DNA of 11,968 nt, from IMG/VR virus record IMGVR_UViG_2617270939_000005. One strand, given 5' to 3'. This DNA comes from a virus. Taxonomy: Duplodnaviria; Heunggongvirae; Uroviricota; Caudoviricetes. The notes under the pieces were generated by a model. That model searched no databases. It was not told where the DNA came from and was given only the letters and a program-made list of their open reading frames with translations. Below, piece by piece: positions 1-11,968 of this stretch. The translations under genes were made by a program, and so were the position numbers. Numbering within the stretch: the first letter of the stretch is position 1; each line of letters begins with the position of its first letter.

Positions 1-327
1 CTATGTCACGATGAACTGCGGCGTAAGAAAATCAGCGCGCTTATCCCTCCCCGAAAAGGTGCGGGTTACTGGCCCGGTGAATATGCAGACCGTAACCGTG
101 CAGTGGCTAATCAGCGAATGACCGGGAGTAATGCGCGGTGGAAATGGACAACAGATTACAACCGTCGCTCGATAGCGGAAACGGCGATGTACCGGGTAAA
201 ACAGCTGTTCGGGGGTTCACTGACGCTGCGTGACTACGATGGTCAGGTTGCAGAGGCTATGGCCCTGGTACGAGCGCTGAACAAAATGACGAAAGCAGGT
301 ATGCCTGAAAGCGTGCGTATTGCCTGA
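1..327 (+). CDS. IS5-family (IS903-type) transposase, C-terminal fragment (5' end outside window)
   Basis: Open frame from position 1 to TGA at 325-327; the last ~108 residues match the IS903 transposase C-terminus as recalled. The ORF track's 103..327 is the in-frame Met-started sub-portion. Confidence 0.85.
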   Translation, partial: LCHDELRRKKISALIPPRKGAGYWPGEYADRNRAVANQRMTGSNARWKWTTDYNRRSIAETAMYRVKQLFGGSLTLRDYDGQVAEAMALVRALNKMTKAGMPESVRIA

Positions 328-365
328 AAACACAACCCGCTACGGGGGAGACTTACCCGAAATCT

Positions 366-383
366 GATTTATTCAACAAAGCC
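366..383. repeat. IS903-type 18-bp terminal inverted repeat (right end)
   Basis: GATTTATTCAACAAAGCC read directly; lies ~40 bp downstream of the transposase stop, as expected for this IS. Confidence 0.7.
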
Positions 384-501
384 GTGTTTTCTGTTAATGT
401 TAACAACCCTTGAATTTCGTCTTTGGTATAGTGGCTCTTTATTTCATTTTTTAATTTGGCTGAGTGAATCAGAAGACGATAATTAGGGTACTTATCTGGA
501 T

Positions 502-651
502 TTAACGATAAATAACTTTTATCTGTTGCTGCCCCGTGGAATTAAGAATGTTAAATACAGATTCACTCGTCACTTCTGCCCCTGTCGCCTGGCATGTGCC
601 GCACGAAAATATACCAGCGAGCAGAAGAGTTAATGCAGATTTCCCTTTCAT
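502..651 (-). CDS. Hypothetical small exported protein (about 49 aa from the MKGK start)
   Basis: The track ORF 502..693 begins with GTG; the internal ATG at 649-651 gives MKGKSALTLLLAGIFSCGTCQATGAEV..., with a positively charged N-terminus and hydrophobic stretch resembling a signal peptide. Only a weak GGAA Shine-Dalgarno-like element precedes it. Short and unsupported by any homology I can recall. Confidence 0.3.
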   Translation of the reverse strand: MKGKSALTLLLAGIFSCGTCQATGAEVTSESVFNILNSTGQQQIKVIYR

Positions 652-884
652 AAAATATTCCATCAATCGTTTGTTAAAAGCGTAGATAACCACTTATTTA
701 ACAACTTGAAAATAAGGTGTTTTACCTGGGTTGTTACAAAAGGATTGCATTGCGTAAACGCTTTTTATTTACAACAAAATGGGGAAATATTACGGCGATT
801 GCGAAAAGTCTGAAGCGATTGAATTAAGATAATATAGAAAATCAGATACAGCAAAAATGGCAGATTGATGAGGTGAAGATAAAT

Positions 885-912
885 TGGAGCGGGCGAAGGG
901 AATCGAACCCTC
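885..912 (-). repeat. 3'-terminal 28-nt fragment of tRNA-Gly (CCC-anticodon, glyU-like): T-arm, acceptor 3' strand and CCA. Attachment-site direct repeat, not an intact tRNA gene
   Basis: Reverse complement of 885-912 is GAGGGTTCGATTCCCTTCGCCCGCTCCA. It has a TPsiC-loop (GGTTCGATTCC), an acceptor 3' strand CGCCCGC and CCA, matching the 3' end of enterobacterial tRNA-Gly(CCC) as I recall it. Similarity to a tRNA body stops at 912, so the 5' two-thirds of the tRNA are absent here. Confidence 0.7.
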
Positions 913-1000
913 TTTGCTAACCCTATGAATTGTGAACCAAAATAAGTAATCGCGGTACTTATCCCGGTAGTTGGTAGCGGTAGATTACAAGGTAATTACC

Positions 1001-2221
1001 ATGCCAATCAAGAAGACTTCTTATCTTTATGCAAACAAAGATGGGATATTCATCTTTCAAATCTATATTCCGGTCTACATGCGCCACCTCTGGAACGGGC
1101 GGCGCTCGCTCAAGAAATCGACAGGCACACGGGACATCATGCAAGCTCGCATTTTCCGTGACCAATATTTATTAGAGTTCCGTAAGCTACAGCTCATGAT
1201 GAAACCGGATAACCCCATTACCCGGATTCATTCCGCTGTAACAGATCTTCACTTGCTGGCGGGGGTATCCAGCAGCATTACCACACCCGCAACTATTCCA
1301 GCAGAGCGGGGAAAACCAGCATCACCAAAATTGACAGATGTCAGTAAAGAATATGCAGAGCAATACAAAGATCGGCGCTCTTATTCCACGCTGAGTAAAT
1401 CAGTTCGCGCTGTATCGGCATTTACTAATTCAATAAAACGCCCAACCATTACAATAAATGGAATCGGGCGGCGGCTCGTCTCTGACTTTCTGGAAGCGAA
1501 CCAAGATAAGTTTTCCCGCCAGACGCTGCAAAACTGGTTAACCTGCTTAGGGACGCTGTATGACTTCGCCCGGCGTAAATATGACAATATCGCCCCTGAT
1601 AATCCCTTTCACGGCCACAATCTGGAAGCCCGCCAGACGAACGAAAGTTATCAACCTTTTGAACTACACCAGCTACAGGCATTAATAAAAGAGGCAGGTA
1701 GCGAGATACGAGACGTAATCATAATCGGTTTGTATTCCGGTATGCGTCTCGACGAAATCGCCAGCATCAAACGAGTTGAGATTATCAAAGTTGAAGGGGT
1801 ACGCTGCTTCTACGTCAGCAAATCTAAAACTAAAGCGGGTGTAAGGCACGTCCCCATACACTCGCTGTTAATCAGCATCGTTGATAAATACCTTGCGCAG
1901 AACAACGGTGAATACCTGCTCCCCCAATCGAACAAGATTAAACGTGCCGACGGTAAGCGTGGCCCGTGGTACTCGCAGGCATTTACACGGCTACGCCGTC
2001 GCGTGCTGTCAGCGGCTACAGATCGCCAATGCTTCCACTCCCTGCGTGGTCACTTTATTACTTGCTTAGACAGAGCAGGAGTACCAGAACAGCGCATAGG
2101 GGCAATAACCGGGCATACCGAACAAAAAGCTAAAACGGAAGCTTTCAGGACATATAGCAAGGGAGCAGGGATGAAAGAACTATGGGAGTATGTGGAGTTG
2201 GTCAGTTATCCGTGTTTATAA
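1001..2221 (+). CDS. int: Tyrosine site-specific integrase (phage-type), 406 aa from the ATG at 1001
   Basis: The track ORF 971..2221 starts at TTG; the ATG at 1001 is preceded by AAGG at 988-991. The C-terminal catalytic region carries the tyrosine-recombinase signature: GLYSGMRLDEI (Arg), SKSKTKAGVRHVPI (Lys), HSLRGHF (His-x-x-Arg), ITGHTE (His) and FRTYSKG (Tyr). Sits directly beside the tRNA-derived att repeat. Confidence 0.9.
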   Translation: MPIKKTSYLYANKDGIFIFQIYIPVYMRHLWNGRRSLKKSTGTRDIMQARIFRDQYLLEFRKLQLMMKPDNPITRIHSAVTDLHLLAGVSSSITTPATIPAERGKPASPKLTDVSKEYAEQYKDRRSYSTLSKSVRAVSAFTNSIKRPTITINGIGRRLVSDFLEANQDKFSRQTLQNWLTCLGTLYDFARRKYDNIAPDNPFHGHNLEARQTNESYQPFELHQLQALIKEAGSEIRDVIIIGLYSGMRLDEIASIKRVEIIKVEGVRCFYVSKSKTKAGVRHVPIHSLLISIVDKYLAQNNGEYLLPQSNKIKRADGKRGPWYSQAFTRLRRRVLSAATDRQCFHSLRGHFITCLDRAGVPEQRIGAITGHTEQKAKTEAFRTYSKGAGMKELWEYVELVSYPCL

Positions 2222-2223
2222 AA

Positions 2224-2247
2224 AAGGCGCTATAGCGCCTTTCTTTT
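2224..2247. terminator. Bidirectional rho-independent terminator between convergent genes
   Basis: AAAGGCGC-TATA-GCGCCTTT hairpin (core stem GGCGC/GCGCC at 2226-2230 and 2235-2239) flanked by AAAAA on the left and TTTCTTTT on the right. Lies between the integrase stop (2219-2221) and the stop of the convergent minus-strand gene (2246-2248). Confidence 0.6.
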
Positions 2248-2620
2248 AAACATCAAAGATGACATCACCATGATACGCGTTAAACTGCGGATTCCGCATG
2301 ATGGTGATCACTTGCTGAACTACCCACTTTGCACCGATATCAAGTTCATGCTCTATAGCGCACGGTATAGCAATACCAGATTTCTGACACTTGATAGTGA
2401 AGGAAAATCCCTCATCTTTGCCTAGAATTGTCTGCAAGTGTTGTCCAATGAAATTTGTAAAAATCACTCTCAACTCAGCTAACGTGATTGGAGGTTTATT
2501 ACGCGGATCATTAAGTCTATCAACAGCAAAATGAAATGACATCTTTAGCTTGGCTCTATCTTCTTCCAAGATATCGTTAATATCTGCAACTAAATCATCA
2601 ATCTGCTGTTGAGTTATCAT
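2246..2620 (-). CDS. Hypothetical protein, 124 aa, second gene of low-GC two-gene cassette
   Basis: ATG at 2618-2620 overlaps the upstream gene's TGA (ATGA overlap, translational coupling). Acidic protein with no motif I recognise. Sampled 60-nt blocks in the cassette give roughly 37-42% G+C, against ~50-53% in the neighbouring operon. Confidence 0.6.
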   Translation of the reverse strand: MITQQQIDDLVADINDILEEDRAKLKMSFHFAVDRLNDPRNKPPITLAELRVIFTNFIGQHLQTILGKDEGFSFTIKCQKSGIAIPCAIEHELDIGAKWVVQQVITIMRNPQFNAYHGDVIFDV

Positions 2621-2826
2621 ATGTGTGCAGCCGTGATCTCAGCTAATTTCTTGTTCAACTCTTCATCGTTTGAAGCTGTGATGGTGCCTACAAATTCAGT
2701 GCGTGATAAAGTACCAGCACGCACATCGAATTCGTAGTTGTCAAACGAATCAACGACGACAAACGCCTTGGTTGCTGGGTTAAAAAACGATGCACAATTT
2801 TGGTTTGTACGCATATCAAAGTTCAT
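2617..2826 (-). CDS. Hypothetical protein, 69 aa, first gene of low-GC two-gene cassette
   Basis: ATG at 2824-2826 preceded by a strong AGGAGG Shine-Dalgarno (reverse complement of CCTCCT at 2831-2836). Acidic small protein, no recognisable motif. Confidence 0.6.
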   Translation of the reverse strand: MNFDMRTNQNCASFFNPATKAFVVVDSFDNYEFDVRAGTLSRTEFVGTITASNDEELNKKLAEITAAHI

Positions 2827-3027
2827 ATTATCCTCCTACCCCTTCAAGGGAGATGTAGGAACGAAGTATTCTCAAGTTGAAGCTCAGTTTGGAGACATAT
2901 TAGGAAACTGTTTTATGCTCAGCCTACGCAATCTACGTCAATCCGTCAAGAATTGTTTTAAATATAGGCAAGTAACAAGGCAGCCACAACAACACATAAC
3001 CGAATGAAAATAAAAGAAATAATCTCA

Positions 3028-3465
3028 TCACGCATGTTGTCTTGGATAAATAACGCCCAACCCCTTGTATTGTCGGCGGTAGGCAGGTAGCATGCTTAAC
3101 ATGCTACCTCGTGAGAGTCCGCACAAATTTCCCACATAATAACCACCTTCCGCTGCATTGGCCGAACGATGAACCACAGCGCGCACACGTCCAGTTCGGT
3201 GACAGTGATCCAATACAGCAGACGCGAGGCGTAGCGGCTTAGCTGTCACCGCGCAGCGTCGGTATTGATAATTCCACAGGAAGACACGGACAGCGGCCAC
3301 ATCAGCGCGGCGCAACTCCAGCCGTCCTGAACCATTCAACAGGAAGTGATACACATCATCGAACGCAGCAGAATTTTTAATGCGTTCCGCTAGCGGCATG
3401 TTGCCGAGATATTCCAGATAGCCTCGCATCGCTTTTCTTAGTAGTTGGTCTGTCCGTGTAACCAT
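3028..3465 (-). CDS. Hypothetical protein, 145 aa, last gene of the structural-type operon
   Basis: ATG at 3463-3465 with GGAGG 9 nt upstream; overlaps the preceding gene by 28 nt. Function unknown. Confidence 0.55.
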   Translation of the reverse strand: MVTRTDQLLRKAMRGYLEYLGNMPLAERIKNSAAFDDVYHFLLNGSGRLELRRADVAAVRVFLWNYQYRRCAVTAKPLRLASAVLDHCHRTGRVRAVVHRSANAAEGGYYVGNLCGLSRGSMLSMLPAYRRQYKGLGVIYPRQHA

Positions 3466-3737
3466 GATTCAAAGCCTCCACTGTCAGATGCAGCCCGTTT
3501 GCAGGCTTCGTATTCTTCGCGCTGGCGTTGGCATACCAGAGCATAAAGCTCGGCGGCCATCGCATTAACACGTTCGTCACTGATACCATTGCGGCGCATC
3601 AGCCCCAGCAGCTTACGAAATTTAGCTTCAAGCTCAGGCTCTCCGGTATCCATTACCCACTGTTTCAGGTCAGCGAGTGCGCCAGTCATTGGTGGCGGCT
3701 CGATGTACCGCCACCTTAATTTAATCGTGGTTATCAT
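3438..3737 (-). CDS. Hypothetical protein, 99 aa (start revised to the first ATG)
   Basis: The track ORF 3438..3785 begins with TTG. The first ATG at 3735-3737 has GAGGA 8 nt upstream and gives MITTIKLRWRYIEPPP.... Overlaps the upstream gene's end (3721) by 17 nt. Confidence 0.5.
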   Translation of the reverse strand: MITTIKLRWRYIEPPPMTGALADLKQWVMDTGEPELEAKFRKLLGLMRRNGISDERVNAMAAELYALVCQRQREEYEACKRAASDSGGFESWLHGQTNY

Positions 3738-4146
3738 TTTCTTTATCCTCTCTGTAAGCCGGGTGCATTGCCCGGTATTGCTCAATGGTCAAACCCTCGC
3801 TGGCCGCTGCAAACCGTTCCTTTTGCTTACCCGCCAATCGCAAGGCGCTGTCTCTCCAGCAGAGCAGAAAGAAGATGGTCAGCACCTGCTTACTCAAGCC
3901 ATCCAGAAGATCACCAAGCCCTTGCTCCAGAAGACAGGCACGCCATGCAGCGGCGTGCTCAGTCATAGCACCTACTATCGGGACAGGTGCTCCGAGCATT
4001 GTCGCAAGCTGACTCATAACACTGTTAGCATCGCCCGGATGCAGCCGTGGAATAGTCATGCGGCCAGCCTGCGCCAACAGTTCAGCGTACCGCTGGCGGC
4101 GCGGGTCATCATCTGCCAGCGCTCTAATCGGCTTTTCATCAGCCAT
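3721..4146 (-). CDS. Hypothetical protein, 141 aa; possible small terminase subunit by position only
   Basis: ATG at 4144-4146 with GGAGG 9 nt upstream. Sits immediately downstream of the HNH endonuclease, the position usually held by terS in HK97-like packaging modules. No sequence motif confirms this; it is a context inference. Confidence 0.55.
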   Translation of the reverse strand: MADEKPIRALADDDPRRQRYAELLAQAGRMTIPRLHPGDANSVMSQLATMLGAPVPIVGAMTEHAAAWRACLLEQGLGDLLDGLSKQVLTIFFLLCWRDSALRLAGKQKERFAAASEGLTIEQYRAMHPAYREDKENDNHD

Positions 4147-4164
4147 TAATGGAACCTCCGAGGA

Positions 4165-4692
4165 TTAGGCAGCCTGCAATAAATCGGCTGGCGTTGACGG
4201 ATGGTATCTGGCTTTAGCTTTCAGGTACGCAGCACGCGCCGCCGCTTCGGTAGTGAATAAGCCGAGGTGATGGCGAACACCACCAACGCGAATGTAAGCC
4301 TCCCATCTGCCAGAGCAGGCATGGTGGCTATAACCCTTGGCTTTGCGGTAATTGTGCTGGTTCTCTTGTGGCGTAACCGTGCGGAGATTGATAAGGCGGT
4401 TGTCATCGCGTACCGCGTTGATATGGTCGATTTGCATCCCGGCAGGGATACCGTCATTAGCAATGATGAAGGCGACACGGTGGGCGTATAGCGCATGAGA
4501 TTTGCCATTGATGCGGACAGATACGCGCCTATATCCGGCGCTGTCCGTTACCGTGTCGGCCAGTTCCCCGGCTTTAGCGTAAATCCGCTTGTTGGCTCCG
4601 ATCCGGTCTACTGCATGGAACAGGCGGCCAGTCTTCGCATCGTACCGAAACAAAGAGCGCAACAGCTCCGGGGCATAAGCATCAATATTCAT
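4165..4692 (-). CDS. HNH endonuclease with AP2-type DNA-binding domain (phage packaging-associated HNH)
   Basis: HNH motif IDHINAVRDDNRLINLRTVTPQENQHN (His...Asn...Asn/His spacing typical of HNH_3) and a C-terminal AP2-like segment GRWEAYIRVGGVRHHLGLFTTEAAARAAY. ATG at 4690-4692 with AAGGGG upstream. Confidence 0.85.
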   Translation of the reverse strand: MNIDAYAPELLRSLFRYDAKTGRLFHAVDRIGANKRIYAKAGELADTVTDSAGYRRVSVRINGKSHALYAHRVAFIIANDGIPAGMQIDHINAVRDDNRLINLRTVTPQENQHNYRKAKGYSHHACSGRWEAYIRVGGVRHHLGLFTTEAAARAAYLKAKARYHPSTPADLLQAA

Positions 4693-4708
4693 GGCTCGGC
4701 CCCTTTTG

Positions 4709-5704
4709 TTATGCAGCTTGTCGGAAATTTATAACGCAGTCAGGGCGGCGCAGCCCAACATTGAACAGGCGATATGAGTCCATCACCATTGTCATTTCGC
4801 GTTCATCATCCCACTGGCGATTGATAACGCTCTGCGCTTCGACTGTCACAAGTACAGACGCAGGCCGGAACAGCGTCGCCCGTGTCAGCGCTTCCCCTGC
4901 GGTCACATCATAATCAGCGCCCAGTTCATGCGCGGTAATGGCTTCCTGCGGGTAACTGTTCAGCTCAATAACTCGCACCCCAGCGACATAGCCAACGCGA
5001 CGCCATGCGTAATCATTGCCACTATCCCGGCTGTAACGGACGTTCATCAACTTCTTATGTTCCATCAGGATGCTGAACCAAGCTGGGTCGATGAGAAGGC
5101 ACAGCTCCGCCACCGGAATATCTTTTTCAGTTAGGAATCGATTAACAGCAGCTTTAATAGCGTGAACCAGTTCGTTAGCCGCATCCTCTTCGCTCCCCGT
5201 TGTCAGGTCGAGCGAGACAACATTATCCGTCAGCGGGTTAAACGTTGGTTGCAACGTAGGCGGCGGTACAAAGTCAGTCGCTTTGATTAGCTGGATAGTG
5301 TGCGCTTCGTCGTAGAACTTTGCATGGGCTGTCCCCATGTTGCGGCTCAGCTCTGCGCGAAAGGTGGGCGCTGTCCAGTCGTCTTGATAGTCAATCGGGA
5401 TGCGGATATAGCTCAGCGTATCCACAGAGATAATCAGCTTGTCCGACTTAACGGCGGTAGGCTCCAGCGATTGCCCTGCGGTTCTGCCCTTCACCTCCAG
5501 ATCTCCGCTCAGGCGGTCTACACGATACTGATTACTGTTTTTCAGCGGCTTGTATGTGCTCAGCCCCTCGGCGAGAAACACGCTCTTTGCCTCAAGGCGG
5601 GTCTGAACGTCCCGGTCATACGCTTCAATGTGAATGTCGTTGTCAGCATCTACACCGCCCCAGTGCGGGCGGAATTGGTCAGGGGTATAAACATTGTCAG
5701 TCAT
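4709..5704 (-). CDS. Putative major capsid protein (lambda gpE-like family, tentative), 331 aa
   Basis: ATG at 5702-5704 with GGGAG 9 nt upstream. Size and two segments (LLIDPAWFSIL and the C-terminal W-DDEREMTMVMDS...RRPDCVINF) loosely resemble lambda E-type capsid proteins as I remember them. The resemblance is from memory and not verified by alignment. Confidence 0.5.
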   Translation of the reverse strand: MTDNVYTPDQFRPHWGGVDADNDIHIEAYDRDVQTRLEAKSVFLAEGLSTYKPLKNSNQYRVDRLSGDLEVKGRTAGQSLEPTAVKSDKLIISVDTLSYIRIPIDYQDDWTAPTFRAELSRNMGTAHAKFYDEAHTIQLIKATDFVPPPTLQPTFNPLTDNVVSLDLTTGSEEDAANELVHAIKAAVNRFLTEKDIPVAELCLLIDPAWFSILMEHKKLMNVRYSRDSGNDYAWRRVGYVAGVRVIELNSYPQEAITAHELGADYDVTAGEALTRATLFRPASVLVTVEAQSVINRQWDDEREMTMVMDSYRLFNVGLRRPDCVINFRQAA

Positions 5705-5772
5705 AGAAATAGCTCCCGCGCCAGCGTTAGCCAGCGCGATTTATGGAAAAGGGGAAAAGAGAATGGGATGAA

Positions 5773-6120
5773 TCAGGCAGCAGCTTTTTCAGCCGCGATC
5801 TCAAGAATCAGGCCGATAAGCGCGAAGGCAGGCCAATGGGGATTAAGCTCGTGCAGGTGCGCAACGCCCCCACCAAAAGCATCGCGCATATCAGCACCAG
5901 AGATGCCCGCGCGTTTGGCCGCCCGGCGCAGCAATCGCAGCTCGGAGCCGGGAACATACGCCGAGGGCATACGCACGCCGAAGCGTGAGGCGAGCCGCCG
6001 CCAGTGCGCTTCGTCAGCAAAGTCCTGCTTAAGCTGGCTGGCGTTGGCTTTCCAGTGTTCAATCCTCGCGCTACGGGCAGCCCTAGCCGCTGCCACGTTT
6101 TCAGGTGTCAGTAAGGTCAT
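5773..6120 (-). CDS. Hypothetical protein, 115 aa
   Basis: ATG at 6118-6120 and stop at 5773-5775. Arg/Ala-rich, predicted helical, with only a weak ribosome-binding site. Lies in high-GC DNA where antisense ORFs are common, but it fills the gap between two well-supported genes on the same strand. Confidence 0.5.
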   Translation of the reverse strand: MTLLTPENVAAARAARSARIEHWKANASQLKQDFADEAHWRRLASRFGVRMPSAYVPGSELRLLRRAAKRAGISGADMRDAFGGGVAHLHELNPHWPAFALIGLILEIAAEKAAA

Positions 6121-6279
6121 TGTCAGATCTCAATGCAAAGTGGGTTTATGTGTGGTGTTTGAGAGGTAATTTCGCGTTTTACAGGTGCAGGTATACGAAT
6201 GTACATCTGGCGATGTACAACGCGATTCAGGCTCTAAAACGTAAGGTTAAGACGTGGGGAAGACAGGACAGGCGATTGC

Positions 6280-7806
6280 TTAACGGCCAGCGCGTTTGCC
6301 AGCGGAGCGCTGCGCAACCAGAGCGCGGTATTGATCGTCGTACTGGCGATGGCCGGGGCCATACCCTGATTGCTGCGCCCACTGCGAAAGCTGATCATAC
6401 GCTGCAATAAACTCAGCATGAGACATACCAACAGGTTGCGAGGCAGGCTGGCCGTATGGGTTCCCCTGTGATGGGACATAACCAGTCGCAGTGCCTGCGA
6501 CCATACGCTCTTGCAGATAATGAACCGCCCGCTGCATCTGCGCAGGGTCGCCAGACATAACCATCCGTTCAAGGGTTGATTGCGTCCCGGCGTCGAGCGT
6601 GCCAGCGTACTGCAACATCGCGTCAACTGTCCCCTGCCCTAGCTGGCTTTCGACAGACTGGTGAAACTGCCCCATCAGCCCATGAAGTTCAGGAGTCAAC
6701 TCAACAGTAGTGCCATCCTGTAATTGCAGCGTGTCGCCCACTTGCGCAGCAACATCAATCTGCTGGTCTTGCTGGTTGGCAAAGTTACTTTCGTTCCAGC
6801 TTTGATTAATGTTCGCTGGCTGCGTTTTCAGGAAATCAGCATCAGGTGTTGTCTGGTCGAATCTGCTAGCGCCGTTGTCAGCGCCTACAGGTGCGGCCAT
6901 GTACGGCGATTGCTGCGGCGCAGTATCAGCGCCCGAAAGGTACGGATTAACATTCTGGTCAGCCAGCACATCACTACCACGGGAGAAGATCGCATCAGCA
7001 ACAGACAACTGCCCCGGCCTCCACTCCAGCCCATCGGGTGGCAACAGGCTAACGCGTGCGTTTCGGTCACAGCGAACCAGCGGGCGAAACTCATAAGAGG
7101 CTGTATTCAGTGACGGCACAGACGGCGACACTGCCAAGCCGTTTGGGTCACAATGATGATTTGTACTGTTAAATTTATCCTCGGTAGGTTTCGACTCTCC
7201 ACACCACAATTGACGAAACTCCGCTGAGTCCCCGTAGCGTTTGAAATCTGAATTGCGCATCGCTTCCAGTTTATTCATGCCCCTGTTGATGCGGTGTATA
7301 GTCTTCTCATCACAAATCAGGAACTCGCGGCAGGCTTTGAGAAAAGCATTCTGCCCGGTTGTCGATGCCGAAACGGCGTGCTCGCGCGGTTTCAATGCGG
7401 CATCATCTACGCGAACACCGGGAAAATCAGGCGGCAGCGGGTCAGCATACCGAGCAGGCTTCTTGTTGAGCCACATTTCTATCTCAGCGCGTCGGCAATG
7501 AATTGCGTCACCGGGCTGGATGACTTGCCGCAACCCCGTGTCAGAGCGCTGTTTTTGCTTCTTCGGTTGAACACCATGCAGCGCTCGCCATTCCCGCAGG
7601 GTCATAGCGGAGCCATCAGCATTGTAATAAAACTCTTCGGTCTTCGTGTTGTATGCCGCCTTAACGGGTTTATGCTTTATCGGGCATATCTTGGAACGCC
7701 GAATAACAATCCCGTCAGCGACCATTTGCTGTACATCTGCGTTTGCGGTATTGAGCGGGTCAGCGTCGGCAGCCTGCGCAAGCAAACGGCGTAGGTTCGT
7801 TGGCAT
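6280..7806 (-). CDS. Hypothetical protein, 508 aa: N-terminal region with HTH-like segments, C-terminal half Gln/Gly/Ala-rich low complexity
   Basis: ATG at 7804-7806 with GGAG 8 nt upstream; first gene of the minus-strand operon. Segments AMTLREWRALHGV and QVIQPGDAIHCRRAEIEMWL look like DNA-binding (AlpA/HTH-like) motifs. The C-terminal ~200 residues are Q/G/A/P-rich. No Walker A or protease motif seen. Confidence 0.7.
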   Translation of the reverse strand: MPTNLRRLLAQAADADPLNTANADVQQMVADGIVIRRSKICPIKHKPVKAAYNTKTEEFYYNADGSAMTLREWRALHGVQPKKQKQRSDTGLRQVIQPGDAIHCRRAEIEMWLNKKPARYADPLPPDFPGVRVDDAALKPREHAVSASTTGQNAFLKACREFLICDEKTIHRINRGMNKLEAMRNSDFKRYGDSAEFRQLWCGESKPTEDKFNSTNHHCDPNGLAVSPSVPSLNTASYEFRPLVRCDRNARVSLLPPDGLEWRPGQLSVADAIFSRGSDVLADQNVNPYLSGADTAPQQSPYMAAPVGADNGASRFDQTTPDADFLKTQPANINQSWNESNFANQQDQQIDVAAQVGDTLQLQDGTTVELTPELHGLMGQFHQSVESQLGQGTVDAMLQYAGTLDAGTQSTLERMVMSGDPAQMQRAVHYLQERMVAGTATGYVPSQGNPYGQPASQPVGMSHAEFIAAYDQLSQWAQQSGYGPGHRQYDDQYRALVAQRSAGKRAGR

Positions 7807-7880
7807 GGTGAAATCTCCAAAATTAAGGTGAGTTTAGAACGAGGCGCAGGACGGCAGCGCCGAGCTGCCCGTAGAGAGAA

Positions 7881-7947
7881 TTTCATGTCAGCAGTGACGT
7901 TGAATGTTCTGTCCCTCTTTAGTAGTGACTTTCATGTAGGTCACTAC
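7881..7947. promoter_or_regulatory. Operator-like repeat cluster upstream of the minus-strand operon
   Basis: Perfect 8-bp inverted repeat GTAGTGAC (7922-7929) and GTCACTAC (7940-7947) with a 10-bp spacer TTTCATGTAG. The motifs TTTCATGT and AGTGAC both recur at 7881-7898. Located 75-140 bp upstream of the 508-aa gene start. Confidence 0.35.
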
Positions 7948-8210
7948 GTATGCACAAGCGAGTGGTGTTCGTTTTGCCACAGTAGAAACTCTAATTTGAT
8001 TATTTTTTAATCAACACCTTTGTAAGCCTTGCCCTGTCTGACTTGATGAATGATTTGCTGATAACTTTCAGTAGGTTTGTTGGGATGCTGGGATGTAAGG
8101 GGTTATAAGCGGCATTGTGAGTACCATATCCCAATATAGTACCGTACCACTACTCTATCCCCGCCGCGTTGACTGCCTGGCAAGCACGGTTGCGTGGAGG
8201 GCCGAGCATC

Positions 8211-8260
8211 ACAGCGGGCGAAGGCCGGGAATGAGCCAAAGGCGATGGAGCGGGCTGGAG
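8211..8260. repeat. Degenerate copies of the tRNA-Gly 3' end (relic att-type direct repeats)
   Basis: AGCGGGCGAAGG at 8213-8224 is identical to 888-899 of the tRNA fragment, and TGGAGCGGGC at 8246-8255 is identical to 885-894; both are in the same orientation as the 885-912 repeat. The surrounding 8200-8300 is purine-rich with recurring GAGC...AGCG units. Confidence 0.45.
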
Positions 8261-8629
8261 CATAGCGAGAAGCGCAGCCAGTGTAGAGCGAAAAGCGATA
8301 ACACTGATTAGGAGAAGGGATGAAAGGGAAGAACCCTTTTCTGTACATGTATTTTAAATGCAACTTTAAAGGTAAAACGAAGGTGTTGCCCTGCTTCAAA
8401 TCTAGCTGAGTGATTGGACAACACAGCCTTTGATCCCTTCCCCTGCCCCATCCCTCGAATTGTTCAGTGATAAATCACATTCACAATCTGATCTTGATAC
8501 TCATCGTCTGGCACGGCTAAAGCCCCGCCATCTCTTCATATCAAGAGCCGCAAGTAATACGGAAATACATTATAAATCATACCATTACGAGATTAGGCAT
8601 AACATAAATATCTGATATCAATACAAAAG

Positions 8630-8700
8630 CTGTAGGCCATCCATCACCCACAGCCCAGTAACGGCCAGTGCTGGCATCTCATCAGACTGTAGGTCATCAC
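8630..8700. repeat. Imperfect direct repeat CTGTAGG(C/T)CATC...CAC at the 3' end of the recombinase gene
   Basis: CTGTAGGCCATCCATCAC at 8630-8647 and CTGTAGGTCATCAC at 8687-8700; the second copy overlaps the recombinase stop codon at 8697-8699. Significance uncertain. Confidence 0.35.
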
Positions 8701-9329
8701 TCTGTAACGCTGGCGGACAGCTCACGTTTGATACGGTAGAACGTTGCCCGGCTTATCCCGGCAGCTTTCATGATGTGCTCTGGTTTATTCCCAACGGTAA
8801 GCATAGCGCGGACAGTTTCACGGGCGCTCTCATCCTTAGACTTCCCGTTATATTTCCCCTCGGCTTTGGCACGCTTGATGCCCTGCGCTTGGCGTGCTCT
8901 GCGTGTCTCGTAGTCCACTCGTGCCATCGTAGCGAGGATATCAATCAGCATTGCGTTAACAGCTCTCAGGATGCCCTCTGTAAGCTCTGACGCCGTATCG
9001 TTCAGTAGTTGCCATGAGGTTGGCAGGTCAACGGCAACGATCACCAGTCCCTTATCCTGAATCCTCTGTTTCAGTGTCGCCCATTCCTTTTGCGTAAGGC
9101 GGCTTAGCCTGTCGATGCTCTCGACAAGCAAGACCTCTCCGGCCTGCGCATCATCCAGCAAGCGCATTAGTTCAGGACGCGCCAGCCTCGCACCGCTGGC
9201 GTTCTCGATGTACTCCGCCCGTACAGGCCAGCCCCGATCACTGGCGAACTCTCGCAGCAAGCCCAGCGCCCGGTCTGCGTGTTGCTCTGATGTACTGGCG
9301 CGGCAATAGATAAGCGCATTGTGTGCCAT
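8697..9329 (-). CDS. Small serine recombinase (resolvase/invertase family), 210 aa
   Basis: N-terminal catalytic motif YCRASTSEQ (the Y-x-R-x-S-T-x-x-Q serine recombinase signature), the VESIDRLSR motif and a C-terminal HTH (AAGISRATFYRIKRE). ATG at 9327-9329 with GGGGGA upstream. Confidence 0.85.
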   Translation of the reverse strand: MAHNALIYCRASTSEQHADRALGLLREFASDRGWPVRAEYIENASGARLARPELMRLLDDAQAGEVLLVESIDRLSRLTQKEWATLKQRIQDKGLVIVAVDLPTSWQLLNDTASELTEGILRAVNAMLIDILATMARVDYETRRARQAQGIKRAKAEGKYNGKSKDESARETVRAMLTVGNKPEHIMKAAGISRATFYRIKRELSASVTE

Positions 9330-10046
9330 GCTTCCCCCTAAGTCTCAATGAAATATCACAGCAAGACCTATAAGAGATCACATCAATAATGTGTAGTCAA
9401 TAGAGTTTTATAGATAGTCAAATGAGACAGTGTGTCTATGTCTTTATCAGGTATACCCGAAAGAGACTGGCACCGCCCCACAGCAGCATTCCCCGGCACA
9501 TCCAGCGAACACAGCGTAGAGCGCACGCAGCAGATCAGCACGGCACCGCCACGATCTCGAAATCACAAAGGCATTGAATCACACATTGGAAGCACAGAAC
9601 GCAGCACAGAGCGATACAGATCGTTTTAGAGGGATGTACAGATACACAGTGAAAGGCAGATGATCGCAGCACTCGTCCCACACGGTTATTCAGCAACAGC
9701 AATCAGCCAGCATCTCGCTCAGTAGCACGCTCCTGTAATGCTTGTCTCGGATGAGCAAAATCTTAGGGTTTCTCAGCGACCCCTGACGCGCGGGCACGCA
9801 CATGCACACGGGGGCGCGGGCGAGCTATAGAGTTGAGGGAGGGGCAACCATAAGCGTGCAATTTTCAAGCTGGGACTTTTAACAGTGGGATTGTGGGGCT
9901 GTTTTGCATTCAGAGAGTGAGGCTGTGGGGGAGCCCTCCTTGAACCAAATAATGCGAAACTGATCATTCTTCCACGTAGCTTAGGCCACTTTGCATGGAT
10001 AATTAGCACCAAACACAGCAGCCAGTTTAAGAGAAATGCGCGACAT

Positions 10047-10265
10047 CTACCGTCTGCGTTTACCCCAGCGCTGCATTATGGCTCTGTGTGCTTCATCCGC
10101 TGACCATTCAATAGGTACAACAACGTGTACAGGCATTTCATCGCCAGAGGGGGCACCACGTAAATGGACTCTATACCCTAGTTTATTAAGTTCTACCTCG
10201 GACATCGGTGATATAACCTCGCCGCTATGGCTGCCGCCAACAAACTCAGCTTTAAAATCCAACAT
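10047..10265 (-). CDS. Hypothetical protein, 72 aa (doubtful)
   Basis: ATG at 10263-10265 lies directly downstream of a G9 run on the minus strand (C9 at 10267-10275 on plus) that could serve as a Shine-Dalgarno-like element. Its composition is more protein-like than the overlapping plus-strand ORF 10036..10359 (Ser/Thr/Pro-rich). No homology recognised. Confidence 0.35.
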   Translation of the reverse strand: MLDFKAEFVGGSHSGEVISPMSEVELNKLGYRVHLRGAPSGDEMPVHVVVPIEWSADEAHRAIMQRWGKRRR

Positions 10266-10266
10266 G

Positions 10267-10275
10267 CCCCCCCCC
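10267..10275. repeat. Homopolymeric C9 tract (G9 on minus strand)
   Basis: Nine consecutive C read directly at 10267-10275, immediately 5' of the 72-aa minus-strand ORF start and inside the alternative plus-strand ORF. Confidence 0.9.
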
Positions 10276-10355
10276 TACACACTAACAAGAATCATTGAAG
10301 GTGTATCACCCAGCAACTACGCTGGGCAGAACATCACCTCGGACTATCAATCAAC

Positions 10356-10814
10356 TTAGTATCGCTTTGTGTCTCGTAGTATTACAGACAGTAACCACCA
10401 CCATTGGCGTTTGATCCAACAAACATCACTGAACATCTTGCCGTCAGATGTTTTGATATAAACCCCGCCACGATGATGCACTTTGTTGTGATGAGCCTTA
10501 TTTATGAATGGCACGTTCAAGACCATTTCGTCTCGTGCTTTCAATCTTTTTGGCAGCATCGGTGTGATCATGTTCTCGTCCGAATATTCGTCGGATAACA
10601 TTCTAAGGCGTCCACTGGCTGTTACCACACCGGCTGCACTCAACGTTACATCGTGTGCGCTTATGTTCGAAACGTATATCCTGTCCTCGTGCTGATCACA
10701 TCCGAGATAAAGCCTTAGCGATGTTCTGGATTTTAGTAATTGAAATACGGACAAAGCAAAACCCGCCCACGCCGCGATCCCTGTCCAGTTATCTGTTTGG
10801 GTGATCCAAGTCAT
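10356..10814 (-). CDS. Hypothetical single-pass membrane protein, ~152 aa
   Basis: The track ORF starts with TTG at 10815-10817; the ATG at 10812-10814 overlaps the upstream gene's TGA (TGATG), indicating coupling. The N-terminal stretch WTGIAAWAGFALSVFQLL is a probable transmembrane helix, followed by a soluble domain with a His/Lys-rich segment (KAHHNKVHHRGG). Confidence 0.6.
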   Translation of the reverse strand: MTWITQTDNWTGIAAWAGFALSVFQLLKSRTSLRLYLGCDQHEDRIYVSNISAHDVTLSAAGVVTASGRLRMLSDEYSDENMITPMLPKRLKARDEMVLNVPFINKAHHNKVHHRGGVYIKTSDGKMFSDVCWIKRQWWWLLSVILRDTKRY

Positions 10815-11041
10815 CAAGGCTGCATCCCCTTCGACATAAGATACTTAACGATCCCTTCTCGTTGCCTATTACTCAGCTGAAAACATTTGTCTAGTTGAGA
10901 TAAAACCTGCTCGACATCATCTGCCAAGATGGCACTAGCTGCACGAGCGGGGAGATCTCCCTGAATTTTGATAGTGAAATACCCTGAAGATATTGATAGC
11001 TTCAAAAAACAACCTGCTGAGAACTCGTAACTCTCGCTCAT
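10814..11041 (-). CDS. Hypothetical protein, 75 aa, first gene of the minus-strand operon
   Basis: ATG at 11039-11041 with AGAGG about 6 nt upstream; stop overlaps the start of the membrane protein gene. No motif recognised. Confidence 0.55.
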   Translation of the reverse strand: MSESYEFSAGCFLKLSISSGYFTIKIQGDLPARAASAILADDVEQVLSQLDKCFQLSNRQREGIVKYLMSKGMQP

Positions 11042-11113
11042 AACCGCCTCTGTTGCCAGTTTTTCAGTAAACTGACAGTATATTCCTGAACCTTTATTAC
11101 ATCACGCGCACAC

Positions 11114-11125
11114 AAAAAAAAAAAA
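11114..11125. repeat. Homopolymeric A12 tract in a divergent intergenic region
   Basis: Twelve consecutive A read directly at 11114-11125, between the divergently oriented 75-aa gene (start 11041) and 259-aa gene (start 11189). Confidence 0.9.
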
Positions 11126-11188
11126 TGACCGACTCAGTTCGCAAATTTCTGGATAATCTATCCATACAATAATTATCAAGGATAAGTT

Positions 11189-11968
11189 ATGTCATCAGAT
11201 AACTTCGTGACATTTTGGCTTGCTAAAGTAGATCGGCCCTATTTTCTTGAACCTCACGAATTTTATGTTTCGGAAGCAAGACGGAGACTTTTGTCTCAGT
11301 TTGGGGATCTGACCCAAGAGGCGGAGGAGCGAGAGAAACAGTTTCTGGAGTATACCGCTGAGCATTTCAATCCTGATTTTGACGACCCAATGGCAGCCTA
11401 TGAGCAAGCATATGAGGAGGGTGTAAACTACGTCTGGTCACTTATTGAAATGCAAGAAACTGTTCTTTTGGCAGTAACTGCGGGTATGTATCACCAGTTC
11501 GATAAAAAGTTACGAGAAAAAACGATCAGAGAATTGTCTCATTGGTGTGATAAAGAGATCATTACACCAATGGTTTGGGATTTAAATTTTGATCAACTGT
11601 TGAAACTGCTCGAGTGGATCGGTCTCAAGATAGATGAAACTGATTATGGCGATAAGCTCAAAGCGTGCGCATTAGTCGTAAATGTGTACAAACATGGTGA
11701 TGGAAATTCTCACCGCCTCCTATCATCAACTCATCCAGAATATTACCCTCATCCTACTGGTATATGCGGCAGACATATCAATCCTACTCATGATGATCTG
11801 CATGTAACAGAAGAACAGTTTGTTGAATTTGCTGATGCAATAACAACATTTTGGAAAGCAATACCAGAATACTGCTATTACTCCGAACTGTCGGATGAGC
11901 CAGAGTGGTTAATTAAGCTTGTAAAAAAGAGCGAAAAGAAGTTAAGAAAAGGAAATACAAGGCCATAA
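11189..11968 (+). CDS. Hypothetical protein, 259 aa, AT-rich gene; contains an R-x5-H segment (HRLLSSTH) reminiscent of HEPN motifs
   Basis: ATG at 11189 with AAGGA 6 nt upstream; the TAA stop coincides with the window end (11966-11968). A sampled 60-nt block gives ~38% G+C. The HEPN suggestion rests on a single short motif and is speculative. Confidence 0.7.
   Translation: MSSDNFVTFWLAKVDRPYFLEPHEFYVSEARRRLLSQFGDLTQEAEEREKQFLEYTAEHFNPDFDDPMAAYEQAYEEGVNYVWSLIEMQETVLLAVTAGMYHQFDKKLREKTIRELSHWCDKEIITPMVWDLNFDQLLKLLEWIGLKIDETDYGDKLKACALVVNVYKHGDGNSHRLLSSTHPEYYPHPTGICGRHINPTHDDLHVTEEQFVEFADAITTFWKAIPEYCYYSELSDEPEWLIKLVKKSEKKLRKGNTRP

Follow-up and report, generated by a model that had tools for sequence, protein, structure and literature searches.

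Known phage satellites also interfere with their helpers, and interference and transfer are not mutually exclusive. PICMIs and the marine VEIMEs are packaged as concatemers. Among the Autographiviridae, temperate members with an integrase exist (e.g., LUZ100). The 11,968-nt stretch of DNA analyzed here (the window) carries a copy, shortened by deletion, of an element about 15 kb long that belongs to a conserved and seemingly undescribed family found integrated at tRNA genes in Enterobacteriaceae. With better than even confidence, we consider these elements to be most likely satellites of virulent Autographiviridae podophages. The helpers would most likely be phiKMV-like, nearest to Bonnellvirus and with genomes of approximately 42 kb; the Bonnellvirus host genera (Escherichia, Enterobacter, Kosakonia, Cronobacter, and Pantoea) overlap with those of the element.

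The left end of the element is defined by two features.

885–912, minus strand: 28-nt attL, an exact copy of the 3′ end of tRNA-Gly(CCC) (glyU), read from the sequence
1001–2221, plus strand: tyrosine integrase, 406 aa (PF00589, E = 5.9e-10; phrog_1, E = 9e-36)

Both had been recognized in the preliminary description and were confirmed, the repeat being an exact 28-nt reverse-complement copy that is identical to positions 28733–28760, inside the annotated tRNA-Gly, of the sister genome L001. The right boundary had been placed at degenerate repeats at 8211–8260, which proved wrong, as the element continues to its partner repeat, which the intact glyU carries at its 3′ terminus, about 430 nt past the right end of the window according to the 100%-identical L001. 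ARAGORN found no complete tRNA in the window. Positions 8211–8260 belong to a non-coding block whose conservation extends to copies at tRNA-Leu, and are thus not a remnant of a glyU attachment site. The former estimate of a unit of about 7 kb followed from this boundary and has to be replaced by approximately 11.5 kb for the window copy and 14.5–15 kb for intact copies. In general, insertion has taken place precisely at the 3′ terminus of glyU or leuX, with direct repeats of 28–31 nt on either side (exact repeats of 30 nt at glyU and 31 nt at leuX in related copies) and a site-matched tyrosine integrase. The integrase type changes with the integration site; the integrases of glyU copies and leuX copies are 36% identical. 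The gene lies at the element end distal to the tRNA gene, has its true start at the ATG at 1001, and converges with the operon. The predicted empty site was unbroken in 3,398 of 5,426 E. coli genomes.

Among 5,426 complete E. coli genomes, 59 contain the element, E2348/69 being one of them, always in the chromosome and as a single copy. E2348/69 and NCTC11023 are strains with intact copies. At least six further genera carry the element (Enterobacter, Kosakonia, Kluyvera, Trabulsiella, Cronobacter, Citrobacter, Klebsiella). Intact copies share a fixed core order of serine recombinase, structured non-coding block, RecQ-like helicase, h145, a 68-aa small-terminase homologue, h58, an HTH protein, h79, a short scaffold homologue, major capsid, homing-type HNH, h141, h99, and endonuclease VII, with variable cargo at both element ends. 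Each core gene is present in 29–31 of 31 related loci, and median dN/dS values of 0.05–0.27 indicate purifying selection. A second, deep subfamily (L176) is only 28–59% identical and retains the same order. Two integration sites are used, glyU and leuX, each with one integrase type. Since the unit is discrete, syntenic across genera, constrained, and in the relatives compared never embedded in a larger prophage, the main objection anticipated in the preliminary description, namely that the segment might derive from a complete prophage, falls away. Its proposal of an integrase-bounded candidate satellite, with capsid and packaging genes but not the remainder of a virion, is supported for the family, and more strongly than the letters alone could show; the window copy is defective.

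The window contains a tight minus-strand operon running from 7806 down to 2246, with mostly GGAG-type ribosome-binding sites and two start/stop overlaps. The packing and ribosome-binding sites had been described correctly; the number of genes is nine instead of seven.

2246–2826, minus strand: integrase-proximal variable slot, two small genes of 124 and 69 aa (phrog_14518 and phrog_14630, no function assigned in PHROG)
3028–3429, minus strand: endonuclease VII-like nuclease, core gene (PF02945, E = 3e-6; phrog_423, E = 2.9e-15)
3438–3737, minus strand: h99, conserved core protein (31 of 31 copies; dN/dS 0.27)
3721–4146, minus strand: h141, conserved core orphan of 141 aa (dN/dS 0.18)
4165–4692, minus strand: HNH_3 endonuclease, homing-endonuclease type (PF13392, E = 1.1e-13; phrog_99, E = 3.5e-48; PADLOC 'HEase', E = 1.9e-8)
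4709–5704, minus strand: major capsid protein, Autographiviridae (phiKMV/T7-like) type (phrog_267, E = 2.8e-67)
5773–6120, minus strand: h115, variable slot between scaffold and capsid (phrog_21723, E = 1.3e-52, no function assigned)
6280–6965, minus strand: scaffolding-protein homologue, 228 aa when intact (phrog_1018, head scaffolding protein, E = 5.4e-5)
6961–7806, minus strand: N-terminal 282 residues of a RecQ-family helicase, 614 aa when intact (gene map, junction translation)
6962–6965, no strand: deletion junction with GCCA microhomology (blastn of the window against L001, junction sequence and translation, gene map)

Five family genes have podophage homologues, i.e., capsid, scaffold, small terminase, endonuclease VII, and homing HNH. 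The capsid protein is 56–58% identical to Bonnellvirus coliphage capsids over 98% of its length, and no sequenced phage capsid comes nearer than 58%, while element copies agree among each other at 92–97% identity (dN/dS 0.105). Its strong homology to solved podophage capsids (PDB 23sf_I, E = 4.8e-78; also 8eld and 8vb0) assigns it the HK97 fold. The earlier identification of a major capsid protein is thereby borne out, with the T7/phiKMV type taking the place of the suggested lambda-E type. The scaffold family profile matched 77 podophage ORFs with E-values near 1.5e-4; the best of these sit where podophages encode their scaffold, immediately 5′ of the capsid gene. The C-terminus of the homologue is collinear with the Lidtsur scaffold, both finishing in the same motif. 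The element protein measures 228 aa vs 411 aa in the phage. The sole terS-like gene of the family encodes 68 aa (PF11123, E = 3e-4; phrog_891, E = 4e-3; profile, E = 3.9e-4) vs 101 aa in the phage, shares 47% identity with the Lidtsur terS over 30 aa, and lies within a segment deleted from the window. Taken singly, the scaffold and terS homologies are each weak. Genes for terL, portal, protease, tail, or lysis were found neither in the window nor in the inspected annotated or gene-called relatives, as had been noted before for about 7 kb of it.

The endonuclease VII family profile matched 82 Autographiviridae ORFs at about 1e-10, and the gene has a dN/dS of 0.20. For the HNH profile, 63 podophage ORFs were matched, up to 1e-36, the best eight immediately preceding the gene for the phage capsid; position and copy number of the HNH gene vary in the divergent subfamily. 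It had been described as HNH-AP2, of which the HNH_3 part is secure and the AP2-like C-terminus is sub-threshold (E = 0.049). The neighboring h141 had been read as a gene in the terS position that forms a pair with the HNH gene, and neither profile searches nor the structure model support this. The candidate was rejected, as h141 matches nothing in Pfam, PHROG, or NCBIfam, its all-helical AlphaFold model (six helices, pLDDT 75) has no fold match in PDB or BFVD, and it is a rare orphan with only 12 representatives among 1.84 billion (1.84e9) proteins. It overlaps by 17 nt with h99, for which no family match was found and whose homologue in the divergent subfamily is 39% identical. The two variable slots differ among copies. 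The 124-aa/69-aa pair occurs in only one of 31 related loci, the 100%-identical sister L001, and other copies have DUF3606, a ThsB-type TIR protein, or other genes there; h115 is present in 13 of 31 copies, with a different gene of 137–157 aa in others.

Upstream of the operon, the following features were identified.

7999–8026, minus strand: sigma-70 promoter-like site upstream of the operon (CTTACA-16-AATAAT, 9 of 12 consensus matches; count not above shuffle expectation)
8130–8580, minus strand: conserved non-coding block between resolvase terminator and operon promoter (alignments)
8627–8656, minus strand: intrinsic-terminator-like hairpin after the recombinase gene
8697–9329, minus strand: small serine recombinase of resolvase/invertase type, 210 aa (PF00239, E = 6.8e-25; HTH_7, E = 6e-5; phrog_125)
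9330–11968, no strand: tRNA-proximal variable cargo (ORFs 10356–10817, 10814–11041, and 10047–10265, minus; 11189–11968, plus)

The non-coding block is present in 28 of 31 copies and includes a nearly invariant two-hairpin element of about 110 nt (about 8455–8555); compensatory double changes are seen at three base pairs. Its second half is CGCT-rich, contains 8211–8260, and shows single-base indels, so that no conserved ORF exists there. It has no match in Rfam or in phage DNA and is a candidate origin of replication, pac site, or regulatory RNA. The serine recombinase is likewise found in 28 of 31 copies at a conserved position, in two allelic types of about 26% identity. The tRNA-proximal cargo ORFs of the window have no Pfam or PADLOC match, the 259-aa ORF belongs to phrog_19541, and other copies carry TIR, DUF3800, and DUF4145 genes. 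In 11 copies, the upstream region contains a 22-nt motif that also occurs in the early region of a Bonnellvirus-like phage.

With regard to the window copy, 2,898 bp of L001 are absent by blastn. The deletion removed h79, HTH187, h58, the 68-aa terS-like gene, h145, and helicase residues 283–614. The 508-aa product, previously taken for a native protein, is consequently a chimera of helicase residues 1–282 and the scaffold-like protein, which forms its C-terminal half and has neither its own start nor a ribosome-binding site. The intact helicase matches PF00270/PF00271, RecQ structures (E = 7e-31 across residues 261–585), and, very strongly, the PADLOC model named DpdF. As the break lies upstream of Walker A (GKT at 289) and DEAH (388), the helicase motor is gone; the N-terminal domain is family-specific, with a predicted model of only pLDDT 37. 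Given the loss of five core genes and the motor domains, the window copy is most likely no longer mobilizable, and it can almost certainly not function as a satellite. The sister L001 has inactivating lesions other than those of the window copy. Between them, the two copies have suffered two deletions and the insertion of an IS1, and this lineage of the element is decaying.

For the intact family, the proposed satellite cycle would start with infection by the helper podophage, upon which the element would be excised by its integrase. It would then replicate via the helicase, with the non-coding block as origin, both roles being guesses. The element capsid protein and the truncated scaffold may build satellite-specific, probably small capsids on the helper portal, and the terS homologue may steer the large terminase of the helper onto satellite DNA. 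Endonuclease VII would remove branches from the newly replicated DNA, the homing HNH enzyme may cleave the helper genome close to its capsid locus, and helper tails and lysis functions would finish and free the particles. Several points speak against the satellite reading. T7-like phages quickly degrade host DNA, which a chromosomal element would have to outrun. No circular or attP-junction contigs were present among 80 metagenome loci or IMG/VR hits; Logan contigs of element length terminate within the 31-nt repeat, as expected from an assembly-graph break. A master repressor, an AlpA-type activator, or a primase was not recognizable in the element, nor was a phage-RNA-polymerase promoter identified.

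The same gene set could be read as a mobile anti-phage defense island, spread by other means or only vertically, in which dominant-negative decoys, namely capsid, short scaffold, and mini-terS, would poison podophage assembly and packaging, and phage DNA would be cleaved by the HNH enzyme and endonuclease VII. The helper-derived genes are indeed diverged (57% or less) or shortened, two nucleases and known defense genes (TIR, ThsB) as cargo are present, a packaged or excised form was not seen, and the helicase resembles DpdF. However, no other Dpd gene occurs in the element, and a pure decoy could do without a full-length, strongly constrained capsid (dN/dS 0.1), a matching scaffold, a replication-type helicase, an integrase with site specificity, and a conserved total size close to one-third of the helper genome. 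Moreover, the element occupies two tRNA sites and occurs in at least seven genera, which points to efficient horizontal transfer and counts against a role in defense only; we regard this explanation as unlikely.

We find it quite improbable that the element is a satellite of another, unsequenced helper (e.g., a temperate podophage) and travels as a concatemer of about three units in normal-sized helper capsids, with no size redirection. Nearest phage capsids of only 57% identity would fit such a helper, three lengths of 14.5–15 kb would fill approximately one headful of 42–45 kb, and PICMIs and VEIMEs provide precedents; however, the strong constraint on the element's own capsid and scaffold genes would be left unexplained.

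Finally, the family might be what is left of a temperate T7-like phage that once integrated and has been domesticated or is decaying, passed on by inheritance and recombination and no longer functioning as a unit. The existence of phages such as LUZ100 and the ongoing decay of the window copy and its sister would agree with this, but the data argue strongly against it for the family and make it highly improbable there. Neither the 31 related loci nor the deep subfamily contain traces of RNA polymerase, DNA polymerase, portal, tail, or terL. Independent decay should leave heterogeneous leftovers, whereas gene order and size do not vary. Purifying selection acts on all tested core genes, and for eight core genes the podophage regions examined contain no counterpart. 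The decay suspected in the preliminary description is partly right for the window copy.

Like other satellites, the element carries defense-type cargo (TIR, ThsB, DUF3800) at its two variable ends, and its size relative to the helper genome gives a ratio of 0.35, the value also known for the pairs P4/P2 and SaPI1/80alpha (T=4 vs T=7).

The stretch analysed (the window) comes from the glyU region of E. coli and contains the following features:

885-912, reverse complement: attL repeat, an exact 28-nt match to the 3' end of tRNA-Gly(CCC)
1001 (ATG)-2221, plus strand: tyrosine integrase (Pfam, PHROGs)
7806 down to 2246, minus strand: packed operon of nine genes, with GGAG-type ribosome-binding sites on most of them and two start/stop overlaps; in order of transcription, a 508-aa ORF, h115, the capsid gene (331 aa), an HNH_3 endonuclease, h141, h99, an endonuclease VII-like gene and two small cargo genes (proteins with an h are named by their length in amino acids)
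Upstream side of the operon: non-coding stretch of ~900 nt
8130-8580, minus strand: non-coding block of ~450 nt, with the recombinase terminator (8656-8627) on one side and a promoter-like site (8026-7999) on the other
8697-9329: serine recombinase gene, upstream of the operon
Past the recombinase gene to the window end: further ORFs without a function by annotation

No whole tRNA was detected in the window by ARAGORN. The tight packing of the operon, its strong ribosome-binding sites and its overlaps agree with the preliminary description, but the number of genes has to be raised from seven to nine. For the cargo ORFs of the window (2246-2826 and 10047-11968), no function was recognisable. 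Positions 1-693 constitute the left flank and lie outside the element. Within this flank lie the 3' end of a transposase gene of the IS4 family (IS421-like; ORF 103-327) and, from position 384, the beginning of ygeQ, a gene of glycoside hydrolase family 15 truncated by the IS; in NCTC11023, the same left flank continues into the ETT2 type III secretion island.

The extent of the element was derived from the sister genome NZ_LR536431 (L001) of the complete-E. coli collection, whose identity to the window is 100% in 1012-6965 and 6962-8193 and 99.9% in 8743-11968. There, an intact tRNA-Gly gene is located 431 nt past the equivalent of the last base of the window, adjoining actS and xdhA, and the first 28 nt of this gene equal the repeat at window 885-912. 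Because the intact glyU sits at this position, the element reaches from window 913 to approximately 430 nt beyond the window end, corresponding to around 11.5 kb here. The right edge had previously been set at 8260, at supposed degenerate repeat copies (8211-8260), giving a unit of about 7 kb; this boundary cannot be upheld. Since the non-coding block that contains 8211-8260 is equally kept in copies integrated at leuX (tRNA-Leu), this stretch is not a glyU att remnant, and the true glyU lies outside the window. The predicted empty site, consisting of the left flank through the repeat joined to the remaining glyU and actS (601 nt), was found unbroken in 3,398 of the 5,426 complete E. coli genomes, with the matches listed being 100% identical over 601 nt, and the element is thus a precise insertion. 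Exact flanking repeats of the 30/31-nt pair also bound the 14.95-kb copy of NCTC11023 at glyU (30 nt) and the 15.06-kb copy of EPEC E2348/69 at leuX (31 nt), and the integrase type tracks the integration site (glyU vs leuX). Neither excised nor circular forms were found in IMG/VR, 80 metagenome loci and Logan contigs, nor was an encapsidated form found in virome and metagenome data. The element-length Logan contigs stop in the att repeat, as assembly breaks would give.

Compared with L001, the window lacks 2,898 bp (L001 20955-23852), and the ends of this deletion are joined at a GCCA microhomology (window 6962-6965). Five small core genes were lost, namely h79, the gene of a 187-aa HTH protein, h58, a 68-aa terS-like gene and h145, together with residues 283-614 of a 614-aa RecQ-family helicase, whose Walker A motif (GKT at 289) and DEAH motif (388) are gone from the window copy. 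Helicase residue 282 is now fused to residue 2 of a 228-aa protein. By the alignment with L001 and the junction sequence, the 508-aa ORF, formerly regarded as a native gene, is a chimera, and the largest 'gene' of the window is an artefact of deletion. The low-complexity C-terminus ascribed to its product does exist, but belongs to the N-terminal half of the scaffold-like protein. L001 carries lesions of its own: an IS1A insertion (14288-15128) took out attL and the integrase start, and a 549-bp deletion at a GTTGC microhomology (~25080) eliminated the 3' end of the recombinase gene together with the non-coding block. As the lesions of the window and of L001 differ, both copies of this lineage are decaying, independently and recently. 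The same element was disabled by two strains in different ways. The window copy is a recent, lately disabled deletion derivative.

The capsid gene was present in 59 of the 5,426 complete E. coli genomes, once per genome and on the chromosome every time. Capsids with 92-97% identity occur in Enterobacter, Kosakonia, Kluyvera and Trabulsiella, and homologues of h141 extend the range to Cronobacter, Citrobacter, Klebsiella and Phytobacter. When the genes of the intact element were mapped on 31 loci, presence amounted to 29-31 loci for each core gene and to 28 loci for the recombinase. The gene order was identical in the 13 related loci with order listed, and reads as follows:

Start: tRNA-Leu(CAA) or tRNA-Gly(CCC), variable cargo, serine recombinase, non-coding gap of 1.3-2.2 kb
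Middle: helicase, h145, terS-like, h58, HTH187, h79, scaffold-like, variable small gene
End: capsid, HNH, h141, h99, endonuclease VII, variable cargo, integrase

The median pairwise dN/dS amounted to 0.105 for the capsid, 0.13 for the helicase, 0.18 for h141, 0.27 for h99, 0.20 for endonuclease VII and 0.05 for the terS-like gene; as measured by these ratios, the core genes are under purifying selection. A second, deeply divergent subfamily (L176 and L177, comprising GCA_031940645.1 and a Logan contig) has kept the order at protein identities of 28-59% (capsid 59%, helicase 43%, terS-like 44%, scaffold 46%, h141 28%, integrase 52%). Here, three HNH genes are found, at positions unlike that of the single HNH gene of the window family. 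In line with the preliminary description, no large terminase, portal, protease, tail, holin or endolysin gene was found in the window or in the inspected annotated or gene-called copies, which removes the scenario of a complete prophage whose genes were simply deleted at this site. Conservation of the unit as a discrete element across genomes was likewise borne out by syntenic loci, precise insertion and purifying selection. In other copies, the tRNA-proximal and integrase-proximal variable slots hold anti-phage-type cargo, with TIR-domain, ThsB-like TIR and DUF3800 proteins as examples (loci L095 114-1058 and 11999-12613, L094 1-381, L002 25490-26260).

Over its full length, the 331-aa protein is homologous to the major capsid protein of Autographiviridae. 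It comes closest, with 56-58% identity across 98% of the length, to the capsids of the Bonnellvirus coliphages Lidtsur, forsur and J8-65; relatives of these phages with the same level of capsid match infect Enterobacter, Kosakonia, Cronobacter and Pantoea, and the genomes of the best-matching phages are all 41-43 kb in size. Owing to strong homology to solved podophage capsids (PDB 23sf_I, E = 4.8e-78 over residues 1-324; also 8eld, 8vb0 and 9s9b; phrog_267), the HK97 fold anticipated for this protein is established, whereas the proposed lambda-E type has to be replaced by the T7/phiKMV type.

Profiles of the element proteins were searched against all ORFs of 126 podophage loci. The endonuclease VII profile resulted in 82 matches at ~1e-10 and the HNH profile in 63 matches of up to 1e-36, the best eight of which lie directly upstream of the phage capsid gene. 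For the scaffold-like profile, 77 matches at ~1.5e-4 were obtained, the top ones occupying the scaffold slot that immediately precedes the capsid gene, and the terS-like profile matched the Lidtsur small terminase at 3.9e-4. Independent backing for the phage homologies was provided by phrog_1018, PF11123, phrog_891 and pairwise BLASTP. With 228 aa, the scaffold homologue is about half as long as its phage counterpart (411 aa), and an extreme C-terminal motif is common to both. The N-terminal half of the scaffold-like protein (window 6280-6965) is Q/N/P-rich and of low complexity; the Lidtsur scaffold gene contains a CAG/CCG-rich repeat region (L003 22672-22820), likely encoding Q/P-rich repeats. 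Eight core proteins have no counterpart in the podophage regions searched.

The h141 protein is an orphan. Its AlphaFold model is all-helical (pLDDT 75) and has no fold match in PDB or BFVD, and an exhaustive profile search among 1.84 billion proteins returned 12 representatives. The gene had been described as lying in the terS position and as forming a pair with the HNH gene, but no support for a terS assignment came from Pfam, PHROGs, NCBIfam, AlphaFold fold searches or the exhaustive profile search. The HNH protein belongs to the HNH_3 type, and its AP2 match stays below threshold, as in free-standing homing endonucleases. As its allele, position and copy number also differ between copies, it is read as a mobile homing endonuclease associated with the capsid locus rather than as a partner of terS in packaging.

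Homologues of the N-terminal domain of the helicase (AlphaFold pLDDT 37) were found only within the family. The helicase (L001 22853-24697; N-terminal 282 aa at window 6961-7806) matches the PADLOC model PDLC02858 'DpdF' over its full length (E = 2.7e-268). A Dpd (7-deazaguanine DNA modification) system was dropped as a candidate because this match stands alone and no other Dpd proteins (DpdA, DpdB, DpdC and so forth) are encoded in the element. Probably, PDLC02858 was built from the element's own helicase family, and annotators of defence systems may take these elements for partial Dpd systems by mistake.

The conservation of the ~450-nt non-coding block is at least that of the coding genes, and the block is present in 28 of the 31 copies. 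Besides the window, it was located at L004 21144-21324 and in a further 26 loci. The first ~110 nt of the block hardly vary even where the adjacent helicase is only 68% identical. This part folds as two hairpins, the first stem of which shows compensatory double substitutions at three base pairs; the operon-sense strand is the one favoured by a number of invariant G-U pairs. A conserved ORF in the second half of the block is excluded by single-base indels. There was no match to the block in Rfam at E<=1, and neither the block nor the element DNA has similarity in any sequenced phage. The block is a candidate origin, packaging signal (pac) or regulatory RNA.

Approximately 365-390 nt upstream of the helicase, and on the strand opposite to the operon, 11 copies carry the 22-nt motif ATGAAAGTGTCTATAGTGATAT (L004 20561-20582, L115, L118, L002, L006, L091, L092, L094, L101, L116 and L122); the window's variant of this region is without it. 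An identical copy of the motif lies in a Bonnellvirus-like phage contig, in the early intergenic region at its left end (L008, 1376-1397), with a chance expectation of ~3e-5 for such matches, and may serve as a lead for a regulatory site common to element and phage. In this phage, ATGAAAGTGTCTATAGTGATAT comes after TTGACTTAAA, an arrangement similar to that of the T7 A1 early promoter. Over 18 nt, GTCAGCAGTGACGTTGAA (window 7887-7904, plus strand) agrees exactly with a sequence inside the capsid gene of another Bonnellvirus-like contig (L009, ~10789); the chance expectation is ~0.005 for the search, and the match may be coincidence. A repeated phage-RNA-polymerase promoter, to be sought in the element, was looked for in Lidtsur, and no convincing repeated motif was found.

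With regard to the nature of the element, a defective Autographiviridae prophage is contradicted by uniform synteny and purifying selection, and remnants of phage RNA polymerase, DNA polymerase, portal, tail or terL are found in no copy. The described satellite groups have to be weighed as well. According to PMC10803314, a PICMI is a minimal island with an integrase and a few replication or regulation genes, without capsid or capsid-remodelling genes; the element has 14.5-15 kb and carries capsid and scaffold genes. The P4-like core consists of integrase, psu, delta, sid, alpA, epsilon and alpha (primase-helicase) (PMC10085698), and of these seven the integrase alone is present, with no profile match for psu, delta, sid, alpA, epsilon and alpha. 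PICIs comprise an integrase, AlpA/Stl/MerR, a primase-replicase, a capsid-morphogenesis gene and terS, typically with no other structural genes (PMC10085698). Here, full capsid and scaffold genes are present, and neither AlpA/Stl/MerR nor a primase-replicase had a match in Pfam, PHROGs and NCBIfam. Under the cfPICI model, no fewer than 9 out of 11 core components are required, among them terL, head-tail adaptor, head-tail connector, protease, AlpA-type regulator and primase (PMC10085698); at most 4 of the 11 are found, with only integrase, capsid, HNH and a weak terS-like gene being detectable. On its gene content, the element belongs to none of the cfPICI, PICI, P4-like and PICMI groups.

Set against the generic definition of a satellite, the element is discrete, with its own recombinase, exact att repeats of 28-31 nt and precise insertion. 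Its virion and lysis set is incomplete (no terL, portal, tail, holin or endolysin), and genes of the kind that subvert morphogenesis or packaging are represented by the Autographiviridae capsid, scaffold and terS homologues, of which the terS-like one is deleted in the window. A satellite fits this feature set far better than the prophage remnant named earlier as the alternative, because the element is a discrete, precisely inserted and horizontally spread unit of constant size under purifying selection, with a morphogenesis and packaging module from one phage family, without the rest of the particle genes and with defence-type cargo (TIR, ThsB, DUF3800). For the family, the satellite interpretation of the preliminary description is therefore supported by synteny, selection and the capsid, scaffold and terS homologues, but the anatomy given for it was wrong and the window copy is disabled. 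Taken together, the comparisons support a new family of a known class, phage satellites.

Virulent phiKMV-like podophages are the presumed helpers, and the ratio of element to helper genome size is 0.35 (14.5-15 kb vs ~42 kb). As the same ratio of ~0.35 applies to the pairs P4/P2 and SaPI1/80alpha (T=4 vs T=7), small T=4 heads are suggested by analogy. The capsid protein of the element and its short scaffold would assemble on the portal of the helper, and the mini-terS would redirect the helper's large terminase; endonuclease VII would debranch DNA, and the helicase and the non-coding block would provide replication. In a tentative reading, which we regard as plausible but short of probable, the intact members (EPEC E2348/69, NCTC11023) would represent the first satellites of virulent podophages of the T7 type. 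Their own capsid, shortened scaffold and mini small-terminase would lead to satellite-only (probably T=4) heads on the helper portal, filled by the helper large terminase, and infection would be sensed via a cis element common with the helper early region, a strategy between classical PICIs and cfPICIs.

To our knowledge, satellites of T7-like (Autographiviridae) phages have not been described, and no prior description of the family was found in the openly accessible literature. T7-like phages are virulent, kill in minutes, use their own RNA polymerase and degrade the host DNA; a chromosomal parasite of such phages would therefore need an unusual induction and escape strategy. The hosts of the family are Enterobacteriaceae of clinical relevance, the EPEC reference strain among them, and its cargo includes anti-phage defence genes; the family could therefore influence how podophage therapy turns out and carry defence genes across genera. 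Satellite detectors resting on the four family models would probably miss such elements. A satellite that brings its own capsid and scaffold but takes portal, motor, core and tail from the helper would stand between P4, SaPI and PLE, which remodel helper capsids, and the cfPICIs, which build whole heads, thereby closing a gap.

Among the known systems, PLE of Vibrio cholerae and the PICMIs of Vibrionaceae resemble the presumed role of the element as satellites of virulent phages; they use tyrosine or serine recombinases and respond to infection, not to the SOS response, and PLE has nucleases against its helper and small capsids (PMC10945586, PMC9410903, PMC10803314). However, there is no gene homology, hosts and helpers are others, PLE places the external scaffold TcaP on the coat protein of the helper, and PICMIs are minimal (~6 kb) and without capsid genes. 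P4/P2 and SaPI1/80alpha share integration in tRNA or similar sites and defence cargo with the element, but P4 and SaPI1 have no own capsid protein and remodel that of the helper with Sid or CpmAB. In the cos-type SaPIbov5, the satellite protein Ccm is a homologue of the helper major capsid protein, with portal, terminase and tail derived from the helper (PMC8569155). In this siphophage system of Gram-positive bacteria, Ccm alters capsid size and shape by co-assembling with the capsid protein of the helper (PMC8569155), whereas the element has a scaffold and a terS homologue as well and a presumed virulent podophage helper. The cfPICIs (Alqurainy et al., bioRxiv 10.1101/2022.09.08.507074) are chromosomal, integrase-bounded, 10-17 kb in size and frequent in Enterobacteriaceae, with their own HK97-fold capsid, small terminase and HNH and no tail or lysis genes, all of which is similar to the element. 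Unlike the element, they carry terL, portal, protease, head-tail adaptor and connector, an AlpA-type regulator and a primase, while the element has a T7-like capsid with a scaffold instead of a protease, a RecQ-like helicase as its putative replication gene and a homing HNH_3. Because of the own capsid of cfPICIs and the capsid homologue Ccm of SaPIbov5, the element would, by analogy, work most like these two systems.

Follow-up and report, generated by a model that had tools for sequence, protein, structure and literature searches.

A KreTA toxin-antitoxin cassette as exchangeable cargo next to the integrase gene of a phage-related island

The toxin-antitoxin system KreTA was described in 2025 (Odai et al., Sci Adv 2025;11:eadz8560; PMC12487901; preprint, bioRxiv 10.1101/2025.05.14.653371). 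In that work the protein WP_000632671.1 was cloned as kreT and WP_001008346.1 as kreA; KreT was toxic to Escherichia coli BW25113 and was neutralised in trans by KreA (Fig. 6C-D of PMC12487901). KreT selectively abolished the incorporation of 3H-methionine, indicating a block in translation, and in an AF2 model of the heterodimer the predicted active site of KreT was covered by KreA, the fold of which was likened to that of the Tri(Tu) immunity protein (PMC12487901). No relatives of KreT were identifiable by sequence in the viral database (VAD) of that study. A second point of comparison is RegB of phage T4, a cyclising RNase in which H48 is one of two proposed catalytic histidines (PMC3014915) and which is by itself toxic in E. 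coli (PMC7291057). A third is the PBECR (phage-BECR) group, which comprises predicted RNase domains of polyvalent proteins (Iyer et al. 2017, PMC5512222).

The cassette analysed here lies in a stretch of viral DNA of 11,968 nucleotides (IMG/VR record IMGVR_UViG_2617270939_000005), referred to in its full length as the window. Positions 2222-3027 of the window were 100% identical in DNA sequence to the E. coli genome NZ_LR536431.1, where the locus is annotated with a 124-aa CDS (WP_000632671.1) and a 69-aa CDS (WP_001008346.1). Since these are the two products that were tested experimentally (PMC12487901), the cassette is identified as KreTA. A probability of roughly 0.88 is given to the reading of the pair as KreTA, a type II toxin-antitoxin system that a phage-related island carries as exchangeable cargo in the slot beside its integrase gene. 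KreTA is already known and experimentally validated, and no new kind of system is described here: the genes, their order (kreA upstream), the prophage, integrase and capsid neighbourhood and the RegB-like fold are the same as published, with no difference in the genes themselves. The KreT domain family, the restriction of KreA to one clade, the variability of the slot and an orphan KreA in a jumbo phage, all presented below, were not found in the published description (PMC12487901). The first-pass annotation of this DNA, made from the letters alone, had likened the pair to a toxin-antitoxin module, and the published toxicity and neutralisation assays of KreA and KreT prove it correct; that annotation had recognised neither protein, and the system had in fact been published already.

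Both genes are encoded on the minus strand. The upstream gene, kreA (orf69; 2617..2826), is an ORF with a match to phrog_14630 that encodes a 69-aa acidic antitoxin (pI 4.64), and the downstream gene, kreT (orf124; 2246..2620), encodes a 124-aa toxin (pI 5.22) with a RegB/RelE-like (BECR) fold. The kreA stop codon and the kreT start codon are joined in an ATGA overlap on the minus strand (2617..2620), an arrangement that points to translational coupling; two small acidic proteins with a 4-nt overlap had been proposed, and both properties were borne out. The same was true of the strong AGGAGG site noted on the first gene, a Shine-Dalgarno sequence (2832..2837; minus strand, read 2837..2832) located 5 nt 5' of the kreA ATG. 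Its purine-rich core, GGAGG, occurs at the same position in loci L009 and L005 and is one base off in L004. No ribosome-binding site comparable to this AGGAGG was found in front of the kreT start, which fits the translational coupling of kreT.

The integrase gene and kreT converge, and the 24 nt between their stop codons are taken up by a GC-rich hairpin (2220..2245, either strand). Its folding energy was -15.1 kcal/mol on the minus strand (z -3.9) and -12.0 kcal/mol on the plus strand (z -4.0) when compared to shuffled sequences, confirming the hairpin behind the earlier suggestion of a bidirectional terminator, which it is likely to be; a simple terminator scan did not flag it. On the other side of the cassette there is an upstream intergenic region of 201 bp with 37.8% G+C (2827..3027, minus strand), within which a promoter-like element (2921..2949, minus strand) consists of a -35 hexamer TTGACG (2949..2944), a 17-nt spacer and a -10 hexamer TAGGCT (2926..2921). 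This element, a weak match to consensus that was not flagged by a consensus promoter scan, is considered a putative promoter, and the layout TTGAC(N)-17-TAG(G/C)CT aligns across the window, L009 and the Proteus locus L005. An imperfect direct repeat (GATTGACGTAG / GATTGCGTAG) overlaps the spacer of the element. No convincing operator-like palindrome was found upstream of kreA. A hairpin that would mask the kreA ribosome-binding site was considered and rejected, as its stability was that of shuffled sequence (z 0.13). Measured over the full features, the G+C content was 39.9% for the cassette and 39.4% for the cassette together with its upstream region, compared with 54.7% for the neighbouring operon (3028-7806) and 47.6% for the integrase gene, so that the low G+C claimed for the cassette relative to its flanks holds.

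Sequence searches placed both proteins in phage protein families of unknown function. The orf69 product matched phrog_14630 (E 3.6e-39) and the orf124 product matched phrog_14518 (E 4.1e-65), in each case over near full length. Neither protein was matched in Pfam or NCBIfam (KreT was compared with Pfam at E <= 0.1) or in PADLOC-DB 2.0 at E <= 0.1, a 2023 release that predates the description of KreTA, and a blastn comparison of the cassette with phage genomes gave no match. Of 5,426 complete E. coli genomes, NZ_LR536431.1 alone contained the cassette DNA. Draft assemblies commonly encode the identical proteins, which were seen on 779 and 862 contigs respectively and are listed in roughly 1,460 and 1,640 blocks of an assembly index, and the whole window is identical to one contig of GCA_000704025.1. 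By sequence, KreA has no recognisable DNA-binding domain of the RHH, Phd/YefM, HTH or AbrB type, in which it differs from the antitoxins of RelE/ParE systems; classical autoregulation is therefore unsupported. A KreA profile gave only chance-level matches to PDB sequences.

The association of the two genes was assessed in 157 loci with a KreT-like ORF, mostly from viral contigs. A kreA-like gene was located directly upstream in all 39 loci that carried a stand-alone KreT relative of 124-127 aa. The two genes overlapped or abutted in 32 of these 39, and were separated by a gap of 12 nt or less in the other three distinct loci; the overlap was mostly 4 nt, sometimes 7 or 11 nt, and one pair abutted. 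No orf69-like gene was found anywhere in the remaining 118 loci, which belong to the wider KreT clade and in which the domain is mostly part of larger proteins of up to 1,537 aa, with a few stand-alone forms. KreA thus accompanies only the stand-alone KreT clade. These results also bear on the suggestion that the AT-rich DNA separating the integrase gene from the operon is junk and that both ORFs in it are decayed frames or products of chance, a suggestion for which the absence of Pfam, NCBIfam and PADLOC matches to either protein might be cited. It is considered vanishingly improbable, given full-length PHROG matches, exact proteins on 779 and 862 contigs, a pairing that is conserved down to approximately 33-50% identity and kept in 39 other loci, a confidently predicted KreT fold and a published phenotype.

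The KreT domain itself is widespread, with 359 relatives among cluster representatives and at least 395 and at least 537 confirmed KreT-like loci in two IMG/VR scans. Among the best 150 of the 359 relatives, 45 had the domain as a stand-alone protein, 44 at the N-terminus, 34 at the C-terminus and 19 internally. Its fusion partners were cytidylyltransferase-like domains (15 proteins), DUF5824 (13), Zeta_toxin (6) and AAA_33 (5), and further included DUF5661, DUF3008, InPase, HNH and a cyclic-phosphodiesterase domain. One apparent relative, P0052, a LapA/BapA adhesin of 3,359 aa matched in eight short stretches (E 2.2e-8), was set aside as a probable repeat or composition artefact. The cultured carriers of the domain are large lytic myoviruses, namely the Sinorhizobium phiM12 group, Methylophilales phage Melnitz and phages of Paraglaciecola and Flavobacterium.

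The wider family resembles the PBECR domains in being a phage-borne BECR fold with solo and multi-domain forms, in the conservation of a His close to the N-terminal helices and of a Thr where strand 4 ends, and in the fusion partners InPase, Zeta-toxin-like kinase and 2H/CPD. None of 40 KreT-family members matched the Pfam models PBECR1-5 or MuF_C at E <= 5; a weak MuF_C match over the KreT domain of protein P0063 (E 0.0062) was below the curated cut-off. The family differs from PBECR in its setting, since in two cultured, T4-like phages the KreT-like gene is located in the replication or early region and not in a virion module: phiM12 gp159 (L197 2540-4348) and Melnitz gp31 (L198 3908-4357) both lie a few genes upstream of a DNA primase gene. 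Delivery by injection is therefore unsupported, and the interpretation of the wider family as virion-packaged 'polyvalent' cargo was not adopted. To judge from gene order in phiM12 and Melnitz, the position of these genes appears more RegB-like than that expected of 'injected cargo'.

The fold of KreT was predicted with AF2. A model based on an alignment of 40 sequences was of high confidence (pLDDT 96.7, pTM 0.89); an earlier model built from five close sequences was moderate (pLDDT 71) and had the same top fold match. A Foldseek search with the KreT model returned a RegB homolog (E 2.7e-6), and in the ranking of fold matches T4 RegB was best, followed by the RelE-type toxins RelE, HigB and YafQ. 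The model has the elements of the RegB fold, including the extra N-terminal helix, two helices and a four-stranded sheet. Eight residues, H30, R35, R40, N41, E49, T106, R109 and F113, were invariant in 40 diverse family members; H30 lies in the helix 29-35 and T106 two residues past the strand 97-104.

Sequence comparison, in contrast, did not connect KreT with either group. KreT and RegB (PDB 2HX6) are 13% identical, with no significant sequence similarity; the hhalign comparison of the KreT-family and RegB profiles was not significant (probability 1.8%, E 0.028), and it is this lone alignment that places H30 and R35 of KreT on H48 and R52 of RegB. No residue invariant in the KreT family corresponds to the second RegB position, H68, which is unconserved among RegB homologs too. 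KreT profiles gave only chance-level matches to PDB sequences and did not recover RegB 2HX6, and the RelE, ParE, HigB, YafQ and YoeB profiles of Pfam matched neither KreT (E <= 0.1) nor 40 of its relatives (E <= 5). There are differences in form as well: RegB is a basic protein of 153 aa, an early gene product of lytic phages that has no known antitoxin, whereas KreT is a mildly acidic protein of 124 aa partnered with KreA, and compared with RelE, HigB, YafQ, YoeB and ParE it has an additional N-terminal helix and strand. KreT is linked to RegB and RelE by fold only, as far as the models suggest.

The fold does not on its own prove RNase activity, because the ParE toxins have the same fold and are gyrase poisons. 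The published labelling result does point to translation as the process on which KreT acts, and the fold and pairing results obtained here are in agreement with that report (PMC12487901). In the proposed mechanism both genes would be transcribed from a promoter located approximately 95-125 nt upstream of kreA, and kreT, having no ribosome-binding site of its own, would be translated by re-initiation at the ATGA overlap. The acidic KreA is predicted to bind KreT and to cover its active site, as in the published AF2 dimer. If KreA were lost or titrated, free KreT would cut RNA, probably mRNA and possibly on the ribosome, in a metal-independent cyclising reaction like that of RegB, and translation would stop. 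KreT could also stop translation without cutting mRNA, by cleavage of tRNA or rRNA or by binding to the ribosome, on the model of the colicin D/E5-type and CdiA-CT BECR toxins, which cleave tRNA or rRNA. This alternative is judged rather unlikely, as RegB and the mRNA interferases RelE, HigB and YafQ, which depend on the ribosome, rank first among the fold matches, and the extra N-terminal helix of KreT is common specifically to RegB. Action on mRNA in the manner of RegB is the preferred mechanism.

The slot that holds the cassette is bordered on the left by a tyrosine integrase gene (971..2221, plus strand; Pfam Phage_integrase, E 5.9e-10; phrog_1) and on the right by an endonuclease VII-like gene (3028..3465, minus strand; Endonuclease_7, E 3e-6; phrog_423, E 2.9e-15), the last gene of the capsid/HNH operon. 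The backbone of the island was detected in 59 of 5,426 complete E. coli genomes, only one of which carried KreTA. In strain 5735 (L193 2290-2293), whose integrase gene has 87% DNA identity to that of the window, the slot was empty, the integrase and endonuclease VII genes lying 2 bp apart. It was occupied by a 92-aa gene and a DUF3606 gene in NCTC11023 (L194 2230-2894), by a YafO-family toxin in NZ_CM194533.1 (L195 2679-3503) and, in E2348/69 (L196 2346-3376), by an opposite-strand ORF of 300 aa; the G+C content of all of these fillings was 40-44%. The survey of related elements suggested by the first-pass annotation therefore found the same slot empty or with alternative cargo, and the integrase-proximal slot is a truly variable cargo site. 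Because the content of the slot varies between sister islands, the cargo module was defined as window positions 2222-3027.

The YafO-family cargo of NZ_CM194533.1 is the nearest parallel to KreTA within this slot. The two have in common the slot, the strand, a promoter-bearing stretch of approximately 100 bp and a low G+C content, and both encode a translation-targeting toxin of a type II system; they differ in that the proteins belong to unrelated families and no antitoxin is annotated upstream of the YafO-family gene in NZ_CM194533.1. Window positions 2925-3027 were approximately 90% identical to the YafO island (L195 3392-3503). This stretch includes most of the promoter-like element, which therefore belongs to the edge of the slot and is not peculiar to KreTA; the slot may supply a common promoter to different cargo. 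In consequence, the idea that the cassette has its own upstream region of about 200 bp was only partly upheld: a region of 201 bp is present, but positions 2925-3027 are common to a sister island with other cargo.

KreTA was found in at least five kinds of carrier. The first is the island type of the window, with a phrog_267 capsid gene, HNH and endonuclease VII genes. The second, island L009, carries a capsid gene of the lambda-E type together with another integrase, 62% identical as a protein, and is related to the window at 81% DNA identity over positions 1516-2940 only. A Yersinia ruckeri island with a P4-like primase and an integrase is the third, and the fourth is a bare chromosomal insertion in Proteus hauseri, downstream of deoA-deoB-deoD. 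The fifth consists of temperate Uetakevirus phages of E. coli and Klebsiella, in which KreTA appears, from ORF translations, to adjoin an antirepressor-like gene. The G+C content of the cassette was 40% in E. coli, 35% in Yersinia and 30% in Proteus, below that of the flanks every time. Together with a G+C content 15 points under that of the operon and the variable slot, the range of carriers supports the proposal that the cassette is independently acquired cargo. That the carrier of the window is a true phage satellite is only plausible.

Further features of the island were noted outside the slot. A 508-aa ORF (6280-7806; junction near 6962-6965) is an in-frame fusion that resulted from a 2,898-bp deletion: when compared to the intact island of NZ_LR536431.1, positions L001 19745-22642 are absent from the window. 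The deletion joins the N-terminal part of a DEAD/DEAH helicase to a 228-aa protein and has removed several small genes, so the island in the window looks replication-defective. Different deletions in the same region were seen in other assemblies. The far end of the island (8697-11968) carries a serine recombinase gene (8697-9329) and ORFs without a family match of 72 aa (10047-10265), 153 aa (10356-10817), 75 aa (10814-11041) and 259 aa (11189-11968; 40.6% G+C); it may be a second cargo region, and in the intact locus it adjoins a tRNA-Gly gene. Insertion-sequence remnants flank the integrase side, where the window has a C-terminal fragment of a DDE_Tnp_1 (IS5-like) transposase (103-327) and the complete-genome copy has IS1A and a truncated amino-acid transporter gene (L001 13078-13775).

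For the island, KreTA may serve in element stabilisation, in abortive infection or in interference with helper or competitor phages. The main function of the pair might instead lie in regulating the development of the phage or island, not in addiction or defence, with KreT as a RegB-like RNase that reshapes host or phage mRNA pools during induction or infection and KreA as a timing brake. RegB acts in this way in T4, KreT-like domains occur in the early or replication regions of the lytic phages phiM12 and Melnitz, and a KreA-like gene is absent from the 118 loci of the wider clade, all of which would suit such a function. It is nevertheless considered quite unlikely for this cassette, which comes with a promoter-like element and a terminator of its own, sits in a slot that sister islands leave empty or fill with unrelated cargo, is found as a bare chromosomal insertion in Proteus hauseri and has been kept in an island whose replication module is deleted. 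The slot, the cassette's own signals, the bare insertion and its persistence after the deletion fit autonomous accessory cargo better than a life-cycle gene.

A KreA homolog was also found outside the paired loci, in the lytic jumbo phage Kaldavass of Erwinia (366 kb). The gene (L026 3001-3213, corresponding to PQ464595.1 320271-320483) encodes a protein (XPP60391.1) with 58% identity to KreA. Its neighbours are PhoH-like and nucleotidyltransferase genes, and genes for Nudix and Sir2 proteins occur farther upstream. Searches of the Kaldavass genome with the KreT of the window and with a member of the broad clade detected no KreT-like domain. The homolog may be a counter-antitoxin or antitoxin mimic. 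Phage-encoded antitoxin mimicry has a precedent in T4, whose Dmd protein disarms RnlA and LsoA.

Autonomous cargo of this kind could be more than an addiction cassette. As a tentative reading, considered possible and on the doubtful side when its parts are taken jointly, KreTA would be an anti-phage or inter-element conflict module. In islands and temperate phages, an invading or helper phage would perturb KreA and so free the RegB-like RNase. The KreA homolog of Kaldavass would, by analogy with Dmd, be a phage-encoded mimic that disarms KreTA. The hundreds of KreT-like domains that occur without KreA in large lytic phages, joined to nucleotidyltransferase, P-loop kinase, cyclic-phosphodiesterase and pyrophosphatase domains, would represent an ancestral offensive form, and such RNA-cutting and RNA-end-modifying enzymes would act in host shut-off or in an attack on the RNA-based immunity of the host.

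The present analysis indicates that a reading of raw sequence alone can rightly flag a genuine toxin-antitoxin module. As the system had already been validated, the residual interest lies in the target and role of KreT, the domain family of lytic phages, the orphan KreA and the slot variants. The natural series of islands in which the slot is empty or carries KreTA or YafO provides a handle on the role of KreTA, and the counter-antitoxin candidate of Kaldavass and the antitoxin-free domain family are further handles on KreT biology. The antitoxin-free KreT-like domains of lytic phages may show the function that the domain had before it became a toxin.

Follow-up and report, generated by a model that had tools for sequence, protein, structure and literature searches.

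The 508-aa open reading frame (ORF) at positions 6280-7806 of the window, the 11,968-nucleotide stretch of DNA analysed here, is very probably a chimeric gene formed by one recent in-frame deletion of 2,898 bp in an island integrated at tRNA-Gly. Its first 282 residues are the start of the RecQ-family helicase of the island, and the remaining 226 residues belong to the island's head scaffolding protein. An earlier note on this DNA, made from the sequence alone, had suspected an unusual evolved protein; the fusion instead stems from a single deletion between two genes that otherwise lie 1.9 kb apart. The result is thus mainly corrective: two identifiable genes, joined by a deletion, explain an exotic-looking protein. 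Both halves can be assigned to known families, whereas the fusion itself forms none, and the ORF should not be counted as a new protein architecture.

The ORF was present as noted earlier, with an ATG start and 508 codons on the minus strand, and a GGAG motif is found about 9 nt 5' of the start codon. Its length is far above chance expectation and many homologues were found for each half. The earlier description of the ORF as the first gene of an operon was borne out: preceded by a non-coding stretch of 890 bp, it heads a co-directional minus-strand block that continues with a 115-aa ORF, the major capsid protein, an HNH endonuclease, two small ORFs, an endonuclease-VII-like protein and a 124-aa ORF. 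Public records label the 508-aa protein as hypothetical and nothing more. The coordinates of the ORF, its parts and the neighbouring features are given in Table 1.

Table 1. Positions in the window of the chimeric ORF, its constituent parts and selected features of the island
Feature	Position	Strand	Evidence or remark
Chimeric 508-aa ORF (56 kDa), stop codon included	6280..7806	-	exact protein on 71 E. coli contigs
Residues 1-260, orphan N-terminal domain of the island RecQ-family helicase	7027..7806	-	identical to WP_001142870.1 over the same residues
Residues 261-282, first 22 residues of the helicase core (WRPGQ...DVLA)	6961..7026	-	end just before Walker A LPTGYGKT
Deletion junction, 4-bp microhomology TGGC	6962..6965	.	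blastn against the NZ_LR536431.1 locus and inspection of the junction
Residues 283-508 and stop, equal to residues 3-228 of the island 228-aa Autographiviridae-type head scaffolding protein	6280..6960	-	
Residues 463-505, predicted C-terminal helix-loop-helix and basic tail (…RSAGKRAGR)	6292..6420	-	
Control region 5' of the ORF, inherited from the helicase gene	7807..8026	-	sigma-70-like site, palindrome, repeats, GGAG ribosome-binding site
115-aa ORF between the scaffold and capsid genes	5773..6120	-	phrog_21723, family without assigned function
Major capsid protein, 331 aa, Autographiviridae type	4709..5704	-	phrog_267, E 2.8e-67
28-bp att repeat matching the tRNA-Gly 3' end exactly; island boundary on the integrase side	885..912	.	
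Tyrosine integrase of the island	971..2221	+	PF00589 and phrog_1
Serine recombinase	8697-9329	-	

Origin of the fused gene

The best-matching genome was an E. coli chromosome (NZ_LR536431.1) that carries the same island beside tRNA-Gly and in which two genes, separated by five small ones, correspond to the ORF; one encodes a RecQ-family helicase of 614 aa and the other a protein of 228 aa. Comparison of the window with this locus by blastn gave three blocks, at window positions 1012-6965 and 6962-8193 (both at 100% identity) and 8743-11968 (99.9% identity). The first two blocks abut in the window and are 2,898 bp apart in NZ_LR536431.1, and the DNA missing from the window relative to that genome is exactly these 2,898 bp, or 966 codons. 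The tetranucleotide TGGC is common to the helicase gene (…GTGCTGGCCGTT…) and the start of the 228-aa gene (…ATCATGGCTGAC…). At the junction, which the deletion formed through this 4-bp microhomology, helicase codons 1-282 run in frame into the 228-aa gene at its codon 3. The fusion protein consists of residues 1-282 of WP_001142870.1 and residues 2-228 of WP_000775003.1, all identical, with a shared Ala at the junction that is both residue 282 of the helicase and residue 2 of the scaffold. The perfect identity on both sides of the gap, together with the microhomology at the junction, argues for a deletion as the origin of the ORF.

The helicase is cut immediately before its Walker A motif, and the deleted DNA comprises the ATPase/helicase core and five small genes (145, 68, 58, 187 and 79 aa), as well as the start codon and ribosome-binding site of the scaffold gene itself. 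The deleted 68-aa product is a weak candidate for a T7-gp18-like small terminase (PF11123 at E 3.3e-4, below the cut-off, and phrog_891 at E 0.004), and the 187-aa product carries a helix-turn-helix (HTH).

The order of genes in the undeleted island is recombinase, helicase, the 145-, 68-, 58-, 187- and 79-aa genes, scaffold, (115-aa ORF), capsid, HNH endonuclease, 141-aa and 99-aa genes and the endonuclease-VII-like gene. The same order was found in a diverged island at tRNA-Leu that has a different integrase, and on an IMG/VR contig beside a similarly diverged integrase, with protein identities among these islands ranging from 56 to 97%. Homologues of the N-terminal half are mostly helicases of 614-635 aa from Escherichia, Enterobacter, Citrobacter, Cronobacter and Kosakonia, with a few shorter truncated or partial forms, and those of the C-terminal half, from these genera and from Klebsiella and Phytobacter, are proteins that stand alone and are 224-240 aa long; the exceptions among the listed homologues are shorter truncated forms or fragments and one Map chimera. 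Neither the complete E. coli genomes nor the listed homologues yielded a second, independent case of the helicase-N/scaffold architecture. Since the two genes are separate in related islands, the fusion is the derived state.

The DNA of the ORF was also searched against 5,426 complete E. coli genomes, 59 of which matched. In these genomes only the first 845 nt match at one place, annotated as 'DEAD/DEAH box helicase', and in nearly every one a second matching place is found elsewhere (median of two places per genome); none covers at least 80% of the query and the fusion is absent from all 5,426. Such an absence from complete genomes is what a collapsed or mis-joined contig would give, yet an assembly or sequencing artefact is practically negligible as an explanation and was rejected, because an identical protein and junction recur in many independent assemblies (NCBI, ENA metagenomes and Logan SRA), on contigs of up to 276 kb, 24 of which were read. 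The exact 508-aa protein is found on 71 contigs from NCBI, ENA and Logan, all of them E. coli. The window is 100% identical to contig JNQD01000173.1 of GCA_000704025.1, and three further loci carrying the fusion are 99.99% identical. One of the four fusion loci compared adjoins a different tandem island, so that the fusion has two or more genomic settings, some with and some without a tandem island. The scaffold allele occurs unfused, in identical form, on 499 contigs against 71 for the fusion, which therefore is a recent minority variant. On these comparisons, the fusion is natural, rare, recent and derived.

The two parts of the fusion protein

Searches with the full-length 508-aa protein against Pfam, PHROGs and NCBIfam gave nothing usable, with no PHROGs match even at E 0.1, and a tblastn search of the fusion against 50,697 phage records gave no match. 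The match to scaffolding proteins emerged only once the C-terminal half was queried alone. The near-identical sister loci explained the odd architecture more quickly than the domain searches, which were blank on the full-length protein. Full-length homology to a known portal, protease-scaffold or tape-measure family, named earlier as the finding that would speak against the unusual architecture, was not found in Pfam, PHROGs or NCBIfam; the resemblance to a scaffold is confined to the C-terminal 226 residues, and the portal, protease and tape-measure identities were dropped.

Queried alone, the C-terminal half matched the head-scaffolding family phrog_1018 (E 2.2e-5), as did 14 of 20 of its homologues, at best with E 1e-7. 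It aligns end-to-end with the C-termini of the scaffolds of Klebsiella phage VLCpiA1n (Drulisvirus; UVX29263.1, BLASTP E 7e-7, hhalign probability 89%) and Escherichia phage forsur (Bonnellvirus; QHR71813.1, BLASTP E 5e-4, hhalign probability 82%). Residues 463-505 are the stretch best conserved with the phage scaffolds and are presumed to be the coat-binding end. The AlphaFold2 model of this half is of low confidence overall (mean pLDDT 54.8), with model residues 1-75 or so disordered, helices over 90-156 and a C-terminal helix-loop-helix at 181-223, whose helices (181-198 and 205-223) reach block-mean pLDDT values of 73-78. When the model was searched against BFVD using Foldseek, the top eight matches were seven named Autographiviridae-type scaffolding proteins and one unnamed protein, with probabilities of up to 0.99, borderline E-values and low TM-scores; a PDB profile search with the scaffold family gave no match.

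The scaffold gene lies upstream of the capsid gene in the same direction, with the 115-aa ORF and 160 bp between them, and scaffold and capsid genes are adjacent in both forsur and VLCpiA1n. The capsid protein is 57.7% identical to that of Escherichia phage forsur over 98% of its length and about 36-43% identical to those of most other listed phages of the phiKMV, Drulisvirus and Friunavirus types, with a few weaker matches. From the PHROG, BLASTP, hhalign and Foldseek results we conclude that the C-terminal half is a true scaffold of the Autographiviridae (podophage) type. The Gln/Gly/Ala-rich low-complexity tail reported in the earlier note holds in part. The bias in composition is real (Q 14.2%, A 11.9% and G 9.7% in the C-terminal 226 residues, with an acidic pI of 4.5), but the half is not strictly of low complexity: it contains only one 12-residue window with an entropy of 2.2 bits or less, and its sequence is that of a conserved family with many invariant columns.

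The N-terminal half is basic (pI 9.15 for the 282 helicase-derived residues). In the intact helicase the Pfam DEAD and Helicase_C domains cover residues 264-575, with DEAD starting at 264, and TIGR00614 and other RecQ-family models align from residue 261; the fusion therefore retains the preceding domain and the first residues of the core, and lacks the Walker A motif, the DEAH box and the C-terminal helicase domain. Residues 1-260 are 64-93% identical across 22 helicases and contain many invariant Cys, His and Trp residues. An exhaustive phmmer search of these residues against 1.84 billion representatives gave 14 matches, 12 of which came from this helicase family, as members or fragments; the two weakest matches were to a protein of 202 aa (38% identity) and to a repetitive protein that looks like a chance match. 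These searches indicate that residues 1-260 are an orphan accessory domain otherwise found attached to the core of this helicase family. A role of this domain in origin or partner recognition would be a guess; the RecQ-family helicase itself we infer to be the replication helicase of the island.

One further match to the N-terminal half concerned defence. Positions 1-172 of the PADLOC 'DpdF' model PDLC02858 match residues 111-282 of the fusion, and the full helicase scores 888 bits against this model. The NCBIfam DpdF model (NF041063) aligns to the helicase only from residue 275, at 128 bits against a cut-off of 550, and no further island protein matched a Dpd model, with DpdA, DpdB, DpdC and other dpd genes not found. 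A Dpd (7-deazaguanine DNA modification) defence system was rejected, since PDLC02858 in essence describes this helicase family and the island lacks the other dpd genes.

The HTH-like segments proposed for the N-terminus did not hold up. Residues 1-260 gave no HTH or other match in Pfam, PHROGs or NCBIfam at E ≤ 0.1 and no sequence match in the PDB, and the AlphaFold2 model of the N-terminal 282 residues, built on a 23-sequence alignment, is unreliable (mean pLDDT 45.9), with no match better than E 4.5 in a fold search of the PDB; DNA binding is not thereby disproved. Of the earlier proposal, a scaffold-like domain carrying a fused regulator or replication initiator, the fusion to a scaffold stands, with a helicase fragment as the partner and no HTH or other DNA-binding domain detected.

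We accordingly regard as very improbable an evolved multidomain protein in which such a DNA-binding regulator or initiator is natively joined to a scaffold-like tail and acts on the repeats at 7881-7947. The basic N-terminal part does derive from an island helicase that may recognise the origin, and a palindrome and repeats lie upstream. Against this, every other island examined keeps the two parts in separate genes, the junction falls 22 residues into the helicase core, away from a domain boundary, no HTH or other DNA-binding family was detected and the N-terminal domain is otherwise attached only to the helicase core. The upstream elements, all 5' of the ORF, are a sigma-70-like site (8026-7999), a 26-bp palindrome (7922-7947) and repeated ACATGAAA/GTCAC motifs; the number of sites in a promoter scan was not above the shuffled expectation, so the promoter evidence is weak.

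Product, persistence and possible function of the fusion

Whatever the fusion may do, we infer from its sequence. Its product would be made from the promoter and ribosome-binding site of the helicase gene and would have three parts, namely the basic orphan N-terminal domain, a disordered linker of about 75 residues, in origin the natural scaffold N-terminus, and the scaffold core, intact and including the C-terminal helix-loop-helix. If the ORF is expressed, the fusion would be the only source of scaffold in the deleted island. It presumably cannot act as a helicase. The scaffold part alone probably keeps its activity, that of binding the island capsid protein, since the disordered linker would let the scaffold core fold and coat binding may therefore persist. 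With the helicase and the candidate packaging and regulatory genes lost, the island probably no longer replicates or is packaged on its own.

Most likely, the fusion arose incidentally as the island decayed. In NZ_LR536431.1 the sister copy bears different lesions: it lacks 549 bp (window 8194-8742), and with them the 3' end of the recombinase gene, and an IS1 sits at the integrase gene's 5' end, a pattern that fits an island lineage in decay. A plain accident is harder to reconcile with the deletion being in frame, with its right end exactly at the scaffold start codon and with the whole scaffold being kept, and a random endpoint at that codon is improbable. Persistence may have been limited to variants in which the scaffold and capsid genes were still expressed. 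The presence of the fusion on 71 contigs and in two or more contexts indicates that it is therefore not strongly deleterious.

The in-frame junction at the scaffold start leaves a little room for a selected function. In that case the fusion would still bind the capsid protein, and would either support the assembly of island-type capsids, with its N-terminal domain carried inside them, or poison the capsid assembly of an infecting Autographiviridae phage. We consider a functional fusion kept by selection unlikely. It would account for an in-frame deletion that spares the entire scaffold, leaves the capsid gene downstream and the other genes of the operon intact and is carried by as many as 71 contigs; moreover, the predicted disorder over about 75 residues of the scaffold N-terminus means that an added N-terminal part should leave the helical core undisturbed, and engineered cargo fused N-terminally to the P22 scaffold is encapsidated. 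However, the copies are without sequence divergence, so that selection is not measurable, the fusion is in the minority relative to the identical stand-alone scaffold allele, the same architecture has no second independent occurrence and the sister island is also gathering lesions. Were the assembly-poisoning variant true, a decayed satellite would have become a defence element. Quite unlikely, too, is a capsid-assembly decoy, in which an intact scaffold placed under the early helicase promoter and burdened with a foreign head of 282 residues blocks phage head formation and is kept for that effect; the island would then be a decayed satellite of Bonnellvirus-type phages, with the fusion binding incoming or island capsid protein.

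The island and comparison with known systems

Compared with the ORF, the island family to which it belongs matters more, for it has a pair of Autographiviridae-type capsid and scaffold genes and no portal, large terminase or tail gene. In its intact form, the island measures about 14.4 kb and has an integrase, att repeats at a tRNA gene and its own capsid and scaffold genes; no tRNA gene lies within the window itself. Portal, protease, head-tail connector, large terminase and tail genes were not detected in the island. Islands of this family were found in Escherichia, Enterobacter, Citrobacter, Cronobacter, Klebsiella and Phytobacter, and the family looks, from its genes, like a possible satellite of virulent podophages (Autographiviridae). 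The searchable literature, in which subscription journals are incompletely covered and which thus gives a weak negative, contained no description of the island family or of the fusion. Natural deletion and fusion variants such as this one are ready-made mutants for the satellite idea.

The island resembles two kinds of capsid-gene-bearing satellites, the cf-PICIs (bioRxiv 10.1101/2022.09.08.507074) and Mulch and Flayer of Streptomyces (PMC10690885), in having an integrase, att repeats at a tRNA gene, capsid and scaffold genes of its own and no tail genes. The cf-PICIs differ in carrying a lambdoid HK97 module, whereas the capsid of the island is of the type found in Autographiviridae, which are virulent podophages; the island also differs from both kinds in its lack of a portal, protease, connectors and large terminase and in being known from its genes alone. 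The full head module of a capsid-forming PICI (capsid protein, protease, portal, head-tail connectors and small terminase) was not detected, the only parts found being the capsid, the scaffold and, in the intact copy, the weak small-terminase-like 68-aa ORF. Without portal, protease and connectors, the island therefore falls outside the gene-content definition of cf-PICIs.

The N-terminal part of the fusion compares with the RecQ-family and DpdF-like SF2 helicases (TIGR00614, PDLC02858 and WP_001142870.1), of which fusion residues 1-282 are the start; it differs in that the helicase motifs are lost and in that its N-terminal domain is not part of RecQ or of true DpdF. The C-terminal half shares with the scaffolds of the Autographiviridae (T7 gp9 type, phrog_1018) the ...Y..L.A.R.AGKR.G tail at the extreme C-terminus, the same predicted layout of disordered N-terminus, helical core and terminal helix-loop-helix, and, in the island, a gene position upstream of an Autographiviridae-type capsid gene. 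Those scaffolds are 280-410 aa long and phage-encoded, whereas the island scaffold is of 228 aa and is encoded in a chromosomal island, with the 115-aa ORF before the capsid gene and, in the fusion, 282 foreign residues in front.

As for the fusion as a whole, the protease-scaffold proteins P2 gpO and lambda C/Nu3 are natural fusions and P22 scaffold-cargo fusions have been engineered for encapsulation. In each of these a non-scaffold domain lies N-terminal to a scaffold with a coat-binding C-terminus, as in the 508-aa protein; they were evolved or designed, whereas one recent deletion gave rise to the present fusion, in which the N-terminal part is a piece of a helicase rather than a protease or a chosen cargo. 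By analogy, these systems suggest that the fusion could be tolerated and taken into procapsids.

Region upstream of the fusion and the cargo slot

Between the start of the 508-aa ORF, in which a RecQ-family helicase front is joined to a head scaffold, and a promoter-like site further upstream lie a palindrome and a set of repeated motifs (see table). At the megablast level, no conservation of window 7807-8137 was detected in islands with a 90% identical helicase gene, and a non-conserved segment of this kind would suit a putative lineage-specific operator. The two cargo ORFs had no match in Pfam or PADLOC, and the related tRNA-Leu island carries other genes at this position, including one for a DUF3800 protein; such a difference between islands would be expected of a slot with variable accessory or defence genes. 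Outside the island, a 74-aa ORF (window 103-327, +) is probably an IS remnant, having a weak match to the C-terminus of a DDE transposase (PF01609, E 4e-4, below cut-off).

Features of the ORF-bearing island and of a possible second scaffold fusion
Feature	Location	Strand	Remarks
Island holding the ORF	window 885-11968 plus about 430 bp further; L001 (E. coli NZ_LR536431.1) 7892-21697		other members of the island family: L008 (diverged island, tRNA-Leu) and L009 (IMG/VR contig)
26-bp palindrome (GTAGTGACTTTCA/TGTAGGTCACTAC)	window 7922-7947		between promoter-like site and ORF start
Repeated ACATGAAA motifs	window 7875-7937		between promoter-like site and ORF start
Promoter-like site	window 8026-7999		upstream of palindrome and repeats
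Cargo ORF, 153 aa	window 10356-10817	-	between recombinase and tRNA-Gly
Cargo ORF, 259 aa	window 11189-11968	+	between recombinase and tRNA-Gly
P0065	L010 2434-2862		IMGVR_UViG_2690316066_000016

Rearrangements in related islands

The otherwise identical island of NZ_LR536431.1 lacks window 8194-8742 (549 bp; gap between L001 11614 and 11618), a deletion with 5-bp microhomology at its junction that takes away the serine recombinase's final 15 codons along with the spacer downstream. As the window lacks 2,898 bp, the two sister islands thus each carry a different deletion. In NZ_LR536431.1 the island's integrase gene has an IS1A at its 5' end (window 1001-1011; L001 21697-22410); the integrase starts at window position 1001, and the match between the two sequences stops at 1012. 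The insertion adds to the signs that the island is decaying in that lineage. In assembly SRR11046575 (L005 1-5384), one of those with the fusion, a different island, encoding a primase with DUF927, SSB, PerC and PRiA4_ORF3, adjoins the fusion-carrying island at the att site, which indicates tandem island accretion at tRNA-Gly.

In P0065 (359 aa), a methionine aminopeptidase (PF00557) is joined to a segment of the same scaffold family, residues 82-228. Observed on a single 13.2 kb contig, P0065 represents either another scaffold fusion of independent origin or a chimera produced by assembly.

Nature of the island family

The PADLOC 'DpdF' model PDLC02858 matched the island helicase (L001 12001-13845) with 888 bits from residue 111 to the end. 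The model seems to derive from the same island family, and scans with PADLOC may therefore wrongly call such islands partial Dpd systems.

Members of the family occupy tRNA sites in the chromosomes of several genera of enterobacteria, and the intact size of the ORF-bearing island is ~14.4 kb. No portal, large terminase or tail genes were found among the genes of the family, and no published account of such a virulent-podophage satellite was found in the searchable literature. The family's genes include those for a scaffold and for a capsid protein of Autographiviridae type, which shares 57.7% identity with its counterpart in Bonnellvirus forsur, and the family has the appearance of a virulent-podophage satellite.

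What the first reader, a model, noticed from the sequence alone, without database searches (positions are those of the whole stretch)
7881..7947. Operator-like inverted and direct repeats upstream of the phage-like operon
A perfect 8-bp inverted repeat (GTAGTGAC/GTCACTAC, 10-bp spacer) plus recurring TTTCATGT and AGTGAC half-sites lie 75-140 bp upstream of the first operon gene. This is the expected position for a repressor or activator site controlling induction of the element. No obvious repressor gene is present in the window, so control may come from a helper phage or from the first gene's HTH-like N-terminus.
Basis: seen in the sequence. Interest (0 to 1): 0.4.

Follow-up and report, generated by a model that had tools for sequence, protein, structure and literature searches.

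The report
Helper-phage RNA polymerase promoters on satellite
The repeats upstream of this E. coli island's phage-like operon are most likely not repressor binding sites but a tandem set of promoters copied from T7-type (Bonnellvirus) phages, so the island would stay silent until such a phage infects and its own RNA polymerase switches the island on.

Summary
The repeats exist exactly as described, on the strand opposite to the operon, whose first ATG is at 7806 on the minus strand. The 8-bp inverted repeat is not conserved. Only the window, L001 and L025 have it, and none of 16 other distinct relatives does.

What is conserved is a roughly 28-nt direct-repeat motif in the sense orientation, consensus AAATGAAAG-TnnCTAC-TAAGGAG, present in 2-5 copies upstream of the first gene in every relative.

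The same motif occurs at 4-5 syntenic places in Bonnellvirus and Waewaevirus podophages, whose capsid is the closest relative of the island's capsid at 57% identity. One place lies directly after the phage RNA polymerase gene. LIMEzero's record annotates two of its sites as putative phage-specific promoters.

The motif core is uniform within a phage and differs between phages. The differences track substitutions in the RNA polymerase specificity loop.

A matrix built from phage sites alone ranks window 7997-7970 and 7937-7910 first and second in the whole window.

My best reading is a phage-satellite operon transcribed by the helper's RNA polymerase, with no repressor needed. No transcription data were available. 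The window's copy of the element is itself deletion-damaged. I found no published description.

The parts
7970..7997 (-). Promoter copy 'a'. Sense strand reads AAATTAGAG-TTTCTAC-TGTGGCA-AAACG. Predicted start is near 7978 (+/-2).
   Evidence: It is the top hit of the whole window on both strands with the phage-only matrix, at 19.3 bits. Shuffled windows gave a maximum with mean 11.0 and 95th percentile 15.2. It aligns with the -201/-143 copy of relatives.
7910..7937 (-). Promoter copy 'b'. Sense strand reads ACATGAAAG-TCACTAC-TAAAGAG-GGACA. Predicted start is near 7918/7917.
   Evidence: It is the second-best hit of the whole window, at 17.2 bits. The same GTCACTA core is found in L015 at -95.
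7861..7888 (-). Copy 'c', weak or degenerate. Sense strand reads ACATGAAAT-TCTCTCT-ACGGGCA-GCTCG.
   Evidence: It occupies the same slot as the -95 copy of relatives, such as ACATGAAAACCTCTATAAGGGCAGAGAG in L005. It scores only 1.3 bits with the phage matrix.
7940..7947 (.). Right arm (plus strand) of the 8-bp inverted repeat. On the sense strand it is GTAGTGAC, 22-29 nt upstream of the start of copy b.
   Evidence: It is present only in window, L001 and L025, and absent from 16 other distinct relatives. As RNA the repeat would form a hairpin of -10.4 kcal/mol.
7996..8014 (-). AT-loop hairpin TTGATTA-aaaaa-TAATCAA directly upstream of copy a.
   Evidence: Found. L006 keeps a hairpin at this position with changes on both sides (CATGGTTA-aaaaa-TAACCATG), while other relatives keep it only partly. 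Phage P1 sites are likewise preceded by a hairpin.
8124..8140 (-). Remnant of a distal promoter copy, sense ACTATATTGGGATATGG. Its upstream half has been lost to a deletion of about 190 nt.
   Evidence: L002, L004, L006 and L015 carry the full copy CAATGAAAGCTACTATATCGGGATATGG (15.8-19.2 bits). This nearly matches Kc261 P1, TTATGAAAGCTACTATATTGGCC.
7804..7818 (-). Ribosome-binding site (sense GGAGA, 7814-7818) and start codon (7804-7806) of the first operon gene.
   Evidence: The sequence is invariant in the alignment of 8 relatives.
6280..7806 (-). First ORF of the operon, 508 aa. It is a deletion fusion of a DEAD/DEAH helicase N-terminus (about 281 aa) with the C-terminus of a head scaffolding-like protein.
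   Evidence: Window 6962-8193 matches L001 8263-9494, and window 1602-6965 matches L001 1-5364, so L001 5365-8262 is missing from the window.
4709..5704 (-). Major capsid protein of the element. This gene links the element to its presumed helper phages.
   Evidence: It matches phrog_267 at E = 2.8e-67. Its closest phage relatives are Bonnellvirus at about 57% identity and LIMEzero at 51%.

Best explanation
The region is a tandem array of promoters for the single-subunit RNA polymerase of a helper podophage of the Bonnellvirus type (Autographiviridae). The array sits at the head of the long minus-strand operon of an integrated phage satellite.

Each unit is about 28 nt, asymmetric, and points toward the operon. 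It has three parts:
- a TA-rich, purine-rich start region (TAAAGAGGGA).

The window holds two strong copies (a at 7997-7970, b at 7937-7910), one degenerate copy (c at 7888-7861) and a truncated distal copy.

Inferred mechanism: in an uninfected cell nothing transcribes the operon, so no repressor is needed. When a matching phage infects and makes its RNA polymerase, the enzyme initiates at these copies. It then transcribes the helicase, scaffold, capsid, HNH and endonuclease VII genes in one run. Copies with different cores would let one element respond to phages of different promoter specificity.

The perfect inverted repeat is a lineage-specific accident of the sequence just upstream of copy b, not a conserved site.

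Shown: motif identity, conservation, orientation, enrichment, occurrence in the phages, and covariation with the phage polymerase. Inferred: that the polymerase actually initiates at these sites.
For: 1. Alignment of the upstream regions of 8 relatives shows conserved same-strand repeats rather than the dyad.

2. A matrix built from satellite copies finds, in Lidtsur, J8-65, LIMEzero and Kc261, top hits that are nearly all on the transcribed strand and at syntenic places. One place lies directly after the RNA polymerase gene. LIMEzero's record annotates two of these sites as 'putative phage specific promoter'.

3. A matrix built from 16 phage sites alone ranks window 7997-7970 (19.3 bits) and 7937-7910 (17.2 bits) first and second of all positions on both strands. 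Shuffled windows gave a maximum with mean 11.0 and 95th percentile 15.2.

4. In 11 distinct satellites there are 32 sense and 5 antisense hits of at least 12 bits in the 450 nt upstream of the helicase gene. The remaining 92 kb holds 0 sense and 1 antisense hit. Twenty loci show copies at fixed offsets, and five further E. coli genomes show the same arrays.

5. Twelve phages not used to build the matrix carry the motif with a core that is uniform within each phage: GCTACTA in usur; GTGTCTA in BHUENT7, SS-2025, Ec1-ASingh, megetsur, mellemsur, HHU8 and aldrigsur; GTGACTA in forsur, ROV85 and RZ4; GTAACTG in smaasur. Satellite copies carry exactly these cores.

6. The uniformity within a phage holds even for sites embedded in coding sequence, so the signal acts at the DNA level. 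An ATG is not required, for example AAATTAGAG or TTTAAAGG, which excludes a small-ORF reading.

7. The only 11-mers present four or more times in Kc261 are the motif.

8. The polymerases of usur and Kc261 (same core) are 99.4% identical. BHUENT7's polymerase (different core) is 91% identical, with 9 substitutions clustered in 13 residues. This cluster aligns to T7 RNA polymerase residues 741-754, within the specificity loop and including N748.

9. In relatives, a divergent copy is 26/28 identical to Kc261's post-polymerase promoter, and 172 nt around it are 97% identical to Kc261's left-end non-coding DNA.

10. The capsid's nearest phage relatives are these same phages, and their hosts overlap: E. 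coli, Kosakonia and Enterobacter.
Against: - No transcription data were available. The phage sites themselves are only predicted promoters.
- Most of the 16 phage sites used for the matrix were first located with a satellite-derived matrix, which is partly circular. This is mitigated by the record annotation, the de novo k-mer result and the held-out phages.
- The window's own cores (GTTTCTA in a, GTCACTA in b) each differ by one base from cores seen in sequenced phages. Exact-pattern scans of IMG/VR found no phage carrying them.
- Copy c scores only 1.3 bits.
- Register relative to T7, T3 and SP6 promoters is uncertain by about 2 nt.
- The window's element is defective: the helicase is truncated and a phage-derived segment is missing. 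Whatever the array does in intact relatives may be vestigial here.
Confidence: 0.8

Rival explanations
1. One reading: the inverted repeat and the half-sites are operators for a dimeric repressor or activator. The regulator would come from the element, a co-resident prophage or a helper, and would gate a host sigma-70 promoter.
For: A perfect 8-bp dyad with a 10-nt spacer lies in a promoter-proximal position. The local chance of such a dyad is about 0.03.
Against: - The dyad is absent from 16 other distinct relatives.
- No repressor-like gene was found in the window or in intact relatives.
- Sigma-70-like sites are no more frequent than in shuffles, and the one candidate is not conserved.
- One arm is simply the core of promoter copy b.
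- The repeated units are asymmetric and all in one orientation.
Confidence: 0.04
2. The repeats are iterons of the element's replication origin. They would be bound by the adjacent helicase or initiator, as in SaPI and PICI origins, rather than acting as promoters. A milder form: they are promoters that also prime replication, as the T7 primary origin does.
For: Direct repeats lie next to a helicase gene, with an A/T-rich hairpin segment beside them. From my own knowledge, the T7 primary origin consists of two phage promoters followed by an A/T-rich region.
Against: - Copies within one element differ precisely in their core, which is unlike iterons.
- Each core equals a phage promoter class.
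- The motif sits at promoter-type places in phages that lack this helicase.
- The core covaries with the polymerase specificity loop.
- The dual-role version is not excluded.
Confidence: 0.08
3. The inverted repeat acts as an RNA hairpin in the leader transcribed from copy a. It could be a pause, processing or stabilising element between promoters.
For: The predicted stem has 8 pairs and -10.4 kcal/mol. Phage P1 sites are preceded by hairpins.
Against: It is not conserved in any other lineage. Its 3' arm overlaps the promoter core, instead of ending upstream of the promoter as the phage hairpins do. No U-run follows it.
Confidence: 0.05

Closest known systems
Promoters of T7-group single-subunit RNA polymerases (T7, T3, SP6, K11)
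   Same: - Asymmetric unit of about 23-28 nt.
- A/T-rich upstream part, a short specificity block, a TA-rich melting region and a purine-rich start.
- Repeated through the phage genome in the transcribed orientation.
- Specificity block covaries with the polymerase specificity loop.
   Different: - The sequence is different (ATGAAAG-nnnCTAn-TAAGG).
- Spacing seems about 2 nt shorter than in SP6 or T7.
- These sites lie on a bacterial chromosomal island, not in a phage.
- Copies of several specificity classes stand in tandem.
P4 satellite late promoters (P_sid, P_LL) transactivated by helper P2 Ogr
   Same: A satellite carries helper-type promoters, so its morphogenetic operon fires only when the helper's transcription factor is present.
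   Different: In P4 a host polymerase is helped by a zinc-finger activator at a TGT-N12-ACA dyad. That pattern is absent here. In this element the helper's own polymerase would be used directly. P4 also has its own immunity system.
SaPI and PICI induction (Stl-type repressor lifted by a helper protein; packaging operon activated by phage late activators)
   Same: An integrated island with an integrase that depends on a helper phage for expression and spread.
   Different: No master repressor, no AlpA, and no divergent repressor/activator promoter pair were found. The presumed helper is a strictly lytic podophage.
PLE of Vibrio cholerae and capsid-forming PICIs
   Same: Like PLE, the element would respond to a lytic phage. 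Like capsid-forming PICIs, it encodes its own capsid and scaffold-like proteins.
   Different: No portal, protease or head-tail connector genes were recognised in the element. No gene other than the capsid has BLAST-level similarity to the Bonnellviruses. The proposed trigger, promoter mimicry, is not described for these elements in the papers I could search.

Membership tests
Phage single-subunit RNA polymerase promoter (Autographiviridae type) | The same asymmetric consensus recurs in the phage genome on the transcribed strand, including just after the polymerase gene. | tested here: met
   There are 4-5 syntenic sites in each of 8 full phage genomes, and P2/P3 sites in 8 more. Two LIMEzero sites are annotated as putative phage promoters.
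Phage single-subunit RNA polymerase promoter (Autographiviridae type) | The specificity bases covary with the polymerase specificity loop. | tested here: met
   Core classes are uniform within a phage. Polymerase differences cluster in the segment aligned to T7 residues 741-754, including N748.
Phage single-subunit RNA polymerase promoter (Autographiviridae type) | The window sites match the phage consensus beyond chance and point toward the genes. | tested here: met
   The top two hits of the window score 19.3 and 17.2 bits, against a shuffle 95th percentile of 15.2. Both are on the sense strand. Enrichment is 32 hits in the upstream regions versus 0 elsewhere.
Phage single-subunit RNA polymerase promoter (Autographiviridae type) | The phage polymerase initiates at the site, independently of the host polymerase. 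| not testable with these tools
   This needs infection transcriptomics, in vitro transcription or a reporter assay.
Repressor operator of a prophage or PICI | A dyad-symmetric site conserved, or co-varying, among relatives. | tested here: not met
   The dyad is present only in window, L001 and L025, and absent in 16 other distinct relatives.
Repressor operator of a prophage or PICI | A cognate repressor gene in or beside the element. | tested here: not met
   No cI, Cro, Stl or AlpA-like protein appeared in Pfam or PHROG scans of all ORFs of the window and L001. There is only a weak HTH in a 187-aa protein that the window lacks.
Repressor operator of a prophage or PICI | The site overlaps a host sigma-70 promoter. 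| tested here: inconclusive
   The scan found 2 promoter-like sites against 1.6 expected. The one on the sense strand (8026-7999) lies upstream of the dyad and is not conserved.
Iteron-type replication origin | Several near-identical repeats within one element. | tested here: not met
   Copies within an element differ in the core, for example GTTTCTAC versus GTCACTAC in the window, and GCTACTA, GTGTCTA and ATCACTA in L002.
P2/P4 Ogr/Delta-dependent late promoter | A TGT-N12-ACA dyad about 55 nt upstream of the start. | tested here: not met
   The pattern is absent from the 394 nt upstream of the ATG.

The most novel reading that the evidence does not exclude
These islands are an undescribed family of satellites of strictly lytic Autographiviridae podophages, found in E. 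coli, Enterobacter, Kluyvera and Kosakonia.

They would detect infection by promoter mimicry. A tandem array of helper-polymerase promoters, each tuned to a different specificity class, would give one element several possible helpers. The array would evolve by switching cores, partly through recombination with phage DNA. Relatives carry 172 nt that are 97% identical to the phage left end.

The array may also serve as a transcription-primed origin or as part of a packaging signal.
Probability: 0.55. Interest if true: 0.85.

Novelty: new variant of a known kind. Interest (0 to 1): 0.7.

Why it matters
Known phage satellites sense their helper through a repressor that a helper protein inactivates, or through a helper activator that assists the host polymerase. 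An element that carries only copies of the helper's own polymerase promoters would be a simpler trigger. It would need no regulator gene, would be silent without phage, and would be immediate and specific on infection.

It would also extend satellites to T7-type lytic phages, which are common in phage therapy work. It would explain why such islands look unregulated to annotation pipelines.

The tandem copies with different cores, matched to natural polymerase specificity classes, make a direct test possible. They also offer a natural catalogue of orthogonal polymerase-promoter pairs.

Tried and rejected
- Rfam (E <= 1) and tRNA scans of the window found nothing relevant.
- BLAST of single promoter copies against the phage collection gave only chance hits, because the queries are too short.
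- Exact-pattern scans of IMG/VR for promoters with the window's own cores returned 0-2 contigs. These contigs are unrelated to Bonnellviruses or to the element.
- The small-ORF reading (ATGAAAG as a start codon plus Lys) was rejected, because several copies and two LIMEzero sites lack an ATG.
- The Ogr/Delta-type dyad and a CTG-N10-CAG pattern are both absent.
- The claimed HTH in the first gene's N-terminus found no support.
- tblastn of all element proteins against 8 phage genomes found that only the capsid has a homologue.
- Six literature searches found no description of satellites of Autographiviridae or of satellites driven by a phage polymerase. The library is incomplete, so this absence is weak evidence.

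Full report
**Observation.** The window's phage-like operon runs on the minus strand. Its first ORF (6280-7806) starts with ATG at 7806, preceded by GGAGA. On the plus strand, GTAGTGAC (7922-7929) and GTCACTAC (7940-7947) form a perfect 8-bp inverted repeat with a 10-nt spacer. TTTCATGT occurs at 7881 and 7930, and AGTGAC at 7893 and 7924. The description is accurate.

Perfect 8-bp inverted repeats with a spacer of 20 nt or less occur at 7 places in the window, against about 4 registers expected. The chance of one in a random 200-nt stretch is 0.034.

**What the element is.** The window holds the following genes:
- a tyrosine integrase on the plus strand (971-2221);
- a minus-strand gene row with endonuclease VII, an HNH endonuclease and a major head protein (phrog_267, E = 2.8e-67);
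- a serine recombinase (8697-9329).

Window 885-912 is a 28-nt copy of the 3' end of the tRNA-Gly gene that flanks the element in NZ_LR536431, which marks an attachment site. 56 of 5426 complete E. coli genomes carry related DNA.

In the intact relatives I examined (L001, L002), the first gene is a 614-aa DEAD/DEAH helicase. It is followed by small genes, a scaffolding-like protein, the capsid gene, and so on.

The window is a damaged copy:
- It lacks 2.9 kb (L001 5365-8262), so its 508-aa ORF fuses the helicase N-terminus to the scaffold C-terminus.
- It lacks about 190 nt further upstream that relatives retain.

The capsid's closest phage relatives are lytic podophages with their own RNA polymerase. 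These are Bonnellvirus (Lidtsur, J8-65, usur, Kc261 and others, about 57% identity) and Waewaevirus LIMEzero (51%). No other element protein has a BLAST-level match in them. This is the gene content expected of a phage satellite.

**The conserved feature.** I collected relatives from these sources:
- Kluyvera, Kosakonia and Enterobacter genomes;
- IMG/VR;
- metagenomes;
- further E. coli genomes.

In L002 the right arm is simply different.

What is conserved is a same-strand unit of about 28 nt, present 2-5 times at fixed distances from the ATG: -95/-98, -143, -201, about -280, -329 and -432. Examples are ACATGAAAGTCACTACTAAAGAGGGACA in the window and TAATGAAAGTATCTACTAAGGAGAAAGA in L005.

The arm GTAGTGAC is the core of the unit at 7937-7910. 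The second arm is lineage-specific flanking sequence. The second AGTGAC lies in a spacer.

**Link to the phages.** A matrix built from satellite copies gave top hits in four phage genomes that are nearly all on the transcribed strand. They fall at the same four places in each genome:
- before the replication genes;
- immediately after the RNA polymerase gene;
- about 250 nt further on;
- inside an internal virion protein gene.

LIMEzero's GenBank record marks two of its sites as putative phage-specific promoters.

A matrix built only from the 16 phage sites ranks window 7997-7970 (19.3 bits) and 7937-7910 (17.2 bits) first and second among all positions on both strands. Shuffled windows reach a mean maximum of 11.0, with a 95th percentile of 15.2.

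Over 11 distinct satellites, hits of at least 12 bits number 32 sense and 5 antisense in the 450 nt upstream of the helicase gene. In the remaining 92 kb there are 0 sense and 1 antisense.

**Why the phage motif is a polymerase promoter.**
- *Uniform core within a phage.* The 7-nt core is the same at all sites of a given phage, even at the two sites that lie inside coding sequence. It differs between phages:
  - GCTACTA in Kc261 and usur;
  - GTGTCTA in BHUENT7, SS-2025, Ec1-ASingh, megetsur, mellemsur, HHU8 and aldrigsur;
  - GTGACTA in forsur, ROV85 and RZ4;
  - GTAWCTG in Lidtsur, J8-65 and smaasur;
  - GCAAGCAC in LIMEzero.

  Twelve of these phages were not used to build the matrix.
- *De novo repeat.* The only 11-mers present four or more times in Kc261 are this motif.
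- *Covariation with the polymerase.* The usur and Kc261 polymerases are 99.4% identical. BHUENT7's polymerase is 91% identical, with 9 changes in a 13-residue stretch. HMMER aligns that stretch to T7 RNA polymerase residues 741-754, including N748. From established work on T7 and T3 polymerases (my own knowledge), this loop reads the -8 to -12 bases and N748 sets T7 versus T3 specificity.
- *Layout.* The A/T-rich upstream part, specificity block, TA-rich stretch and purine-rich start parallel T7, T3 and SP6 promoters. The register is uncertain by about 2 nt.
- *No ATG needed.* Some copies lack an ATG, so a small-ORF explanation fails.

**Satellite arrays carry the phage classes.**
- L002, L004 and L015 combine GCTACTA, GTGTCTA and a third core.
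- L005-type arrays hold GTATCTA, GTGACTA and others.
- In relatives a divergent copy is 26/28 identical to Kc261's post-polymerase promoter.
- The 172 nt around that divergent copy are 97% identical to the non-coding left end of Kc261.
- E. coli elements with identical sense arrays, two of them (L046 and L047) also sharing the same helicase protein, differ only in that copy's core: GTGT, GCTA or GTGA.

The window's own cores, GTTTCTA (a) and GTCACTA (b), each differ by one base from sampled phage classes. GTCACTA recurs in L015. No phage with these cores was found. Copy c is weak at 1.3 bits, and the distal copy is truncated (8140-8124).

**Mechanism proposed.** The operon has no detectable conserved host promoter and no repressor gene. 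Upon infection, the helper's polymerase would initiate at the array and read through the whole gene row. No further sense-strand site of at least 12 bits occurs inside the elements, which fits a processive phage polymerase. These steps are inferred, because no expression data were available.

**Rivals.**
- An operator fails on conservation and on the lack of a regulator.
- Iterons fail because copies differ in exactly the bases that define the phage classes. A dual role as a transcription-primed origin, as in T7, remains open.
- A leader hairpin role for the inverted repeat (-10.4 kcal/mol) is unsupported by conservation.

**Comparison and novelty.** The closest functional parallel is the P4 late promoters answering to P2 Ogr, but their TGT-N12-ACA signature is absent here. 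SaPI and PICI elements use a repressor, PLE responds to a lytic phage by an unknown route, and capsid-forming PICIs also encode capsids.

Six full-text searches found no report of satellites of Autographiviridae or of satellites driven by a phage polymerase, and the Bonnellvirus papers do not discuss promoters. I rate it a new variant of a known kind: helper-dependent activation, achieved here by promoter mimicry.

**Verdict.**
- The operator interpretation is not supported.

Noticed in passing
window 6280-7806 (junction near 6962-6965): The 508-aa 'first gene' is a deletion fusion. It joins the N-terminal ~281 aa of a 614-aa DEAD/DEAH helicase to the C-terminus of a 228-aa head scaffolding-like protein. 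2.9 kb present in L001 (5365-8262) is missing, so this copy of the element is probably defective.
   Followed up: yes
window 8194-8742: This 549-bp segment is present in the window and in L002 but absent from the otherwise identical L001. In L001 the conserved block ending GCACGGTTGC is joined to the C-terminal codons of the serine recombinase gene, with a 5-bp overlap. It could be a simple deletion or a recombinase-mediated event.
   Followed up: partly
window 8352-8379 (+ strand): A promoter-like site, TTTTAAATGCAACTTTAAAGGTAAAACG, scores 15.6 bits and points away from the operon, toward the recombinase gene in antisense. The L002 equivalent scores only 8.3 bits. Its core matches no sampled phage class, and it could be chance (about 5% per window).
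   Followed up: no
L024 1993-2164 (also L002 9393-9445); missing from the window near 8141: Relatives carry 172 nt that are 97% identical to the non-coding left end of phage Kc261 (41350-41521). The segment includes a reverse-oriented phage promoter that in the phages points toward the genome end. It may be a mimic of a packaging or replication signal. The window has lost it.
   Followed up: partly
L044-L047 (E. coli genomes), about -390 from the helicase ATG: The divergent promoter's core differs (GTGTCTA, GCTACTA, GTGACTA) between elements whose sense arrays are identical. Two of them (L046, L047) also share the same helicase protein. Each variant equals a known phage class, which suggests rapid switching of helper specificity.
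   Followed up: partly
window 885-912: A 28-nt exact copy of the 3' end of the tRNA-Gly gene that flanks the element in NZ_LR536431, which is likely the attachment-site repeat. The integrase lies at the end of the island far from the tRNA gene. A relative (L002) sits at tRNA-Leu instead.
   Followed up: partly
window 7996-8014: A hairpin, TTGATTA-aaaaa-TAATCAA, lies directly upstream of promoter copy a. L006 keeps it with changes on both sides (CATGGTTA/TAACCATG), while other relatives keep it only in part. Phage P1 promoters are also preceded by hairpins.
   Followed up: partly
window 2960-2987 (+ strand): A weak motif hit (8.4 bits; 10.9 bits at the same place in L002) lies in the gap between the endonuclease VII gene and the next gene, antisense to the operon. 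I cannot tell whether it means anything.
   Followed up: no
phage records L029 41335-41362, L030 42203-42230, L010 550-519: Bonnellviruses carry one extra copy of their promoter on the non-coding strand near the left genome end. In J8-65, whose record annotates the repeat, it points toward the terminal repeat. This is reminiscent of end-proximal promoters involved in T7 replication and packaging.
   Followed up: no

Follow-up and report, generated by a model that had tools for sequence, protein, structure and literature searches.

A T-poor non-coding tract beside a Bonnellvirus-type terminal-repeat junction in an Escherichia coli island: a probable satellite counterpart of the phage terminal region

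Our analysis of an 11,968-nt stretch of DNA (the window) indicates that a T-poor, A+C-rich non-coding tract upstream of a recombinase gene is probably cis-acting DNA, the counterpart of the strand-asymmetric terminal region of Bonnellvirus phages (the terminal repeat, or DTR, and the tract just beyond it), carried by a satellite island. The junction adjoining the tract is homologous to the Bonnellvirus DTR boundary, the capsid protein of the island is homologous to that of these phages, and the tract and the phage terminal region have polarity, position, and composition in common. From these observations we infer a terminal-repeat function for the tract and the packaging of the island as such. 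A broader proposal, which we advance tentatively and hold at slightly under an even chance, is that islands at tRNA-Gly and tRNA-Leu in E. coli, Enterobacter, Kosakonia, and Rosenbergiella form an undescribed satellite family of virulent T7-like (Bonnellvirus) podophages that is packaged by mimicry of the concatemer junction and DTR, with the T-poor tract as its own terminal repeat.

The window represents an island of E. coli inserted at tRNA-Gly. It encodes an integrase, a major capsid protein, and a resolvase and retains the remnant of a helicase gene (Table 1), with attR formed by the tRNA-Gly itself. The genome layout expected of a phage satellite is present: an integrase with att sites, a helper-related capsid gene, and no full set of virion or packaging genes. 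In the island of NZ_LR536431.1, the largest ORFs encode a 614-aa helicase, a 360-aa integrase, and a 331-aa capsid protein, and no island ORF is long enough for a portal or large terminase. Because a 2.9-kb deletion destroys the helicase in the window, this copy of the island may be inert. The helicase is intact in the islands of NZ_LR536431.1, strain 22AR0118 (NZ_CM132257.1), and strain 5735 (NZ_CP154887.1). Among 50,697 phage records, the best match of the island capsid was to Bonnellvirus forsur (57.7% identity, E 3e-118), and identity to gp34 of phage J8-65 was 56%; beyond the capsid, we detected no resemblance of other island proteins to J8-65 proteins.

Table 1. Positions of features in the window
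Feature	Position	Strand	Basis
attL, 28-bp copy of the tRNA-Gly 3' end, left border of the island	885..912		exact match to the bordering tRNA-Gly in NZ_LR536431.1
Tyrosine integrase	971..2221	+	annotated as tyrosine-type recombinase/integrase in a 100%-identical stretch of NZ_LR536431.1
Major capsid protein, Bonnellvirus/phiKMV-type	4709..5704	-	PHROG 267, E 2.8e-67
Small serine recombinase (resolvase/invertase family)	8697..9329	-	Pfam PF00239, E 6.8e-25, and PF02796; PHROG 125 'DNA invertase', E 3e-40
res-like, resolvase-associated region	9385..9467		repeat search; conserved upstream of related recombinase genes
T-poor, A+C-rich non-coding tract	9468..9730		composition, word counts, homologues; proposed part of the satellite's Bonnellvirus terminal-region counterpart
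Invariant 34-mer ACAGATCGTTTTAGAGGGATGTACAGATACACAG	9616..9649		100% identity in the window, L002, L004, and five metagenome loci
Proximal DTR-like tract, 5' part of 'block B', G-run rich (ACGGGGGCGCGGGCG)	9731..9836		conservation; alignment to phage DTR
Junction motif ACGGGGG-N19-GTTGA|GGGAGGGGCAACCATAAGCGTGCAATTTTCAAGCTGGG	9789..9875		homology to Bonnellvirus right-end/DTR boundary

The link to phages lies at the junction motif. Megablast of the region against phages returned no match, and the link emerged with sensitive blastn, in which 9789-9875 matched 16 Bonnellvirus-type records at 72-80% identity with E values to 4e-9; pairwise comparisons with Bonnellvirus boundaries gave E values of 1e-12 to 6e-15. 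Taxonomy was checked as Autographiviridae, Bonnellvirus, for J8-65, megetsur, Lidtsur, altidsur, and Kosakonia phage Kc261. An alignment of the junction (A3) from four phages and seven satellites contained 30 invariant columns, and the motif is single-copy in the window. The J8-65 match spans the inner edge of the terminal repeat, annotated at 259 bp (...GGGTCGA|GGGAGGCCC...), and this boundary maps to 9836|9837, where the predicted phage-type end-cleavage point coincides with the end of the proximal DTR-like tract; our DTR boundaries rest on the annotation of one phage record, that of J8-65 (NC_025445, DTR 259 bp). From ~9789, the island block aligns to the phage DTR over its initial ~48 nt. 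The proximal DTR-like tract is found at ~93-94% identity in ~140 of 5,426 complete E. coli genomes. Furthermore, variants of the junction run in parallel between satellites and phages, with AAACATGC occurring in island L022 and altidsur and GGCCCACG in island L009 and J8-65. We propose the junction motif as a candidate site of recognition and cleavage by a helper terminase.

The tract next to this junction is compositionally unusual. A sequence-only reading of the window had reported about 13 T in 120 nt with A+C near two-thirds at 9481-9600, and our recount agreed (A 40, C 40, G 27, and T 13 over the 120 nt counted; T 10.8%, A+C 66.7%). T as low as this occurs in just 1.5% of all 120-nt windows across the 11,968 nt, with a binomial P(T<=13 | 120, 0.246) of 1.2e-4. 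T amounts to 13.9% over 9465-9730 and to 18.3% at 9601-9720, where A+C is 57.5%. On a finer scale, T is 8-12% at 9475-9625 and rises to 20-28% at 9625-9790, which breaks the T-depletion, and the figure across 9468-9836 is 16%. The recurrence of CACAG and CAGCA that had also been reported held up, since counts in 9465-9730 far exceeded those expected from the density in the window (CAGCA, 9 versus ~1.0; CACAG, 5 versus ~0.4; ACAG, 8 versus ~1.5; CACA, 10 versus ~1.2). Repeated 5-mers in the tract outnumbered those in all 500 of 500 dinucleotide-preserving shuffles and repeated 6-mers those in 495 of 500. GATC is likewise enriched, with four sites in the 266 nt of the tract versus 0.87 expected, and two of these, 20 nt apart, are kept in all four alignable types.

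These words do not build a regular array. TRF gave 0 rows at a score of at least 30 for the tract, and a repeat search found imperfect 11- to 13-nt two-copy pairs only, such as AGCACAGAACG/AGCACAGAGCG at 9591/9603. A tandem repeat or iteron array was therefore ruled out, as no single unit is regularly spaced, and with it a regular array of the protein-binding kind that had earlier been suggested. The tract is unannotated and contains no CDS in the near-identical RefSeq genome NZ_LR536431.1, and we consider it non-coding, given that ORF frames are not conserved between homologues and that indels are not multiples of 3. A + strand ORF at 9432/9438-9629 could in principle encode a small protein of 63-65 aa, T-poor DNA being naturally stop-free, but the six frames each hold two to four stops, as the composition predicts. 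The translation has no Pfam match, its start codon lies inside the res palindrome and is not conserved, homologues differ by indels of 20, 22, and 14 nt, and the reading frame of the well-conserved block GATCAGCACGGCACCGCCACGATC in the window is not the one used in L010/L002, so that the ORF is almost certainly not a gene.

The terminal regions of Bonnellvirus phages resemble the tract in composition. In window orientation, the J8-65 DTR contains 6.9% T and 63% A+C and is composed of CACAGCAGCACC/GCAGCACGCAGCAGC words. Each of four phages has T at 2-16% throughout the ~500 nt that precede the junction on its upstream side, after which T jumps to 34-36%; the DTR and ~270 nt beyond it agree with the tract in strand polarity and in words, with T at 2-10%. 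The phage DTR region is without genes up to nt 1468, and phage DTRs diverge fast from each other yet keep their compositional bias. Of the 6-mers common to the tract and the phage DTR, 65 are on the same strand versus 5 on the opposite strand. Shared k-mers are only weakly above dinucleotide-preserving shuffles (z 0-2.2), the best local alignment of the tract to the distal end of the DTR has an E value of 0.1, and beyond the 87-nt junction the tract could be aligned to no phage DTR. Thus, position, polarity, and composition, rather than alignment, suggest that the tract is the island counterpart of the DTR. The distal boundary of phage DTRs bears a conserved motif, AAAAGAGACAGATACCCG, to which satellites of the L005 type have a 14/15 match (AAACGAGACAGATAC) at the distal end of the tract; the window has GAAAGAGAC at 9459-9467, which matches at 8/9 only. 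In the window, ~9468 and ~9616-9649 are the two candidate positions for the distal repeat boundary.

Taken together, island and phage resemble each other in the 87-nt homology over the inner boundary of the DTR, in a non-coding tract on the same side of it, in the polarity of T-depletion and the CAGCA/CACAG/GCAGC words, in the common direction of downstream genes relative to the tract, and in related capsid genes. T-depletion is a property common to the island tract and the helper terminal region. They differ in degree of bias (T at 16% in the island versus 7% in the phage) and in that the tract itself cannot be aligned, contains GATC sites and an invariant 34-mer, abuts a resolvase module, and lies within a 12- to 14-kb integrated island that has no RNA polymerase, DNA polymerase, portal, terminase, or tail genes. 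No consensus for a Bonnellvirus phage promoter emerged from repeated 11-mers in J8-65.

Comparison of related islands bears on whether the tract has been maintained. Lack of conservation in related elements, which the sequence-only reading had named as grounds for refutation, is not what we observed: islands related to this one in E. coli, Enterobacter, and Rosenbergiella have the tract or its equivalent in composition, and Kosakonia islands show it more faintly. The tract is 75-80% identical in L002, L004, and L010 and has a compositional equivalent in L008 and L009; T scarcity persists where the tract is unalignable or diverged (9% T in L008, 8% in L009, and 3% in L010). Between islands, the tract is a mosaic rich in indels (20, 22, and 14 nt) and varies in length from ~130 to ~370 nt. 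This turnover would suit a functionless relic, in which phage terminal DNA captured by recombination is decaying, composition merely reflects origin, and only the res and junction blocks matter, if anything does. Compatible with such decay, the tract cannot be aligned to phage DTRs and is less depleted of T than they are, degraded tRNA-Leu islands (L003) keep block B and have lost most of the tract, and the island copy in the window lacks a functional helicase. However, the bias is retained in islands of four genera despite full sequence turnover, invariant sub-blocks (the 34-mer and the two GATC sites 20 nt apart) stand amid diverged flanks, and junction variants follow phage variants. Phage DTRs likewise diverge fast with their bias kept. 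We therefore regard the relic explanation as unlikely, while giving it some weight.

The headline of the sequence-only reading, a structured or non-coding RNA, fared poorly. Searches of Rfam at the gathering threshold and at E<=10 gave no match, and a tRNA/tmRNA scan found none. Minimum free energy z-scores for the whole unit in the window were +1.1 (+ strand) and +1.75 (- strand) versus shuffles and ranged from -0.5 to +1.8 in six of seven homologues; folding is therefore no more stable than that of shuffled sequences. The RNAalifold consensus was weak (-15 kcal/mol over 297 columns) with an unfavorable covariation term and 1 of 33 pairs compensatory. A scan of the region found no sigma-70-like promoter or intrinsic terminator, and candidates picked by eye, on the one strand or the other, were weak and lacked conservation. 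Of the structure and covariation analysis that the reading had called for, one observation favored an RNA: a hairpin with a CTTCGG (UUCG) loop in L005-type islands and L008 shows two compensatory changes (CCCAGCC/GGCTGGG versus CCTCGCC/GGCGAGG). This hairpin, the conservation of the unit across genera, and + strand ORFs that begin shortly after block B in L007 and L008 would fit a + strand non-coding RNA or long leader whose 5' part is C/A-rich and unstructured and whose conserved 3' domain (block B) is structured, regulating the variable cargo genes rightward or acting in trans. In contrast, the conserved 3' domain is accounted for by homology to phage DNA ends, a CTTCGG hairpin is also present in a DNA element, the T7 terminal repeat, and L002 has only a tRNA gene after block B. 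Along with the absence of an Rfam match, of stable folding in the window and most homologues, and of expression signals, and with the unfavorable covariation term, these findings make an RNA distinctly unlikely. As a fallback, the same reading had proposed a site linked to replication or transfer instead of random spacer, and this agrees with the position, polarity, and words of the tract and with the adjoining homologue of the phage DTR boundary.

As the sequence-only reading had it, the tract lies upstream of the recombinase, a small serine recombinase on the - strand. Between gene and tract is a res-like region with direct repeats TAGTCAATAGAG/TAGTCAAATGAG at 9394-9405 and 9415-9426 and a palindrome, GTCTTTATCAGGTATAC/GTATACCCGAAAGAGAC, at 9440-9467 whose core, GGTATACC, occupies 9450-9457. 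Like the res sites of Tn3 and gamma-delta, the island thus has a palindrome and repeated subsites directly upstream of a small serine recombinase gene, but the likeness is that of a neighboring module. The res-like site is kept upstream of related recombinases without the T-poor tract in L036 (69% identity) and L031 (30% identity). It was conceivable that the tract supplies accessory DNA for the resolvase or an early control region, with extra sites for the recombinase or a regulator (ACAGC/CACAG and the GATC cluster) serving a leftward operon or multimer resolution, as the tract begins exactly at the right arm of the palindrome, its short words recur above shuffles, and the excess of GATC includes two conserved sites. 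Against this, the same palindrome and recombinase occur without the tract in L036, L031, and L026, and the tract and junction occur with a different recombinase in L003; the two are therefore separable modules, and the res-like region is one that abuts the T-poor tract. The words show no periodic spacing and no array, and phages without a resolvase gene have a DTR filled with these very words. An accessory role for the tract is accordingly highly unlikely. We also ruled out an invertible segment bounded by CCCCACAGC (9476) and GCTGTGGGG (9922), whose arms are 81% complementary only and are not conserved in L010, with every homologue in the same orientation relative to the recombinase.

Reading the tract as the counterpart of a Bonnellvirus terminal region, the - strand of the island corresponds to the phage forward strand. 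Along it, the junction motif (9875->9837) is homologous to the sequence just before the right-hand DTR of the phage; next come the predicted cleavage point (9837|9836) and a G+T-rich, A-poor tract of ~190-370 nt (9836->~9650 or ->9468) in the place of the DTR, followed by the resolvase site and gene and then the helicase, capsid, and other genes in the same direction. In the mechanism that we propose, infection by a Bonnellvirus-like helper would lead to excision and replication of the island, and the helper terminase would recognize the junction motif on island multimers and cut there, with the neighboring tract handled in the manner of a terminal repeat, as in T7 at the concatemer junction. 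Island DNA would then be packaged into capsids made at least partly of the capsid protein encoded by the island. By analogy with Cre/lox, the abutting resolvase site might cyclize the injected linear DNA and so enable island integration.

The arrangement recalls the concatemer junction of T7, with its 160-bp repeat, class II pause site ATCTGTT, SRL/SRR tracts, and pac sites, at which pausing of T7 RNA polymerase starts packaging (PMC3276506; 10.1101/2021.01.11.426313). According to a statement in PMC13236587, which cites Chung & Hinkle 1990, plasmids with a T7 origin and a pac site or terminal repeat are packaged by T7. Both systems place a non-coding, strand-biased, word-repetitive tract by or in the repeat. 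In T7, ATCTGTT at position 161 directly follows the 160-bp repeat and leads into a strand-biased (10.8% G) tract of CCTAAAG repeats; an ATCTGT-type word just past the repeat is likewise found in Bonnellvirus (TATCTGTCTCTTTT) and as two copies of ATCTGTA in the island. The CTTCGG hairpin in the repeat is common to T7 and L005-type islands. T7 differs from the island in having no sequence similarity to it and in a bias that is G-depletion after the repeat rather than T-depletion.

Known satellites that mimic packaging signals (P4 with cos, SaPI/PICI with pac and their own TerS, cf-PICI, PLE, and PICMI) similarly combine an integrase island, one or more helper-type structural genes, and a copy of the helper packaging signal. 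They use cos or headful pac, mostly with temperate helpers, whereas the signal proposed for the island is of the T7-type DTR/concatemer-junction kind and its putative helper is a virulent podophage; unlike cf-PICI, it has a capsid gene without a portal, protease, or terminase. Our literature search for satellites of Bonnellvirus, Autographiviridae, or T7-like phages found nothing relevant in the library that it covered. If our interpretation is correct, mimicry of the DTR/concatemer junction would be a third mode of packaging hijack by satellites besides cos and headful pac, E. coli would harbor satellites with a strictly lytic T7-like helper, and these would be a natural counterpart of laboratory T7 phagemids. 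T7-like lytic phages are common candidates for phage therapy, and carriage of such islands could affect therapy outcome and gene transfer. The analysis pins the proposed cis element to a few hundred bases, provides a candidate conserved motif for terminase recognition and cleavage in Bonnellvirus phages, and would account for roughly the first half (9330-9875) of an 'empty' intergenic region of ~1 kb, part of which recurs in ~140 of 5,426 complete E. coli genomes.

We searched for traces of a packaged or mobile form. No virion-derived island sequence was found, and two IMG/VR records with a close relative (27.7-kb and 13.2-kb contigs) offered no sign of packaging. Two IMG/VR loci, L020 and L052, seemed to adjoin end to end, but they are neighboring storage chunks of one 27.7-kb contig, and their adjacency was rejected as a sign of circularity. 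Metagenome contigs showed no terminal overlap indicative of a packaged or circular form and are integrated copies. The plasmid collection matched no more than the res-proximal 138 nt, and the record concerned is in fact that of a chromosome. A further stretch of phage-like sequence is present in L002, where 6045-6223 is 92% identical, across 181 nt, to the boundary of the early region at the left end of altidsur, Kc261, and megetsur.

Within the tract, the 34-mer ACAGATCGTTTTAGAGGGATGTACAGATACACAG shows no differences between the window, L002, L004, and the five metagenome loci, despite flanks that diverge by 20-25%. Read on the - strand, it contains ATCTGTA twice, a word similar to the ATCTGT(T/C) found after the terminal repeat in T7 and Bonnellvirus; the 34-mer itself is missing from the J8-65 genome. 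Separately, we observed a 29/34 match of the 34-mer to non-coding DNA in Thalassa, a T5-like Vibrio phage.

A sensitive blastn search with 9720-9885 as the query against 50,697 phage records matched 16 records at 72-80% identity across 77-87 nt (best E value, 4e-9), and pairwise comparisons of the junction region with phages gave E values of 1e-12 to 6e-15. The five matching records that we checked (J8-65, Lidtsur, megetsur, altidsur, and Kosakonia phage Kc261) are all members of Bonnellvirus within the Autographiviridae. Also among the matches were smaasur, aldrigsur, mellemsur, glasur, and forsur, which are bonnellviruses according to PMC7552041, and the remainder include three Enterobacter/Escherichia phages and one Pantoea phage. 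In J8-65, whose annotation places a 259-bp terminal repeat at the right genome end, the match crosses the inner edge of this repeat, and the left end carries the identical 259 bp. Alignment of four phages and seven islands revealed 30 invariant columns and the consensus (A/T)(C/T)GGGGG-N18-19-GT(C/T)GA|GGGAGGSSCA...AA...CAATTTT(T)CAAGCCGGG, in which the bar stands at the repeat boundary of J8-65, known from one GenBank annotation and equivalent to 9836|9837 in the window. This junction motif is single copy in the window, and its island variants mirror those of the phages, with AAACATGC present in island L022 and altidsur and GGCCCACG in island L009 and J8-65.

The T-poor tract beside this motif had been singled out in the sequence-only reading, whose counts for 9481-9600 proved correct (A 40, C 40, G 27, and T 13; T 10.8%, A+C 66.7%). 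Relative to the mean T content of the window, this T count has a binomial tail of 1.2e-4, and equally low T occurs in just 1.5% of 120-nt windows of the whole 11,968-nt sequence. T content is 13.9% across 9465-9730 and milder at 9601-9720 (18.3%), and depletion is partial at 9625-9790 (20-28% T). Short words recur, with CAGCA (nine copies), CACAG (five), ACAG (eight), and CACA (10) at 5-13 times the window average and with more repeated 5-mers than in 500 of 500 dinucleotide-preserving shuffles. The suggested repeat array is absent: Tandem Repeats Finder returned 0 results, and a repeat search detected imperfect two-copy 11-13-mers only.

When read in the window orientation, the J8-65 repeat contains 6.9% T and 63% A+C and uses the words of the tract (...CACACAGCAGCACCGCCCAGCACCAGCAGCCCAGCGCAGG...GCAGCACGCAGCAGCAGGACGCAGCACCACACAGCACC...). 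T content is 2-16% over ~500 nt upstream of the junction in all four phages, covering the repeat and ~270 nt beyond, and then rises to 34-36% at the start of the AT-rich early region. Relative to the junction motif, the window tract matches the phage tract in side and polarity, and the window and J8-65 tracts have 65 6-mers in common on the same strand versus 5 on the opposite strand. Because this sharing is largely an effect of dinucleotide composition (z of 0-2.2 versus shuffles) and the tract is unalignable to phage repeats, with a single local alignment to the distal end of the repeat at an E value of 0.1, the tract is equivalent to the phage terminal region in position and composition and is not demonstrably a homologous copy. 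The one-base depletion in islands and phages is analogous to the strongly biased CCTAAAG tract (10.8% G) beside the T7 repeat.

Immediately beyond the J8-65 repeat on its distal side, we observed a motif, AAAAGAGACAGATACCCG(C/A)CCG, that is present in all four phages (AAAAAAGATAGATAGCCCCGCG in J8-65), 303-323 nt away from where the junction motif ends. In phage-forward orientation (the minus strand of the window), it reads ...TATCTGTCTCTTTT and recalls the class II pause signal of T7, ATCTGTT (10.1101/2021.01.11.426313), which is located at nt 161, directly past the 160-bp repeat, and has a described role in T7 packaging (PMC3276506). In L005-type islands, the distal tract end has AAACGAGACAGATAC, a match at 14 of 15 positions. 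Since the window keeps only GAAAGAGAC (9459-9467) and its invariant 34-mer carries two ACAGAT words, the distal boundary in the window may be at either ~9468 or ~9616-9649.

The unusual composition had been taken to suggest a candidate structured or noncoding RNA, but we found no sign of a structured RNA. Rfam gave 0 matches at E≤10, and for the whole unit, minimum free energy z-scores on the two strands were +1.1/+1.75 in the window and ranged from -0.5 to +1.8 in six of seven homologs. For the alignable types, the RNAalifold consensus was -15 kcal/mol over 297 columns with an unfavorable covariation term and 1 of 33 pairs compensatory; folding the minus strand brought no improvement. Neither a sigma-70-type promoter nor an intrinsic terminator was found in the region. 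The sole observation still favoring an RNA is a CTTCGG-loop hairpin ~75-90 nt upstream of the junction cut in islands including L005, L006, L007, L022, and L008, where L005-type and L008 islands differ by two compensatory changes that preserve the pairing (CCCAGCC/GGCTGGG versus CCTCGCC/GGCGAGG), but the terminal repeat of T7, a DNA element, holds a similar CTTCGG hairpin (GTCAACCTTCGGTTGAC, T7 nt ~64-80). The odd composition is confirmed, and its probable explanation is a counterpart of a phage terminal region in place of an RNA, a reading that is more specific and experimentally tractable. A protein-coding tract was likewise rejected. The 63- to 65-amino-acid open reading frame (ORF; 9432/9438-9629) begins within a palindrome, has no Pfam match, and is broken by non-triplet indels in homologs, and the best-conserved nucleotide block falls in differing frames in the window and islands L002 and L010. 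The occurrence of only 2-4 stops in each of six frames is explained by the shortage of stop codons in T-poor or A-poor DNA.

Complete genomes, species-representative genomes, and metagenomes yielded 20 distinct homologous units, and comparing these resolved the noncoding region into three modules (see table).

Features of the island and modules of its noncoding region (window coordinates)
Feature	Position	Strand	Description
Island border	885-912		28-bp copy of tRNA-Gly 3' end; other border is the tRNA gene itself
Tyrosine integrase	971-2221	+	
Leftward gene set			Endonuclease VII-like gene, HNH endonuclease, major capsid protein, small unknown genes, DEAD/DEAH helicase
Major capsid protein	4709-5704		In leftward set
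Small serine recombinase	8697-9329	-	
Region without annotated genes	9330-10355		~1 kb; followed by two cargo genes
Module (a), recombinase-proximal region	9385-9467		Directly upstream of the recombinase gene; short direct repeats TAGTCAATAGAG/TAGTCAAATGAG and 28-bp palindrome
Module (b), T-poor tract	9468-9730		Mosaic; ~130 to 370 nt from palindrome to predicted cleavage point
Module (c), block B	9726-9875		~94% identity in ~140 of 5,426 complete E. coli genomes

The palindrome of module (a), GTCTTTATCAGGTATACCCGAAAGAGAC (center, GGTATACC), also occurs beside recombinases of 69% (L036) and 30% (L031) identity in unrelated metagenome contexts. Its retention with related recombinases despite non-T-poor DNA beyond it indicates a res-like site that is part of the recombinase module. 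In L026, a second palindrome of 31 bp, TCAATAGAGTTAAATTTAACCCTATTGA, adjoins the res-like site. The tract itself is alignable among the window, L002, L004, and L010 (75-85% identity, with indels of 20, 22, and 14 nt) and essentially unalignable in L005-type islands, L008, and L009; every tract type compared retains same-strand T depletion, with minima of 3-11% T per 100 nt. Invariant islands inside the tract are the 34-mer at 9616-9649 (ACAGATCGTTTTAGAGGGATGTACAGATACACAG), unchanged across three otherwise diverged island types and lacking from L010 and J8-65, and two GATC sites (9533 and 9553) 20 nt apart, kept in all four alignable island types. With further sites at 9619 and 9662, GATC occurs four times in 266 nt versus 0.87 expected, and this cluster may serve Dam- or SeqA-related control. 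A GAGATCAC word reappears at 9374-9381, close to where the recombinase starts. The 34-mer matches noncoding sequence of the T5-like Vibrio phage Thalassa at 29 of 34 positions in two places in the record (blastn E value, 1e-5), where DnaA-box-like TGTGGATAA repeats lie 200-350 nt upstream. The last ~60 nt of block B are almost invariant in all islands, which diverge past ...CAAGCCGGG.

Other features link the islands to these phages. The best matches of the island capsid protein among all phage records are from Bonnellvirus (forsur, 57.7% identity, E value of 3e-118; J8-65 gp34, 56%). In the helicase-recombinase gap of the E. coli 22AR0118 island (L002), 181 nt at 6045-6223 are 92% identical to the left ends of altidsur, Kc261, and megetsur (E value, 5e-69), where the phage sequence passes from the T-poor tract into the AT-rich early region. 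The equivalent stretch in related islands is ~1.5 kb long and unannotated. In the window, the ~890-nt unannotated gap between helicase and recombinase contains a second, purine-rich T-poor tract (8160-8340; T 9-12%) that is similar in flavor to the G+A-rich T-poor stretch at the left end of Bonnellvirus genomes, with no significant alignment. If the recombinase module is an insertion, the order of AT-rich DNA, G+A-rich T-poor DNA, recombinase and res, C+A-rich T-poor DNA, and junction would be collinear with the phage left end. The main island genes, on the minus strand, head away from the tract as phage genes do from the left repeat.

The integrated island combines an end-cleavage motif and a capsid gene of the helper type with a tract that shares the polarity and composition of the helper terminal region; no island ORF is long enough for a portal or large terminase. 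In T7, a concatemer junction including the terminal repeat, when combined with an origin, suffices for packaging of a plasmid (PMC13236587, citing Chung and Hinkle 1990). We infer that, upon Bonnellvirus infection, the island would excise and replicate, and helper terminase would cleave island multimers at 9836|9837 with the adjacent tract handled as a terminal repeat. The predicted linear DNA would run from the tract through the recombinase, helicase, capsid, and integrase genes, attP, and cargo to the junction motif and repeat, and the putative res site abutting the tract may allow the resolvase to cyclize injected DNA. Terminal repeats with packaging junctions are an established kind of element, and satellites copying a helper packaging signal are known as well; we found no satellite in the searchable literature that copies a T7-type direct terminal repeat junction and depends on a virulent podophage. 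No island sequence derived from virions turned up in the searched collections.

Other E. coli strains carry related islands at tRNA-Gly or tRNA-Leu, and such islands were also found in Enterobacter, Kosakonia, and Rosenbergiella. Three differences set the window apart from E. coli NZ_LR536431.1 (L001), to which it is otherwise 99.9-100% identical: the first ~1 kb, a 0.55-kb substitution, and a deletion of 2.9 kb. The deletion, at 6962, removes L001 7289-10186 and joins the N-terminal ~281 codons of the helicase to a 228-amino-acid ORF, creating a 508-amino-acid ORF (6280-7806). The substituted 549 nt (8194-8742) have no L001 counterpart and alter the recombinase C terminus. The helicase of this island copy is nonfunctional, and the copy is probably replication defective. 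The leuX (tRNA-Leu) island beside ahr, found in L003 and ~140 E. coli genomes, retains block B and the junction motif at ~94% identity, with a different, shorter recombinase gene and surroundings full of IS and integrase fragments; these islands are apparently decayed remnants of this satellite family.

The ~480 nt at 9876-10355, right of the junction motif, contain unannotated ORFs at 10036-10359 (plus strand) and 10047-10265 (minus strand) with no Pfam matches, and AGTGGGATTGTGGGG/AGTGAGGCTGTGGGG repeats at 9884-9930 show partial, nonconserved complementarity to the start of the T-poor tract. Many islands instead carry a conserved block C here (L002 ~8330-8450, with equivalents in L003, L005, L006, and L009) that includes an inverted repeat of 11 bp, GGTTGTGCGCA...TGCGCACAAAC, around a loop of ~27 nt.

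Follow-up and report, generated by a model that had tools for sequence, protein, structure and literature searches.

Gene content and setting of the interval

The final 1.9 kb of the window (the whole 11,968-nucleotide stretch of DNA analysed here) forms the variable cargo end of an E. coli island that resembles a phage satellite. The list of open reading frames places three genes on the minus strand, p72 (72 aa; 10047–10265), p153 (153 aa; 10356–10817) and p75 (75 aa; 10814–11041), and one on the plus strand, p259 (259 aa; 11189–11968). All four had been reported with exactly these coordinates in a preliminary description made from the sequence, and both junctions that it drew were found as described: p75 and p153 share a TGATG overlap, in which the stop codon TGA of p75 occupies positions 10816–10814 and the ATG of p153 positions 10814–10812, and a 90-bp spacer (10266–10355) separates p153 from p72. 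A TTG codon at 10817 is an alternative start for p153; the RefSeq entry for this protein (WP_000219901.1) begins at ATG 10814.

The genes p75, p153 and p259 are conserved and evolve under purifying selection, with pN of 0.14–0.17 versus pS of 0.73–0.77 for p259, 0.14–0.18 versus 0.73–0.76 for p153, and 0.27–0.40 versus 0.79–0.91 for p75, which is the faster-evolving member of the p75–p153 pair. The G+C content is 43.2% in the interval as a whole and 52.1% in the island core; for p259 it amounts to 40.6%, so that the earlier estimate of about 38–40% was slightly low. The divergent intergenic region between p75 and p259 (11042–11188; 35.4% G+C) carries the ribosome-binding site of p75, GAGGnGGTTATG, conserved in an alignment with four homologous loci, as well as a run of 12 T and two inverted repeats, both short and imperfect (11054–11077 and 11149–11180). 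A single sigma-70-like match on the minus strand (11195–11166) is at chance level, and a scan for promoters and terminators gave matches no more numerous than in shuffled sequence. A search of positions 9300–11968 against Rfam (E up to 1) found no non-coding RNA.

None of the products had been assigned to a recognisable family. This holds for Pfam, NCBIfam and PADLOC, including a profile search of all four proteins against PADLOC-DB 2.0 (E up to 0.1), but not for PHROGs, since p259 (RefSeq WP_023063078.1) is a member of PHROG 19541, a family without an assigned function.

The carrier element would be a satellite-like integrative island at tRNA-Gly, with its cargo placed between the resolvase gene and attR. 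Its core encodes an integrase, a homologue of the major head protein, a scaffold-like protein, HNH and EndoVII-like nucleases and a helicase. The island-side bound of the variable cargo slot is the gene of a serine recombinase of the resolvase/invertase family (8697–9329, minus strand; Pfam Resolvase, E 6.8e-25, and HTH_7). At 885–912, blastn of the window against two related loci (L001 and L003) located a 28-bp direct repeat that matches the 3′ terminus of tRNA-Gly and is the att-like left island boundary; its partner copy lies within the tRNA past the window end. The window itself contains no tRNA genes: tRNA-Gly is found about 430 bp past its end in NZ_LR536431.1 and is annotated at 17697–17770 of L001. 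Both the neighbouring recombinase and the tRNA-associated island proposed earlier are thereby confirmed.

Related islands retain the order of resolvase, cargo and tRNA, and the gene content of the slot differs among related E. coli islands. There, the slot is filled by one 304-aa hypothetical protein, by a DUF4145 protein along with small ORFs, by a DUF3800 protein and two hypothetical proteins, or by a transmembrane (TM) protein together with 156-aa and 182-aa proteins. The complete four-gene set is present in one of 5,426 complete E. coli genomes. Such variation of slot content among tRNA-integrated islands agrees with the setting of accessory cargo, or a defence island, that had been suggested. 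The p259 and p153 families both occur also in the P2 gpA–gpQ hotspot, a documented reservoir of anti-phage systems (PMC9122126). The interval is placed where mobile elements usually keep anti-phage genes.

p259, a predicted HEPN-fold protein

The gene p259 is predicted to encode a stand-alone HEPN-fold protein devoid of the usual catalytic arginine. Its structure model is confident and has a HEPN-like fold, bearing out the link to HEPN proteins proposed in the preliminary description. The R-x5-H segment offered there as evidence does exist (R174…H180), but both of its residues vary across the family and we rejected it as a HEPN motif; the assignment is made because of other residues.

The family signature consists of [DE]105-x3-R109 and V164-N165-x3-H169-G170. 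The second motif, V164-N165-V-Y-K168-H169-G170 in the window protein, sits at the C-terminal end of helix 152–169, just ahead of a loop; its residues N165 and H169 are invariant. The first lies upstream in the long helix 67–116, where D105 is replaced by E in a few sequences and K106 and R109 are invariant; two inserted helices separate these two helices. Based on the secondary structure of the model, the motifs were assigned to helices 2 and 3. [quoted passage not shown] The layout in p259 is the one described for HEPN domains, including families that keep the histidine and lack the arginine (PMC3710099). Across 40 family sequences, down to 33% identity, there is little or no variation at H169, N165, K168, D105, K106 and R109, and none of the 40 has the motif arginine, whose place is taken by V, I, T or A.

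Database matches are sparse. The Pfam HEPN model PF05168 gave a weak match (E 0.005) to one of the 40 family members, and the p259 protein of the window had no Pfam match. Nothing significant was found for p259 with Foldseek against the PDB, and the family profile had no family-level match among PDB sequences. A comparison with the 182-aa protein, which carries an RNxxxH motif, aligned the motif region only and was not significant (hhalign, BLASTP). A tblastn search with p259 and p153 against 50,697 phage genome records returned no match.

Homologues of p259 follow genes for tail tip J and for tail fibres, and one lies inside a tail gene cluster on the opposite strand. Another is located in the P2 gpA–gpQ hotspot as defined in PMC9122126, beside a PycTM-domain gene, and one adjoins a Tad2-like anti-defence gene on a viral contig that also has a ParM-type partition gene. 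About 30 p259 loci contain neither p75 nor p153 within 6 kb. DefensePredictor, an independent machine-learning study (2026, PMC13092281 Table S10), gives the cluster of WP_023063078.1 mean log-odds of 10.19 and lists it as a “putative novel defense gene”; validation of this cluster was not found in the accessible parts of the paper text and supplementary tables.

Among the closest described counterparts is HepS of the Salmonella prophage Gifsy-1 (PDB 9oik), a single-protein HEPN abortive-infection system (PMC13043305). Like p259, HepS is a solitary HEPN-fold protein of comparable size (218 versus 259 aa), encoded in a prophage accessory locus with no obligatory partner gene. HepS is triggered by J (PMC13043305), and some p259 homologues directly follow tail tip J genes. 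The two proteins differ in the motif, which is canonical in HepS (R100-x4-H105; PMC13043305) and reads V-N-x3-H in p259, and a profile search against PDB sequences (E up to 10) found no sequence similarity between them. The HEPN families Parep1/8 and c2405 keep the histidine and lack the arginine (PMC3710099, Anantharaman et al. 2013) and are likened to p259 by description; however, the c2405 type has an AbiTii domain fused to its N-terminal side, for which p259 has no match, and Parep1/8 is archaeal. The MNT-associated HEPN toxins (SO_3166 5yep, 7ae2; DUF86-type) are about 130 aa long, possess an RNxxxH motif and are partnered by a nucleotidyltransferase antitoxin gene, whereas p259 is twice as long, lacks the arginine and has no MNT neighbour.

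We hypothesize that p259 is a self-sufficient single-gene unit whose most likely role would be that of a “solo” abortive-infection or anti-phage protein, in the manner of other prophage HEPN proteins. It would stay idle until triggered by a phage component and would then cleave or bind RNA, stopping phage production.

Lacking the arginine, p259 may nevertheless not act as a nuclease. The protein could be a non-catalytic member of the fold, such as a MtlR/YggD-like regulator, a ligand or nucleotide binder, or a phage anti-defence factor, an alternative that we consider unlikely, though less so than the others discussed below. The family-wide presence of V, I, T or A in place of the Rx4-6H arginine would fit this possibility, and HEPN domains without the motif are known to be non-catalytic, among them those fused to nucleotidyltransferases and some of the MtlR proteins (PMC3710099); the homologue adjoining the Tad2-like gene and a family member with a C-terminal HTH-like extension point in the same direction. 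Against this, the near-invariance of H169, N165, K168, D105, K106 and R109 is what an active site would be expected to show, HEPN families with the histidine and other conserved basic residues but no arginine are deemed possibly active (PMC3710099), and DefensePredictor scores the p259 cluster as defensive.

The p75–p153 pair and p72

The product of p75 is a small soluble protein, and its gene is translationally coupled to p153. The coordinates of the two genes overlap by 4 nt in five gene-called loci (L004, L005, L007–L009), and the copies of p75 found directly upstream of p153 homologues share 37–58% identity. Searches with p75 gave no match in Pfam, PADLOC, PHROGs, NCBIfam or PDB sequences.

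Three parts are distinguished in p153: an N-terminal TM helix (residues ~12–28; helix 11–30 in the AF2 model), a cytoplasmic Ig-like beta-sandwich (~34–130) and a Trp-rich basic C-terminal helix (134–151). The single-pass membrane character claimed for it is borderline in the window protein (KD19 1.15) and becomes clear family-wide (mean KD17 1.79 in 24 relatives). In the same 24 relatives, the flanks of the helix contain 0.6 K+R before and 2.5 after it, a positive-inside pattern from which the N-out/C-in topology follows. The beta-sandwich is modelled at low confidence (pLDDT 66) and is a generic fold. Searches of PADLOC 2.0 with the 24 relatives and of PHROGs returned nothing for the p153 family, and p153 had no match to SieB or other Pfam families; a search of PDB sequences with the family profiles of p153 and p75 likewise gave nothing meaningful. 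We rejected an assignment as lipoprotein, spanin or holin. The protein has neither a conserved lipobox nor a spanin-like coiled coil, its soluble part being modelled as the beta-sandwich: Cys40 comes after the charged residues K29, R31 and R35 and is replaced in both close and distant homologues.

The partner upstream of p153 varies and can be p75, the 182-aa RNxxxH-motif protein, an AbiTii-domain protein, or none. The pair of 182-aa and 156-aa proteins recurs in E. coli and Kosakonia, and it may also exist in Enterobacter and Dickeya, to judge from adjacent locus tags or accessions; a search of PDB sequences with the 182-aa neighbour gave nothing meaningful. One distant p153 relative is encoded 45 bp downstream of an AbiTii-domain gene, and another stands alone beside the portal gene gpQ of a P2-like prophage. 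Intact homologues without p75 are present in E2348/69, Kosakonia and the loci L049, L059, L064–L066 and L070. Homologues of p153 are under purifying selection, with dN/dS of about 0.1.

Among known systems, p153 resembles the membrane effectors known from abortive infection and from hotspot-encoded systems, such as the TM proteins of the P2/P4 hotspots (PMC9122126, Rousset et al. 2022), and small prophage exclusion proteins in its small size and membrane anchoring, in its occurrence at the P2 gpA–gpQ locus and in its variable upstream genes. A single TM helix joined to a cytoplasmic Ig-like domain had no counterpart among the Pfam and PADLOC models searched. The distant relative located directly downstream of an AbiTii-domain gene recalls lactococcal AbiT (AbiTi/AbiTii); however, no AbiTii domain is encoded in the window, and AbiTi was rejected as a relative of p153, since it is described with an endoribonuclease-like domain (PMC13064643), in contrast to the predicted TM helix and beta-sandwich of p153. 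The systems Crouga, Bandua, Aernus, Toga, Reve and Hailong from a 2026 study of the P2/P4 hotspots were also considered and, by their description, are unlike the genes of the window.

We propose that p75 and p153 form a translationally coupled unit in which p153 would be the constant working part. Anchored by its single N-terminal helix, with the Ig-like beta-sandwich and the Trp-rich basic C-terminal helix directed toward the cytoplasm, p153 could serve as a membrane-acting effector or exclusion protein, while the upstream partner would gate it or act as a sensor.

The same gene arrangement invites a reading as a toxin–antitoxin or addiction pair that stabilises the island, with p153 as membrane toxin, p75 as antitoxin and no role in phage defence. 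Two small overlapping genes (TGATG or 4 nt), the smaller one first and the upstream one evolving faster, carried by a mobile element, would look much like this. We nevertheless regard it as improbable. In a type II pair, the toxin gene would be expected never to occur apart from the gene of its cognate antitoxin, whereas intact p153 homologues with dN/dS of about 0.1 occur without p75 in E2348/69, Kosakonia, L059, L064–L066, L070 and the P2-hotspot relative, which argues against a toxin strictly dependent on p75. Furthermore, neither a DNA-binding nor a known antitoxin domain was detected in p75, and p153 is unlike any known membrane toxin family.

The third minus-strand gene, p72, had been described as possible, and comparison with its homologues indicates that it is real but facultative, standing outside the conserved p75–p153 pair. 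We dropped the interpretation as a spurious ORF after finding a diverged homologue in the same position of locus L069 (42% amino acid and 48% nucleotide identity, E 2e-17; pN 0.42, pS 0.86), despite the four non-synonymous and zero synonymous changes in the Kosakonia copy. The latter is 94% identical and lies downstream of a p153 homologue that is accompanied by neither p75 nor p259. Only a few loci have p72, which is missing from the Raoultella, Klebsiella, Serratia and Citrobacter loci and is left unannotated by PGAP. The spacer contains a G9 run (10267–10275, minus strand) directly before the p72 ATG, shortened to G6 in Kosakonia. The gene is probably its own transcription unit. By eye, a hairpin and a promoter-like sequence were noted before the L069 homologue. 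No relation was found between p72 and p75, and a search of PDB sequences with p72 gave nothing meaningful. We suggest that p72 represents an additional small gene that would travel with p153 in a few loci only.

Separable units and their possible roles

The preliminary description treated the interval as one coupled system, and the co-occurrence of the genes contradicts this: they are separable. In addition to the solitary p259 loci, Serratia has the p75–p153 pair but no p259, there is no p75 beside the p153 of E2348/69, of Kosakonia and of several metagenome loci, and several p153 loci have none of the other three genes. The best explanation, to which we assign a probability of about one half, is that the cargo end of a satellite-like island has brought together by recombination at least two, probably three, separable units, including p259 as a solo HEPN-fold anti-phage protein and p75–p153 as a membrane effector pair. 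A defensive role, for p259 as well as for p75–p153, is plausible from their context.

A single integrated defence system, in which the small proteins would be sensors or antitoxins, p153 the membrane effector and p259 a HEPN-like nuclease, is unlikely, and somewhat more so than the alternatives weighed above. Its appeal comes from the divergent arrangement of p259 and p75–p153, which are neighbours in five genera and share a conserved intergenic region in E. coli, Raoultella, Klebsiella, Citrobacter and several metagenome or viral contigs; this arrangement could reflect a functional link and not shared descent. Relatives of p153 are also repeatedly found near proteins with a HEPN-type fold or motif, namely p259 and the 182-aa RNxxxH protein, both of which are present in locus L060. 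The roughly 30 p259 loci, the Serratia pair and the p153 loci just listed speak against a single system, as does the restriction of p72 to a few loci.

It is very unlikely that the genes serve the satellite life cycle (helper-phage interference, lysis or control of induction) instead of host defence: the island does encode major-head and scaffold-like proteins, and several close p153 homologues reside in comparable islands with capsid-family genes, but related E. coli islands lack these genes or carry others in the slot, so they are not core functions, both families extend to lambdoid and P2-like prophages and to the viral contig with the ParM-type partition gene, and p153 has no spanin-like conserved lipobox or coiled coil, its Cys40 not being conserved.

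Within the reading as separable units, we tentatively speculate that both proteins could be new to their classes. In this case, p153 would belong to an undescribed family of non-enzymatic, membrane-tethered Ig-like effectors with interchangeable upstream sensors, and hence to a new abortive-infection or exclusion module; p259 would be an arginine-less HEPN enzyme, using N165, K168 and H169 with D105, K106 and R109, or a binder, and would define a new branch of solo HEPN proteins in prophages and satellites.

That p259 and p75–p153 are candidates among many is well supported, and their roles are suggested by context and fold. If p259 protects against phage, it would be a widely scattered single-gene HEPN system without the arginine thought necessary for HEPN RNases, and would test the flexibility of the active site; of the roughly 1,000 defence clusters predicted by machine in E. 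coli, one would also gain a characterisation. If p153 is an effector, the swapping of unrelated upstream partners would exemplify compact modular assembly of defence at recombination hotspots. The host element, in turn, would reveal a cargo hotspot in a capsid-encoding, satellite-like island family, comparable to those of P4 and P2.

Island setting and variable cargo slot

The interval 10047–11968 fills the stretch from a serine recombinase gene (8697–9329) to a tRNA-Gly gene, within an island of ~11–13 kb. Sequence comparison identified the E. coli chromosome NZ_LR536431.1, part of which is near-identical to the window. ARAGORN found no tRNA within the window; a 28-bp copy of the tRNA-Gly 3′-end was located at 885–912 by blastn against related loci, and the tRNA-Gly itself lies ~430 bp past the window end in NZ_LR536431.1. 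The copy and the recombinase gene bear out the tRNA-associated, recombinase-flanked location given in the preliminary description.

Besides the serine recombinase, which bounds the interval, the island encodes a tyrosine integrase (971–2221), EndoVII-like and HNH nucleases, a phage major head protein homologue (4709–5704; PHROG 267, E 3e-67) and, in the complete copy in NZ_LR536431.1 (locus L001), a scaffold-like protein and a DEAD/DEAH helicase. Neither a portal nor a terminase gene was detected in the island. The island (2246–9329; L001 5199–14630) looks like a phage satellite-like element making its own capsid parts.

The window's copy is probably defective. Compared with NZ_LR536431.1, it is missing 2.9 kb (L001 9919–12816), and a 508-aa ORF (6280–7806) represents an in-frame fusion of the helicase N-terminal part and the scaffold-like gene, with the junction at a 4-bp overlap (6962–6965). 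Conversely, ~550 bp at the resolvase 3′ flank (8194–8742) are missing in the otherwise identical NZ_LR536431.1 and have a counterpart of 90% identity in E2348/69. At the left window end, outside the island, a 74-aa ORF (103–327) resembles a transposase fragment by eye; in its place, an IS1 element adjoins the integrase in NZ_LR536431.1.

A non-coding segment of ~150 bp (~9727–9875), located between the recombinase gene and the cargo, is common to ~100 complete E. coli genomes at 90–94% identity, tRNA-Leu islands included. It has no match in Rfam, marks the inner edge of the cargo slot and may serve in recombination or regulation. Between this segment and the tRNA, comparison of six related islands revealed alternative contents: a 304-aa hypothetical protein; a DUF4145 protein with small ORFs; a DUF3800 protein with two hypotheticals; or, in E2348/69, a TM protein with 156-aa and 182-aa genes. 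The gene arrangement of the window was present in only one complete E. coli genome, and the exact proteins occur in ~530–640 contigs of a large sequence collection.

Gene content and linkage

All four ORFs were present as described: p72 (10047–10265), p153 (10356–10817) and p75 (10814–11041) on the minus strand, and p259 (11189–11968) on the plus strand. The TGATG junction and the 90-bp gap before p72 were likewise confirmed from the sequence. PGAP calls just p153 (152 aa, from ATG) and p259; other gene callers place p75 upstream of p153 homologues, with a 4-nt overlap between the two genes. p153, p75 and p259 are real genes: their homologues in other genera show saturated synonymous and low non-synonymous divergence. 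G+C content is 40.6% in p259, 43.2% in the interval and 52.1% in the island core.

The possible 72-aa gene proved real as well. A Kosakonia DNA copy, 98% identical, was initially its sole relative, and p72 was then regarded as doubtful; this view was dropped after a diverged homologue was found in a metagenome locus (L069), equal in length, at the same place downstream of p153 (42% amino-acid and 48% nucleotide identity; pN 0.42, pS 0.86). This homologue is kept there and the antisense ORF is not, which argues that p72 is a gene; the 107-aa antisense ORF (10036–10359, plus strand), open in Kosakonia, is probably no gene. Most related loci are missing p72. A minus-strand run of nine G (10267–10275) ends one base ahead of its start codon, with six G in the Kosakonia copy; slippage at this homopolymer could vary p72 expression.

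The proposal that the four genes form one candidate system did not hold, as the set does not stay together across loci. Homologues of p259 at ~30 loci have no p75 or p153 within 6 kb, and Serratia carries p75–p153 without p259. In E2348/69 and Kosakonia, p153 lacks p75 and is preceded by a gene for a 182-aa protein with an RNxxxH motif; adjacent locus tags or accessions in a cluster look-up suggest that this pair is also found in Enterobacter and Dickeya. Several metagenome loci have p153 without p75 among unrelated neighbours. Loci with the p259/p75–p153 block and a conserved intergenic region between the divergent genes do occur repeatedly, in E. coli, Raoultella, Klebsiella, Citrobacter and some uncultured sources. 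These loci are 70–78% identical, and those examined lie at an island end beside a recombinase or integrase gene; shared descent explains the recurrence as well as functional linkage. Of the loci seen, just one, on a 2.6-Mb metagenome contig (L060 2248–7867), combines the three families: a 182-aa-type gene together with homologues of p153 and p259 (the latter 47% identical), less than 6 kb apart.

p259, a predicted HEPN-fold protein

Homologues of p259 form 43 clusters from Enterobacterales, Burkholderiales and other proteobacteria. Their alignment shows invariant G99, H102, K106, R109, N165-V-Y-K-H-G-x-G172 and several aromatics, with D105 almost invariant. R174 and H180, cited earlier as a HEPN-like R-x5-H segment, both vary. 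The AlphaFold model is helical and confident (pLDDT 89.5, pTM 0.84). Foldseek gave no significant match for it, and sequence profiles yielded no solved relative. Within the HEPN superfamily, R is usually followed by N, D or H, helix 2 carries a second motif, Ex3[KR], and helix 2–helix 3 inserts are common; Parep1/8 and c2405 families keep H without R (PMC3710099). With motifs placed on the secondary structure of the predicted model, [DE]105-x3-R109 falls within helix 67–116, inserted helices span 122–143, and V164-N165-x3-H169 ends helix 152–169 before a Gly-rich loop. p259 thus appears to fit the HEPN layout with the arginine missing. Given this layout, the R-less families and a weak Pfam HEPN match in one family member, we call p259 a predicted HEPN-fold protein with an atypical signature.

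The 182-aa protein, encoded directly upstream of the p75-less p153 homologues (L002 11535–12083 in E2348/69; L015 5371–5919 in Kosakonia), contains a canonical-looking RNxxxH (GRLRNITVHADW), which faces V-N-x3-H of p259 in weak local alignments. It has no Pfam or PADLOC match.

In Moellerella and at locus L026, p259 relatives close a lambdoid prophage, where they follow the tail tip J and tail fibre genes. In a P2-like prophage, a relative with a PycTM-domain gene as its neighbour occupies the locus flanked by gpA/ogr and portal gpQ, which Rousset et al. defined as a defence hotspot (PMC9122126). Others are found in an Enterobacter island, adjoining resolvase and AAA_13 genes; on a viral contig with a ParM-type partition gene, beside a Tad2-like gene; and inside a tail gene cluster, on the opposite strand. 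Such a pattern is what a self-contained accessory "moron" gene would show. Table S10 of the DefensePredictor study (PMC13092281) counts the cluster of the p259 RefSeq protein, WP_023063078.1, as one of 1,041 predicted defence clusters that are uncharacterised (mean log-odds 10.19; no HHblits or Foldseek match); no sign of it was found among the validated systems in the available part of that source.

The p75–p153 pair and comparison with known systems

Only Enterobacterales yielded close p153 homologues, and a profile search over 1.84 billion representatives added only 24 distant relatives (142–179 aa). Four features run through the whole family: a hydrophobic N-terminal helix, a [KR]xR[TN]S flank, a V-x-N-x-S-P-H-A-V-T strand and, at the C-terminus, an RRxWWW segment. 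The helix is followed by more basic residues than precede it (2.5 vs 0.6), which predicts that the N-terminus is short and periplasmic and that the domain is cytoplasmic. The family has no match in Pfam, PADLOC, PHROGs or PDB sequences. One distant relative is solitary, adjoining portal gpQ in a P2-like prophage; another follows an AbiTii-domain gene at a distance of 45 bp. No domain was detected in p75, which evolves at ~2× the rate of p153. Because p153 is the constant element and the upstream gene changes between loci, we infer that an effector whose sensors or regulators can be exchanged fits better than a strict toxin–antitoxin pair.

Compared with known systems, p259 would at most work like solo HEPN abortive-infection proteins, such as HepS of Gifsy-1, a lone prophage HEPN protein that both senses infection and aborts it (PMC13043305). 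p259 is no member of the HepS family and lacks the strict Rx4-6H motif. Hotspot-encoded membrane effectors resemble p153 in size, anchoring and location only. Both p259 and p153 are uncharacterised, and one is already flagged by machine learning. Comparable uncharacterised candidates are many; two predicted features make these mechanistically unusual, an arginine-less HEPN signature and a partner-swapping Ig-like membrane protein.

What the first reader, a model, noticed from the sequence alone, without database searches (positions are those of the whole stretch)
10267..10275. C9 homopolymer tract at the start of a small ORF: possible slipped-strand phase-variation switch
Nine consecutive C/G lie directly upstream of the ATG of the minus-strand 72-aa ORF, where on the mRNA they would act as a G-rich Shine-Dalgarno-like element, and within the overlapping plus-strand ORF. 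Tracts of this length are prone to length variation by slipped-strand mispairing, which would alter translation initiation or reading frame.
Basis: seen in the sequence. Interest (0 to 1): 0.45.

Follow-up and report, generated by a model that had tools for sequence, protein, structure and literature searches.

The report
Length-variable poly-G ribosome-binding site
A run of nine G's forms the ribosome-binding site of a real but uncharacterised 72-residue gene on an E. coli phage-related island, and its length differs (5 to 10) between otherwise near-identical copies, so it is a slippage hot spot that probably tunes rather than switches the gene's translation.

Summary
The C9 run (G9 on the coding, minus strand) is at 10267-10275 as reported and is the only C/G run of 6 or more in the window (about 0.013 expected). 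It ends 1 nt before the ATG of a 72-aa ORF. An in-frame TAG overlaps its first G, so it lies in the 5' UTR and acts as Shine-Dalgarno plus spacer. The ORF is a real gene: it has distant homologs (34-46% identity), conserved motifs and a confident AlphaFold model (pLDDT 90.5), but no known fold or function. In 28 related loci (E. coli, Kosakonia, metagenomes) the tract is G5 to G10. G6, G8 and G9 are each seen in three or more independent assemblies. The surrounding 405 nt has no other indel. Distant homologs use ordinary GGAG-type sites, so the tract is lineage-specific. No tract length fuses reading frames, and the overlapping plus-strand ORF is spurious. Models predict graded and partly opposing effects on translation: better SD spacing, but stronger sequestration by an internal C/U run. 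A TTG 3 nt downstream buffers the effect. Slippage-driven polymorphism is therefore supported. An on/off phase switch is not, and rapid reversible switching was not tested.

The parts
10267..10275 (-). Poly-G tract (G9; C9 on + strand): Shine-Dalgarno plus spacer of the 72-aa gene; length-polymorphic (G5-G10) among relatives
10047..10265 (-). 72-aa gene (ATG 10265-10263; alternative TTG 10262-10260); real small protein of unknown function
10275..10277 (-). In-frame TAG overlapping the first G of the tract; keeps the tract outside any ORF that could fuse to the 72-aa gene
   Evidence: (sequence)
10276..10355 (-). 80-nt conserved leader between the 153-aa gene stop and the tract; no promoter-like or terminator-like site found
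10356..10817 (-). 153-aa upstream gene (RefSeq WP_000219901.1, 10356-10814), under purifying selection; probably co-transcribed with the 72-aa gene
10146..10155 (-). C/U-rich stretch (UGCCCCCUCU, ORF nt +111 to +120) predicted to pair with the G tract and sequester the ribosome-binding site
10036..10359 (+). Plus-strand 107-aa ORF containing the C9: judged spurious (antisense shadow of the 72-aa gene)

Best explanation
The tract is the ribosome-binding site (Shine-Dalgarno plus spacer) of a genuine 72-aa gene. That gene is the last in a small minus-strand operon (75 aa, 153 aa, 72 aa) in the cargo end of a phage-related integrative island. Because it is a 9-nt G:C homopolymer, it gains and loses bases by replication slippage far more often than neighbouring sites, which gives alleles of 5 to 10 G. 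The SD anchor (AGGGGG) sits at the 5' edge of the tract, so each G added or lost changes the SD-to-AUG spacing by one nucleotide. It also changes how strongly the site pairs with an internal C/U-rich stretch. The expected result is a graded change in translation of the 72-aa protein, not an on/off switch or a frameshift. Shown: the position of the tract, the polymorphism, the reality of the gene, and the absence of frame fusion. Inferred: the effect on translation and co-transcription with the upstream genes. Unknown: whether the variation is selected for.
For: The tract sits 1 nt before the ATG and is bounded by an in-frame TAG. Lengths of G5-G10 occur in 28 loci. Loci with identical 405-nt flanks differ (9 vs 8, 8 vs 7, 8 vs 5), and there is no other indel; this needs at least 6-7 length changes against about 30 substitutions across the 405 columns. 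G6, G8 and G9 are each seen in 3 or more independent assemblies, and three datasets carrying the K. arachidis-type locus (L017, L018, L019) all read G6. The gene is real: 8 homolog clusters at 34-46% identity, invariant F8 G11 G30 Y31 E43 P51, and an AF2 model with pLDDT 90.5. Distant homologs have GGAG-type SDs 6-9 nt from the ATG, and G8-G10 bring the spacing here towards that range. The spacing model gives about a 17-fold graded range from G5 to G10. Published precedents for length-variable G tracts in 5' UTRs acting gradually or post-transcriptionally: PMC8295292, PMC11898584.
Against: No expression data exist for this gene. RefSeq does not annotate it. The two models oppose each other: longer tracts improve SD spacing but raise the cost of opening the site from 19.5 to 24.5 kcal/mol, so neither sign nor size of the effect is certain. 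A TTG 3 nt downstream buffers short tracts. G5, G7 and G10 rest on one or two contigs, at least some of them low-coverage. Length is the same across datasets of the same lineage, which suggests lineage-level rather than rapid change.
Confidence: 0.6

Rival explanations
1. It is a true contingency locus: high-frequency, reversible, selected phase variation (on/off, or an adaptive rheostat) of the 72-aa gene within clonal populations.
For: The tract is long enough for slippage and is placed where length matters. Long alleles (G8, G9) persist in several lineages. The gene lies in the island's variable cargo region, next to defence genes in some loci (ThsB_TIR, SduA, type I restriction).
Against: There are no within-sample data. 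Datasets of the same lineage give the same length. Distant homologs lack any tract. Predicted effects are graded and buffered.
Confidence: 0.18
2. It is a functionally neutral polymorphism. The tract is a tolerated slippage hot spot, and length changes have no meaningful effect because the SD can slide along the run, a TTG start compensates, and structure offsets spacing.
For: The model terms oppose each other. An ATG-TTG tandem start is present in all loci, and gene callers choose the TTG in some short-tract loci. The tract is lineage-specific.
Against: SD-start spacings of 1-2 nt (G5, G6) are expected to be strongly suboptimal for the ATG. Long tracts would be expected to decay if unselected, yet G8 and G9 are common.
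Confidence: 0.17
3. The length differences are sequencing or assembly errors at a homopolymer.
For: G/C homopolymers are error-prone. G5, G7 and G10 are singletons or doubletons, and at least some come from contigs of about 2x coverage.
Against: G6, G8 and G9 each recur in three or more independent assemblies from different projects and track the flank haplotypes.
Confidence: 0.05

Closest known systems
Helicobacter pylori tlpB-hp0102 leader G-repeat targeted by the sRNA RepG (PMC8295292)
   Same: It is a homopolymeric G run in an mRNA leader whose length differs between strains and sets expression gradually rather than on/off.
   Different: There the repeat lies upstream of the RBS and acts through a trans-acting C/U-rich sRNA. 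Here the run is itself the SD and spacer, and no sRNA partner is known; only a cis C/U-rich stretch is predicted to pair with it.
Mycobacterium tuberculosis espR 5'UTR homopolymer variant (PMC11898584)
   Same: A single-base indel in a poly-G tract in a 5' UTR changes translation through UTR structure and RBS accessibility without changing mRNA level.
   Different: That tract begins 144 bp upstream of the start codon and its effect is shown experimentally. Here the tract abuts the start codon and the effect is only modelled.
Classical SSR phase variation by frameshift or promoter-spacer change (Neisseria, Haemophilus; e.g. napR poly-G, PMC11798529)
   Same: The mutational mechanism is the same (slipped-strand mispairing at a homopolymer), and so is the inter-strain length polymorphism.
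   Different: The tract is neither inside the coding sequence nor in a recognisable promoter spacer. The host is a mismatch-repair-proficient enterobacterium, a group in which, to my knowledge, such loci are uncommon.

Membership tests
SSR contingency locus (phase variation) | Repeat tract long enough for slippage | tested here: met
   G9 in the window and G5-G10 in relatives. Indel rate depends on homopolymer run length in E. coli (PMC8510543).
SSR contingency locus (phase variation) | Tract length polymorphic among close relatives with conserved flanks | tested here: met
   Six alleles in 28 loci, with differences within identical 405-nt haplotypes.
SSR contingency locus (phase variation) | High-frequency reversible switching within a clonal population | not testable with these tools
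   This needs read-level or fluctuation data. Datasets of the same lineage give identical lengths.
SSR contingency locus (phase variation) | Length change alters expression of the linked gene | tested here: inconclusive
   The spacing model predicts about a 17-fold graded range, and the structure model predicts an opposing trend. No experiment was possible.
Shine-Dalgarno element | Complementary to the 16S 3' end at a workable distance from the start codon | tested here: met
   Duplex energy is -8.7 to -11.4 kcal/mol with aligned spacing of 3-5 nt for G7-G10; spacing is suboptimal for the ATG at G5-G6.
Frameshift or transcriptional-slippage site joining two ORFs | Tract inside a coding sequence, linking two open frames | tested here: not met
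   An in-frame TAG overlaps the first G, and at most 4-9 extra codons are open at any tract length.
RepG-type sRNA-targeted G-repeat | Cognate C/U-rich trans-acting sRNA | not tested
   No Rfam family was found in the window. The rest of the genome was not searched.

The most novel reading that the evidence does not exclude
The poly-G ribosome-binding site is a selected translational rheostat in Enterobacteriaceae. Slippage would stochastically set the dose of a small protein of novel fold, carried in the cargo region of a phage-related island. That protein might act in phage-satellite-host conflict. The unusual silent-site conservation of the gene and of the 107 nt after it would then reflect an overlapping nucleic-acid-level function.
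Probability: 0.15. Interest if true: 0.55.

Novelty: new member of a known kind. Interest (0 to 1): 0.33.

Why it matters
To my knowledge, repeat-driven expression variation is well documented in Neisseria, Haemophilus, Helicobacter and Campylobacter, and recently in Mycobacterium, but is rarely described in E. coli and its relatives. It is also rarely described for a homopolymer that is itself the Shine-Dalgarno sequence. If the tract tunes a mobile-island gene, it would be a simple natural example of heritable, stochastic dose setting at the level of translation. It would also point to an uncharacterised small protein family with a confident but unmatched fold. If the tract has no effect, it is simply a mutational hot spot that annotators and variant callers should treat with care.

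Tried and rejected
Plus-strand 107-aa ORF as a real gene: rejected. It has no family hits, it is antisense to a validated gene, and its tail is not conserved across tract lengths.
Fusion of upstream frames to the 72-aa ORF by a +/-1 change: rejected.
6-codon uORF ending at the TAG: its ATG is lost in L003 and in L011-type loci, so it was discarded.
Structured RNA in 9940-10290: z = -1.1 and 0.0, with no Rfam hit.
Leader hairpin CCCAGC/GCTGGG: it is broken in Kosakonia-type loci without compensating changes, and it has no U tail.
Promoter with the tract as its spacer: no site passed the scan, and manual inspection found poor -10 hexamers.
Function of the 72-aa protein: no hit in Pfam, PHROGs, PADLOC, PDB sequences, or Foldseek against PDB and BFVD. 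AFDB was unavailable.
Pattern scans of the genome, metagenome and viral collections added only 3 loci.
The 72-aa gene is not an obligate partner of the 153-aa gene: it is absent from L036 and replaced in E2348/69.

Full report
**Observation.** The + strand carries nine C at 10267-10275. It is the only C or G run of 6 or more in the window. A first-order Markov model expects about 0.013 C runs of 9 or more. On the minus strand the sequence reads ...GTGTA-G9-C-ATG, and the ATG at 10265-10263 opens a 72-aa ORF (10047-10265).

**Setting.**
- The window matches an E. coli chromosomal island (NZ_LR536431.1) that lies beside tRNA-Gly and actS.
- The island encodes a tyrosine integrase, endonuclease VII, an HNH endonuclease, a major-head-protein homolog, a helicase and a serine recombinase. 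I read it as a phage-related, satellite-like element; that reading is an inference.
- The tract lies in the island's variable end, in a minus-strand gene run of 75 aa, 153 aa and 72 aa.
- One promoter-like site lies upstream of the 75-aa ORF. No promoter-like or terminator-like site separates the 153-aa and 72-aa ORFs, so co-transcription is likely but not shown.

**Is the 72-aa ORF a gene?**
- No library has a family match for it. A word-indexed search found only one tight cluster, in E. coli and Kosakonia.
- An exhaustive phmmer search found 8 further clusters of 71-80 aa at 34-46% identity, with E-values down to 5e-11.
- The alignment shows invariant F8, G11, G30, Y31, E43 and P51, plus the motifs FxGG, LGYR, AVPIEW and EAHRAI.
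- With that alignment AlphaFold gives pLDDT 90.5 and pTM 0.75 for a beta-beta-alpha-beta-beta-alpha domain. Without the alignment pLDDT was 55.
- No PDB or viral structure matches the model.
- I conclude it is a real small protein of unknown function.
- The plus-strand 107-aa ORF has no homologs, and its tail changes frame with tract length. It is spurious.

**Position of the tract relative to the reading frames.** An in-frame TAG (10277-10275) overlaps the first G. At no tract length does a sense frame gain more than a few codons. The tract therefore lies purely in the 5' UTR, and frameshift-type switching is excluded.

**Length variation.**
- I recovered 28 related loci: 27 fetched from E. 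coli, Kosakonia and metagenome assemblies, plus the window itself.
- The tract is G5 in 2 loci, G6 in 10, G7 in 1, G8 in 9, G9 in 5 (including the window) and G10 in 1.
- Over the surrounding 405 columns there is no other indel. Loci with identical flanks differ in tract length: 9 vs 8, 8 vs 7 and 8 vs 5.
- This requires at least 6-7 length changes against about 30 substitutions across the 405 columns. As a locus, the tract changes roughly 100 times more often than an average site.
- G6, G8 and G9 each recur in three or more independent assemblies. Three datasets carrying the K. arachidis-type locus (L017, L018, L019) all read G6. Wholesale artefact is therefore unlikely.
- G5, G7 and G10 rest on one or two contigs, at least some of them low-coverage.
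- Stability within a lineage argues for change on evolutionary timescales. Rapid switching within a population was not tested.

**Origin of the tract.** Five distant homologs have ordinary SDs (GGAG, GGGAG, GGAGGGAG, AGGAG, AAGG) 6-9 nt before the ATG, and none has a homopolymer. The tract is therefore a recent feature of the roughly 95%-identical E. coli/Kosakonia lineage. In a viral contig the 259-aa, 75-aa and 153-aa trio occurs without the 72-aa gene. In E2348/69 the segment carrying the 72-aa gene is replaced by other sequence.

**Mechanism (inferred).**
- AGGGGG at the 5' edge of the tract pairs with the 16S 3' end, so each G changes the SD-to-AUG spacing by one nucleotide.
- My simplified model, written along the lines of the RBS Calculator, gives summed relative initiation of 0.18 (G5), 0.47 (G6), 1.05 (G7), 1.2 (G8), 1.55 (G9) and 3.1 (G10). 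A TTG 3 nt downstream of the ATG partly compensates at short lengths.
- Folding the whole transcript pairs the tract with UGCCCCCUCU at +111 to +120. The cost of opening the ribosome-binding site rises with tract length, from 19.5 to 24.5 kcal/mol between G5 and G10.
- The two effects oppose each other. A graded effect is plausible, but its sign and size are uncertain.

**Comparison with known systems.** The closest known cases are the H. pylori tlpB leader G-repeat, which sets expression gradually through the sRNA RepG (PMC8295292), and the M. tuberculosis espR 5'UTR homopolymer, which acts post-transcriptionally (PMC11898584). This tract differs in being the SD and spacer itself. It meets the structural and polymorphism criteria for an SSR contingency locus. 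The criteria of rapid reversible switching and of an effect on expression remain untested.

**Verdict.** This is a new member of a known kind and of modest interest.

Noticed in passing
window 9940-10265: The 72-aa ORF and the 107 nt after it are far more conserved at silent or non-coding sites than the adjacent 153-aa gene. ORF72 shows 0-3 synonymous changes where 7-12 are expected (P 0.0004-0.006). The 107 nt show 0-1 changes where 16-17 are expected (P 1e-6 to 3e-8). ORF72 dN/dS is about 1 or higher, against 0.11 for ORF153. No RNA-fold signal was found. The cause is unexplained; it could be nucleotide-level constraint or a separate recombination history.
   Followed up: partly
window 9981-10046 (-): A 21-aa mini-ORF (MSRISLKLAAVFGANYPCKVA) starts immediately after the 72-aa ORF stop (TAG|ATG). 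It is retained in all loci, including those where homology ends at 9976.
   Followed up: no
window 9726-9875: A ~150-nt unannotated segment is shared at 90-94% identity with about 100 other E. coli genomes whose islands carry different cargo beyond it. It has no Rfam hit and no folding signal. It is probably the boundary between the island core and its variable cargo.
   Followed up: partly
window 6962-6965 and 8194-8742: The window is not colinear with NZ_LR536431.1. About 2.9 kb of that record is absent, which creates a 508-aa ORF (6280-7806, minus strand) that looks like a fusion of the helicase N-terminus with the next gene. A 549-nt segment is present here, and in E2348/69 and Kosakonia-type loci, but is missing from the record.
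   Followed up: partly
window 11114-11125: An A12 homopolymer, the longest run in the window, lies in the divergent intergenic region between the 75-aa (-) and 259-aa (+) genes, close to the only promoter-like site found. It could itself be length-variable.
   Followed up: no
L008, L011, L022, L017: In other hosts the 153-aa/72-aa block sits beside defence or toxin-antitoxin genes: ThsB_TIR, SduA_C (Shedu), a type I restriction enzyme and a ParE toxin. This is consistent with a location in a defence hot spot.
   Followed up: no

Follow-up and report, generated by a model that had tools for sequence, protein, structure and literature searches.

Slipped-strand phase variation of the spacer type is known from the TA repeats of Haemophilus influenzae hifA/hifB, the poly-C/G tracts of Neisseria opc and porA and the poly-A tract of Mycoplasma hyorhinis vlp. 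Escherichia coli rarely uses simple-repeat contingency loci; it is proficient in mismatch repair and homopolymeric A/T tracts are rare in it, whereas Helicobacter pylori, without MutS/MutL mismatch repair, has many of them. The UP elements of E. coli do not vary in length, and their definition requires a mapped start site and dependence on the C-terminal domain of the RNA polymerase alpha subunit (alpha-CTD); UP elements and upstream A-tracts, including that of rrnB P1, are said to have been described by Ross in 1993, Estrem in 1998 and 1999 and Aiyar in 1998. Polymorphic mononucleotide repeats in the non-coding DNA of E. coli were reportedly described by Gur-Arie et al. in 2000 and Diamant et al. 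in 2004; our literature search on homopolymer counts and mononucleotide polymorphism in this species yielded nothing directly usable. By analogy, the closest documented case for the locus described here appears to be the T-tract of H. pylori sabA and especially the divergent hp_0350/pyrG pair of that species. T/A tracts of at least 9 nt next to the −35 element act as rheostats in H. pylori, as at sabA (PMC4081817). Between hp_0350 and pyrG, the activity of the hp_0350 promoter differed between A14 and A9, in E. coli too; the tract lies 3 nt from the −35 of hp_0350, and the pyrG promoter, at a distance of 30 nt, did not respond (PMC4081817). The search criterion of Aberg et al. 2014 was a run of at least 9 A/T (PMC4081817).

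The tract analysed here lies in an integrase-bearing E. coli chromosomal island at the glyU tRNA locus, contained in a stretch of 11,968 bp (the window). Direct reading of positions 11110–11129 gave acac-AAAAAAAAAAAA-tgac, and of the wider surroundings ...cgcgcacac-AAAAAAAAAAAA-tgaccgac..., so that a poly(dA.dT) tract of exactly 12 A (11114–11125), bordered by C11113 and T11126, is present as an earlier note on this DNA had claimed. It is held by a divergent intergenic region of 147 bp with 65% A+T (11042–11188, from ORF coordinates and composition). On one side is a 75-aa ORF on the minus strand (ATG at 11041–11039, 72 nt from the tract; Shine-Dalgarno GAGG, 5 nt before the ATG), and on the other a 259-aa gene on the plus strand (ATG at 11189, 63 nt from the tract; Shine-Dalgarno AAGGA, 6 nt before the ATG). 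Both are annotated as genes in public assemblies. The same note's placement of the tract "about 70 bp" from each start codon, in a divergent intergenic control region between the 75-aa operon and the 259-aa gene, was thus accurate.

The A12 tract is the only A/T run of at least 7 nt in the window, for which an independent-base model predicts 0.0013 occurrences of A12 or T12. As a control we counted runs in 50 kb of unrelated chromosome from an island-carrying strain, where A/T runs of 6, 7, 8 and 9 nt occurred 51, 10, 2 and 1 times, respectively, and none was longer. Since the control run lengths stop at 9, a 12-mer A/T run is a rare object, with at most a few per genome by extrapolation. The tract is not a chance product of base composition.

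The left end of the window consists of an IS903B fragment (1–384) and a ygeQ/glyU (tRNA-Gly) flank (384–912), followed by a tyrosine integrase; ARAGORN found no intact tRNA. In NZ_LR536431.1, an assembly that holds several frameshifted pseudogenes, the right end of the island continues into tRNA-Gly, actS and xdhA. The island backbone codes for endonuclease VII-like and HNH proteins and a serine recombinase of the invertase type, and the three genes around the tract are the tRNA-proximal cargo. The backbone differs between the two sequences at 5700–8300, where the window has a 508-aa ORF without a Pfam match (6280–7806) and NZ_LR536431.1 a DEAD/DEAH helicase plus additional genes. The serine recombinase is separated from the 152-aa gene by about 1 kb (9330–10356) with no RefSeq gene and no Rfam match; this stretch is dissimilar to the matching stretch of orthologous modules and has 45 bp in common with the island of E. 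coli E2348/69. The latter, a related island at leuX (tRNA-Leu), keeps the backbone and an unannotated, 92%-identical 152-aa gene (L096 6001–6458) without the 75-aa and 259-aa partners, and carries a 182-aa hypothetical gene upstream of the 152-aa copy. A phage or plasmid origin was considered and rejected, with no DNA match in phage and plasmid collections, no phage tblastn match and no IMG/VR pattern match.

The 75-aa ORF (10814–11041, minus strand) is the first gene of the leftward operon; its family is very small and has no known function. An exhaustive search for its relatives returned only 7 representative clusters, all of ~75 aa, and a word-indexed search only near-identical matches; its orthologues are ~52% identical and have the same arrangement. 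It had no match in Pfam, PHROG, PADLOC or NCBIfam, and no regulator-like domain was identified. The following 152-aa gene (10356–10814, minus strand), also of unknown function, is translationally coupled to it: the 75-aa stop overlaps the 152-aa ATG (TGATG), which makes the label "operon" reasonable. The 152-aa protein has a hydrophobic helix at each terminus and a family confined to Enterobacterales; its AlphaFold model was too poor for use (pLDDT 49). The helical 259-aa protein matched phrog_19541 and nothing in Pfam, PADLOC or NCBIfam, and its relatives occur in at least 154 species of Proteobacteria and also in prophage-like contigs. The invariant columns of this family include N165-V-Y-K-H169-G-x-G and H102...R109; by inspection they contain no invariant R-x(4-6)-H, the catalytic motif of HEPN domains, and a Foldseek search for HEPN likeness was negative. 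Assignment of the three module proteins to a known defence system or family was rejected, as none was found in PADLOC, NCBIfam or Pfam. In the complete genome GCA_045581885.1, an IS element with a DDE_Tnp_1 transposase (L005 2620–3600 / L013 2828–3808) cuts the 75-aa ORF to 71 aa and sits between the truncated ORF and the 152-aa gene.

The tract was compared among 22 public copies. Of 5426 complete E. coli genomes, just one contains the stretch, and further copies were drawn from draft assemblies and metagenomes, in which the 259-aa protein is present on 530 contigs. Among the 22 copies, some of whose NCBI and Logan entries may represent one isolate, the tract was A9 in 6, A10 in 1, A11 in 7 and A12 in 8. 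The intergenic flanks (72 + 63 bp = 135 bp) were 100% identical, with zero mismatches in all copies, and a wider flank of 1681 bp differed by 0–4 substitutions. The exact haplotype of the window (0 substitutions) occurs with A9, A11 and A12, and over 1669 bp the sole difference between NZ_LR536431.1 and the window is A9 versus A12. The earlier note had named the lack of tract-length polymorphism as a finding that would count against a switch; because tract length varies from A9 to A12 on otherwise identical flanks, that refutation fails. From the same comparison, the mutation rate of the tract would exceed that of a single base by orders of magnitude.

Tract lengths were consistent within protein-variant lineages: variant P0046 had A9 in 5 of 5 assemblies, which represent two sub-haplotypes and two downstream contexts, and variant P0047 had A11 together with C10 at a second run (see below) in both copies. 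The lengths are therefore heritable and not noise. Given their uniformity within the P0046 lineage, switching of tract length is not extremely fast. In GCA_026720965.1, the first base of the 285-kb contig ABJSDI010000003.1 (L008 position 1) directly follows the A-tract, TGACCGACTC..., so this assembly broke exactly at the homopolymer. At 12 A, the tract is longer than the 9 A/T used as a minimum repeat length for contingency loci (PMC4081817), and its length differs, from A9 to A12, among near-identical genomes, as is expected of such loci. Upkeep at the orthologous locus, which would lend further support, was not seen in 7 orthologous intergenic regions and 80 homologous loci.

Besides the A-tract the window has just one long run, a C9 at 10267–10275, 850 bp away, which is itself polymorphic, with C8, C9 or C10 in other copies. 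On the minus strand it is a G-run that stops 1 nt short of the start codon (ATG) of a 72-aa ORF (10047–10265) directly downstream of the 152-aa gene; this ORF is predicted by some gene callers, is unannotated in RefSeq and had no family match in Pfam, PHROG, PADLOC or NCBIfam. All four combinations of A11 or A12 with C8 or C9 were seen, implying that lengths have changed repeatedly, and the C-run varies independently of the A-tract. In Klebsiella-type modules (L135 3696, L136 2837) a non-coding A9 run lies between the resolvase and the ORF downstream of the 152-aa gene, and homopolymers thus recur elsewhere in this island family.

The divergent trio, a ~260-aa protein facing a 75-aa and 152-aa operon, is kept in Raoultella, Citrobacter, Klebsiella and metagenomic contigs (L016, L017, L108, L133 and L135–L137) and often adjoins a resolvase and the actS/glyU locus. 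As it recurs in the same arrangement across genera, we regard it as a conserved module; the 259-aa gene also has many homologues that are not accompanied by the 75-aa and 152-aa genes. The ORFs at 10036–10359 of the window showed no homology to ORFs downstream of the orthologous modules. None of the 7 orthologous intergenic regions, from the three genera and metagenomes, has a homopolymer run of at least 5 at the tract position, the orthologues reading AACCAAATGACAAT where the window has A12, and 80 more distant homologues of the 259-aa gene had no run of at least 7 at a comparable upstream position. Judged by these alignments, the tract is a lineage-specific acquisition, not a conserved device.

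The orthologues are also informative about the place that the tract occupies. Their top leftward promoter is alike in Raoultella, Citrobacter and Klebsiella (TTGG[TC][TA], 18-nt spacer, TAAAAT; 10.2–12 bits), and a rightward promoter-like site (ATGACA, 17-nt spacer, GAGGAT) begins at the very next base. These two abutting divergent −35 hexamers stand exactly at the position of the window's tract, which would therefore lie at the junction of two divergent promoters. Both ancestral promoters appear to have been remodelled in the E. coli version.

Candidate promoters in the window were sought with a consensus scan of 700 bp and with a position-weight-matrix (PWM) scan of both strands and all spacers, based on hexamer frequencies of the sigma-70 compilations. 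The consensus scan found 1 sigma-70-like site versus 1.2 expected. The best PWM score in shuffled sequence had a median of 9.4 bits and a 95th percentile of 12.8 bits, and no promoter-like site in the region scored above the shuffle level on either strand (best 10.4 and 9.8 bits), so that the promoter positions considered below are guesses. The best leftward site (11077–11105, minus strand) combines GTGATG (11105–11100), a 17-nt spacer and TATACT (11082–11077), with a non-significant PWM score of 9.8 bits; its predicted start at ~11070 would place the tract at −44 to −55. A candidate rightward promoter (11129–11157, plus strand) has the −10 GATAAT (11152–11157) and a poor −35, CCGACT (11129–11134), and scored 5.6 bits; its predicted start at ~11164 would leave the tract at −50 to −39, with its near end 3 nt ahead of the −35 position. 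This rightward candidate gains some support from the orthologue alignment, in which a −10-like block (GATAAT, GATAAC, TATAAC or TAAAAT) is aligned to 11152–11157 in all orthologues.

Two other sites would place the tract within a transcript. On the plus strand, TTGCCA, a 17-nt spacer and TGnCAGTAT (11053–11081; 10.4 bits) form the top match of that strand, not above shuffles, and from the predicted start at ~11088 the tract would lie in the 5' UTR at +27 to +38; Citrobacter has a similar site at the matching alignment columns. On the minus strand, ATGACA, an 18-nt spacer and TATTGT (11166–11195; 9.6 bits) form the sole match of the consensus scan, and from the predicted start at ~11159 the leader of the 75-aa operon mRNA would include a U12.

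In neither scan did a hexamer pair 15–19 bp apart bracket the tract on either strand, and the only overlapping match of the spacer type takes TTTTTT of the T-run as a "−35" (2/6, 5.1 bits). The proposal in the earlier note that changes in length would alter the spacing of core promoter elements was consequently not upheld, the tract being in no −35/−10 spacer recognised by either scan. Both upstream candidates, with the tract at −44 to −55 and −50 to −39, would fit the position of an UP element (−38 to −59), and neither promoter beats the shuffles. Since no recognisable core promoter includes the tract, the suggestion of an "on/off or rheostat" switch divides: a rheostat is plausible and an on/off switch is unlikely. 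An invertible promoter run by the adjacent serine recombinase was also considered and rejected, with no convincing inverted repeats around the intergenic region.

The best reading, which we put forward tentatively and with rather less than even confidence, is that of a slippage-prone upstream A-tract tuning two back-to-back promoters. Replication slippage would shift the tract by single bases, A9 to A12 being the lengths observed. The tract would lie upstream of both core promoters, at roughly −40 to −55 and not within a −35/−10 spacer, and would act both as an UP-element-like A-tract, possibly contacted by the alpha-CTD, and as a variable spacer. An uninterrupted A12 is stiff and straight, macroscopic bends requiring phased short A-tracts, and changes in length would thus act mainly through spacing and phase. 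Each base pair added or lost would rotate the sequence beyond the tract by ~34 degrees relative to each core promoter, so that slippage would alter distance and helical phase between the two sides in a zone normally contacted by the alpha subunits of RNA polymerase. As each core promoter retains its own adjacent run end at any length, the expected effect is graded, and output would be tuned in the manner of a rheostat and not switched on or off. For the same reason, namely that each core promoter keeps the adjacent end of the A/T run, length changes of 1–3 bp may have little effect on the promoters. Selection for the tract is not indicated by the 7 orthologous regions and 80 homologous loci, all without it. 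A more far-reaching version, which we consider improbable, is that two independent hypermutable homopolymers (A9–12 between the divergent promoters and G8–10 just ahead of the 72-aa ORF) stochastically adjust or gate the expression of a mobile module of three genes, centred on a HEPN-like protein and representing a candidate toxin or anti-phage system, as bet-hedging on a costly defence cargo.

Nearly as likely as tuning of the two promoters, and likewise well short of even, is that the tract is a neutral hypermutable run, derived from an A-rich stretch (CCAAATGACAATT in the orthologues) and random-walking by slippage, neither selected for a role nor affecting expression to a meaningful extent. 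A run without function would account for the missing homopolymer in every orthologous module and distant homologue examined, for a region with no significant promoter and for tract lengths that are stable within lineages. The module itself seems dispensable, as its 75-aa ORF is hit by an IS in one genome and a single complete E. coli genome among the 5426 carries it, and polymorphic mononucleotide runs are known from E. coli non-coding DNA. What argues against neutrality is that A12 far exceeds the run lengths in the control sequence, that a second rare variable run (C8–C10) lies 850 bp off in the same module, which is unlikely if the two are independent, and that an A-tract this near promoter-like elements usually influences transcription in E. 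coli, as UP elements and upstream A-tracts do. The length differences could also be sequencing or assembly errors, to which homopolymers are prone. The frameshifted pseudogenes of NZ_LR536431.1, the contig that breaks exactly at the tract and the NCBI and Logan entries that may share an isolate would agree with this. We nevertheless regard such an artefact as very unlikely, since A9 is found in six assemblies from different projects and pipelines and in two sub-haplotypes, A11 with C10 is repeated in both P0047 copies, and the lengths follow protein-variant lineages without scatter.

If transcription instead starts at one of the two sites that leave the tract downstream, the tract would be a transcribed element in the 5' UTR of the 259-aa mRNA (from ~11088) or of the 75-aa operon mRNA (from ~11159), and its length would act not on initiation but through mRNA stability, translation, binding of Hfq or S1, or slippage of RNA polymerase. 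Both the top plus-strand PWM match and the sole consensus-scan match point this way, but neither site is above the shuffle level, and the best promoters of the orthologues are located elsewhere. The candidate UTRs fold no better than shuffles (z = −0.42 and +1.47) and leave the tract unpaired, and no terminator-like hairpin lies ahead of the U-run, so that a structured 5' UTR or a terminator at the tract was rejected; so was a known RNA element, with no Rfam match at E ≤1 in 9200–11300. Overall, we consider a role in the 5' UTR unlikely. Less likely still is a classical on/off phase switch with the tract in a −35/−10 spacer, in which single-base changes would cross the permitted 16–18 bp. The tract is long enough and polymorphic, and it lies between divergent genes like the TA repeats of H. 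influenzae hifA/hifB, but no acceptable hexamer pair surrounds it: the flanks GCGCACAC and TGACCGAC offer no −35 or −10 at 15–19 bp, and the only overlapping match is the T-run hexamer scored at 5.1 bits.

The tract is thus a promoter-proximal polymorphic homopolymer, a kind of element already known; its main points of interest are the rarity of such tracts in E. coli and the presence of another variable run in the same module of unknown function. If its length does tune the promoters, E. coli would have an expression rheostat driven by a repeat, on a possibly defensive module acquired by horizontal transfer; rheostats of this type are well documented in Helicobacter, Neisseria and Haemophilus and scarcely in mismatch-repair-proficient enterobacteria. 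If it is neutral, it is merely a rare unstable homopolymer that calls for caution in assembly and variant calling at this locus. In either case the A-tract and the C-run are fast-evolving markers that separate otherwise identical copies of the island.

The likeness to H. pylori sabA and hp_0350/pyrG is in the place, the variation and the proposed effect: an A/T tract of at least 9 nt, located between divergent genes, would lie just upstream of the −35 position; strains differ in tract length, probably through slippage; and the effect would be graded, through alignment of the core promoter with A/T-rich upstream elements contacted by the alpha subunit of RNA polymerase. The predicted distance of 3 nt between tract and −35 at the 259-aa gene is also that of hp_0350. 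The H. pylori start sites were mapped and the effect of length measured, whereas for the tract in the window both are predictions; in H. pylori, moreover, conservation of the tracts extends across strains and species, unlike that in the window, which is absent from the orthologues. With hifA/hifB, opc/porA and vlp the tract shares a simple repeat in a promoter region that would vary by slippage, and with hifA/hifB one repeat common to a divergent gene pair; in those systems the repeat is the −35/−10 spacer, giving on/off or three-level switching, whereas no hexamer pair brackets the tract here. Like UP elements, the tract is an A-rich run at about −38 to −59 from candidate start sites, and the sequence at the proximal-subsite position would resemble AAAAAARNR if the −10 is GATAAT at 11152–11157; the starts used for this comparison are candidates, whereas UP elements have a mapped start and alpha-CTD dependence. 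Finally, like the repeats reportedly described by Gur-Arie and Diamant, it is an intergenic mononucleotide run that varies among E. coli strains; those repeats are said to be mostly ≤10 bp and in intergenic regions of the core genome, whereas this tract reaches 12 bp and lies on a mobile island with a second variable run beside it.
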